This document shows, piece after piece, positions 1 through 43,598 of a stretch of DNA of 43,598 nucleotides (the first letter of the stretch is position 1; every line of letters begins with the position of its first letter). The stretch is taken from positions 1 to 43,598 of the forward strand of contig JBBSWJ010000021.1 of NCBI GenBank assembly GCA_038046345.1, read 5' to 3'. The stretch comes from Nanobdellota archaeon (GTDB lineage Archaea > Nanobdellota > Nanobdellia > SCGC-AAA011-G17 > JACPNG01). The notes under the pieces are model-generated. The model was not told the origin of the DNA. It made no database searches and saw nothing but the letters and a program-made list of their open reading frames with translations. The position numbers and the translations under genes are program-made.

Positions 1-134
1 TAATGGCAACATTAAGAATACTCACAAAGAGGAGTAGTGTAACTGAATATACAGCTAATGACATCCAACTTCTCGATTATAATCCATATCCAAAACTTAA
101 GAACCCAACACCTATGTTTGGCGGTTTATTCTGA
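1..134 (+). CDS. thyA: 3' end of probable thymidylate synthase (partial, runs off window start)
   Basis: Frame from position 3 reads MATLRILTKRSSVTEYTANDIQLLDYNPYPKLKNPTPMFGGLF*. This resembles the ThyA C-terminus (PKLxI...xDFxxxDxxLxxYxPHPxIK). Not in the ORF track. Confidence 0.65.
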   Translation, partial: MATLRILTKRSSVTEYTANDIQLLDYNPYPKLKNPTPMFGGLF

Positions 135-717
135 TAATATCCTTATACACAGCCAAAACAGCATTATAAAAAACAGAGTCTTTTAATGTAGCAGAAGTAT
201 TATTATTAGTAATGATGGTATCTGCAATCTGAACACACTTTTCAACTTGTTGACCGCCAGAAGGTTCACCAATACCCATATCCCTATTATCAGCATTTCT
301 AAACTCTTCAATTGATAAAATAGACTTATCACTACTTAATGCACGTTTAACCACACGATCATAACGTACTTGAAAATCAGCAATAACAGCAATTAAGTAA
401 AAGTAACCACTTTTTTTAAGCACCTCAACCTCAGCAGGATTCCGAATACCATCAATAATCACAACACCAGAAGAAACATTTTCTGGTAACATCTTTAAAA
501 CTAATTCAGCAAGACCCCCATGACCAAAGTCAACTCTTAAATTATTACCCAGATCCTGAAGATTATTACGAGTCGGTTCAATACCACGTTTACTAGCTTC
601 AGCACGAACAGCATCAGACAAAGAAAGAGAATAAAATGTTACACCTGCTTCCATGAAACAATCTACAACAGTAGTCTTACCAGAACCAAGATAACCAGTC
701 AAGCCGATCTTAATCAT
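112..717 (-). CDS. P-loop nucleotide kinase, dephospho-CoA kinase-like (archaeal AAA-family/UPF0200-like)
   Basis: N-terminal GLTGYLGSGKT Walker A, SLSDAVR and VIIDGIRNPAEV motifs. Confidence 0.75.
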   Translation of the reverse strand: MIKIGLTGYLGSGKTTVVDCFMEAGVTFYSLSLSDAVRAEASKRGIEPTRNNLQDLGNNLRVDFGHGGLAELVLKMLPENVSSGVVIIDGIRNPAEVEVLKKSGYFYLIAVIADFQVRYDRVVKRALSSDKSILSIEEFRNADNRDMGIGEPSGGQQVEKCVQIADTIITNNNTSATLKDSVFYNAVLAVYKDIIRINRQT

Positions 718-756
718 TATATCAAAAAAAAATTTAATCTTTTAAAAAGATATAGA

Positions 757-2523
757 TTATTTATAATAATACTCCCCTTTCTTTTTTTGAAGAACATCCA
801 ACTGAGAATTAGGCTTATTAATTCTTGGACGATTAGTTTCAGAATCCTGACGATATGTTATATCAAGCATCTTCAAAACCTTATTCATACCTGAACGCTT
901 ATCCACAGGAGAAGAAACAAAACCACTCTTGCCGCAAACACCACCAAAAACAAGCATGGAATCAGCAACGTAATCAACAAACTGAACATCATGATCAACA
1001 ATCAAAGCAGAAACCTCATTACGCTGAACAAACTCTTTAATAACCTCTGCAACTTTCAAACGATCTTCAACATCAATAAAAGCTGACGGCTCATCAAAAG
1101 CAAAAACTTCAGCATTTCTAGATAAACAAGCAGCAACCTGAACCTTTTGCAGCTCACCACCGGACAGAGTGCTTAAACGTGACAACAACAATGGTTTAAG
1201 ATTTAATTTTTCAAGAATATTATGCTTATACCATCCAGAAGAAAATTTAACACCAGCAATAGCCTGCAAGTATTCTTGAACAATTTGTTCATCAGCTTCT
1301 AAATACTGAGGTTTATAAGAAATACTTAAATCTGGAACCTTACCAGAATCAGAATGCTCAACACCAGCTAATAATTTTAAGAATGTACTTTTACCTAAAC
1401 CATTTTGCCCCATAACAGCAAGCACCTCGCCACTGTTAACAAAACCAGGTTCAACATCTAAAGTAAACCCTTCAAATATTTTCTTTAAATAAGGATACTC
1501 AAATAAAACGGTCTGTCTTTCTCTTTTAGGAAGCGGAACAGAAAACTTAATACCATAATCACGGAAACGAACATTATCATCCGGCAAATAACCATCAAGA
1601 TACTCATTAATCCCCCGCTTAACAGATTTACTCTGAGCAACAACACCATAAGCAACCTGTTCACCATAAGCAACCTGGATCTCATCACTAACATAATCAA
1701 GAGTGGCAAGATCATGCTCAACAACTATCACAGAAGAGTTACTTGCAATATTACGGATAAGCTTTGCAACCTGAACACGCTGAGAAATATCAAGAAAAGA
1801 AGCTGGCTCGTCAAGTAATAAAATATCAAACTTTTTAACAACAGCCGCAGCAATAGCTAATCTCTGCAATTCACCGCCAGATAACTTGTTTATATCTCTG
1901 TTCTTAACTAGCTCCATATTTAAGATATGAAGAACATCGTCACCTTTACCAGTTTCATCAACCTTCTTTATTAATTCGTTAACAGTTCCTTTTACTGTCT
2001 TGGGAAGAAGTTCAACTCGCTGAGGTTTATAAGAGATTTTAATTCTTTGGTCGTACAATTTACGAAAATGATCTCCTAATGCAACATGAGCAAATTTATT
2101 TATTACACTCTCCTGATTTGGTTTTGATTTATAATCACCAAGATTTGGGATAATATCACCAGAAAGAATCTGCAACGCTGTAGACTTACCAATACCATTC
2201 CTGCCTAACAAACCAACAACAGCATTCTTTTTTGGAACAGGCAAAGTAAATAATTCAAATAAATTTCTTCCATACCGATGCACTGGATCAGTTTGCAGCC
2301 TTTCAGGAAGATTGATAATCTTAATTGCATCAAACGGACAACGGACACAAATACCACAACCGATACATAACTCTTCATCAATTATTACCTTTTTATCAAC
2401 ATCACTAGGGTAAATACAATCTTGGCTGTTCCTATTAACAGGACATGCACCGATACACCAGTAATTACCACATTTAGACGGAGCGCACTTATCACGCTCA
2501 ACAATAGCAAGACGTTTAACCAT
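757..2523 (-). CDS. rli: ABCE1/RLI ribosome recycling ATPase
   Basis: N-terminal Fe-S cysteine clusters (CAPSKCG..C..ACP; CIGCGICVRCPFDAI) and two ABC domains (GRNGIGKST/LSGGELQ; GQNGLGKST/LSGGELQ). Confidence 0.97.
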   Translation of the reverse strand: MVKRLAIVERDKCAPSKCGNYWCIGACPVNRNSQDCIYPSDVDKKVIIDEELCIGCGICVRCPFDAIKIINLPERLQTDPVHRYGRNLFELFTLPVPKKNAVVGLLGRNGIGKSTALQILSGDIIPNLGDYKSKPNQESVINKFAHVALGDHFRKLYDQRIKISYKPQRVELLPKTVKGTVNELIKKVDETGKGDDVLHILNMELVKNRDINKLSGGELQRLAIAAAVVKKFDILLLDEPASFLDISQRVQVAKLIRNIASNSSVIVVEHDLATLDYVSDEIQVAYGEQVAYGVVAQSKSVKRGINEYLDGYLPDDNVRFRDYGIKFSVPLPKRERQTVLFEYPYLKKIFEGFTLDVEPGFVNSGEVLAVMGQNGLGKSTFLKLLAGVEHSDSGKVPDLSISYKPQYLEADEQIVQEYLQAIAGVKFSSGWYKHNILEKLNLKPLLLSRLSTLSGGELQKVQVAACLSRNAEVFAFDEPSAFIDVEDRLKVAEVIKEFVQRNEVSALIVDHDVQFVDYVADSMLVFGGVCGKSGFVSSPVDKRSGMNKVLKMLDITYRQDSETNRPRINKPNSQLDVLQKKKGEYYYK

Positions 2524-2561
2524 GAGCTATTAATAAAAAAAAGAATTTTTAAGCGTTTGTG

Positions 2562-3278
2562 CTATGAAAATGAAGCTAAAAACTCTTCTTCATAAAACTG
2601 CATTTTTCCTGGTATGATCAACACTTGAGGATAAACTTCTAATTCTTTGGATAATAACTCCCCCATTTTACCAGCAATTATTCTCTCATTATTACTGCCT
2701 AAAGCACCACATATTACTGCAATCTTGTTTGCTAACGTTTTATCCATTCTTAACAAGTAGCTTATTGCATCTTTAAAATTCATGAACTTTCCATCCTTCA
2801 GATCTAATAAGAATAAAGTGTGCAGATTATTATTTTGTAATAGAACATTATAAGGCTCCTTAACGTTATGATTATCAAATGGTATGCTTGTTACCTTCCC
2901 AAAATTATACATGGATAATCCTGTTACACTAACTGCTGTAAACACACTTGATCCATGTATCACCTGATAACTTATTTTGTGCTCCTTACATTCTTGCAAT
3001 AATGCTATATGAGTTGTGGCACATAAGGCATGCCCTTGAATCAAGATACCAATATTATTTTTTTTAGCTTTACTAATTAATTTTTTTGAATAATCTTCAA
3101 CGTCTTTTCTGGATAGTTTAGTGATCTTTTTTCCAAGTAATTTTTCAAGTTCTTTTACTGACTTACAATAACCGGTATAACCTTCTAAGTATAGCTTTGA
3201 GCATTTTTTAGCAGTTTCTTTTGCTTTAATACTCATGTCAATTGGTTCAGACAGACCGAGGCTTATTAGGTATAACAT
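2562..3278 (-). CDS. dph5: Diphthine synthase (diphthamide biosynthesis methyltransferase)
   Basis: MLYLISLGL start, ATTH, HGSSVFTAV..TGL..YNFGKVTSIPF, LHTLFLLD, PQVLIIPG motifs. Confidence 0.93.
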   Translation of the reverse strand: MLYLISLGLSEPIDMSIKAKETAKKCSKLYLEGYTGYCKSVKELEKLLGKKITKLSRKDVEDYSKKLISKAKKNNIGILIQGHALCATTHIALLQECKEHKISYQVIHGSSVFTAVSVTGLSMYNFGKVTSIPFDNHNVKEPYNVLLQNNNLHTLFLLDLKDGKFMNFKDAISYLLRMDKTLANKIAVICGALGSNNERIIAGKMGELLSKELEVYPQVLIIPGKMQFYEEEFLASFS

Positions 3279-3763
3279 GTTATTTGAGATAAGATTAATC
3301 CAGCAACCAAAGCATTAATATGTATTTCGTATGGAACAAACAAGATAGCTACTGGCAATAAATACAAAAAAAAGTTAAGCAGAGCTTGTTTTTTTAACAT
3401 CTTCCTACGATGGCGGTAAAGGTTCATAGTTCCATCAGGAAGCCCATGAAGAAATATTAATGATGCAATAAGTACAATGACACCGGCTAAAATAGCAGTT
3501 ACACTTGCTAATCCTAAGTAAAAGTATTTCAGTTTAACAAACCTCCCAATAAAAATCCCGGCAATAAACTGTATTATGTCAATTACAAAAACTTTAGTCG
3601 GTAGTAAAAATAATATAAATGCTATCAGTATGAGCAATACCTGTTGTAATACCTTAAAGTACTTCTCTCCAGCTTTTAATTCTTCCCAGCTATAATGCGC
3701 TATCAAAAACCCAATTAATAATCCAGTAAATGCAAAAATATGAATTATTATATTTATGATCAT
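3266..3763 (-). CDS. Hypothetical multi-pass membrane protein
   Basis: About 5 hydrophobic segments; overlaps the dph5 start, consistent with an operon. Confidence 0.7.
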   Translation of the reverse strand: MIINIIIHIFAFTGLLIGFLIAHYSWEELKAGEKYFKVLQQVLLILIAFILFLLPTKVFVIDIIQFIAGIFIGRFVKLKYFYLGLASVTAILAGVIVLIASLIFLHGLPDGTMNLYRHRRKMLKKQALLNFFLYLLPVAILFVPYEIHINALVAGLILSQITCYT

Positions 3764-3855
3764 GCTTTAACAAAGTATATTTTCTTTTAAATATTTTGCT
3801 AGAACATTTATTTTGAATGAAAATTGTTATATATTACTATTATATTATAAATGCT

Positions 3856-4584
3856 ATGAGTATAAGAGCTTTAATAACCGGTTTATCCCTTAGTCTTATT
3901 TTGAATAACCAAGCTATGTCTAACCAATTTCAATCAGTAGTACCATTACGTATCCCGGATAATGTTGGTGAAGTACATGGCGCTCATACCTGGAGATCAC
4001 ATCCAGTGCTAGAAGTGCGCGGAAGTATTGAGTATAAACCATTATTAGATGTATTAGAAAGAGTACCAGATGAATATCAAGATCTAACAAACGCTTATCG
4101 GGGGGAGGTTGTTCTATTCAAGGGATTACTCACTGAAAACAAAGAGCTTAGACAGCTGCGTGGAAAAAACGTGCCAGGTATTTATCCACCTGTTCCTTAT
4201 GATAGCTTAAATGGACTTTATGATCCTAAGACCAAAAAGGCATTCGTAAGCAATAGATTTCAATCACAACCAGAAGCTAAAGGATCAACACCGCTACATG
4301 AATACGGTCACTTAGTAGATGATGCTTTAGGCCATATCTTTTTTGGAGAAAAAAAACTATTATCCAACACAATTTTTTTTGATGAGGTTTATCAAAAGTA
4401 CAAGAACCAGCTACCCCCTGGTCTTTATAATAGACACGAATTCTTTGCAGAAATGTTCTCAAGGTTTTATTTCACAACTGAGTCAAGAGACACACTTAAA
4501 GTTATCTGTTCAGAAGCTTTTTCATATTTTGAAAACCTTGAAAGAAGTGTGGTCTTTGGTGTAAGAAGCGTAAAAAAAAGATAA
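3856..4584 (+). CDS. Secreted zinc metalloprotease, anthrax lethal factor (ATLF)/Pro-Pro endopeptidase-like
   Basis: Signal-peptide-like MSIRALITGLSLSLIL (likely start 3856; ORF track starts 3817), HEYGH zinc motif at 4297-4311, downstream EFFAEMF third ligand, LKVICSEAFSYFENL tail. Confidence 0.75.
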   Translation: MSIRALITGLSLSLILNNQAMSNQFQSVVPLRIPDNVGEVHGAHTWRSHPVLEVRGSIEYKPLLDVLERVPDEYQDLTNAYRGEVVLFKGLLTENKELRQLRGKNVPGIYPPVPYDSLNGLYDPKTKKAFVSNRFQSQPEAKGSTPLHEYGHLVDDALGHIFFGEKKLLSNTIFFDEVYQKYKNQLPPGLYNRHEFFAEMFSRFYFTTESRDTLKVICSEAFSYFENLERSVVFGVRSVKKR

Positions 4585-4765
4585 GCATCTTTAATTATTC
4601 AGTTTTGTTTTTATTAAACCATAAAACATTCCTAATGATAGCATAAATTTAATTCATAAATATTCAAGCCCTAACCCCTTAAAAGAATCATGCCACACAG
4701 CAAGCAAAACAATTATATAGTCCAACTACCCTGTTATAAAACATAATATTAAAGGAGGGGATGTA

Positions 4766-5425
4766 ATGATCTTTGAAGTTAATACGTTTCTCGACCCACT
4801 TGTGGTGTTATGGAACACACTTATTTCTATTGTCCCAACCATGATATACGCATTAGTTATTGGTGTTGTAGGCTATATTATTGCATATTTTTTAGGGCAT
4901 GTTGTTCGTGTTGGATTATCAAAGGCACGTTTAGATCATAAAGTAGAATCTGCTAAAGTCAGTAAAGCAATAGGACATGTTAGACTATCCAGCTTGTTTG
5001 GTGAACTAACCAAATGGTTTGTTTTCATCATATTCCTTCAAGCTTCTGTAAGCATATTAAACCTTGGAACAGTATCCGACATTTTAGGGCAATTTGTATT
5101 ATGGCTCCCTAACTTAATAGCTGCAATACTAGTCTTGATATTTGGACTGCTATTCGCACACTTTGTTAGCCATCAAATCACAACACACACAAAGACCAAA
5201 GGAGCTGATTCTATCGCTAATGTTATGAGATGGATTATCATAATTATTGCTGTAGTTATCGGTCTTGGGCAGATTGGATTAAGAACTAATTTCCTTGAAC
5301 ATTTAATCTTGCTAGTTGCTGGAGCATTAGCTGTAGGACTTGCACTTGCAGTTGGATTAAGCTTTGGACTTGGAAACAAAAGAGAAGCAAACAGATTATT
5401 ACAGAAGTTTTTAAAGAACTTCTAA
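4766..5425 (+). CDS. Membrane protein with conserved TM-helix repeats (MscS/CmpX-associated type)
   Basis: Two repeats of the xxxPxxIxAxxIxxxGxxIA pattern; AGGAGG ribosome-binding site at about 4753. Confidence 0.75.
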   Translation: MIFEVNTFLDPLVVLWNTLISIVPTMIYALVIGVVGYIIAYFLGHVVRVGLSKARLDHKVESAKVSKAIGHVRLSSLFGELTKWFVFIIFLQASVSILNLGTVSDILGQFVLWLPNLIAAILVLIFGLLFAHFVSHQITTHTKTKGADSIANVMRWIIIIIAVVIGLGQIGLRTNFLEHLILLVAGALAVGLALAVGLSFGLGNKREANRLLQKFLKNF

Positions 5426-5513
5426 TTTATTTTTTATAAACTATTCAGTGATTAGATAATATTAAATATTATTTCGGTATAACAATCAGAAAAAAAATTG
5501 TGAGGTGAATTTC

Positions 5514-5567
5514 ATGGCAGCCAAAAGAAGGAAACGAACTGAAGCTTCTTCAAAAAGAAGAAGCTAA
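5514..5567 (+). CDS. Putative 17-aa basic micro-protein MAAKRRKRTEASSKRRS
   Basis: GAGGTGA Shine-Dalgarno at 5502-5508, ATG at 5514, TAA at 5565-5567, T-rich tract downstream, located in an otherwise empty intergenic gap. Confidence 0.45.
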   Translation: MAAKRRKRTEASSKRRS

Positions 5568-5702
5568 ACTAAGCATAACTTAAGTTGAGCACTTCCTTTT
5601 ATTTTAATTATTTCAAAAACCTTATTAATAATAGAATAGTAATAAGCTTATGTTGTATGATACACCATCAGTGATTTCGGGGGTAATTTTTAGCATATTC
5701 AG

Positions 5703-8291
5703 ATGAAATATCATTCACTCCAAGAAAATAAAGTACTTAATGAACTAAAAACCTCAAAGAACGGGTTAGACTATGCTACAATAAACAACAGAATAAAAAA
5801 GTACGGTCTTAATATATTACCAGAAAAAAAACAAATAAGCCCCTTTAGTATATTCTTAAAGCAGTTTAAGAGCGCTCTTGTGCTAATTCTTATTGCAGCT
5901 GCTATCATAAGCATGCTTATCGGAGAATTACTTGACGCGCTTATAATCTTCATTATTCTAATACTAAACGCACTGTTAGGATTCATACAAGAATACAAAG
6001 CAGAAAAAGGTATACAGGCACTTAAAAAACTAACAAGCAGCAAAGTAAAAGTATTACGAAACGGAGAACAATCAATAATTGAATCTAAATACCTTGTACC
6101 AGGAGATATAACAATACTTGAGAGCGGCTTAAACATCCCAGCTGATATGCGGCTTATTGAGCTATACGAACTTGAAATAAATGAATCAACACTAACAGGA
6201 GAATCAACACTAATAAAAAAGAAACTTGGAGCACTACCATCAAAAACTGCTATTGCTGATCAGAAAAATATGGTTTTTTCTGGAACCACAGTATCAAATG
6301 GCAGAGGCATGGGAGTTGTTACAGCAACTGCTTCTAGCACTGAACTTGGTAAAATTTCAGATATGATCGAACAATGTGAAGATGCACCCACACCATTACA
6401 ATTACAACTAAAAAAACTTGGAAGACTGCTTGGTATTTTAACTATCATTATTGCATTTATTGTTTTTCTTGGAGGCATATTCAAAGGATTTAGCTTTGGT
6501 ACAATACTCATAACCTCCATAGCCATAGCAGTGGCTGCAATACCTGAAGGGCTTCCAGCAATAGTGACAATAGGATTAGCTCTAGGAGCACAGAGGATGA
6601 TTAAACATAAAGTCCTGATTAGAAACCTTCCAAGTGTTGAAACCTTAGGAGATACTTCTGTGATCTGCGCTGATAAAACTGGCACATTAACCAAAAACCA
6701 AATGGAAGTAGAACGATTATTTGTAGACAACCAGATTATAACCATAAACAATAAAAAATTTTCTTCTACACCAAGAGATCTTGATACTTTATTAAAGATC
6801 GGTGCTGCTTGTAATAATGCTGTTTTTCAAAGAAATGAACTTATTGGTGACCCAACAGAAGGAGCCCTGATAACTTCTGCTGCAATAAAAGGCATTAATT
6901 CAAAAAATAATCAACGCATAGGAGAAATCCCATTCAGTTCTGAACGTAAATGCATGTCCACAATCCATAGGCTAGAAAATAACAAAGTGATATACATGAA
7001 AGGAGCCACATCAGTTGTTCTAAACAAATGCACCAAGATAATAATAAACGGACATATTACAAACTTAGATAATCCAACAAGAAAGAAGATTCTTTTACAA
7101 GATGCAAATTTCTCCAAAGATGCATTACGTGTTTTGGGATTTGCATATGGAATCGTTAAAGAAAAACCAAAAGAAGAAAATCTAATCTTTGTAGGGCTAC
7201 AAGGAATGCATGACCCACCAAGAAATGAAGTTAAAAAATCACTAGCAATCTGCAAAAAAGCTGGAATCAAAGTTATCATGATAACAGGCGACCATCAGAA
7301 CACCGCTATTGCAATTGGAAAGGAACTTGGACTAAGCGGGGGGGTAATGACCGGTGAAGAACTAGATAACACCACGGACTTAAGCAGGGTAGTTGACAAC
7401 ATTACTATCTTTGCCAGAGTGAACCCCTCACATAAGCTAAAGATTGTTGACGCATTAAAATCTAAAAATTATGTTGTTGCTATGACCGGCGACGGAGTTA
7501 ATGACGCACCAGCACTAAAAGAAGCAGATATAGGCATCGCAATGGGCTTATCAGGAACTGATGTTGCTAAAGATGCTAGTGATATGATCCTATTAGATGA
7601 TAATTTTTCAAGCATTGTTTCTGCTGTCAGCGAAGGACGCAGCATCTACCATAACATAGTTAGCTTTGTTGGATACTTATTAAGCAGCAACATAGGAGAA
7701 GTTCTAACCTTATTTATCGGAATCTTACTAGCTATCCCATTACCATTATTGGCTATTCAAATCTTATGGATTAACCTTATCACTGACGGCCTACCTGCAT
7801 TAGCACTAAGCGTAAACCCAGCTGATCATGCCTACATGACAAAAAAACCACGCAGCAAGGACAGCAAGATAATCCCAAGAGCACGGTTTATCAAAATGTT
7901 ATTAATCGGTGCTATCATGGCTGGCGGAACACTTAGCCTGTTCATATTTGGATTAAATACTAACAGTTGGACACCAGGTTCAGTTGATAATAGATATGTT
8001 TACGCTTTAACCATCTCTTTTACTGCGCTAGTTGTTTACCAGCTGTTTAATGTTTTAAACTATGCAAGCGAACCAAGATCATTGTTTAACAGAAATAGCT
8101 TTAAGAATAAATGGTTATGGTTAGCAATTGCTTCAAGCTTATCACTCCAAATATTAGTCATTTACTCTCCTTTATCTTCATATTTTATGGTTACACCATT
8201 ATCACTTGGAATGTGGGCTTTAATCATTTTAGCTTCTTCAAGCGTGCTTTGGTTTGGCGAATTATGTAAGAAATTTTTTCCTGAAAGCTAA
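5703..8291 (+). CDS. Cation-transporting P-type ATPase (P2A, Ca2+-like)
   Basis: TGES, IPEGLP, DKTGTLT phosphorylation motif, KGA, DPPR, MITGD, TGDGVNDAPAL, QILWINLITDG. Confidence 0.95.
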   Translation: MKYHSLQENKVLNELKTSKNGLDYATINNRIKKYGLNILPEKKQISPFSIFLKQFKSALVLILIAAAIISMLIGELLDALIIFIILILNALLGFIQEYKAEKGIQALKKLTSSKVKVLRNGEQSIIESKYLVPGDITILESGLNIPADMRLIELYELEINESTLTGESTLIKKKLGALPSKTAIADQKNMVFSGTTVSNGRGMGVVTATASSTELGKISDMIEQCEDAPTPLQLQLKKLGRLLGILTIIIAFIVFLGGIFKGFSFGTILITSIAIAVAAIPEGLPAIVTIGLALGAQRMIKHKVLIRNLPSVETLGDTSVICADKTGTLTKNQMEVERLFVDNQIITINNKKFSSTPRDLDTLLKIGAACNNAVFQRNELIGDPTEGALITSAAIKGINSKNNQRIGEIPFSSERKCMSTIHRLENNKVIYMKGATSVVLNKCTKIIINGHITNLDNPTRKKILLQDANFSKDALRVLGFAYGIVKEKPKEENLIFVGLQGMHDPPRNEVKKSLAICKKAGIKVIMITGDHQNTAIAIGKELGLSGGVMTGEELDNTTDLSRVVDNITIFARVNPSHKLKIVDALKSKNYVVAMTGDGVNDAPALKEADIGIAMGLSGTDVAKDASDMILLDDNFSSIVSAVSEGRSIYHNIVSFVGYLLSSNIGEVLTLFIGILLAIPLPLLAIQILWINLITDGLPALALSVNPADHAYMTKKPRSKDSKIIPRARFIKMLLIGAIMAGGTLSLFIFGLNTNSWTPGSVDNRYVYALTISFTALVVYQLFNVLNYASEPRSLFNRNSFKNKWLWLAIASSLSLQILVIYSPLSSYFMVTPLSLGMWALIILASSSVLWFGELCKKFFPES

Positions 8292-8932
8292 TCTTCCTTA
8301 TCTTTTTGAAACTTCTTTAATTTTGTAAGAAACTTATGCGACACAGCTATAGGCTCAGGCATCTTATGCGGCGGGATTATTAATGTTTTTATTAATGTGA
8401 TGGAAGTGTCCAATCCTATCTTATGCCCTGGACTGATAAATATCGGATTACTTACCTTCTTAGTTACAAGCAATTTACCACGCGGTTCTCCCTGCACAAC
8501 CACAGTATCATTTTGTAAACTACCACACAACATAGCTTTTGCCACGCCTATTGTAGGAATGTCAAGTTCTAAACCGACATGGGATGCAATACCTATCCTT
8601 CTTGGGTGTAATATACCATCACCTTTTACTAGGAGTAAGTCTGGCTTATGCTCTAATTTCTTGAACGCTTCTATTATAGCTGAGCCTTCATTATAAAAAC
8701 TATACCCAGGATTATATCTCTGCGTTATATCTGTTGTTGCATATTTTTTTTCAATTTCTTGAAGTTGAGGATATGTAAAAACTGATATAACTGCCATTAC
8801 GCCTTTACCAACAATTATCTGATCTGTACCACCAACAGTGGTAAGCTTTTCTGGATTGAGCTCATTTGTTGTACTCACCTTCTTAGCAAGACCAAGCTGC
8901 TCTTTTTTTAATTCTTCCATTAAGTTAAACAT
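8288..8932 (-). CDS. nfi: Endonuclease V homolog (one catalytic Asp replaced)
   Basis: GILHPRRIGIASHVG, PTIGVAK, IFISPGHKI, KMPEP motifs; the usual VDG reads VKG. Confidence 0.88.
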   Translation of the reverse strand: MFNLMEELKKEQLGLAKKVSTTNELNPEKLTTVGGTDQIIVGKGVMAVISVFTYPQLQEIEKKYATTDITQRYNPGYSFYNEGSAIIEAFKKLEHKPDLLLVKGDGILHPRRIGIASHVGLELDIPTIGVAKAMLCGSLQNDTVVVQGEPRGKLLVTKKVSNPIFISPGHKIGLDTSITLIKTLIIPPHKMPEPIAVSHKFLTKLKKFQKDKED

Positions 8933-8952
8933 GAACTTCTTATTTTTTAAAG

Positions 8953-9150
8953 TTATCTTTTAGAACCTATGTAGATGATACTTAAAATATACCCTATAAT
9001 AGCCATAATAAAAGCAAAAAACTGAATTATACCAATATCATTAGGATATGATCCGTTAAAAGACCCAGAAAGACCTAACAGGGTTAAGCCAATAATTAAA
9101 AGAGCTAACAATCCAATTACATTATACGTTTGTATTATCGCTTTATACAT
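8953..9150 (-). CDS. Small hypothetical two-TM membrane protein
   Basis: 65 aa with two hydrophobic helices. Confidence 0.55.
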   Translation of the reverse strand: MYKAIIQTYNVIGLLALLIIGLTLLGLSGSFNGSYPNDIGIIQFFAFIMAIIGYILSIIYIGSKR

Positions 9151-9210
9151 TATGACTTCCTATAAGGTATATCTGCAAAAGCCACCATTAATAAAGGTTA
9201 TTGTTAATGA

Positions 9211-9399
9211 TACCATGTTTGCGGTCGGAAGAACCCTCCAAGAACTGGTATCTGTTCAAATTGTAAGAGAGTCTTAGGACGTTATCAGGAGCTTATGAAT
9301 GAGGAGATCAACAAGTCATTACAGTGGTTTATGAACAGTGTAGTAACAAACCCAGCACTCTTGTCTCGTTTCAAAGAGTTTGAGACGGTGATAAAATAG
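9211..9399 (+). pseudogene. Start-less remnant with partial zinc ribbon, probably the C-terminal tail of an archaeal tyrosine integrase
   Basis: Open frame YHVCGRKNPPRTGICSNCKRVLGRYQELMNEEINKSLQWFMNSVVTNPALLSRFKEFETVIK*, preceded directly by TGA. The CG..NP....CxxC..L pattern plus a helical tail is typical of such integrase tails. Confidence 0.45.
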
Positions 9400-9519
9400 A
9401 ATAGTTACCTCTCAGAAGAATTGATATTGATAAATAAAAAATAAATAGTCCCCCCCTGAAGAGCACTATCCATCGCAGCAGGCTGAAGAGCTATTAAACC
9501 TAGACACTCCATTAACTTT

Positions 9520-9546
9520 CTTCATCACAAAAGTTTGTTGATGAAG
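9520..9546. other. Stem-loop downstream of the putative DGR target gene (terminator or DGR cis element)
   Basis: CTTCATCA-CAA...TTG-T-TGATGAAG inverted repeat about 50 nt past the stop codon. Confidence 0.35.
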
Positions 9547-9592
9547 TAACTGGGACAAGAAAAAAAGTAAGAGAAGATATAAATAAGGTTTA

Positions 9593-10462
9593 TTATTGAT
9601 AAAGTGCGTTTACAGCGCGAAGCATTCCTTCTCGATTCAGATCAGGGTTATTCACTACGGCAACTATTTGATCACGTGTAGGTCGTATATCGCGTACCAC
9701 AAGGAAACACCCCTCAGGGAGGATGTAGTCGTAGCCGTCGAGGCCATAATAATCGTCGCTCACGAACGACAAGCGCCCCTTTGCGATTAAACCAAACGGT
9801 GCGTTATGGATTCGATGGTAACTTCCAACAGATGTCCATCCTTCTCCACCATCTTCTTTCTCTCCGAAAAACATTTTTGCAAGCGCTTCGCGGTATTCTG
9901 GTGAGCCAGTAATCATAAGGACTCGGTCGTCTTTCATGAATTGGTCATAGGATAATTGAGTAGACTCATTGATGCCTGGGCGGTCTGTATCTAAGAGAGT
10001 GAAAATAGTGTAAGGTGTTCCTGCTTTTGGAACGTCTCCGTTACGCGCTTCTTCGAGGTGTACTCGTTGGACGGATGTTCCTTGGTAGGCGCCTTTTCCA
10101 ATTGCGTTCCATTCTTCATGAGATATTAACATAAATCCGTAATCATCTTGTTTAGGGAATGCTCTTGCAAGTCCTTCGCTTGTTGCTAAACTTCCTGTTG
10201 AGTGCCATGTTTCGTATGAACGTTGTCCGTTTCGTTGTCCGTGGTATTCTCCGGTAATGGTGTCAAGCAAGTTTGGACGTATTGCGGCACGAATTTTTGG
10301 GTTTTGTGTAAGAGCAGTAATTCCTAAAGGCATGTCTGCAACACGCAAACTGTGATCTGTGGAGAGTGTTTCTGCTTCTGTTCGTGCTTTAACGTAAGAT
10401 GAAGAATTGTGTGCTACTGCTGCATCAAGAATTGATATGTCTCGATAAATAAGTTGTGCCAT
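9593..10462 (-). CDS. Probable DGR target (variable) protein with C-terminal CLec-type variable region
   Basis: Ends GRLSFVSDDYYGLDGYDYILPEGCFLVVR followed by PTRDQIVA...ALYQ. Codons in this segment are mostly NNC/NNT, as expected from AAY templates. Visibly more GC-rich than its flanks and divergent from an RT fragment. Confidence 0.7.
   Translation of the reverse strand: MAQLIYRDISILDAAVAHNSSSYVKARTEAETLSTDHSLRVADMPLGITALTQNPKIRAAIRPNLLDTITGEYHGQRNGQRSYETWHSTGSLATSEGLARAFPKQDDYGFMLISHEEWNAIGKGAYQGTSVQRVHLEEARNGDVPKAGTPYTIFTLLDTDRPGINESTQLSYDQFMKDDRVLMITGSPEYREALAKMFFGEKEDGGEGWTSVGSYHRIHNAPFGLIAKGRLSFVSDDYYGLDGYDYILPEGCFLVVRDIRPTRDQIVAVVNNPDLNREGMLRAVNALYQ
9694..9779 (-). other. Putative DGR variable region (VR); approximate limits
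   Basis: AGC GAC GAT TAT TAT GGC CTC GAC GGC TAC GAC TAC ATC CTC CCT fits adenine-specific mutagenesis of a GNNNNGLNGNNNLNN-type template. Confidence 0.6.
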
Positions 10463-10550
10463 GAAAGGAGTGGTGCAGAAGAGATATTTAAACCTTAGTA
10501 CTTATAACTAATAAATACAGTATTATATTGTACATTACAAGCAATCTTCT

Positions 10551-10892
10551 ATGAATACGGATATTCCAGTAGAGGATGTGTATGAGCAACTATGTTCATT
10601 AAAGAATTTAGAAGCAGCGTTTGAGAAAGCACGACGGGGAAAAACACTCAAACCGTATGTTATTGAGTTCGAAAAACATCTGAAAGAAAACCTTCTTCAG
10701 TTGCGTAGCGAATTATTGATGCAAACGTATCATCCACAACCATTGAAAGTTTTCATTCTTCATGATCCAAAGACCAGAAAGATTAGCAAATCAGAATTTC
10801 GAGACTTTGTTCATGATCAAACAAAGATCTGTGTATTACCAGAAGAAGAAAAGCGACGATTTATGTCTTGGGAAGAGTTCAATAAATTTTAA
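10551..10892 (+). pseudogene. Truncated reverse transcriptase (DGR-type N-terminus only) with unrelated 28-aa tail
   Basis: YEQLCSLKNLEAAFEKARRGK..PYVIEFEKHLKENLLQLRSEL...TYHPQPLKVFILHDPKTRKISKSEFRD is the N-terminus of DPANN-type DGR RTs. Similarity stops at about 10805, before RDRVVHH; no YxDD motif. Confidence 0.85.
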
Positions 10893-10982
10893 ATACAAGG
10901 GCGCTTATATTAAAGCATAAACTACCACATGGAGGAATGTAGTAAGGACACAGTATATATAGCGCAGAAGTGAGGGTTAAAA

Positions 10983-11104
10983 CGCCGAGAGCAGGATTTG
11001 AACCTGCATATCCGTAAGGAAACGGGATCTTCGCAAGATTAACCCATAGCAATCATACGCTCATTAAAAATGATCCGCGCAATACCAGGTTATGCGATCT
11101 CGGC
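10983..11104 (-). tRNA. tRNA-Ser(GCT) with two BHB introns (29/30, 20 nt, 11055..11074; 37/38, 18 nt, 11029..11046)
   Basis: GCCGAGA/TCTCGGC acceptor with G discriminator, GCAGG-TTCAAAT-CCTGC T arm, long variable arm. Removing both introns gives CGGGA-TT-GCT-AA-TCCCG and an 84-nt mature tRNA. CCA is not encoded. Confidence 0.9.
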
Positions 11105-11335
11105 ATAACAAAGATACTTCAATAATCCTTTTTAAGTATTTCTGATAATATTGTGTTGGAAGCCTTAGCAAACTTTCTTTGTATCACTACTAATTTACCA
11201 ATCTTTTAAATAAAATGAACACCACCAATCATAAATATTAATTTTGTTCTAATTTTATACGCTTTATTTAATGGTAGAACCATCAAAGGTAGCAAACCGT
11301 AAGCTTTATAAAAAGTTACAATTAGTAGAGCCAAA

Positions 11336-12010
11336 ATGAGGCGATATCAAACCATTAAAAAAAACATTGGAAACATAGTTGCAATAGCATTAGCAAGTGT
11401 ACTAGCATCAAGTCCAGCAAAAGCAGGGATAACACAAATTGATAAACCTAATCAATACACACCCGGATACACAACCTTTGACGCACAAGGTGGAACAAAT
11501 GTTTCAAAAAATCCAATACCAATAGATCTTTTTGGCAGAGTAAGCGCCACTGTTGATTATGAATTAGGCAATATTTGGCATTCAGCTCTTGGTGGTATCT
11601 CAATTCCGTTGAGAAACAGCGGAGTTTCGCTTATAGGACAAGGTCAAACAGTTACAGGAACAGACCCAGTAATAAAGTTCGGGATTAAATACGAAAAATC
11701 TGGACCTTTAGGTTATTTATACCTCTCACCAACAATCTGCGCAGTGGGCGATAAGTCATTTAACTTGTCATTTAATGCCGTCCGCAATTTTCCTTTAACA
11801 AAAGAAATTAGTCTCAGCACAATGCTAGAATCCGGAGGCGCTTTAAGCTTAGAAGATGGAATGTTTACTGGGGCATACCAACTGATTCGCATTGGCTATA
11901 GTTTTGGAGACTTATTTATGGAAGCAAAAGCAACAATTTCTGAATCACTAACAGATAGGGGTTTAGAAACAGATACCCGCTATGATTGGTTATTAAATCT
12001 GAAATTCTGA
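11336..12010 (+). CDS. Secreted hypothetical protein with beta-barrel-like amphipathic strands and terminal Phe
   Basis: Signal peptide (..ASSPAKA|G), about 11-12 alternating-pattern strands, ends YDWLLNLKF. Confidence 0.6.
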   Translation: MRRYQTIKKNIGNIVAIALASVLASSPAKAGITQIDKPNQYTPGYTTFDAQGGTNVSKNPIPIDLFGRVSATVDYELGNIWHSALGGISIPLRNSGVSLIGQGQTVTGTDPVIKFGIKYEKSGPLGYLYLSPTICAVGDKSFNLSFNAVRNFPLTKEISLSTMLESGGALSLEDGMFTGAYQLIRIGYSFGDLFMEAKATISESLTDRGLETDTRYDWLLNLKF

Positions 12011-12091
12011 CAACACTTCTTAAATAATTATTACCTGCCTAACAACGATAAGCGATAGTTTTAAAAGTAATCTTCTGAGCATTTATAGCAT

Positions 12092-12251
12092 AGCAGGGTA
12101 GGACAGCTAGGAGTGTCCGTCACTAATTAAAAATTAGCGGAATGGGCTCATAGGCTGGATAAATGTTTAACATATCCGGGCTGAGACACCCGAAAATCTA
12201 GTATTGTATACTGGGTCGGTTGGGTCGAAGGTTCAAATCCTTCCCCTGCTA
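12092..12251 (+). tRNA. Initiator tRNA-Met(CAT) with three introns (28/29, 12122..12143; 37/38, 12153..12187; about 44/45, about 12195..12222)
   Basis: A1-U72 acceptor AGCAGGG/CCCTGCT, three G-C pairs in the anticodon stem, CT-CAT-AA loop after splicing, GAAGG-TTCAAAT-CCTTC T arm. Removing 22+35+28 nt leaves 75 nt. Confidence 0.9.
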
Positions 12252-12276
12252 GTTTCTTTTGTTATAACCGAACTAT

Positions 12277-12855
12277 TCAAAACCAACCAATAACCAATAA
12301 TACAAAGCTTACAACAATCAGTAAACCCCATATTTTTTTATCCCACTCATAAACTTTTTTCCCGTCAAATATTGCAAACGGTAACAAATTAAACACTGCG
12401 AGCATGGCATTTACTACAAACCCATAATAAAATAGATCATGCAACACACCTTCTCCTTTTACCAAAATAAAACCAGGCAAAAACAAAAGTGATAGCAAAA
12501 TATTGGTACATGGCCCTGCTGCGCTTATTATACCGCTTTGTCTTTTCTTAATATGCCCATTTATCATAACAGCACCAGGAGCTGCAAATATAAAACCAAA
12601 GAATGACATTATAATCGCTAAGATCAGCATAAAATCAAAACTTCTAAATTCTGCCCAGCAATGATATTTTTGAGCGAAATACTTATGTGCTAATTCATGC
12701 AAAATAAATGCAACACCCACTGTTATCGCAGCAATTATAACATTCTGGAAGAATTGCACATCTGTTATGTTGTCGCTAAGCACTATCCCAAAAGCTATGC
12801 TTATTGCTATCCATCCTTTGAATAAATCTTTTTTTTCCCTGTCCGAAAACTTCAT
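12277..12855 (-). CDS. M50-family (site-2-like) intramembrane metalloprotease
   Basis: HELAH, FAAPGAV, ISAAGP, FNLLPFAIFDG motifs. Confidence 0.9.
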   Translation of the reverse strand: MKFSDREKKDLFKGWIAISIAFGIVLSDNITDVQFFQNVIIAAITVGVAFILHELAHKYFAQKYHCWAEFRSFDFMLILAIIMSFFGFIFAAPGAVMINGHIKKRQSGIISAAGPCTNILLSLLFLPGFILVKGEGVLHDLFYYGFVVNAMLAVFNLLPFAIFDGKKVYEWDKKIWGLLIVVSFVLLVIGWF

Positions 12856-12937
12856 GAAAATAATGTGGGCATACTGTTTTTAATATTTACCTAATGCATC
12901 AAGTAACACTTATAAACCATAACTGTTATTCTGCCAT

Positions 12938-13594
12938 ATGGTATTTGACAAGCTTATCAGATGGCTGATTTATATCACGATATTCTGTATGATTCTATTC
13001 TTCTTCTGGATGCTTTTGTTTAAACAAGATTATTTATTCGCTGTTGTAGCACTATTATTAATCATTGTAGCTTGCATTCCTTTAATTCTTAACCTTAAGT
13101 TTAAAGAAAAAGTTCCTTTAGAATTACATGGACTTTGGATGTTAATGATTAGTTTTCATTTCTTTGCTGCAATGCTTGATCTTTATTCGAATCCAAAATC
13201 TTTTTTCACTGATGATTTTAATCATTTGTTCGGTGGCGTGGTGCTTACTACTATCGGATTCTTCATGCTTCTAGCACTAGATAATTATAAAGAACACAAA
13301 TTATCCATCCCGCTTATTGGAATTTTTGCCTTTACTTTTGCTGTAACACTCGGGGTTATATGGGAAGTTATTGAATTCTCATTAGACAATGTTTTCAGAC
13401 TTGAAACACAAGCTGGATTTATGTTTCATAATGGCGACTTAATTTGGTCATTTAGCAGAGATACAATGATAGACTTAATTGAAGATTCTTCTTCAGCTGC
13501 TATAACCAGCTTTTTGCTTGTACACTTTTCAAGGAAAGTTCCAAAAGAAAAACTTGAACATTATGCTGGTCCTCTAAGACAATATCTGGCATAG
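12938..13594 (+). CDS. Multi-pass membrane protein, DUF2238/YjdF-like
   Basis: DDFNHLFGG, WEVIEF and DTMIDL motifs in TM context. Confidence 0.65.
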   Translation: MVFDKLIRWLIYITIFCMILFFFWMLLFKQDYLFAVVALLLIIVACIPLILNLKFKEKVPLELHGLWMLMISFHFFAAMLDLYSNPKSFFTDDFNHLFGGVVLTTIGFFMLLALDNYKEHKLSIPLIGIFAFTFAVTLGVIWEVIEFSLDNVFRLETQAGFMFHNGDLIWSFSRDTMIDLIEDSSSAAITSFLLVHFSRKVPKEKLEHYAGPLRQYLA

Positions 13595-13624
13595 TTTTAT
13601 ATAGACTTACTCTAAATGAGGATT

Positions 13625-14305
13625 ATGGGATTGATCTGTGGTATTGATGATAGCGGAAGTGAATAAGCAGGAAACTATTATTCTCCGAAAGGTCCTGTCA
13701 TCGGTCCTATGGTGCTAGCTGGTGTTGTATTTGAAGAATCAGAATTAAAATATTTAGAAACTACTGATATCAAAGACTCTAAGTTATTATCCAAGAAAAA
13801 ACGCGAAGAATTGTTTAAGTTCATAACAAAAAACTGTAAACGATATGACATACAAATTGTCTCGCCTAAAGCAATTGATGACAAGGAAAAAAATGGACTT
13901 AACTTAAATGACCTTGAAGCAATGAAATGCGCTGAGATTATTAATGTCCTTAGCCCAGACAAAGCTATTATTGATTGCCCATCTAACAATATCAAGGCTT
14001 GGAGCAATACAGTTAAAAAATATCTAACAAATAAATGCGAGATAATTGCTGAACATAAAGCAGACTTAAACCATAAAATCTGCGGAGCGGCATCTATTCT
14101 TGCAAAATGTACTCGTGATAACGAAATAGCAAAAATACAATCTAAGATTAAAACACCGATAGGTTCCGGATACCCATCTGATCCCGTTACAAAAAAATTC
14201 ATTCAAGAAAATCATGATAAATACCAAGATATATTTCGCAAATCTTGGGCTACGTACAAGAAAATAGCCGATCAAAAAAATCAGGGTTTATTGGAAGATT
14301 ATTAA
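13625..14305 (+). CDS. rnhB: Ribonuclease HII, two exons (13625..13659 and 13690..14305), 216 aa after splicing
   Basis: Exon 1 gives MGLICGIDDSG(AG). Joined to exon 2 (A)GGTCCT it gives DDSGRGPVIGPMVLAG. Rest of the protein has KDSKLL, LNDLE, EHKAD, AASILAK, GSGYPSDP. The ORF track (13709..14305) misses the catalytic N-terminus. Confidence 0.92.
13660..13689 (+). other. Archaeal-type (BHB/BHL) intron in a protein-coding gene
   Basis: Central helix CGGA(13654-57)/TCCG(13684-87), 5' bulge AG^T, 3' cut AA^A, intron stem GAATAA/TTATTC, in-frame TAA at 13664-66, exon-exon helix GATGATAG/CTGTCATC. Confidence 0.85.
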
Positions 14306-14357
14306 ACATATATCTCAGCATATAAACAAATAAAAAGTAAGCTAATTCTTAATTTAT

Positions 14358-14978
14358 ATGAATGTAAAATATATAGAGATTGACGGGATAGATTTTTGCG
14401 GAAAAACAACACAAGTTGAACTTGCATACCAATTTATGAGACATAATCTTGGGCTTAAAGTATGGAAAACACAACAACCTACAAAATTTTCATTAGCTAG
14501 CCAACAAATTGACGAAATATTAAGCACTAGTAAGAACCCACGTGAACATGCAAAAGAACTTACTGATCTATTTATAGCAGATAGAATTTCTAGTCTACGC
14601 CAAACCGGATTATATCTAGCAGACGGAGTGTCAGTTGTTTGCTCAAGAGGACGACTATCAACATATGCATACCAAACAGCTCAAGGTATTGAGTTTGATT
14701 ATATTCGTGGACTGCATGATAACCTGCTTGAACCAAATCTTACTATAATTCTTGATTTACCCGTTAATGCTGCTTTAGCTAGAAAAGCTGCCGCAAAAAG
14801 AACAAGAGTAGATGTTTTTGAAAAAGATAAGAAATTTCTTGCGCAAGTTAAAACAAATTATGATAACCTTAGGAAAATGCTAAACGATGATACAATTATT
14901 ACCATCAATGGACATAGATCTATCGAACTAATTAGACGCGATATCCAAGCTAAGCTAGAAAAACTTTTTGGACATTAA
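14358..14978 (+). CDS. tmk: Thymidylate (dTMP) kinase
   Basis: IEIDGIDFCGKTTQ, LFIADR, STYAYQ, PNLTIILDLP motifs. Confidence 0.88.
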   Translation: MNVKYIEIDGIDFCGKTTQVELAYQFMRHNLGLKVWKTQQPTKFSLASQQIDEILSTSKNPREHAKELTDLFIADRISSLRQTGLYLADGVSVVCSRGRLSTYAYQTAQGIEFDYIRGLHDNLLEPNLTIILDLPVNAALARKAAAKRTRVDVFEKDKKFLAQVKTNYDNLRKMLNDDTIITINGHRSIELIRRDIQAKLEKLFGH

Positions 14979-15017
14979 TCACAATGTTTAAAAATACTTA
15001 TAAATTATTTTAAGTGA

Positions 15018-18000
15018 ATGGCTACAATAAAAGCATTACGCCTTAGAGGGTTTAAATCCTTTCCAAAACAAGTAGAAATACCGTTTGGAGATGGATATAA
15101 TATAGTTATTGGGCCGAACGGTTCTGGCAAAAGCTGTAGTTATAATACCATAATTACTTTATCTGATGGGCAAGAAATAAAAATTGGGGACCTTGTTGAA
15201 GAAAAATTAAAAACTGGTTGGCTCCACAGAGAATTAGATGATGGTGTTCATTGTCGTAGTAAACAGCCTGTAGAAGTATTGTCTCTTAATCCTTGGTCAA
15301 TGAAAGAAGAGGGGATGTATGTTTCTCAGTTTATTAAACGTGAAGGTGAACCTTACCTTTTTGAGATTACAACCAACACAGGCAAAAAAGTAAGAACAAC
15401 TGGCTGCCATCCAGTTATTGTTTTCAAAGATGGACAAGTCACAAGTTCTTTAGTAAAAAATTTAAAAGAAGGGAGTTTAATTGCATCTCCGAGAGTAATC
15501 CACACAAATGGTTTAGAAAATGAAAAAAATTTTGCTCGCTTATTCGGATATTTAGTAGGAGACGGATATCTTAGAACTGATAGCATACAATTTGGGAACA
15601 ATACCAAAGAAATTATTGATGATGTTAAAGACTTAATGAAGAAGTTATTTAATGCAACACCATATGAAAGCAATGGAAAGAATAATTATACCAAGCTTAT
15701 TTATCGGCAAAAAAATGTTAGAAAGAACGTCCTTGATTTAATAAGAAACAACGAAGAAAAATATACAACAGAACATAAATACATACCTAATCATTTCTTA
15801 AACAAAGACATTGAGACCATAACACACTTACTTGCAGGTTTATTTGATACTGATGGCCATATAAACAAGAAAAACCCGATAATTGAATTCACAACAAAAA
15901 ATGAGAGATTAGCAAACCAAATCCAACAATTATTGCTCCGCATTGGGATTATAGCCCGTAAAAAGAAACGGATGTGTTCTGCTACAAATACCGTTAATAA
16001 AATAAAAAGACCATATTATTATCTTTATATTGAGTCTCAAGAAAATTTATGTAGGTTTTATATCAATATTCCATTACGTTGTAAGTATAAGAAAGAGCGC
16101 CTAGAAAAACATATTAAAAATAAGATAGTGTCTAATATGAATATTGATGTTTTACCAAGAGAAACTAATTTATTGATTAGGAAAGCAGTTGAGCTTCTTG
16201 GTATTAATGTTAAGTCATTTAAAAAAAAAATCCCTAGACTTGCAGCATACATGGAGAATCGTTGTAGCCCTACACGAGAAGGTCTTAAAATTGTACTGCT
16301 AATTTTAACCGATAAGCTTTTACAGATCAAAGAGGCCGGATTAGAATTACACCGAGACCAGTTTAATCTTGTTCAAACTATGGATCAATTAAACATTTCA
16401 GGTGCTTCAGCAAGTAAAGCTATTAATTTAAACAAGCAAATTATTCGTGATTGTTGGGCTACCGGCAAGTTCACACCAACATCAAGAAATCTTAATAATT
16501 TTTTTAATTTTATTAGTTCTGCTATAGAATCTAGGCTAATAGAATTACAAGTTATTATGAACACTTTACATCATCTAGCTCATTCAGATATTTTCTGGGA
16601 TAGAATTACTTCAATTAATAATGTTCCTGGAGAAAAATATGTATATGATCTTACCATACCAAAGAACCATAATTTCATAGGGGACGGCATCTTCGTTCAT
16701 AATTCCAACATCATGGATGCTTTCACATTTGTATTAGGCAAGACGTCTGCTAAGGCTATGCGCGCTGAAAAATCTGCAAGTCTTATATTTCATGGTGGAA
16801 AAAAAGGAAGCCCTGCAAAGGACGCGCAAGTAGACATTATTTTTGATAACACTAGCAAAAGCTTTCCATTGAAAGAAAAAGAAATAAGAATATCCCGCCT
16901 TGTTAAAGGCACAGGACAGTCTACTTACAAAATTAATGAAGATACAGTTACTAAACAACAAGTTCTTGAATTATTAAGCTCTGCTAAGATCGATCCCGAC
17001 GGGCATAACATCATCCTACAGGGGGATATTGTTAGATTCATGGAGATGCGCCCCAACGACAGGCGTGAACTAATTGAAGAAATTGCTGGGATTTCTGTTT
17101 ACGAAGACAAGAAAGATAAAGCTATGAACGAACTAACAAAAGTTGACACAAAGTTGAACGAAGCTAAGATCATTTTGACTGAGAGAGATGTTTATATGAA
17201 AGAATTAAAAAAAGAATGTGATCAAGCAAGAAAATACAGGGAGTTGGAAAGTAACATCAAGAGCAATAAGGCTACTTACATAAATATTCAGATCAAAGCT
17301 AGAACTGAAAAAAAAGAAGAGTTTGATAAAAAGATTAATGATTACAATGAACGTATTAAAAAAATTAATACTAATATATCCGAACTAAAAAATAAACTCT
17401 CTGAAAAAAGAAGCGAGCTCGATCAGGTTAATGCCACTGTAGAAGCAAGAGGCGAGATCGAACAGAAAAAACTACACCACGATATTGAAGAACTAAAAAC
17501 TAATTTTGCAGTCAAAGAATCACGTTTAAATGTTTGTAATTCAGAAATAACTAAAATCAATTCCCGCAAAAAACAATTATTACAAAGTTTAGACTCAATT
17601 AAGTCAAAGATTTCTTCTTTAAAGAATCAAAAAGAAACAATTCTAAACGAAGAGGCTAAACTAAAAGAAGAAGGAAAATATTTAGAAGCAAATATCAAAA
17701 GCTTCCGCGAAAAACACAATCTTGGTGATGAAATCAACAGTCTGGACCTAATTGATAATAAAATTGACAATTTACAAACAGGGATAACAAAGCTGCAAGA
17801 AAACCGGCAAGATATAACCAGAAAGATCGATACATTAAATTTTCAGCTCTCTAAAACAAATGAGTCACATAATAAGAACGATATTGAAAACATTAAAAAT
17901 CTTAAGATTAAATTTAAAGATATTACATCAAACTTATCAAAAAGTTTAAATGAAAATTCTTCCCTGACTATACAATTATCAAACTCAAGAAGAAAACTAT

Positions 18001-20024
18001 TTGAAATCGATGAAAACCTTCAAAAAACCTCACTGAAACAAAACTCTTTTAATGATTTTTCTGGCATGGATCTAACAATTAAAAAACTTATTGACTTAAA
18101 GATTAACGGAGTTCATGGTCCGGTATTTTCGCTTGGTAAAGTACCAAGTAAATACTCAATGGCATTAAGTGTAGCTGCTGGCCCAAGACTAAAGAGTATT
18201 GTAGTGGACAGCGATGTAACTGCATCAAAATGCATACAAATACTTAAGGAAAAGAAGCTTGGAGTTATCACATTCCTGCCACTAAACAAGCTTAAAGTAC
18301 GCGCTCCTGACACTCACACTGAACAATTAAAAAACAATGAAGGAGTTCTTGGAAAGGCCAATGAATTAGTGGAATTTAACAAAAAATATAGCAGTGTTTT
18401 TTCTTATGTGTTCGGAGATACACTTGTTATTGACTCTATCGCAACAGGAAGAAAAATAGGGGTTGGCAGAGCAAGGATGGTAACACTTGATGGTGACCTA
18501 TTAGAAACATCAGGTGCTATGGTCGGAGGATTCAGAAGAAAATCAGCTATCGGTGGTTTTAAGGAAAAAGATCTTGAAGCAGATCTTGTCAAACTTGAAG
18601 AAGAACTGACCAAGACTAAAAAATTAGTTGATGCATTAGAGAATAACTTGGAATTAAATAATGAAGCTATAAGAAGATTACGCGAAGAAAAGTCGCTGTT
18701 AGAAGCAGAAATTTTAAAGTTTGAACGTGCCTTTGGAGTTAATGATATTGATGAAGTCTATAAAAAACAAAAAGCCTTAAAATCTGAATTACAAGACCTT
18801 GAAAAATCCCAGAAAAATATTTCTCAAGAAATTAATCAAAATATTCAAGAACTTAGCAAACTAAAAAAGCTGCGTGATAATGCTAAAGAAGCATTAAAAG
18901 ATTCTTCTGTTTCAAACACTTTTGAAAAATTCGATGAAAAACGGCGCGATATTCATGAAAAATTAGTTCAACGCGCGGCTACGTTAAAAAACATATCACA
19001 ACAGGTGTCTGACATGTATGAACCAGAGCTTGAAAAAACAAAGAAGATTATTGACAGTTCTGAAAAAGAGCTTATTGCTTTCACAAATGAATCTTCACAC
19101 TTAGAAGCTGAGCTAAAGAACTCTAAAGGTATGTTAAAAGAAAAAGAATTAGCTGAAAAAAAATTCTATGATGACTTTAAAGGAATATTCCAAAAAAGAA
19201 ACAAACTAAATGAATCTTTGTTAAAGATGGAACAGCAGGTTATTCAAGAAAATGATCACGTTAGAGAGATAGAACACAAAGCTCAAACAATTGACATAGA
19301 CAGAGCAAAAATTAAAGCTGAAATTGCAGGTCTTGAAGAAGAGTTTAAAGATTTTAAAGATGAAAAATTACGGCGTGGTCTAAGCTTAGAACAGTTACGC
19401 AGTGAGATTAATAAATTTGAACATTTAATGCAAAATATAGGGTCTGTTAATCTTAGGGCCCTTGAAGTATTTGAAACCGCTGAAAAAGAATATAATGTAA
19501 TTCTAGATAAAGCTAGCAAATTAAATTTAGAAAAAGATGATGTGTTACGCATGATGTCAGAAATAGACTCTCAGAAAAAGGATTTATTTATGAAAACATT
19601 TAAGGTTCTTCATAAAAATTTTAAGAATATTTTTTCTAATCTTTCTACTAAAGGAGAAGCTCATTTAATAGTAGAAGACGAAGATAATATATTTGAAACC
19701 GGAGTTGATATCCAGGTTCATATTACTGGAAGTAAATACCTCGATATAAAAAGTTTATCAGGCGGAGAAAAGACCATGGCTGCATTAGCATTTATTTTTG
19801 CTATACAAGATATGGAACCAGCTGCGTTTTATCTATTGGATGAAGTTGATGCTGCACTTGACAAGAAGAACTCTGAACTGTTATCTAAACTGATTAAAAA
19901 ATACTCTTCCGGAGCACAATACATCGTTGTATCACACAATGACACAATTATCAATGAAGCTGACCAGATATACGGTATTTCTATGCAAGATGCTGTGAGC
20001 AAAATTGTTAGTTTAAAACTTTGA
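15018..20024 (+). CDS. smc: Chromosome segregation protein SMC, intein-containing precursor (about 1144 aa after splicing)
   Basis: GFKSF, GPNGSGK|SNIMD Walker A split by an intein, ILQGD, coiled coils, hinge (GRARMVTLDGD), LSGGEKT, LLDEVDAALD. Confidence 0.96.
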   Translation: MATIKALRLRGFKSFPKQVEIPFGDGYNIVIGPNGSGKSCSYNTIITLSDGQEIKIGDLVEEKLKTGWLHRELDDGVHCRSKQPVEVLSLNPWSMKEEGMYVSQFIKREGEPYLFEITTNTGKKVRTTGCHPVIVFKDGQVTSSLVKNLKEGSLIASPRVIHTNGLENEKNFARLFGYLVGDGYLRTDSIQFGNNTKEIIDDVKDLMKKLFNATPYESNGKNNYTKLIYRQKNVRKNVLDLIRNNEEKYTTEHKYIPNHFLNKDIETITHLLAGLFDTDGHINKKNPIIEFTTKNERLANQIQQLLLRIGIIARKKKRMCSATNTVNKIKRPYYYLYIESQENLCRFYINIPLRCKYKKERLEKHIKNKIVSNMNIDVLPRETNLLIRKAVELLGINVKSFKKKIPRLAAYMENRCSPTREGLKIVLLILTDKLLQIKEAGLELHRDQFNLVQTMDQLNISGASASKAINLNKQIIRDCWATGKFTPTSRNLNNFFNFISSAIESRLIELQVIMNTLHHLAHSDIFWDRITSINNVPGEKYVYDLTIPKNHNFIGDGIFVHNSNIMDAFTFVLGKTSAKAMRAEKSASLIFHGGKKGSPAKDAQVDIIFDNTSKSFPLKEKEIRISRLVKGTGQSTYKINEDTVTKQQVLELLSSAKIDPDGHNIILQGDIVRFMEMRPNDRRELIEEIAGISVYEDKKDKAMNELTKVDTKLNEAKIILTERDVYMKELKKECDQARKYRELESNIKSNKATYINIQIKARTEKKEEFDKKINDYNERIKKINTNISELKNKLSEKRSELDQVNATVEARGEIEQKKLHHDIEELKTNFAVKESRLNVCNSEITKINSRKKQLLQSLDSIKSKISSLKNQKETILNEEAKLKEEGKYLEANIKSFREKHNLGDEINSLDLIDNKIDNLQTGITKLQENRQDITRKIDTLNFQLSKTNESHNKNDIENIKNLKIKFKDITSNLSKSLNENSSLTIQLSNSRRKLFEIDENLQKTSLKQNSFNDFSGMDLTIKKLIDLKINGVHGPVFSLGKVPSKYSMALSVAAGPRLKSIVVDSDVTASKCIQILKEKKLGVITFLPLNKLKVRAPDTHTEQLKNNEGVLGKANELVEFNKKYSSVFSYVFGDTLVIDSIATGRKIGVGRARMVTLDGDLLETSGAMVGGFRRKSAIGGFKEKDLEADLVKLEEELTKTKKLVDALENNLELNNEAIRRLREEKSLLEAEILKFERAFGVNDIDEVYKKQKALKSELQDLEKSQKNISQEINQNIQELSKLKKLRDNAKEALKDSSVSNTFEKFDEKRRDIHEKLVQRAATLKNISQQVSDMYEPELEKTKKIIDSSEKELIAFTNESSHLEAELKNSKGMLKEKELAEKKFYDDFKGIFQKRNKLNESLLKMEQQVIQENDHVREIEHKAQTIDIDRAKIKAEIAGLEEEFKDFKDEKLRRGLSLEQLRSEINKFEHLMQNIGSVNLRALEVFETAEKEYNVILDKASKLNLEKDDVLRMMSEIDSQKKDLFMKTFKVLHKNFKNIFSNLSTKGEAHLIVEDEDNIFETGVDIQVHITGSKYLDIKSLSGGEKTMAALAFIFAIQDMEPAAFYLLDEVDAALDKKNSELLSKLIKKYSSGAQYIVVSHNDTIINEADQIYGISMQDAVSKIVSLKL
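15132..16703 (+). mobile_element. Intein (524 aa) with LAGLIDADG homing endonuclease, in the SMC P-loop
   Basis: Block A SCSYNTIITLSDG, block B TTGCHP, LAGLIDADG-like LFGYLVGDG and LLAGLFDTDG, block F/G VYDLTIPKNHNFIGDGIFVHN followed by +1 Ser. Confidence 0.93.
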
Positions 20025-20029
20025 TTACA

Positions 20030-20275
20030 TTAAAACATATGGTGGTATAAACTCATACCTAATACACTACCAGTATATACGCTTGCCATTTCTTCCAGCT
20101 CTTGTTTTCTTGAATCAATATGACCGAAAAGAATTATTTGAAGAGTTGCTATCATAGGAAGAACAGTAGAATATGCAAACATCTCTATATTTGTATCAAT
20201 ATCCCCGCGGCCATATGCTGCTAAAAATCCGCATACAATCCCGCCAGCAAAATAAGCTTTTGTCCATGTATTCAT
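20030..20275 (-). CDS. Small membrane protein, paralog of 20294..20608
   Basis: Shares WTKAYFAGG, IDTNIE and MA..YTGSVLGMS with its neighbour. Confidence 0.65.
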   Translation of the reverse strand: MNTWTKAYFAGGIVCGFLAAYGRGDIDTNIEMFAYSTVLPMIATLQIILFGHIDSRKQELEEMASVYTGSVLGMSLYHHMF

Positions 20276-20293
20276 TGTATATCCACACCTGTT

Positions 20294-20608
20294 CTATAAC
20301 AGATTACATAAGCTCATAGTGTTACATGCAGTGTCACATATACTCATGCCTAACACACTACCAGTATACGTAGCTGCCATTCGTTCAATGAGCTCTTTTC
20401 TTGAAACAATTTGGCCTAAAAATTTTCTTGGAACAAATTTGTTTATCAAAAACACTTGAAACCAAAGTACTAAAGGGAACGCAGCAGAATACTCAAAGAT
20501 CTCTATATTTGTGTCAATAGCATAACCTCCAAGATCACTAGTCCCATAAGCTGTTGCAAAACCACATGCCACCCCACCCGCAAAATAAGCTTTTGTCCAT
20601 AAATCCAT
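20294..20608 (-). CDS. Small membrane protein whose start lies inside a triplicated 17-nt unit
   Basis: MDLWTKAYFAGG in frame from the ATG at 20608 (ORF track starts at 20617). Confidence 0.6.
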   Translation of the reverse strand: MDLWTKAYFAGGVACGFATAYGTSDLGGYAIDTNIEIFEYSAAFPLVLWFQVFLINKFVPRKFLGQIVSRKELIERMAATYTGSVLGMSICDTACNTMSLCNLL

Positions 20609-20641
20609 TTTGTCCATAAATCCATTTTGTCCATAAATCCA
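20591..20641. repeat. Tandem repeat, 3 x 17 nt (TTTTGTCCATAAATCCA)
   Basis: Exact copies at 20591, 20608 and 20625. Confidence 0.95.
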
Positions 20642-20675
20642 TGTTATATGATACTATCTTGTATTTAATGTTATT

Positions 20676-20702
20676 AAAAAAAGAAGGAGGGTAAAAACCC
20701 CC
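20676..20702 (-). terminator. Hairpin plus U-tract downstream of 20705..22024
   Basis: Minus strand reads GGGGGT-TTTT-ACCCTCC-TTCTTTTTTT directly after the stop codon. Confidence 0.6.
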
Positions 20703-20704
20703 AA

Positions 20705-22024
20705 CTAAATTTTTGGATAGTAGTAATAACTCTGTCCTTCACCAGTACCAAGCTCTTCGTCGCCCCTCATTCTTGAAAAGGCTACTATCAAGCCAAGTAT
20801 GATCAAGACTACTACTAAAACAACCACTCCAATTATTAGTGCTTGCTTTAAGTCGCCGTCAAAACCACTACCTTCATTGTCATCTACAGCTACAACTGCT
20901 TCAACAGTAGTTGTTAAGCTGATTTCGCTTACTATTTCAGTTCCGCTCTTTACACGTAATGTAAATGAATGTCTACCTTCTGTTGCTCCCTCTTGTGGAG
21001 TTATGTAAACAACAACCTCGCCATTACTCTCTGCTGGTATTGTTACAAAAGCCGGTACTACTGAAGAATCTGCAAAAATTTGTTCTCCTTCAGTTTCAAC
21101 AGTGAATAGTTTACTTTCCATTCCTAGGTTTGCAATCATTACACGATATGCTGCTTCTTTTCCAATACCAGTTGTTTTACTGGTAGAGTCTGTGCTTACA
21201 ATAACTTTATCTGCTGGTTCTTGTGGTACAGTAGTATCCTGCTCCATGCCTTTAACAGATATTAGTTCTGTATAGCTTATAGTGTTATGCCCCCTGTTGA
21301 ATTCTAGTGTAACAACAAGCTCATAACTTCCAGTTGCTGCATTATCAGGAATGCTTAATAGAAGTTCATCACTTGACATACTGTCTTCTTCGTCTTCGTT
21401 ATCTACTTCTGCTGCTGCCAACTCATCAATGTATGTTCTTTCACTTACACCAAGTGTTGGTATGCTTACAGTTACCTTAACGTCTTCTTCTTTCTTAAAA
21501 CCAAGATTTTCTGCTCTTACTGTTACAAAAACAGGTCTTCCTGCTTCTACAACACTAGACGGTCTTACAATTACATCTTGAAAGACAACACTATGCCTTG
21601 GTTCTTTGATACGAAGTAAAAATGATGCTGTATCTTCTTCGTTATCATCATATAGTTTTACTCTTAAGGTATATGACTCTTCTACTTCAAGGTCGTCTGG
21701 TATTGCTAGGCGTAATACTTTTCTGTATTTTACTCCTGGCTCTACTTCAAATACCTCTGTTGCTGCTTCTACATCGTCGTGTTCATAACCACCGATATAT
21801 GCTTTAACTCTGACATCATCAGACCCTGCACCTTCACCGGTTAAAAACACTTCAATTATTGCGTCTTGACCTCTTTCTACAAAAACTGGTTCAGATTCTG
21901 ATGCTGATAATTCATCAACAAAAACTGATCCTAGTTTAAAGTTTGTTTCATCTGCTGAAACAGCACTTATCCCAGCCAATAATACTAAAGTTGCGATAAA
22001 CACTGTTATTAGCTTATTCTTCAT
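20705..22024 (-). CDS. Cell-surface/S-layer-like protein with Ig-like (CARDB-type) domains and C-terminal TM anchor
   Basis: Signal peptide MKNKLITVFIATLVLLAGISAVSA (AGGAGG RBS supports a start at 22024 rather than 22072), acidic beta-rich repeats, C-terminal hydrophobic helix. Confidence 0.75.
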   Translation of the reverse strand: MKNKLITVFIATLVLLAGISAVSADETNFKLGSVFVDELSASESEPVFVERGQDAIIEVFLTGEGAGSDDVRVKAYIGGYEHDDVEAATEVFEVEPGVKYRKVLRLAIPDDLEVEESYTLRVKLYDDNEEDTASFLLRIKEPRHSVVFQDVIVRPSSVVEAGRPVFVTVRAENLGFKKEEDVKVTVSIPTLGVSERTYIDELAAAEVDNEDEEDSMSSDELLLSIPDNAATGSYELVVTLEFNRGHNTISYTELISVKGMEQDTTVPQEPADKVIVSTDSTSKTTGIGKEAAYRVMIANLGMESKLFTVETEGEQIFADSSVVPAFVTIPAESNGEVVVYITPQEGATEGRHSFTLRVKSGTEIVSEISLTTTVEAVVAVDDNEGSGFDGDLKQALIIGVVVLVVVLIILGLIVAFSRMRGDEELGTGEGQSYYYYPKI

Positions 22025-22118
22025 GGTTAAACCCTCCTTATGGTTCATTATGAACATTATGTTGCCATTCAATAGTTATGACCCATATATAAACCTTGCG
22101 GTGGTTACTATATGGGGG

Positions 22119-24311
22119 TTAAAACACCTCAAAACTAAGGTATTTTTGAACGCTTGCATCACCGGATACTGCAGATACTTTTATGGTGTAAACACCACGT
22201 TTGATATCTGCAGGAACCTTCAATGAGATTACCTTCCAAGCCTCATCCTTCTGATCAAGTCTAACACTTTGTAATCTTTCAATAACTCCTTCTTCCAGTA
22301 TAACACCAGTTAATAAAACAGATTCAATTCTTGTTCCAGTATTCTTAACTTTTACATAAACATTTATGGTATCGCCAGGCAATACAAGATCATTCTCAAT
22401 AAAAGCACTTTTAATGCTAAGCTCATGTTTGTCACATCTACTGACTAAGATTTTATCAGTCAAAATAAGCACAGCTCCTTCAGCATCTTTTACTGTAACC
22501 TTTATAGTATACTCACCGATCTTATGATAAACATGTGTTGGCTTAAATCCTTCAACAAAGTCGCTTCCATCCCCGAAATCCCATAAAGCTTTGACAATCT
22601 TACTATCCTTGTCTAACACATCAATAGAGTATTGTTTTAATCCATCAAGACATGCTTGAGCAACATCAATTGTTCCAGTTGGTGCATCATTTACCGGTTT
22701 TACTGTAATATCGAAGGTATCCTTGACAACGGATGAACCATCTTCTACAGCAACAGTTATAGCACTAACTCCAGGTCCTTCTAAGCCTATGCAATGAACA
22801 AAATGATCTCCCCTTATACCACAGTTGATTACTTCAATATCACTTTGGCTAATAATTGTGTATACCAAACCAATTAAAGAAACTGTTCCATCAATAGTAT
22901 AATCCCATAAATCTAATAGAGGATTATCAATAGAATCTTCTTCTACAGTCTGATCTGGCACACTTAACTGCGGAGCCGCATAACAGTATAATAACTCATC
23001 TATTTCACCATCGCAATCATCATCAAGCTCATTACATACCTCAGTGCTTGGACTAACCTCACCAGCACATTCCCCGAAATCACCCCAGTAACCAGGCTCC
23101 TCACAAACACGAGTTCTGATACCCTGCTCACAAACACCAGTAGACCTACCGCATAGTTCACTTTCAATATCACCTGCAAGGCATTCAGTAGGCAAAGGAT
23201 CTACTATTATATCAAACGTGTCTATCTCAGTTGATACTTCATCATTGACGCTTACTGTTAATGTGCTAATTCCAAATTTACCTGGCTGCGTGAAACAATT
23301 AATAAAGTTTCCATTAACTAATGCACAGTCTACAATTTCAGGATTACTTTCTGCTTCAATGGCGTAGGATAAATCAGAACGTAATGCTTCTGAAACAGTC
23401 CAATCAAATAAGTTCACAAAATGAAGATGGTACCCAGAATCCTGTTCTAAATGAAAATCAGGAACATTTAATTCTAGTTCTATTCCACAGATTAAACTTT
23501 CATCTGTTTCCCCATCGCAATCATCATCAAGCTCATTACATACCTCGGTGCTTGGACCAACCTCACCAACACATTCTCCAAAATCACCCCAGTAACCAGG
23601 CTCCTCACAAACACGAGTTCTTACACCCTGCTCACAAACACCAATAGAACTACCACAGAGTTCACCATTTATTTCTCCAGGGATACATTCTTGTTCTGTG
23701 CCAGTAATCCCATAACCAATTACTGTAAATGACCCACCAACCGATACAAATGTGATATGATTCACATCTGATTCAAGCAGATTTGTTAATTGGAATCTAT
23801 CGTAATGTACTGTATCATCATGACATTGCATACAATCCCCCTCGCTTGAACAATCATAACCAAGGTTACATGCTGCATCATTTGTTCTACCAATATAACG
23901 CCCGTTTAAGTATAAATCAGCCCTTTCATTCGAGAAAGTACCACCACCAAAGTTAGTAGTAGCCACCACTAGTTCTGGGCTTATCAAATTTGATGAAACT
24001 GTAAATTCTGAGGTGTAAATAGTTTCTCCTAATACTGAATGGGGAGATCTAATACTGCAACCACCTATACCAAAACTTGATGCTGCATCAGAATAACATG
24101 AACCATGAATGCCAAAGCTCCTAAATGTTTCACTGTTACATGCTGTATCCGGTTCTCCTGCGTCATTACCGCATATTCCATCAGCCCCTAAATTTGCTTG
24201 TTCATAAAGCCTTACCTCTTGAGTATATGCTAAGGCTGCATTACTAAGTAATAATGTAAATAATAATAGTAATAATAGTGATTTTAACTTCATTTTATTG
24301 AAATCCTCCAA
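22119..24311 (-). CDS. Cys/Asp-rich secreted surface protein with two CNELDDDCDG metal-binding repeats, a PKD domain and a C-terminal Ig-like domain
   Basis: Signal peptide, EVCNELDDDCDG twice, WDFGDGS..PTHVY...GEYTIKVTV PKD motif. Confidence 0.8.
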   Translation of the reverse strand: MEDFNKMKLKSLLLLLLFTLLLSNAALAYTQEVRLYEQANLGADGICGNDAGEPDTACNSETFRSFGIHGSCYSDAASSFGIGGCSIRSPHSVLGETIYTSEFTVSSNLISPELVVATTNFGGGTFSNERADLYLNGRYIGRTNDAACNLGYDCSSEGDCMQCHDDTVHYDRFQLTNLLESDVNHITFVSVGGSFTVIGYGITGTEQECIPGEINGELCGSSIGVCEQGVRTRVCEEPGYWGDFGECVGEVGPSTEVCNELDDDCDGETDESLICGIELELNVPDFHLEQDSGYHLHFVNLFDWTVSEALRSDLSYAIEAESNPEIVDCALVNGNFINCFTQPGKFGISTLTVSVNDEVSTEIDTFDIIVDPLPTECLAGDIESELCGRSTGVCEQGIRTRVCEEPGYWGDFGECAGEVSPSTEVCNELDDDCDGEIDELLYCYAAPQLSVPDQTVEEDSIDNPLLDLWDYTIDGTVSLIGLVYTIISQSDIEVINCGIRGDHFVHCIGLEGPGVSAITVAVEDGSSVVKDTFDITVKPVNDAPTGTIDVAQACLDGLKQYSIDVLDKDSKIVKALWDFGDGSDFVEGFKPTHVYHKIGEYTIKVTVKDAEGAVLILTDKILVSRCDKHELSIKSAFIENDLVLPGDTINVYVKVKNTGTRIESVLLTGVILEEGVIERLQSVRLDQKDEAWKVISLKVPADIKRGVYTIKVSAVSGDASVQKYLSFEVF
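22996..23665. repeat. Intragenic duplication; about 166-nt near-identical copies at 22996..23161 and 23500..23665 (504-nt period)
   Basis: CEQG.RTRVCEEPGYWGDFGEC.GEV.PSTEVCNELDDDCDGE occurs twice and is conserved at DNA level. Confidence 0.9.
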
Positions 24312-24479
24312 ATTTTATCCCTTCACAGTAATATCGTTATATTTAAATCTTTCTATTGTTACCACCATTTAGTAAGATTTAATAACCACCAAACCGATTA
24401 TTTCACTTAGCCCGATAAACAGAAGGTTTAAAAAAGGCTGCAGCAACGAAACTTAATCCTATCAGGACACGGAGGAAAA

Positions 24480-25256
24480 ATGACAGAAAATGAAGTAAAA
24501 ACTCAATCTGGAATAGCATACAATAAAAGTGATGCTAACACTGAGAAAAAAGAAACAATTACACTATCAAAGCTTAGCTTATGGAAATCAATTGCAGGTG
24601 TACTAGTTGTATTACTAGCCATATCTGTATGGACTGGAGGCTTTAATACTGGAAATGATGATAAATCACCAACGGGGGCAGTTGTAGGAACACCAACGCC
24701 TGGAACAGCGCCTACAGTAGTTGAAGTAAGCGAGGACGATGATGCCGCTACCGGAGACTCAGACGCACCAATAACAATTATTGAATTTAGTGATTATCAA
24801 TGCCCATTCTGTGGAAGATTTTACACTGAAACATTACCACAAATAAAAGCACAATACATAGACACTGGAAAAGCTAGGCTAGTATTTAGAGATCTACCAT
24901 TAAGCTTCCACCCCAGCGCAAAACCAGCTGCAGAAGCAGCAGAATGCGCACGCGACCAAGGGGACGATGAAGTTTACTTCAAGTATCATGATAAGCTATT
25001 TGAAAACGTAGCCGCATGGACTAGTAATGGTAAACCAACATTTGTAAGCTATGCATCAGAACTAGGTCTTAACACAGAAGAGTTCACAAAATGCATAGAC
25101 AATGGGAAGTTTAGCAGTGAAGTTGATGAAGACGCAAGAGACGCAAGCGCTTCCGGCGCAAGCGGTACACCAACCTTCTTTATCAACGGACAAAAAGTTG
25201 TTGGAGCCCAGCCATTTGCTGCATTTAAAGCGGTTATAGATGCTCAATTAAGCTGA
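24480..25256 (+). CDS. Membrane-anchored DsbA-family thiol-disulfide oxidoreductase
   Basis: APITIIEFSDYQCPFCGRF, FRDLPL, GTPTFFING, GAQP; GGAGG RBS. Confidence 0.92.
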   Translation: MTENEVKTQSGIAYNKSDANTEKKETITLSKLSLWKSIAGVLVVLLAISVWTGGFNTGNDDKSPTGAVVGTPTPGTAPTVVEVSEDDDAATGDSDAPITIIEFSDYQCPFCGRFYTETLPQIKAQYIDTGKARLVFRDLPLSFHPSAKPAAEAAECARDQGDDEVYFKYHDKLFENVAAWTSNGKPTFVSYASELGLNTEEFTKCIDNGKFSSEVDEDARDASASGASGTPTFFINGQKVVGAQPFAAFKAVIDAQLS

Positions 25257-25315
25257 GCATATCCTTTTATTTTTGAAACGAAATATTTATAGCCTAATGT
25301 TTACTAGCAAACTTT

Positions 25316-25792
25316 ATGAACGATTACTCATCAAAACACCAACAATCAGCTGATGAGTTCAAGACACGTGAACATCAACGGGAAGAAGAAAGAACTAAAC
25401 TGAATACGTCAAAATCCAAGAAAAAAAAGATTATGATCTTAACCATATTTTTAGTTGTATCACTCATGGGAGCGGGTATTTTTTTATTAAAATCAAGTAA
25501 TTCTGGCCCTGGAGAATTTGATAGCCTTGCAGAATGTATCACTAATTCAGGTACAATAATGTATGGAACTGATTGGTGCCCGCACTGTGCTAATCAAAAA
25601 GCTTCTTTTGGGAAAAGTTTTAGGTTAATTAATTATGTAAACTGCGATAAAGACAAGATTAAATGTGACGCTGCAGACGTCAAAGGATACCCAACATGGA
25701 CATTCAGCGACGGATCAGTAGTTTCTGGTGAACAGACCTTAGAAACCCTTGCTAAAATGAGCAATTGTGAATTCTCTAATGAAACCAAATAA
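25316..25792 (+). CDS. Membrane-anchored thioredoxin/glutaredoxin-like protein
   Basis: One TM helix then MYGTDWCPHC, YVNC, GYPTW (type often partnered with VKOR). Confidence 0.8.
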   Translation: MNDYSSKHQQSADEFKTREHQREEERTKLNTSKSKKKKIMILTIFLVVSLMGAGIFLLKSSNSGPGEFDSLAECITNSGTIMYGTDWCPHCANQKASFGKSFRLINYVNCDKDKIKCDAADVKGYPTWTFSDGSVVSGEQTLETLAKMSNCEFSNETK

Positions 25793-25897
25793 AATTAGCA
25801 ATAAATGTTGAATAAAATTTACAAAATTACCATAGCAAAGTTGATATACAAGCCAAGAAATACAAAGAGTTATAAATTAAGGTTATAGCAAATTTTC

Positions 25898-27160
25898 ATG
25901 GTAAATAATTATAGCAAAAAGTTTGTAAGAATAATCTCAGCATTAACCATGTGCGGAGCAATAGGCGGAGCTACATTAAGATGGCATACTGAAATAGAAA
26001 GAGGCAGAAGTATCCCTTTAGCTTTTTCAGAAATACATCAAATCGAAACAGCTTATCAAGTTGGACCAATAACAAAATTCCTTGGAAGGTTAAACGATGC
26101 TTACATGAAAATTGTTGAAAGTTCTAATGTTGCATCACACACTGATGATTATAAGTCCTTCCATCATGCATTCCAAGATGGTCTAAGAAAGCGTATGAGC
26201 GGGCGGGAGAAAAAAAATAAGGGATACCATTATGATTTATCAGATCATCTTGAAGATATACCGGCATTAGCTGATGAAGTTCATGAGTTGCTTAATCCTT
26301 GGGTTACTGCAGTTAATAGAATTAAAATTGTTAATCAACAATTAAATGCTTCATGGAGCTCAAAACATGATAAGACTACCAGCTCAGACCTAGAGTGCTC
26401 AACTGATATAGATGGTAACATAAGTTGTACCACCACAACTGAATGTGATTATGTTGATAGTTATTTTTATTTTGATAGAAACCATGGAATAAGAGCACAA
26501 GAAACTCTTCAGGACTTACTTGATAAAAATTTAAACATAGTTCCTTCAGAAGAGATCAGAACTGCAACTGTAGTACAAGCAGAAAACCAAGCAGCAATTG
26601 AATCGACTAAAGATGGCGGTAAAAAATTGACTCAAAATGAATTATTACACACGGTCAATATTTGGAAAACAGGATCAACTTATGAACAAGAAAAAGATGG
26701 CGTTATCATATCATGGAGTAATATACCTTACCACTTAGAAGAGCTAAGCAAAGCTAACACTACGGCTACTCAGATACATCATAACCGATCACACGCTTGT
26801 ATTAACTGGAGTGGCCCTGAAGAGTATAAAACATTCCAGTCTACTCTTGCAAATGGTACTGATTTAGCCACATCTATTGAAAATGTTTTGAGGGGAATTG
26901 ATGTTGCAAGAACTACATTACCAGAACTTAGAGTTGAAATTGATAAGTATACCAATTTAGACCCGGAAAGTAAAGAAGCCGATAAGTCTTATGATAAGAT
27001 CATGAGTTTAGCACGTTTAGCTTATGAATCTAATTTCAGAGGTGGGCATGACACCCACAAGTTTAGGTGGCATCGAGTCGCTATTGACGGATTGGTGGGC
27101 GGTTTATTCGCAGGCCTAATTGGTTTTGGAGCAAGAAAAATCCTGAAGCATAACAGATAA
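25898..27160 (+). CDS. Hypothetical extracellular protein with N- and C-terminal hydrophobic segments
   Basis: 420-aa ORF; no family recognised. Confidence 0.65.
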   Translation: MVNNYSKKFVRIISALTMCGAIGGATLRWHTEIERGRSIPLAFSEIHQIETAYQVGPITKFLGRLNDAYMKIVESSNVASHTDDYKSFHHAFQDGLRKRMSGREKKNKGYHYDLSDHLEDIPALADEVHELLNPWVTAVNRIKIVNQQLNASWSSKHDKTTSSDLECSTDIDGNISCTTTTECDYVDSYFYFDRNHGIRAQETLQDLLDKNLNIVPSEEIRTATVVQAENQAAIESTKDGGKKLTQNELLHTVNIWKTGSTYEQEKDGVIISWSNIPYHLEELSKANTTATQIHHNRSHACINWSGPEEYKTFQSTLANGTDLATSIENVLRGIDVARTTLPELRVEIDKYTNLDPESKEADKSYDKIMSLARLAYESNFRGGHDTHKFRWHRVAIDGLVGGLFAGLIGFGARKILKHNR

Positions 27161-27257
27161 ATTAACTGTTCTTTTACTTAGATATATTGAATAAAACTTA
27201 CAAAATCATTAAAAACAGTGTTTAATCTTTAAAATCATAAAAAAGGAGGTTAATTAA

Positions 27258-27656
27258 ATGTTGAACAGTTTTGGGAAAAAACATGGCGATAAACTATACG
27301 CAGTAGCTAGGTTTATTGTTGGGGCATTATTCTTTCAGCATGGTGCTCAAAAGATTTTTGGTTTATTAGGCGGGAGCAAAGTAGGGTTAGCAAGTTTTAT
27401 AGGCGTTGCAGGTATTATCGAATTGGTTGCTGGAATTGCAATAGCAGCAGGGATATTTACCAGATTAGCTGCAGGAATTGCTGCATCAGAAATGTTGGTA
27501 GCTTTTTTTAAAGCGCACTTTAAGTTTTCTGGAGGATTAGCCGGATGGGTGCCTATTATGAACGGCGGTGAATTAGCACTATTGTTTTTAGCAGCCTTCT
27601 TAGTGATACTAGCATATGGTGCCGGAAAATGCAGCCTTGAAAAAACCTTTAAATAA
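27258..27656 (+). CDS. DoxX-family membrane protein
   Basis: RFIVGALFFQHGAQKIFG, IELVAG, NGGELALL; AGGAGGT RBS. Confidence 0.9.
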   Translation: MLNSFGKKHGDKLYAVARFIVGALFFQHGAQKIFGLLGGSKVGLASFIGVAGIIELVAGIAIAAGIFTRLAAGIAASEMLVAFFKAHFKFSGGLAGWVPIMNGGELALLFLAAFLVILAYGAGKCSLEKTFK

Positions 27657-27752
27657 TAATTTTTTATTTTTTTATAATAAGTACTTTTAATAGATTAAAT
27701 TATCACTTGTAAGTAGCGAAACGTTTATAAAGTATAAAAATACGCCAGTATA

Positions 27753-28130
27753 ATGATGTTAGCACAAAACGTTGAAGAAAATATTGTAGTATCCTTTGAA
27801 AACGTTAAAAAGGATGTTTTAGTGTTACAAAACGAAATTGGAAGACTCAATATCTTGCTAAAAAAGAGCAATAAAGAAGTTAGCAATCTAAGAGAGTACC
27901 AACACATCACAAACAAATTGCAAAAATCAATTAAAACTTCTCATAGTGCTGAATTATTAAAAATTAATACTATTAAAAGAAAAAAAGACGTGATCATAGC
28001 CTCAAAAGAGGGATCAAAAGCTCATACAAAAAGCTGTCCTTTTGCAAAAAACATTAAAAACAAAATAGAATTTAAAACAAAAGCTTCAGCTTTCAAGAAT
28101 GGCTTCAAAGCCTGCAAATGTTTACAGTAA
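27753..28130 (+). CDS. Hypothetical coiled-coil protein with C-terminal Ada metal-binding-like motif
   Basis: ASKEGSKAHTKSCPFAKNI...A...GFKACKC. Confidence 0.6.
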   Translation: MMLAQNVEENIVVSFENVKKDVLVLQNEIGRLNILLKKSNKEVSNLREYQHITNKLQKSIKTSHSAELLKINTIKRKKDVIIASKEGSKAHTKSCPFAKNIKNKIEFKTKASAFKNGFKACKCLQ

Positions 28131-28161
28131 GTTTTTATCTAAATAAAATTATTTAAAACAC

Positions 28162-28779
28162 ATGAATTTAGAAAAAATTGCTATCTATGTTTTACCTATA
28201 TTTTTATTATTGTTATTTTTACATCTAACAGCATTTGACGCATCTTTTTATAGGCAAGAAGCATTGAAACTTTATACATATAAACAAATACAAGAAGTAA
28301 ACATAAGCTCAGAATTATTGATTAACCATCTTAAAGGAGAAATAGACTTAGCTGATTATTTCACTGAAAAAGAAAATATTCATCTCGATGATGTAAAAAA
28401 ATTGTTAAAAATAAATAAGCTGATAATCATTGCGCTCGGAATAATAATATCATCCGCATCACTTTCACTTATAATCAAAAAAAGATTCATAAGCTTATGT
28501 GGTTATATTACTAACTCATCATTAATCTCTATTGCTTTCTATCTAATCCTAATCATAATCATTATAAGCTGGTTTGAAATTTCTTTTGTAAAGTTTCATG
28601 AAATTCTCTTCACAAATGATTTTTGGCTTCTTGATCAAAACAGTTTGTTAATCACACTTTTCCCGCAAAGATTTTTTGAAGACGCAGCAATTAGAATCAT
28701 AAAAAACAGTGTAATAACCTCAGTGGTAATAGCATTATTTATGATTATATTAAAATTATCAAACAAAAATTTTAAATAG
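28162..28779 (+). CDS. Integral membrane protein, DUF1461/TIGR01906-like
   Basis: E..HLDDVK, F..FHEILFTND.WLLD, LITLFPQRFF. Confidence 0.8.
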   Translation: MNLEKIAIYVLPIFLLLLFLHLTAFDASFYRQEALKLYTYKQIQEVNISSELLINHLKGEIDLADYFTEKENIHLDDVKKLLKINKLIIIALGIIISSASLSLIIKKRFISLCGYITNSSLISIAFYLILIIIIISWFEISFVKFHEILFTNDFWLLDQNSLLITLFPQRFFEDAAIRIIKNSVITSVVIALFMIILKLSNKNFK

Positions 28780-28800
28780 CCTTGGTTAATATCAAAATAC

Positions 28801-29034
28801 ATGCCAAAAAATGTTATAGTTTATTCAACAGAAAACTGCCCGTGGTGCCATAAAGTAAAAGATTTTCTCAAATCAAAAAATATAAAATTTAAAGACGTCC
28901 GAGTTGACGAAGATGAAAAAGCAGCAAAAGAGATGATTGATAAGAGCGGTCAGATGGGGGTGCCAGTTATAGACATTAACGGAGAGATCATAATTGGATT
29001 TGATAAACCTGCATTAGAAAAGGCTTTGGCATAA
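28801..29034 (+). CDS. Glutaredoxin (NrdH/YruB-like)
   Basis: VIVYSTENCPWC, SGQMGVPVIDING, GFD. Confidence 0.92.
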   Translation: MPKNVIVYSTENCPWCHKVKDFLKSKNIKFKDVRVDEDEKAAKEMIDKSGQMGVPVIDINGEIIIGFDKPALEKALA

Positions 29035-29065
29035 CTATTTAAGATATCATTTCTACAAACATTAT

Positions 29066-30280
29066 ATGGATAAAATCCTAAAAGAGGTATTACAAGTTAT
29101 AAAACCAACAGAGAAAGAAATTAATTCAATGAATGATGTTAGTAATTTTATTCTTAAAAAAATTAAGATCCCATATGCAATACCTTTTCTTGGCGGATCT
29201 GGTGCAAAAAATACTTGGTTAAAAAACAGCCATGATATTGACATCTACATTCGCTTTTCAAAAAACAAGTATGCTGGAAAAGATATCAGCAAGATCTTAA
29301 AAAAACATTTAGAAAAAAAATTTAAAATCTCAACACTGCATGGATCTCGTGATTATTATCAAGCAACAATTAATGATTTCACAATTGAGTTTATCCCGTT
29401 ATTTAATATTAATAAAGCAACAGAAGCAGATAACATCACTGACATATCTCCATTACACACAGCTTATGTAAACAAGTATAAAAAATACGATGATATACGC
29501 TTGTTCAAAGCTTTCTGCAAGGCTAACAATGTTTATGGTGCTGAATCTTACATCCAAGGACTTAGCGGATATGTTTGTGAAATACTAATTATCAACTATG
29601 GCTCATTTAAAAACAGTATTAAGAATATCAGCAAATGGAAAGCTAGAACAGAGATTGGAAATAAATCAAAGATTAAAGAATTAAATTCAGAAAAAGTTCA
29701 GTCCCCTTTAGTTTTACTGGATCCAGTTGACCACTTCCGCAATGCGGCGGCAGCTATTAGCAAAGAAAAATATGAGCTATTACGCTCTGCTTGTAAAAGT
29801 TTTGTCAGAAAACCATCAAAAAGTTTATTCGTTAAACAAGAAATTAACTTGGAATACATTAACAAGAAATATCATAATAAGAAAGTTTTGCAATACAAAA
29901 TAATCCCGCTTGATGCTAAAAAAGATGTTGCCGGAGCAAAATTGAGAAGGGGAGTAGAATATTTAGAGGCTAAATTAAAAGAACAAGAGTTTGAAGTTGA
30001 AAAAACATATTGGAACTTTGATAAAACATCAGATCTATTCTTAGTTATGAACCCAAAGACATTACATTACTTAAAAAAACATTTAGGCCCTCCAAAGGAA
30101 AATAAAGCTGCTATTGAAGCATTTAAGAAAAAGTGGAAGGATTATCATGTAAGCTCAAATAGTAAAAGAGTTTTTGTTGAAATACCCAGAAAGTTTCAAC
30201 TACCTGAAGAATTAATCACGCATTTAATAAGATCTGATAAAGTTTTAAAGCAGTTTATGAAGACGATACGAACTGCTTAA
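29066..30280 (+). CDS. cca: CCA-adding enzyme (archaeal class I tRNA nucleotidyltransferase)
   Basis: GGSGAKNTWL..SHDIDIY, VYGAE..IQGLSGY.CEIL, LDPVD..RNAAAA. Confidence 0.93.
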   Translation: MDKILKEVLQVIKPTEKEINSMNDVSNFILKKIKIPYAIPFLGGSGAKNTWLKNSHDIDIYIRFSKNKYAGKDISKILKKHLEKKFKISTLHGSRDYYQATINDFTIEFIPLFNINKATEADNITDISPLHTAYVNKYKKYDDIRLFKAFCKANNVYGAESYIQGLSGYVCEILIINYGSFKNSIKNISKWKARTEIGNKSKIKELNSEKVQSPLVLLDPVDHFRNAAAAISKEKYELLRSACKSFVRKPSKSLFVKQEINLEYINKKYHNKKVLQYKIIPLDAKKDVAGAKLRRGVEYLEAKLKEQEFEVEKTYWNFDKTSDLFLVMNPKTLHYLKKHLGPPKENKAAIEAFKKKWKDYHVSSNSKRVFVEIPRKFQLPEELITHLIRSDKVLKQFMKTIRTA

Positions 30281-30383
30281 TTAAGAAATTTTTGAATCTT
30301 TCGATACTACAAGATATTCAGGAAAACAGAAACATTTATAAGTTAGTAAAAACTAACTATTTTTGAATTCTGGTGAAAATTCA

Positions 30384-31028
30384 ATGTCAGGATACGAACA
30401 AAGGAAAACAGGAACAACAATAGTCGGAATAGTAGCCAAAGATGGTATTGTGATCGCATCGGATCGTAGGGTTACTGCCGGTGGAAGATTTGTAGTAAAA
30501 AAGGATTTTGTAAAACAAGAAAAAATTCTTGATCACTTACTGCTAGCAGTAGCTGGAAGCGTATCAGATGTACAGTTAAACATTAAGTTACTTAAAGCTC
30601 AACTAAAATTATTACACGTAAGACGAGGAAGACCAGCCACCACGGAAGAAGCAGTAAACTTGCTGGCTAATATGCAATATGGTAGTCTAAGGAGATCATT
30701 TGTGATACCAGCAATAGCAGTATTCATTATCGGCGGATACGATCAAGAAAAGGGACCGCAACTATTTGAAACCGGACCGGACGGATCACTAAGTGAACAT
30801 AAAGATTATACAACTGAAGGATCAGGCATGATGTATGCAACTGGTGTGCTTGAAGCAGGATACAAAAATGGTATTAGCATCCCAGAAGCAATAAAACTAG
30901 GTATAGCCGCTGTTAAAGCAGCCATAGAGCGTGACACTGCATCTGGAAATGGTATAAATGTTTCTACTATAACCAAGAATGGTGTGGAAACAGTATACGA
31001 AGCAGTAATACGCATGACAGCAGAATAA
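30384..31028 (+). CDS. psmB: Proteasome subunit beta
   Basis: KTG|TTIVGI propeptide and catalytic Thr, ASDRRVT, AGSVSD, GSGM..A.GVLE, RDTASGNG; likely start at ATG 30384. Confidence 0.95.
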   Translation: MSGYEQRKTGTTIVGIVAKDGIVIASDRRVTAGGRFVVKKDFVKQEKILDHLLLAVAGSVSDVQLNIKLLKAQLKLLHVRRGRPATTEEAVNLLANMQYGSLRRSFVIPAIAVFIIGGYDQEKGPQLFETGPDGSLSEHKDYTTEGSGMMYATGVLEAGYKNGISIPEAIKLGIAAVKAAIERDTASGNGINVSTITKNGVETVYEAVIRMTAE

Positions 31029-31051
31029 CTCAATTCTAGCATAAAAACACA

Positions 31052-32956
31052 ATGACGAATATATTAGATGAAATAACAAAACAAGTAAAAGATAGCAAGG
31101 AAAATATCTCTGATATAGTTTTTGAAGGAGCAAATATAATCATCTACACCAAAAACAAGGAATTTTTCCTTAAGGGTAATAATGTAATCATGGATATAGT
31201 TAATACTATCAAGAAGAGAGTAGAGCTTAGACCAGACCCAAGCATAACCATGAGCCAAGAAAAAGCTGAGAAAATGATCCGTGAATTAATCCCAAGTGAA
31301 GCAGGCATATCAAATATTATTTTTGACCAACAAAGATCCCAAGTAATTATTGAAGCTGAAAAACCAGGGCTTGCAATTGGCAAGCAAGGTGAACTATTAC
31401 GCAGCTTAAGAGAAAATATTCTTTGGGTTCCATTTGTTCAACGTGCTCCATCAATACGTTCTAAGATCATGGAAAATATCCGTTATGTACTTTATGAGAA
31501 CTCTGACTTTAGAAGAAAATTTTTGCATAAAGTTGGAAAAAGAATTTACGATGACTGGAAGCACGGTGAAAGAAAGACCGGATGGGTACGTGTCAGTTTT
31601 CTTGGAGCAAGTAGATTTGTAGGACGTTCTTGCTTCCTGTTACAAACACCAGAAAGTAAAATAATGATAGACTGCGGCATAGACCCTTCAAAAAACCAAA
31701 CAGAGCGTTACCCGATGCTTGAAGCTCCAGAGTTTAACATCCAAGATCTTGATGCGGTAGTAATCTCACATTCACATATTGATCACATAGCTTTAGTCCC
31801 ATATCTATACAAAATGGGTTATACTGGTCCTGTTTATTGCACCGCACCAGTAAGAGATGTTGGAGCATTGTTAATGCTTGATACTATAAGCATTGCAGAA
31901 AAAGATGGGGATAAAGTACTATATTCCAGCACGGACATAAAAGATTTTGTTAAACACACAATATGCTTAGATTACGAAGAAGTAACTGACATAACCCCAG
32001 ATGTACGTTTAACATTTTTTAATGCTGGCCATACACTGGGCAGCGCGTTAGTCCATTTTAATATTGGAAATGGTTATCATAATTATTTATACACTGGGGA
32101 CTTTTTATACGAAAATACAAACCTATTACAGGCTGCTGTAACTAGATTTCCCCGCTTAGAAACTGTCATGATGGAGAGTACTTATGGTTCTAAAGATGAT
32201 CTTGGTCAACCAAGAGAAATCGCTGAAGAAAAATTAATTAAAATTATTAAGGAAACATATGAATCAGGTGGAAAAGTTCTAATGCCAGTGCTTGGCGTGG
32301 GCAGAAGCCAGGAAATGATGCTTATTATTGAAAAATCTATAAGACTCGGCAAACTACCCAAAATGCCAGTTTACGTCCAAGGTATGGTGTGGGACATTAC
32401 GGCTATTCACACTGCGTACCCAGATTTTTTTAATCCAACTATCAAAAGAAATATCTTTCACAAAGATCAAAACCCATTAATGTCTGATATCTTCAAAAAA
32501 GTTACTGGCCGCAAAGAACAGCAAGAAATTATTGACAGCAGTGAGCCATGTATCATAATAGCAACATCTGGAATGATGGAAGGAGGAGCTATAACTGAAT
32601 ACTTTAAACAGTTATCAAGCAATCCAAAACATAGCTTGATACTTTCATGCTACCAAGCTAATGGTACTTTAGGAAGAAAATTACAAGAAGGGAATACTGA
32701 AATAAATGTTGGTACAGCTGACCGCGTTGAAATGATACCAATCAGACTAAAAATTCACACAATGGTTGGTTTTTCCGGGCATAGCAGCAGACAACAACTA
32801 ATGAACTGGGTTAGAAACCTTGATCCGCGCCCTAAAAAGATTATTATTATTCATGGTGAACAAAGTAAGACCTTGGACTTAGCAAGCAGCATTCACAAAC
32901 AGTTTGGTATAGAAACTACTGCCCCGCGTTTATTAGACACTATCAGATTGAAATAA
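31052..32956 (+). CDS. Beta-CASP ribonuclease aCPSF1 (FttA)
   Basis: N-terminal KH domains (AEKPGLAIGKQG), SHSHIDH, NAGHTLGSA, MESTYG, FSGHS. Confidence 0.95.
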   Translation: MTNILDEITKQVKDSKENISDIVFEGANIIIYTKNKEFFLKGNNVIMDIVNTIKKRVELRPDPSITMSQEKAEKMIRELIPSEAGISNIIFDQQRSQVIIEAEKPGLAIGKQGELLRSLRENILWVPFVQRAPSIRSKIMENIRYVLYENSDFRRKFLHKVGKRIYDDWKHGERKTGWVRVSFLGASRFVGRSCFLLQTPESKIMIDCGIDPSKNQTERYPMLEAPEFNIQDLDAVVISHSHIDHIALVPYLYKMGYTGPVYCTAPVRDVGALLMLDTISIAEKDGDKVLYSSTDIKDFVKHTICLDYEEVTDITPDVRLTFFNAGHTLGSALVHFNIGNGYHNYLYTGDFLYENTNLLQAAVTRFPRLETVMMESTYGSKDDLGQPREIAEEKLIKIIKETYESGGKVLMPVLGVGRSQEMMLIIEKSIRLGKLPKMPVYVQGMVWDITAIHTAYPDFFNPTIKRNIFHKDQNPLMSDIFKKVTGRKEQQEIIDSSEPCIIIATSGMMEGGAITEYFKQLSSNPKHSLILSCYQANGTLGRKLQEGNTEINVGTADRVEMIPIRLKIHTMVGFSGHSSRQQLMNWVRNLDPRPKKIIIIHGEQSKTLDLASSIHKQFGIETTAPRLLDTIRLK

Positions 32957-33851
32957 GATCTAACATCTTACACGTGTTACATACATCTTTGCTTGACGGC
33001 TCATCACATTTAGTGCATGAATTTGCTTTTTTTCCAGAGTAAGTTTTTAATAAAGATGGTAATAACTCTAAGAAAGAACTTATAATACCATATTTTGTGC
33101 CAGGATATTTCATCTCAATATCATTTAACATATTTCTAACAACTTCCCTATACGCCCCAGCAGTGTTTGGGCATTCATTAAATTTTACAGGAAATTTTTT
33201 AAGAAACGCATACGTTGCTACCTCTTTTTCGCTCATAAAATACAACGGTTTTATACGCGGTATAAACCTAGAGTCTACCACTAAAGAAGTTTTTGGACCA
33301 AGCCTAATTGATTTTTCATTGTTTCCTTTTAAGTAATTCATCATAACACTTTGGGCTTCATCATCTAAGTTATGCCCAGTAGCCAGCTTGTCTAACTTTA
33401 ATTCCCTTGCCTTTCTGTTAAGTAAACTCCTTCTTAACACCCCGCAAATACTACAAGCTTTAATATCAACTTTTTTAAGAGCCTCATCTAAGCTGATACC
33501 AAACTCATCTTTAAATGAAACAATTTCAAGTGTTATGTTTTCCATCTTGCAGTAATCTTTCAGATCGTCTAATATCCTATACCCAGCTATACCCTCATCT
33601 ATTGCTATTGCTGTCAACCAGATATTTTTGTACTTTTTTTGCAGCTTTGTTAGAATGCTTAACACACTTAGGCTATCCTTACCACCAGAAACAGCTACTC
33701 CGATTCTTTCATTATCTTCAATAAGCCCGTATTTCTTAATTGTTTTTAAAACCTTCTTTTCAAAATATCTGATAAAACAGTTTTTACATAAAGATTTATC
33801 ACTATTAGAAAGCTCAATTACCGGTTCTTCAACACAATTTTTACATGCCAT
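32943..33851 (-). CDS. ncsA: tRNA 2-thiolation protein NcsA/TtuA (TIGR00269-like)
   Basis: N-terminal CxxC..CxxC, VAVSGGKDS PP-loop, CSICGVLRR, ATGHNLDDEAQS, CP, C-terminal zinc finger; likely start MACKNC at 33851. Confidence 0.9.
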   Translation of the reverse strand: MACKNCVEEPVIELSNSDKSLCKNCFIRYFEKKVLKTIKKYGLIEDNERIGVAVSGGKDSLSVLSILTKLQKKYKNIWLTAIAIDEGIAGYRILDDLKDYCKMENITLEIVSFKDEFGISLDEALKKVDIKACSICGVLRRSLLNRKARELKLDKLATGHNLDDEAQSVMMNYLKGNNEKSIRLGPKTSLVVDSRFIPRIKPLYFMSEKEVATYAFLKKFPVKFNECPNTAGAYREVVRNMLNDIEMKYPGTKYGIISSFLELLPSLLKTYSGKKANSCTKCDEPSSKDVCNTCKMLDLISI

Positions 33852-33922
33852 AAAATCTTTATTATTTATTAGTTCCATTAAGCTACAATAAAGCTTAAAT
33901 ATTCTCCGCAGAGAATAACAGC

Positions 33923-34138
33923 ATGGCTAAAAACCTAGAATACAAAGATGAAAGAGGTAACACTTTATATGGATTTTCTCAGACTGGGCTTGATCGCACC
34001 AACGCAAAATTAAACGATGTTACATTAGCCTTAAAGATTTTAATTATACTGTCCATCGTGTTCTTAATAAGCGCAGTATTATTCATTGGCTGGCTTGCAT
34101 ACCATGATGTGCTTACAAGGCTGATATACGGATTTTAA
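33923..34138 (+). CDS. Small single-TM hypothetical protein
   Basis: 71 aa with one hydrophobic helix; opposite strand to the sulfur-relay genes around it. Confidence 0.55.
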   Translation: MAKNLEYKDERGNTLYGFSQTGLDRTNAKLNDVTLALKILIILSIVFLISAVLFIGWLAYHDVLTRLIYGF

Positions 34139-34335
34139 CCACCGCTTATAACACTTAATAACTTAATTTCATCACCATCTTTTATTATTGCATTTTTTGT
34201 TACTAACACCCCGTTTAATGCTATTAATACTGTTTCAGGATTTACCTCTGTTTTTTTTAAAAGCTCAGTTAAATTATCTGCTTCTACCATACTCTTTATG
34301 TTTTTCCGTTCAATAAATACCGAAACACTGGGCAT
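34135..34335 (-). CDS. Ubiquitin-like sulfur carrier (ThiS/MoaD/SAMP)
   Basis: V..NG......I.DGDEIKLL.VISGG with terminal di-glycine; likely start MPSV at 34335. Confidence 0.92.
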   Translation of the reverse strand: MPSVSVFIERKNIKSMVEADNLTELLKKTEVNPETVLIALNGVLVTKNAIIKDGDEIKLLSVISGG

Positions 34336-34927
34336 GTTTAACTCCATCTTTAATCAGCAAATCAATATTAATATTCCCCTCTTCTTTCTTTACTGCTATA
34401 TCTGAAGTTCCAGTAGCCGGATGTTTTGGGCCTAATTGGTCACACACTTCTGGACCTGAACAAAGATTATATAATCCAAGTTCACGAGATTTCTTTATGA
34501 TTAAATCTTTATCCCACGCCAATAACGGTCTTATAACCATCATGCTTGTTGCGTTACTTAGTACACTTAAATTTTTTAATGTTTGACTTGAGACTTGCCC
34601 AAGACTTTCTCCAGTTACAATGATATCACATTCATATTTCTTAGCCAATTCAGAAGCTATCCTATACATTAATCTCTTTGATAAAATAAAATATAACCTC
34701 GGATCACATTTTTTTGTTAGTTCTGCAAACATCTCACCAGACTGAATAACATATAACCTTTTTATCCCAAGTTTTTTGCATATTAGCTTAGTCTTCTCTT
34801 CAGGCGCATTATCCGTGAAAGGCTCTATAGAAAAATGTACACCTATTAATTCAACATTTTTTTCAAGTAATACTGCTGAAGCTACAGCCGAATCAAACCC
34901 ACCAGATATTAAAGATACTGCTTTCAT
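34310..34927 (-). CDS. thiI: ThiI-like PP-loop protein (catalytic domain only, no THUMP)
   Basis: SLISGGFDSAVA, IVTGESLGQVSSQTL.NL, RPLL..DK, PKHPAT. Confidence 0.85.
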   Translation of the reverse strand: MKAVSLISGGFDSAVASAVLLEKNVELIGVHFSIEPFTDNAPEEKTKLICKKLGIKRLYVIQSGEMFAELTKKCDPRLYFILSKRLMYRIASELAKKYECDIIVTGESLGQVSSQTLKNLSVLSNATSMMVIRPLLAWDKDLIIKKSRELGLYNLCSGPEVCDQLGPKHPATGTSDIAVKKEEGNINIDLLIKDGVKHAQCFGIY

Positions 34928-35856
34928 GAAAACACTTTCCTGCCTATATCCTCCAACTGTTGCATTGGCAGATCATCTTTTACTATCAGCTCCCCATGTC
35001 CATGCACTATCACCTCATGTCCATTAACTTTTATTACTACAACTAACGGTGTGTCTATTGTCACAGAAAATTTTTGGCGTATACTTTCAAGATTGACAAC
35101 TTTCTTTTCCGATTTAATAGACCATCCACCGCGTTCTTTACATCTCTTAATCAGTATTTCCATGTTTTCAACTTGCTTTCCTGTACATACCGGGCATTCA
35201 TTGTTCTTACCTACTTTCAAAAATAAAAACTCATTGGTAGCAAGATTAACCCTTAAAAAATCTTTTTGTACCGGAAGATCCAGCAATATATTCATAGCTT
35301 GCTGAACCTGTAAACTTGCTATTACACTTGAGGTCATATTTGTCATTCCAGCAGTTGAGCATGTTTCAAGTTTTCCCAGTTCCGGGTATATACACCTTAA
35401 ACAAACATCCTTCACAACAAACAACGACCCTTTTTGTTTTATGGCAGCACCATGAACCAGGGGGATATTATTTTTTTTACAGAAATCATTTAACAAAAAT
35501 CTCGTTGCGAAATTATCTGTGCAATCCAGCACGACATCCGCGTTTATTAATTCAACATTATCAGTATTAACCTCCAAAGGAAACGCGCTTATGCTTATGT
35601 TGCTATTTGCACTAATAAGATGCTCTGATGCCTGTATAGCTTTAAGTTTGTTCAAATCGCTTTCTGTGTACAATGCTTGCGACGATAAATTTGATTCTTC
35701 TATAATATCAGGATCAAATAATTTTAAATGAATACCATTTCTTGCAAGTAATGAAGCTGCGTGAGTACCCAATGCTCCAAGCCCCACTATACTAACTATT
35801 TTAGTCCTTAAGGCATCTGTGTTCCCTAATGCTTTTTCAAGTCTTGAATACCTCAT
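34924..35856 (-). CDS. ubaA: ThiF/MoeB/UbaA E1-like activating enzyme with C-terminal extension
   Basis: IVGLGALG, D.D.IEESNL..Q, DCTDNFATR, CLRC, CPVC; likely start MRYSRLE at 35856. Confidence 0.88.
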   Translation of the reverse strand: MRYSRLEKALGNTDALRTKIVSIVGLGALGTHAASLLARNGIHLKLFDPDIIEESNLSSQALYTESDLNKLKAIQASEHLISANSNISISAFPLEVNTDNVELINADVVLDCTDNFATRFLLNDFCKKNNIPLVHGAAIKQKGSLFVVKDVCLRCIYPELGKLETCSTAGMTNMTSSVIASLQVQQAMNILLDLPVQKDFLRVNLATNEFLFLKVGKNNECPVCTGKQVENMEILIKRCKERGGWSIKSEKKVVNLESIRQKFSVTIDTPLVVVIKVNGHEVIVHGHGELIVKDDLPMQQLEDIGRKVFS

Positions 35857-35928
35857 ACATTTTGTTAGCCAACAGTCTTTAAAAAACATTTGATAAAATT
35901 TAAATAGAAGCAACTCACTACTTAGTTT

Positions 35929-38031
35929 ATGAAAAAGGTGATGATCATTTGTTTTATATTTACTGTCTTACTGAGCTTTAATGTATATGCTTTTGTTATA
36001 GACTTTAGCGGATCACCATTACTACCGCATAGATTTCCAGCTGATGGGGATAATCTTTTATTGCCATTTAATTCACCAATAACCGGAACTGCTGTTTGCG
36101 ACCTTGAAGTTTCTACCGGAGATTTAGGCGGGCGTATTTGTTCTGGCGCTCCAAGTTACGGCCCTACACCCCAGCCTAGCTTCTGCGGATTAGCTGCAAC
36201 ATCATCAATGCCCGTACCATCATCAGTTAATAACGCACCACAAGATCAAGAAAAAACAAGAGTTTTCATAAACAACAAGTACATCGGAGATACAATAGAC
36301 GGAGCATGCAATAATTGGGGAGAGTATAAATTAGGATGGTTATGGAATAGCCAGACTAGCACAGAATATGAATGCCCTTTGGCTGTCAAAACATATAACT
36401 GCCCATCAGGATTCAGAAACCAGTATGAATGCGCAAGCGAGGGGCTAATAACCTCAATATTTGATCTAGATTTTGTTGAATTAACCTCACAAAACACAAT
36501 TAGATTCTACGCGCCTACTGGACTCCCATTTGATGCAGATTCCCACACACTTGAATCATTAACACTTAATTGTGAAGAGTGTGTATTCAAAACTTGTGAA
36601 ACAGATTATCAAGGCATGTGCGGTACATTTGATAATGGCTGCAGAGGGACAATAACTTGTACATGCGACAGCGGGGAATGTACTAACGGAATGTGCATAA
36701 GCGATGAATGCAGGGCATGCGATTCAACAACATGCGAGATCATTCCAGCTAATGAAGCATGTGGCGGTGAAACATTGTACTGCAATGGCGCAGTTGACTG
36801 TAATACACATGTACCACCAGTAGTTTACCCAAACTGCGCTGTTGATATCAGCAATGGATGCGGGCTAAATAACTTAAACTGCCAATGCATGCCTGGTGAA
36901 CATTGCAGTGTAAGCTCTGGAATAGGCATTTGCTCTTCAGATACTAACAGTTTATACGGAGAGTTTACTGCTAACTGCCTTACTGTTACTGGCACTGCAA
37001 AAACTACTGAAGTGTTTGATGATACTTTTTTTGTAGAGAGCGTAAAAATTTATGTTGATTCAAATTTAGTTACAACCATTACTGAGTTTGGTGCAGATTA
37101 CTCTTTCAGTTATACATTTCTTGAAGGAGACCTACCAGGAGATGTTGATACACCACAAAGTGCAGTAATTACTGTTGATGTTATAGCACCATGGGGACAG
37201 ATAAAACATTTAGATCCTCAAACCATCACGTGCGGCGGTTCACCAGTATTAGGATGCAGAATAGAATCAATAAAGTGGGATGATTGCACTTCAGCCAAAG
37301 AAACAATAGGAGCTGGTATGACCACACAGTTCTCTGTAACACTATCAGGTGACGGATGCGCAGGAAAAAAGGTTACTTTTGATGTTTATGAAAATGATGC
37401 AGGCCCATTCTCAACAGATGACCATGAAGAGTCATGGGATCCTGATGATATTGTTATTCCATCTGATGAACAAACATTTTCTGAAAACTGGAAAGCATTG
37501 TGGCAAAATGATGAAGGTATTGGAAATCCAGAGTTTTACATTAGAGCTAAACTAAGCAGCGCAGATTACAAAGAAAGCGGGCTTATAGAAGTTCGTGATT
37601 GCGATTTTGATAACGACAAAGATTGCGATGGGGTTTATGATAACGCTGATAGTTGTGTTTCAGATAAATGCGGTGAAGAAGTAAATCCAATAACTGGGTG
37701 TTCTGAAGAATTATCAGCATGCGTAGCATTGTGGGATTGCAGTAATGTAAAGTGGAGTTCTTGTGATTATTCTACAAATACTGTTTCAAGAAATGTATGC
37801 AGCACGGGCAGTACTCGTAATTGCTGCAGTAATTATCTCAATCTTGAAAAAGATTGCGCTTGTAAATTCGGGGGCAGTGAAGAAGATTTTGATAATTGCG
37901 GCGGATTTAATTTACTAACTAGCAGAGCCTGCATAGCAGAAGAACCATTTCCAGTGTTTAGTCTTTCTAATGTTGTAATATCCGTAATATTATTAAGCAT
38001 ATTTTACGCTGGAAGAAGAAAATTTTTATAA
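35929..38031 (+). CDS. Large cysteine-rich secreted surface protein with C-terminal sorting-like anchor
   Basis: Signal peptide, dozens of Cys, DFDNDKDCDG Ca-binding-like motif, ends EEPFPVF + TM helix + RRK. Confidence 0.8.
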   Translation: MKKVMIICFIFTVLLSFNVYAFVIDFSGSPLLPHRFPADGDNLLLPFNSPITGTAVCDLEVSTGDLGGRICSGAPSYGPTPQPSFCGLAATSSMPVPSSVNNAPQDQEKTRVFINNKYIGDTIDGACNNWGEYKLGWLWNSQTSTEYECPLAVKTYNCPSGFRNQYECASEGLITSIFDLDFVELTSQNTIRFYAPTGLPFDADSHTLESLTLNCEECVFKTCETDYQGMCGTFDNGCRGTITCTCDSGECTNGMCISDECRACDSTTCEIIPANEACGGETLYCNGAVDCNTHVPPVVYPNCAVDISNGCGLNNLNCQCMPGEHCSVSSGIGICSSDTNSLYGEFTANCLTVTGTAKTTEVFDDTFFVESVKIYVDSNLVTTITEFGADYSFSYTFLEGDLPGDVDTPQSAVITVDVIAPWGQIKHLDPQTITCGGSPVLGCRIESIKWDDCTSAKETIGAGMTTQFSVTLSGDGCAGKKVTFDVYENDAGPFSTDDHEESWDPDDIVIPSDEQTFSENWKALWQNDEGIGNPEFYIRAKLSSADYKESGLIEVRDCDFDNDKDCDGVYDNADSCVSDKCGEEVNPITGCSEELSACVALWDCSNVKWSSCDYSTNTVSRNVCSTGSTRNCCSNYLNLEKDCACKFGGSEEDFDNCGGFNLLTSRACIAEEPFPVFSLSNVVISVILLSIFYAGRRKFL

Positions 38032-38046
38032 TGGGGAAACAATCAA

Positions 38047-38523
38047 ATGAAAAAAATATTTGCTTATAAACTAGTAATTGTTCTTGCATTTCTAGCTTTA
38101 ATTATCACCGCTTATTTAACATATCAACATTTTGCTCCGGCTGGAAGTAAGTTTTGTAATATATCTGACAGTATTAATTGTGATGTTGTAAACAAATCAA
38201 CCTACTCTGAATTGTTTAAAGCTGTACACTTACAAGAATTAGAAATTTTGTTAAAATTTGATATACCCGTAGCCATTCTTGGTTTGATTGCTTACTTTAG
38301 TATTATAGTCCTGTCACTGTTTTATTTGTATATCTCAAAAATTAATACTAGAAAATACATACAAAAAACACTGCTTGTAATTTCCGGGCTCGGTTCTTTG
38401 TTTTCTGTATATCTAACTTTTATTGAAGCATTTGTTTTACATGCTTGGTGTATTTTTTGCATTACTCAAACTGTTTTGATTATGATTATATTTCTTGTTA
38501 TATTATCAAGAGAAAGAGCTTAA
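38047..38523 (+). CDS. Vitamin K epoxide reductase (VKOR) family protein
   Basis: FC......NCD.V..S.YS, PVAILG, WCIFC CxxC in TM context. Confidence 0.92.
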   Translation: MKKIFAYKLVIVLAFLALIITAYLTYQHFAPAGSKFCNISDSINCDVVNKSTYSELFKAVHLQELEILLKFDIPVAILGLIAYFSIIVLSLFYLYISKINTRKYIQKTLLVISGLGSLFSVYLTFIEAFVLHAWCIFCITQTVLIMIIFLVILSRERA

Positions 38524-39368
38524 TTATTCCCTAGAAATATTGATGGGCCAATATCTACATTGCCACTTGGAATTATCCTATAAGAATCATTATCATCATG
38601 AAATGTTGAGGCCTCAAATATAGCGCATTTAGTAAGACCAGTAAACCGATGATGAAGCCCGGGGTGGATATGAACTAACTGGCCTGCTGTTAGATCAAAC
38701 GACTCATTTTGATAGTTAGTATTTTTTGGATAGTAAAAGAATTCCATTCTAACTTTACCTTCAATAACTAAAAGTGTTTCAGCTTTTATTATATGTTTAT
38801 GTATGCTTGAATGCCATGCTTTCCAGGTAAAATCACCATCTTCGTCTTGTAATCCTTCTGGCCCGTTCATACATAAAAGTTTTCCGCAGTAACCTGCTGG
38901 CGTTACTTGATCATTATTGACTATCACTATCTCCTCACCCCACGCTTTAATCTTATGAACAGGGTCAATTACGTTAACCGGATATAAACCGCTATTTGTA
39001 TATTGTACATTTGCAGCAGGTCCAAAAATGAATAAATCATTGGTTTCTTCTAGCCCACAAATTGAAAACTTACCCATATCAGGTGGAACAGTTATCGAAC
39101 GTCCTTCCCTTAAAACACCAGTAACACATGTCGAATGCGCCGGTGAAAAACGTTCTAGAATTAGATCAACTGCACCTTTATGCATGTAAAATGTTAATGG
39201 TCTATCATTCGGTGGTGTAAATGTTAAGCCATGTTTTAATGATGTTATCATCCCAAAGTAGGGTAAACCTTCTGTTTTTTGCAGATTCGTAACACGCATG
39301 TCTAAACCATGATCTTTATTTTCTTCTTGGATATCAAAAACTTTCCCATAACACTCTCTAACATTCAT
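38520..39368 (-). CDS. Cupin-domain protein (C-terminal sugar-isomerase-like cupin plus a degenerate N-terminal cupin-like half)
   Basis: K.WGEE..IVN, YCGKLL, S.H.H..K.ET, PG..HRF, EAST.H.D.DSYR. Confidence 0.7.
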   Translation of the reverse strand: MNVRECYGKVFDIQEENKDHGLDMRVTNLQKTEGLPYFGMITSLKHGLTFTPPNDRPLTFYMHKGAVDLILERFSPAHSTCVTGVLREGRSITVPPDMGKFSICGLEETNDLFIFGPAANVQYTNSGLYPVNVIDPVHKIKAWGEEIVIVNNDQVTPAGYCGKLLCMNGPEGLQDEDGDFTWKAWHSSIHKHIIKAETLLVIEGKVRMEFFYYPKNTNYQNESFDLTAGQLVHIHPGLHHRFTGLTKCAIFEASTFHDDNDSYRIIPSGNVDIGPSIFLGNN

Positions 39369-39415
39369 GGTATTAATATTTTGTAACAGTTTATATTAAT
39401 TTATATAGAAAAAAA

Positions 39416-40768
39416 CTACCTATTACAGAACTCTACTAATCTTTTTATTGCGTCCACTGCCTCATCAGGAAAATCATATACTGGTACATCAGCTGATTCT
39501 AGACTTCTTTTTAGACTTTGTGTAAACTCCCCGCCAGGAGATACAACAATTATTGGTTTTATTTTTTGCTTTTGGAAATCTATTATCATATCTACTGCAT
39601 CTGTTCCTAATCTTGGTACTTGATACAATAATATTACCAAGATAATATCTATTTGTTTTTCTTTTAAACAACTAATTATTGCTGAAGAATATCTTTGAGT
39701 GTCTGCATCACCAACAAGATCTAAAGGATTGGATATTACCGCAATTTCAGGTAAGCATTTTTGCAATATTTGTTTAGCTTTTTTGCTTAAATCTGGCATA
39801 ATCAAACCAGCCTGCTCTGCTGCATCAGCTGCCAATATACCAAAACCACCACCATCAGTTATTACCTGCAGTTTATTTCCCCTTACTTTAAACCCTTTAT
39901 CAAATATTTTTGCTACATTAAACATTTCCCTTAAAGAAAATACTTGGATTATACCAGCTTGCTTAAACACGCCCCCATATACTTTTTCTGATCCAGCTAT
40001 TGAGCCAGTATGAGAGATTGTTGCTTCACGCCCTTTTGTTGTTATACCTGCTTTAAGAATTATTACTGGTTTCTTTTTAGCTACTTTTTTTACTGTTGTT
40101 AAAAACTTTTTTCCGTTTTGTACACCTTCAATGTATGCACATATAACTTTAGTGTTTTTATCATGACCAAGATAATCCAACAAATCAGTTTCATCTATAT
40201 TTGTTGCATTTCCGTAACTAATAAACTTCGCTACACCATACCCCTCATAGCCAATCAAATCAAGAGTAGCTGATCCTACCGCTCCAGATTGACTTATAAA
40301 ACTAATACCACCAGCCCTTGGTCTTCTCAATCTATACCTAGGCAGAAATAAAGTATCTAATCCGTTATATGAGTTTAATACACCTAAACAGTTTACACCA
40401 ATACATTTTATTTTATGAGTATTCATGAAATCCCGTATTTTATCTTCTAGTTTTGTATTGCCTATTTCTTTAAAGCCTGCGGAGATTATGATAACATTCC
40501 TTATCTTTTTTTTAGCGCAGTCATGTAACACAGTTAGAACTTGTTTAGCTGGTATTGATATCACTACTAAATCTATTACTTCTTTTATTGTTCTTAAGCT
40601 CTTATTTACTTTTCTTCCAAGAATGTATCCACCATTTCTGTTTACTAAATATACTTTACCATTGTAAGATCCGTCTATGATATTCCTGAGTATAACATGC
40701 CCAACTTTGTTAGGATTATCTGATACACCAACTATTGCTATGCTTTTTGCATCAAAGAATTTTTTCAA
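39416..40768 (-). CDS. acdA: Acetate--CoA ligase (ADP-forming) alpha subunit
   Basis: SIAIVGVSDNPNKVG, ISAGFKE, GVNCLG, SQSGA, HTGS phospho-His, NPLDL.GDA. Confidence 0.92.
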   Translation of the reverse strand: MKKFFDAKSIAIVGVSDNPNKVGHVILRNIIDGSYNGKVYLVNRNGGYILGRKVNKSLRTIKEVIDLVVISIPAKQVLTVLHDCAKKKIRNVIIISAGFKEIGNTKLEDKIRDFMNTHKIKCIGVNCLGVLNSYNGLDTLFLPRYRLRRPRAGGISFISQSGAVGSATLDLIGYEGYGVAKFISYGNATNIDETDLLDYLGHDKNTKVICAYIEGVQNGKKFLTTVKKVAKKKPVIILKAGITTKGREATISHTGSIAGSEKVYGGVFKQAGIIQVFSLREMFNVAKIFDKGFKVRGNKLQVITDGGGFGILAADAAEQAGLIMPDLSKKAKQILQKCLPEIAVISNPLDLVGDADTQRYSSAIISCLKEKQIDIILVILLYQVPRLGTDAVDMIIDFQKQKIKPIIVVSPGGEFTQSLKRSLESADVPVYDFPDEAVDAIKRLVEFCNR

Positions 40769-40866
40769 TAATCACCCCATTATGTTTTATTGTAAAATAT
40801 ACTTCTTTTTAACTATATCGAAAACTTTGAATAACCTTTTTATACTATTTGATGCTTACAGCTAAT

Positions 40867-41667
40867 ATGACACTATGCATAGGCGCATTATGTGACAATG
40901 GTAACCGCATAGTTTTAACTGGCGATAGAAGAGTAAGTACTACTCTTGACGCGCTTACTTTTAAGCTACCGCAGCCTAAAATAGTTATTGTTGGTTCATT
41001 TGGTTTAAGTTTCGCAGGTAGACCTTATCCGGAATTAACACAATCCATATCAAGAGAAGCTGGAAAAAATAAACCTGGATGTTTTGATGAGTTTTCAGAA
41101 CTAGTTAAACGTAATTATTATAGATTCAGAGAAAAAAAAATGGAGGAATATTTGTTGAACATACTTCCACCAGCTTTAATAGCAAACTTTGTTGGAGGTG
41201 ACGGATCGTACTCGAAAGAGGAGTTGCAACAGCTGTTAGCAAAATATAACCTTGAAGCTGAGTTTATACTATCTGGTTTTGATAGCAACGGGGTTGGGCA
41301 TTTAACACGCTTGCAGGATGATAACCCCGCTACAGCTAGCCCTTTTGATTCATTTGACTCCGTCAGTTGGCTTCGTATTGGAGCAGGTAATATTGCATCA
41401 CACTATATAGCTAATAGGATTAATCCTTCAGATAGCTTAAACAAAATGGTTTATACTTTATTTTCTGCACACCAACATTGCAGTGATACTGTAGGCTGTA
41501 TCAGCAGAGAAGTAGACATTGTTGTTTTAGGAATAGATGGTAGCTACCGGCTTAATGATAAAAAAATAGCAAAGTTAAAAGCAATCTATAAATTAGAGCA
41601 ACGAGAAAATGCAAGATCATTAGAAGAAGCATTAAAAAAAGCCAGTGATATAAAACTACTACCTTAA
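40867..41667 (+). CDS. Proteasome-beta-like Ntn-hydrolase-fold protein, distinct from psmB
   Basis: Likely start MTLCIG at 40867, giving an N-terminal Thr; IVLTGDRRV, PKI, FILSGFD, IGAG, D..VG motifs. Confidence 0.6.
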   Translation: MTLCIGALCDNGNRIVLTGDRRVSTTLDALTFKLPQPKIVIVGSFGLSFAGRPYPELTQSISREAGKNKPGCFDEFSELVKRNYYRFREKKMEEYLLNILPPALIANFVGGDGSYSKEELQQLLAKYNLEAEFILSGFDSNGVGHLTRLQDDNPATASPFDSFDSVSWLRIGAGNIASHYIANRINPSDSLNKMVYTLFSAHQHCSDTVGCISREVDIVVLGIDGSYRLNDKKIAKLKAIYKLEQRENARSLEEALKKASDIKLLP

Positions 41668-42551
41668 ACCTTTTTTAGTTTAGCCACAAAAAATCCTTCA
41701 GTGTCATTATCCTGCGGCCAAATTCTTAAACATTTCTTTACTTCTGATGAATATTCAACACCATTAAATTCTTCCACCGTCTTAGAGCTTTTAATGTTTA
41801 AGTTTATCTTCTCAACTGAGACATCATCAAAGTTTTCTAATAAGTAATCAACCACACCCTCATTTTCCTCAGGCTCAAGTGTGCATGTAGAATACACCAA
41901 AACACCATCTTTTTTTAGAAGTTTCCATGAATTGTATAATAATTTCTTTTGCTGAATTGCTAATTTTTTTATTATGTTCACATTATACATCTGTATTGTT
42001 TTTGGACTTTTTCTTATAGCCCCAATACCAGAACAAGGAGCATCAACTAAGATTCTATCAAACTGCATCCCCCTAATTCTCTCACCCCGATTGAAAGTAA
42101 CAACAGCATTACTAACACCGCACCTTTCAAGATTTACTGATAATGGCTTCAATCTGTCAACTGTTACATCATTTGCTATTATTAATCCTGTATTTTTTGT
42201 TAACGCCGCAATTTGAGTTGTTTTTGATCCAGGAGCTGCAGCAATATCTAATATAATGTCTCCTTCTTTTGGAGCTAAAACTACTGGCGGGATCATGCTA
42301 GCTGCTTCTTGAATGTACATATATCCCATAAAATGTTCAGGAGTGTTCCCTAATGCAAATGACTCCAAGAAGAATCCCTCATCGCACCATGGCACCTGTT
42401 TCATCATAAATCTAGCTTTCATATCTTTTACTGTAGTCTTTAATGTATTGACTCTTAACGAATTTCTTAATGGAATATTATTTATCTCCATAAACTCATC
42501 AAAGTTAGTTAACTCCTTATACCTTTCAATAAATGAATTCTTTAAAATCAT
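41664..42551 (-). CDS. RsmB/NOL1/NOP2/Sun-family RNA m5C methyltransferase
   Basis: YIQEAASM.P, AAPGSKT, DAPCSG, LVYSTCT..PEENE, TEGFFVAKL. Confidence 0.95.
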   Translation of the reverse strand: MILKNSFIERYKELTNFDEFMEINNIPLRNSLRVNTLKTTVKDMKARFMMKQVPWCDEGFFLESFALGNTPEHFMGYMYIQEAASMIPPVVLAPKEGDIILDIAAAPGSKTTQIAALTKNTGLIIANDVTVDRLKPLSVNLERCGVSNAVVTFNRGERIRGMQFDRILVDAPCSGIGAIRKSPKTIQMYNVNIIKKLAIQQKKLLYNSWKLLKKDGVLVYSTCTLEPEENEGVVDYLLENFDDVSVEKINLNIKSSKTVEEFNGVEYSSEVKKCLRIWPQDNDTEGFFVAKLKKV

Positions 42552-42599
42552 ACTATAAAAAAAAGAAATTCATTTAAATAACTTACCTTGAACATACTT

Positions 42600-43568
42600 A
42601 TGAAACCTTTTATAGAAAAGGGATTTTTAATCTACAGAAACGCACCATCATCCCTAGTTATTGCTTGTTTACATGCCGGACCAAGTTTTGAAAGTATTGT
42701 AAACAGAGATGAGAATACTGATGTTGCAGGCGGTTTTCTATGGAAGAATATAGGCGGCAGCTTAATTGTTGTTTCACTACCACGATCTAGAATGTGGGGG
42801 ATTGATTTTAATCGTGGAATACCAAAGGCTGATCAAGCTTTAGAGATTTATAATGATTATTTTAACAATCCAGACATAAACAGTAAACTTAATGAATTTC
42901 GTAAGAAATACGCATGGGCCGCAGCAAATGAAGAAGATTATGCAACTCGTTTAGGATGCTATCAGAAATTTTGGGAAGAAGTATGCTTAGGCAATGAGAT
43001 AATACTATTACACCGACAACACTCCTGCCTCAAAAATGTTCCAAGCATGATTGATTTCACTAGCTTTGGTTCTATAAAAAACCAAGAAATAAGCAAAGCA
43101 ACAAGATTCATCAACAAAAAATACTCTGTATTCCTTGATAAAACCCAATACGATTACCGCCGCATGATTGCTTTTGAAAGTAAACGCCGTATTCTACAAT
43201 TAATGAAATTATTTGGCAATGTTAATCCAAAAATAATAGGTCCATCATATCGTGAAGCTTTAGAAAAAGACTTAGCTGTAGCATATAAGTACGCAGATAA
43301 AATAGCAATTAATAATATAAGAAGATCATTTAACGAGAATACTCTTTTTCAACTAATAGAAAATGCCTTGCACCATATCCCTGTTCCAAGAATTACCCAT
43401 GAATTCATTTTTAGAGGCGAGCTATCCCACGGACCATTAAACAAATTATTTCCATTCAATGGCAAAAAAATCTTACAAGTTGAATGCAGCTCTTTTTTAT
43501 TATATTGGCATCCTGTTGTTGCTGCAGATATGATCACTGATCTATACAACCTGTTAATGAAACCTTGA
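42600..43568 (+). CDS. Hypothetical protein, possibly N-formylglutamate amidohydrolase-like fold
   Basis: LHAG, RD..TD, SR...DFNR, LH..H, QVE pattern; ATG at 42600 (ORF track starts at TTG 42588). Confidence 0.5.
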   Translation: MKPFIEKGFLIYRNAPSSLVIACLHAGPSFESIVNRDENTDVAGGFLWKNIGGSLIVVSLPRSRMWGIDFNRGIPKADQALEIYNDYFNNPDINSKLNEFRKKYAWAAANEEDYATRLGCYQKFWEEVCLGNEIILLHRQHSCLKNVPSMIDFTSFGSIKNQEISKATRFINKKYSVFLDKTQYDYRRMIAFESKRRILQLMKLFGNVNPKIIGPSYREALEKDLAVAYKYADKIAINNIRRSFNENTLFQLIENALHHIPVPRITHEFIFRGELSHGPLNKLFPFNGKKILQVECSSFLLYWHPVVAADMITDLYNLLMKP

Positions 43569-43598
43569 ATTTTTTATTACTATAGATTCCTGATATTT

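What the first reader, a model, noticed from the sequence alone, without database searches (positions are those of the whole stretch)
13625..13708. tRNA-type (BHB/BHL) intron inside the protein-coding rnhB gene, splitting the catalytic motif
Seen in sequence: ATG at 13625 encodes MGLICGIDDSG. A 30-nt insert (TGAATAAGCAGGAAACTATTATTCTCCGAA) follows with an in-frame TAA, and then A-GGT-CCT-GTC-ATC resumes. The insert folds as a 4-bp helix CGGA/UCCG, a 3-nt bulge AG^U, an intron stem GAAUAA/UUAUUC, and a 7-nt loop AA^AGGUC closed by an 8-bp exon-exon helix (GAUGAUAG/CUGUCAUC). Cutting after the second nucleotide on each side, the same rule that resolves this genome's tRNA introns, gives exactly GGA AG|A GGT CCT = G-R-G-P and restores DDSGRGP. 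Established: archaeal splicing endonuclease cuts BHB motifs, relaxed BHL motifs need broad-specificity forms, and the classic mRNA example is crenarchaeal cbf5. Inference: RNase HII expression depends on tRNA splicing machinery. I know of no rnhB example, and other 'broken' genes in this lineage may hide similar mRNA introns.
Basis: partly seen in the sequence, partly recalled or inferred. Interest (0 to 1): 0.92.

Follow-up and report, generated by a model that had tools for sequence, protein, structure and literature searches.

The report
tRNA-type mini-intron splitting archaeal RNase HII
The only RNase HII gene of this tiny groundwater (Woesearchaeota-type) archaeon is broken inside its catalytic motif by a 30-base insert shaped like the introns that archaea cut out of tRNAs. 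So its mRNA very probably has to be spliced, and equivalent inserts sit at the same codon in DPANN, Asgard, Thermoplasmatales and Bathyarchaeota genomes, yet no searchable paper reports it.

Summary
Observation confirmed. rnhB starts at 13625. A 30-nt insert (13660-13689) brings an in-frame TAA (13664-13666). Removing it restores DDSG-R-GPVIGP, collinear with the intronless closest relative.

The insert folds as described: an 11-bp exon-exon helix, a 4-bp central helix CGGA/UCCG, a 3-nt 5' bulge AG^U, a 6-bp intron stem, and the 3' cut in a 7-nt loop AA^AGGUC.

It is not an assembly artefact. DNA contigs from two other studies bridge it without a difference.

It is not lineage-specific. Inserts of unrelated sequence but the same fold sit at the same Arg codon in 87 species-level genomes, in 31 of 151 genomes of the own order, 49 of 101 of an Asgard order and 12 of 101 of a Thermoplasmatales order. 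None can be read through.

The central helix is paired in 97% of cells and the intron stem in 92%. Synonymous exon positions covary with intron bases (covariation 0.505 against 0.17; 0 of 500 shuffles).

The genome has one EndA (180 aa, M. jannaschii-like), RtcB and no second rnhB. Its aEF-2 gene carries a canonical BHB intron.

No RNA data exist, so splicing is inferred. No paper reporting this intron was found. This scan has noted the rnhB intron before on other DNA.

The parts
13596..13603 (+). TTTATATA, a possible archaeal TATA box about 22-29 nt upstream of the ATG. GAGG at 13618-13621 is a possible Shine-Dalgarno.
   Evidence: Read directly from the sequence. This is inference only and was not tested.
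13625..13659 (+). rnhB exon 1 (35 nt): MGLICGIDDSG plus the first two bases (AG) of the Arg codon. It carries the first two catalytic acidic residues (D8, D9).
   Evidence: It is collinear with the N-terminus of the intronless relative G005 and with residues 1-11 of solved archaeal RNase HII.
13660..13689 (+). 30-nt BHB-type intron.
   Evidence: model R1 scores 60.5 bits here. DNA contigs of two other studies bridge it with 0 differences.
13664..13666 (+). In-frame TAA that ends the unspliced reading frame after 13 codons.
13690..14305 (+). rnhB exon 2: the third base of the Arg codon, then GPVIGP... to the stop. This is the RNase HII domain.
   Evidence: PF01351 at E 1.9e-36. It aligns to residues 12-213 of P. 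horikoshii RNase HII 1UAX.
13654..13657 (+). 5' strand of the central 4-bp helix H (CGGA, exon 1).
   Evidence: The family-wide pairing of this helix is 97.2%.
13684..13687 (+). 3' strand of the central helix H (UCCG, intron).
13658..13660 (+). 3-nt 5' bulge AG^U. The predicted 5' cut lies between 13659 and 13660.
   Evidence: The cut rule comes from PMC2738675 and from this genome's tRNA-Leu intron.
13661..13683 (+). Intron hairpin: stem 13661-13666 with 13678-13683 (GAAUAA/UUAUUC) and its loop.
   Evidence: All six pairs show compensatory changes across 89 sequences and 92.1% of cells are paired.
13688..13694 (+). 7-nt 3' loop AA^AGGUC. The predicted 3' cut lies between 13689 and 13690. This is relaxed compared with a 3-nt bulge.
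   Evidence: In most other members a 3-bp helix leaves a 4-nt bulge instead.
13643..13653 (+). 5' strand of the exon-exon outer helix.
   Evidence: Columns 4-11 with 68-75 are paired in 83.8% of cells family-wide.
13695..13705 (+). 3' strand of the exon-exon outer helix.

Best explanation
The 30 nt at 13660-13689 are an archaeal protein-spliced (EndA-type, relaxed bulge-helix-bulge) intron inside the coding sequence of the genome's only RNase HII gene.

Proposed mechanism, step by step:

1. In the pre-mRNA, exon 1 bases 13643-13657 pair with exon 2 bases 13695-13705 and with the 3' end of the intron (13684-13687). The intron forms its own hairpin.
2. This presents the 5' cut in a 3-nt bulge (AG^U) and the 3' cut two nucleotides after the 4-bp central helix (AA^A).
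3. The splicing endonuclease EndA (G000 contig C32, 180 aa) cuts both sites.
4. RtcB (contig C24) joins the exons and probably circularises the intron.
5. The spliced mRNA reads GGA-AGA-GGT and encodes a complete 216-aa RNase HII with the motif GIDDSGRGP. The unspliced mRNA gives only a 13-residue peptide.

Shown here: the sequence, the fold, conservation of site and structure with covariation, the impossibility of read-through, presence of the enzymes, and the single-copy status of the gene.

Inferred: that cutting and ligation actually happen, and which enzyme does it.
For: - **Fold and coordinates.**
- **Restored protein.** The joined exons are collinear with the intronless closest relative and with solved RNase HII from residue 12 on.
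- **Single copy, complete genome.** rnhB is the only copy in a genome estimated 97% complete.
- **Splicing enzymes.** EndA has both Pfam domains and residues aligning with the Tyr/His/Lys catalytic triad of solved EndAs. RtcB is present.
- **Not an artefact.** The insert is present without a difference in DNA contigs of two other studies.
- **Close relatives.** Nine relatives found by protein search alone carry inserts of unrelated sequence (24-31 nt) at the identical AG|R position, with the same MFE architecture.
- **Wide survey.** A pattern scan of 185,579 species found 87 rnhB genes with such inserts. 36 have lengths that are multiples of 3 and all of those hold an in-frame stop. The other 51 shift the frame.
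- **Central helix.** 97% of cells pair against 74.5% in shuffles (maximum 80%). The two synonymous third-codon positions pair with their intron partners in 94% against 49%.
- **Structure counts.** The count of structure pairs gives covariation 0.505 against 0.17 (0 of 500 shuffles) and against 0.06-0.14 for slid registers. All six intron-stem pairs change compensatorily.
- **Covariance model R1.** It separates intron-bearing hits (43-73 bits, 60-86 nt) from intronless hits (39 nt, at most 39 bits). It finds the intron in 31 of 151, 49 of 101 and 12 of 101 genomes of three orders.
- **Same genome.** It holds a canonical BHB intron in tRNA-Leu(UAA) with bulges AG^A and AA^A, and another in the aEF-2 P-loop.
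Against: - There is no RNA evidence. No RNA run holds this organism, and no spliced-form protein at 90% identity or more is in the protein collection. Only the truncated 198-aa ORF is there.
- At this locus the 3' cut lies in a 7-nt loop, not a 3-nt bulge.
- The only EndA aligns end to end with the M. jannaschii alpha4 enzyme without an extra loop. That type is reported as strict in vitro (PMC5829648).
- Exon 1 is only 35 nt, so an initiating ribosome would compete with formation of the motif.
Confidence: 0.88

Rival explanations
1. Pseudogene: rnhB was inactivated by a small palindromic insertion (for example a MITE-like element or a replication slip), and the gene is decaying.
For: There is an in-frame stop 13 codons into the gene. 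Gene callers annotate only the truncated 198-aa ORF. DPANN genomes lose genes readily (general knowledge).
Against: - Exon 2 is an intact full-length RNase HII domain aligning to solved enzymes.
- Exon 1 keeps its start codon and the GIDD motif.
- It is the only rnhB in a genome estimated 97% complete.
- The same interruption, with compensatory changes that preserve an RNA fold, is kept in 87 or more species of several phyla. Decay does not produce that.
Confidence: 0.04
2. Translational recoding: ribosomes bypass or hop over the insert (as in phage T4 gene 60) or read through it, with the hairpin acting as a recoding signal.
For: There is a stable hairpin right after a Gly codon. Gly codons lie on both sides (GGA at 13655-13657, GGT at 13691-13693).
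Against: - Hopping from GGA to GGT would delete the conserved Arg-Gly of GRGP.
- Only the cut two nucleotides after the central helix on each strand rebuilds an AGR Arg codon. That holds in all 9 relatives found by protein search and in all 87 pattern hits.
- Insert lengths run from 21 to 39 nt, and 51 of 87 shift the frame.
- The covarying pairs are those of the EndA motif: a 4-bp helix with two cuts at a fixed 2-nt offset.
Confidence: 0.03
3. The insert is tolerated without removal. Translation restarts at Met 13709 and yields an N-terminally truncated RNase HII with some other role. The exon 1 peptide is irrelevant.
For: An ATG lies at 13709 (GP-M-VLAG) and heads the 198-aa ORF that gene callers report.
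Against: - The truncated protein would lack the first two acidic catalytic residues of the DEDD site. These lie in the first 11 residues of solved archaeal enzymes, before the point where exon 2 starts to align.
- Exon 1 and its pairing with the intron are conserved across phyla.
- Many members have Leu instead of Met at that position (GPLV).
Confidence: 0.03
4. It is a real RNA intron but is removed by something other than EndA/RtcB, such as another nuclease or a self-cleaving activity.
For: The 3' site is not in a canonical 3-nt bulge, and the EndA looks like a strict alpha4 type.
Against: - Thirty nucleotides cannot hold a group I or group II ribozyme, and no Rfam family matches.
- The geometry is exactly the EndA one. 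The same EndA is the only candidate for the many tRNA, rRNA and aEF-2 introns of this genome (rRNA introns only from earlier notes).
Confidence: 0.02

Closest known systems
BHB intron in the cbf5 (pseudouridine synthase) pre-mRNA of Sulfolobales and Desulfurococcales (Watanabe 2002; Yoshinari 2006; Yokobori 2009, PMC2738675)
   Same: - A short intron without an ORF inside a protein-coding sequence.
- A mostly relaxed BHB motif.
- Cuts between the second and third bulge residues.
- Patchy presence and absence among relatives, implying gain and loss.
- Gene prediction is misled.
   Different: - A different host gene (rnhB, inside the catalytic GIDEAGRGP motif, about 35 nt from the start codon).
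- A far wider spread (DPANN, Asgard, Thermoplasmatales, Bathyarchaeota).
- Here the host has a single alpha-type EndA rather than the crenarchaeal heterotetramer to which cbf5 splicing was tied.
- cbf5 splicing is shown by cDNA. This one is not.
Archaeal tRNA and rRNA BHB introns (hBHBh' and relaxed HBh'/hBH/BHL forms; Marck and Grosjean 2003; PMC5829648)
   Same: The same motif logic: a 4-bp central helix, cuts two nucleotides 3' of it on each strand, and an intron hairpin. This genome's tRNA-Leu(UAA) intron even has the same bulge letters, AG^A and AA^A.
   Different: - The substrate is an mRNA, so the exon strands of the helices must also encode protein. Pairing is kept through synonymous third positions.
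- There is no mature tRNA body to assist recognition.
aEF-2 P-loop intron of the same genome
   Same: A second mRNA intron in the same organism. It is 33 nt, lies in a conserved catalytic motif (AHID|HGK), and has an in-frame stop.
   Different: The aEF-2 motif is a strict hBHBh' with two 3-nt bulges. The rnhB motif here has a 7-nt 3' loop.
HAC1/XBP1 unconventional cytoplasmic mRNA splicing (Ire1 plus tRNA ligase/RtcB)
   Same: It works alike in outline. A structure-specific endonuclease cuts two loops of an mRNA, and the tRNA ligase joins the exons and changes the reading frame.
   Different: The nuclease is unrelated (Ire1, not EndA), the system is eukaryotic, and it has a proven regulatory role. 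No regulation is shown here.

Membership tests
Archaeal EndA-spliced (bulge-helix-bulge family) intron | Two cleavage sites on opposite strands, separated by a 4-bp central helix. | tested here: met
   CGGA (13654-13657) pairs with UCCG (13684-13687). The helix is paired in 97.2% of cells over 89 sequences, with six pair types at both variable positions.
Archaeal EndA-spliced (bulge-helix-bulge family) intron | Strict form hBHBh': both sites lie in 3-nt bulges flanked by helices. | tested here: not met
   The 5' bulge is 3 nt (AGU). The 3' site lies in a 7-nt loop at this locus and in a 4-nt bulge in most other members. So this is a relaxed, not a strict, motif.
Archaeal EndA-spliced (bulge-helix-bulge family) intron | Cutting after the second nucleotide of each bulge yields a functional mature RNA. 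| tested here: met
   It gives GGA-AGA-GGT and a 216-aa ORF collinear with the intronless relative. The same rule restores GRGP in 9 relatives and in 87 pattern hits. The rule is as published for cbf5.
Archaeal EndA-spliced (bulge-helix-bulge family) intron | The helices are supported by compensatory changes. | tested here: met
   Covariation is 0.505 against 0.17 (0 of 500 shuffles) and against 0.06-0.14 for slid registers. All 6 intron-stem pairs change on both sides.
Archaeal EndA-spliced (bulge-helix-bulge family) intron | The host encodes the splicing endonuclease and the RtcB ligase. | tested here: met
   One EndA (PF02778 plus PF01974, 180 aa) on contig C32, and RtcB on contig C24.
Archaeal EndA-spliced (bulge-helix-bulge family) intron | A spliced RNA and an excised (circular) intron are observed. 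| not testable with these tools
   No RNA run lists this DNA, and the single look-up and single read-laying run were used. No spliced-form protein is in the collection.
Archaeal EndA-spliced (bulge-helix-bulge family) intron | The EndA is of a type shown to cut relaxed motifs ((alpha-beta)2 with loop L1, or epsilon2 with loop L2). | tested here: inconclusive
   There is a single alpha-type gene. It aligns at 14-180 with 5-171 of the M. jannaschii alpha4 enzyme without an insertion, and it lacks the 6-residue insert seen in the N. equitans alpha subunit. PMC5829648 reports alpha4-type EndAs in DPANN lineages with many disrupted tRNA genes.
RNase HII (Pfam PF01351) | The domain and the four acidic catalytic residues. 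| tested here: met
   PF01351 at E 1.9e-36. D8 and D9 lie in exon 1 (D-D instead of D-E, as in the intronless relatives G005 and G041). The later Asp residues in IIDCPS and EHKAD align with solved enzymes. The identity of the catalytic residues is from general knowledge of the family.
cbf5-type pre-mRNA intron | The host gene is cbf5. | tested here: not met
   The host gene is rnhB. This is the same kind of element in another gene, not a member of that intron family.

The most novel reading that the evidence does not exclude
The rnhB intron is not a passive passenger. It would be a long-lived element that repeatedly re-enters or persists at one codon across DPANN, Asgard, Thermoplasmatales and Bathyarchaeota, and that makes synthesis of RNase HII conditional on EndA/RtcB activity. 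That would be a regulatory mRNA-splicing switch of the HAC1/XBP1 kind in archaea. It would imply that splicing of mRNAs by the tRNA machinery was already common in the archaeal relatives of eukaryotes.
Probability: 0.15. Interest if true: 0.92.

Novelty: new member of a known kind. Interest (0 to 1): 0.78.

Why it matters
In the papers I could search, protein-spliced introns inside archaeal coding sequences are confirmed for one gene only, cbf5, in Crenarchaeota. They were linked there to the heterotetrameric endonuclease.

An intron at one fixed codon of rnhB matters for four reasons.

- **Frequency.** It appears in about a fifth of one DPANN order, half of one Asgard order and an eighth of a Thermoplasmatales order. 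That would make mRNA splicing by the tRNA machinery a recurrent feature of archaea, including the lineage closest to eukaryotes.
- **Annotation.** These genes are currently called as truncated ORFs or pseudogenes, so gene calls and completeness or metabolic inferences for DPANN and Asgard MAGs are affected.
- **A natural test substrate.** It offers a relaxed motif outside a tRNA body, in hosts with alpha4-like, (alpha-beta)2 and alpha'2 endonucleases, for studying what these enzymes really accept.
- **Intron evolution.** It raises a testable question: is one site hit repeatedly, or is it ancient with many losses?

Tried and rejected
- **RNA evidence.** No RNA holder is listed for this DNA. Laying contigs could only confirm the DNA.
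- **Protein collection.** Only the truncated 198-aa ORF of this organism is on record. The next hit is 61% identical, so there is no spliced form.
- **Genome-wide screen.** I wrote a brute-force screen for further mRNA introns (4/4 central helix, stem of at least 5 bp, frame restored). It gave 858 candidates in this AT-rich genome, which is far too unspecific without homology checks, so I dropped it. Only aEF-2 was then checked by hand.
- **tRNA introns.** Brute-force removal of introns from the multi-intron tRNA candidates, scored with ARAGORN, was noisy. Only tRNA-Leu(UAA) on contig C34 gave a clean canonical answer.
- **Homing-endonuclease lead.** Earlier notes said a homing-endonuclease-like ORF travels with the intron.
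  - At this locus the upstream ORF (12938-13594) has no Pfam family.
  - Among 87 loci, 84 have fewer than 50 open codons in frame before exon 1, and three have more: 63 (L116), 99 (L086), 108 (L157) and 353 (L096). L116 was not scanned. Of the three scanned, only L096 showed a LAGLIDADG_3 match, and it is weak and below threshold.
  - Only ORFs fused in frame to exon 1 were looked at. Separate upstream genes were not scanned.
  - So no association was seen in this limited check.
- **Rfam.** No family matches at the intron.
- **Correlation of Glu and Gly third positions.** The Glu GAR and Gly GGN third positions correlate. This fits two pairing registers and also plain GC-content bias, so no conclusion was drawn.
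- **Literature.** Eight searches found no report of an rnhB intron. Tocchini-Valentini 2011 (PMC3064391) is not held and could not be checked.
Full report
**What is in the sequence.** The window is contig C21 of an 821-kb, 34% GC genome in 35 contigs, estimated 97% complete. Relatives in public records are labelled Woesearchaeota, Nanoarchaeota or Nanoarchaeia. DNA of this organism lies in groundwater and river metagenomes.

- At 13625 an ATG opens MGLICGIDDSG.
- The frame then runs into S-E-TAA (stop at 13664-13666).
- It re-opens as ...GPVIGPMVLAG..., which is a full RNase HII domain (PF01351, E 1.9e-36).
- Taking out 13660-13689 joins GGA-AG to A-GGT. The result is a 651-nt ORF (216 aa plus stop).
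- Its N-terminus MGLICGIDDSGRGPVIGPMVLA is collinear, residue for residue, with MKLICGIDDAGRGPVIGPMVLA of the intronless closest relative G005.
- Exon 2 aligns with solved archaeal RNase HII from residue 12 to about 213. Exon 1 therefore supplies exactly the missing first 11 residues, which hold the first two acidic active-site residues.

- Outer exon-exon helix: 13643-13653 with 13695-13705.
- Central 4-bp helix: CGGA (13654-13657) with UCCG (13684-13687).
- 3-nt bulge: AGU (13658-13660).
- Intron stem: 13661-13666 with 13678-13683.
- 7-nt loop: AAAGGUC (13688-13694).

This structure holds 0.71 of the ensemble. Its z-score is -3.2 and 1 of 200 shuffles folds as well. Only 6 of 2,000,000 shuffles of the insert keep a complete central helix plus an abutting stem of at least 6 bp.

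The cuts that restore the protein lie two nucleotides 3' of the central helix on each strand. This is the published rule for BHB motifs, cleavage between the second and third bulge residues (PMC2738675). It also resolves a canonical 17-nt intron of this genome's tRNA-Leu(UAA), whose bulges read AG^A and AA^A.

**Not an artefact, not a spare copy.** Contigs from two other studies cover the insert with no difference. One is a 1301-nt contig of run X5. The other is a 276-nt contig of a river metagenome, X10, spanning 13453-13728. A third run holds a relative with its own insert after ...GCTGGTAG. The RNase HII family matches only this place in the genome.

**Related sequences.** I searched 60 relatives of the same order with the exon 2 protein.

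- Eight further genomes carry an insert of 24-31 nt at exactly the same place, between AG and the third base of the Arg codon of GRGP.
- The insert sequences are unrelated.
- All nine MFE folds have the same architecture, and all joined exons read G(I/V/T)D(D/E)(A/S)GRG.

A degenerate DNA pattern spanning the two exon ends was scanned over one genome for each of 185,579 species.

- It hit 117 loci. 87 of these are followed by an RNase HII reading frame. The other 30 are chance hits with no rnhB: 29 bacterial and one haloarchaeal.
- The 87 carry inserts of 21-39 nt.
- 36 have lengths divisible by 3, and every one of those holds an in-frame stop. The other 51 shift the frame.
- So none can be translated through.

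**Covariation.** The 5' strand of the central helix is N-G-G-N: the third base of the Ala (here Ser) codon, then the Gly codon. Its two N positions are synonymous sites.

- Across 85 distinct sequences these two positions pair with intron positions -3 and -6 in 94% of cases. Shuffled partners give 49% (maximum 59% in 2000 shuffles).
- The whole helix pairs in 97.1%. Shuffles give 74.5% and slid registers give 28-52%.

On an 89-sequence alignment (A1) count of structure pairs gives the following.

| Measure | Value |
|---|---|
| Central helix, cells paired | 97.2% |
| Central helix, pair types at each variable position | six |
| Intron stem, cells paired | 92.1% |
| Intron stem, pairs with changes on both sides | all six |
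| Covariation score | 0.505 |
| Covariation score, shuffled | 0.17 (0 of 500 shuffles reach the observed value) |
| Covariation score, slid registers | 0.06-0.14 |

The sequences are related, so the shuffle counts are not probabilities. The number of different pair types, in hosts from different phyla, does not depend on that.

In most members a short helix (GAR-GC with G-GN-C) leaves a 4-nt 3' bulge (79% of cells paired). The window's gene has Ser-AGC instead of Ala-GCN. It replaces this with a longer continuous outer helix and a 7-nt loop.

**Distribution.** A covariance model built from A1 (R1) separates intron-bearing sites (60-86 nt, 43-73 bits) from intronless sites (39 nt, at most 39 bits).

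| Group searched | Genomes with the intron | Other hits |
|---|---|---|
| Own order | 31 of 151 (one more doubtful), in 13 of 29 families | about 62 genomes give intronless hits |
| Order around an Asgard genome (2.9 Mb, labelled Promethearchaeota) | 49 of 101, nearly all with a 30-nt intron | 6 intronless hits |
| Order around a 2.3-Mb Thermoplasmatales genome | 12 of 101 | 10 intronless hits |

A FastTree tree of the exon 2 proteins groups the hosts by major taxon. Support is 99 for Asgard, 99 for Thermoplasmatales, 99 for Bathyarchaeota, 94 for Aenigmatarchaeota and 98 for Woesearchaeota/Nanoarchaeota. So the gene was inherited within these groups rather than passed around as one intron-bearing allele.

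Contigs labelled Methanosarcinales fall inside the Woesearchaeota clade. One labelled Nitrososphaeria falls with Aenigmatarchaeota. I do not trust those labels.

The window's gene is sister (support 98) to an intronless gene of the same family. Intron presence needs at least 15 changes on this tree. The intronless rows come only from the own order, and the tree has no bootstrap. Whether this reflects repeated gain at one site or an old intron with many losses is open.

**The machinery.** The genome has one EndA gene (contig C32, 180 aa, N-terminal and catalytic Pfam domains). No second match appears even at E up to 10.

- It aligns end to end with the homotetrameric M. jannaschii enzyme (1A79, E 1e-37), with residues matching the catalytic Tyr/His/Lys.
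- It has no extra loop, and it lacks a 6-residue insert of the N. equitans alpha subunit.
- RtcB is present.

By gene count this is an alpha4-type enzyme. That type is reported as strict in vitro. However, Kaneta et al. note alpha4-type EndAs in DPANN lineages with heavily disrupted tRNA genes (PMC5829648).

ARAGORN predicts introns in about 14 of 34 tRNA genes of this genome. That insert has a strict hBHBh' motif:

- helix CCCAU/AUGGG
- central helix AUCG/CGAU
- bulges AU^U and AU^C
- stem UUCUAU/AUAGAA

**How it most likely works.** The pre-mRNA folds into the relaxed BHB motif. EndA cuts at 13659/13660 and 13689/13690. RtcB joins the exons. Only the spliced mRNA encodes an active RNase HII. 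All steps after folding are inferred.

Two points remain unexplained.

- How does a plain alpha4-like EndA deal with a 3' site in a 7-nt loop?
- How does splicing compete with translation, when the motif begins 18 nt after the start codon? This is an inference from coordinates. A TATA-like TTTATATA at 13596-13603 would even suggest a very short leader.

**Rivals.**

- Decay (pseudogene) does not preserve an RNA fold through compensatory changes in several phyla.
- Ribosome hopping would delete Arg-Gly from GRGP and does not predict the fixed 2-nt offsets.
- A truncated protein starting at Met 13709 would lack two catalytic residues.
- Thirty nucleotides cannot be a ribozyme, and Rfam has no match.

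**Comparison with what is known.** The closest known case is the cbf5 pre-mRNA intron of Sulfolobales and Desulfurococcales. It is the same kind of element, with mostly relaxed motifs, the same cut rule and patchy distribution.

That paper states that splicing had been confirmed for no other archaeal protein gene (PMC2738675). Eight full-text searches found no report of an rnhB intron. One relevant paper, Tocchini-Valentini 2011, is not held.

I file this as a new member of a known kind. The mechanism is the known one. The host gene, the breadth of distribution and the type of endonuclease in this host are new.

This scan has recorded the rnhB intron before on other DNA: 59 notes in at least 50 genomes. 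I re-derived the evidence here independently of those notes. One of their claims, a homing-endonuclease-like gene travelling with the intron, was not seen in a limited check. At this locus the upstream ORF has no Pfam family. Among the 87 loci, only one showed a long ORF fused in frame to exon 1 with a weak, sub-threshold LAGLIDADG match. Separate upstream genes were not scanned.

**Verdict.** Confidence that this is a genuine spliced mRNA intron is 0.88. The missing piece is RNA.

Noticed in passing
window 15018-20024 (+): The SMC ORF (1668 aa) carries an intein-like insertion right after the Walker A motif (GPNGSGKS|CSYN ... VHN|SNIM), with LAGLIDADG-type blocks (LVGDGY, LFDTDGH). It is another intervening element in a catalytic loop of this genome.
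   Followed up: no
window 10983-11104 (-) and 12091-12252 (+): Rfam's tRNA model spans 122 nt at 10983-11104 (36.9 bits), so this tRNA gene holds one or more introns. ARAGORN also calls an intron-bearing tRNA at 12091-12252, which first-reader notes read as an initiator tRNA with three introns. My brute-force intron removal was too noisy to settle either.
   Followed up: partly
G000 contig C5, minus strand, within 78481-78800: aEF-2 is interrupted between AHID and HGK by a 33-nt insert with a strict hBHBh' motif. A mini-intein that begins at the Cys after HGK follows directly and ends ...VIHN|T near 77965.
   Followed up: yes
G054:C3:5710-7800 and G019:C59:14691-16709: In two relatives the rnhB open frame is 686-691 aa, with the RNase HII match split in two. 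This suggests an intein-sized insertion in rnhB. G054 also has the N-terminal BHB intron.
   Followed up: no
L052 (G046:C57:1450-1810): The stretch upstream of rnhB exon 2 reads N (withheld) right up to the base where exon 2 (AGGTCCTGTC...) begins. Whether this relative carries the intron could not be seen.
   Followed up: no
L096:1722-2792 (+): In one Woesearchaeota contig a 353-codon ORF runs in frame into rnhB exon 1. It has HTH matches and a weak, sub-threshold LAGLIDADG_3 match (E 0.005). It may be the homing-endonuclease-like partner described in earlier notes.
   Followed up: partly
L076, L105, L109, L128, L130, L147, L153, L112: MAG contigs labelled Methanosarcinales or Nitrososphaeria carry rnhB genes and introns that fall inside the Woesearchaeota or Aenigmatarchaeota clades of the protein tree. 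The labels or the binning look doubtful.
   Followed up: partly
window 13658-13690 and relatives' loci L004, L034-L049: All nine intron-bearing genes found by protein search split an AGR Arg codon. Several intronless relatives use CGN at that position: G005 CGA, others CGT or CGC. The intron may constrain, or prefer, the AG dinucleotide of the 5' bulge.
   Followed up: partly
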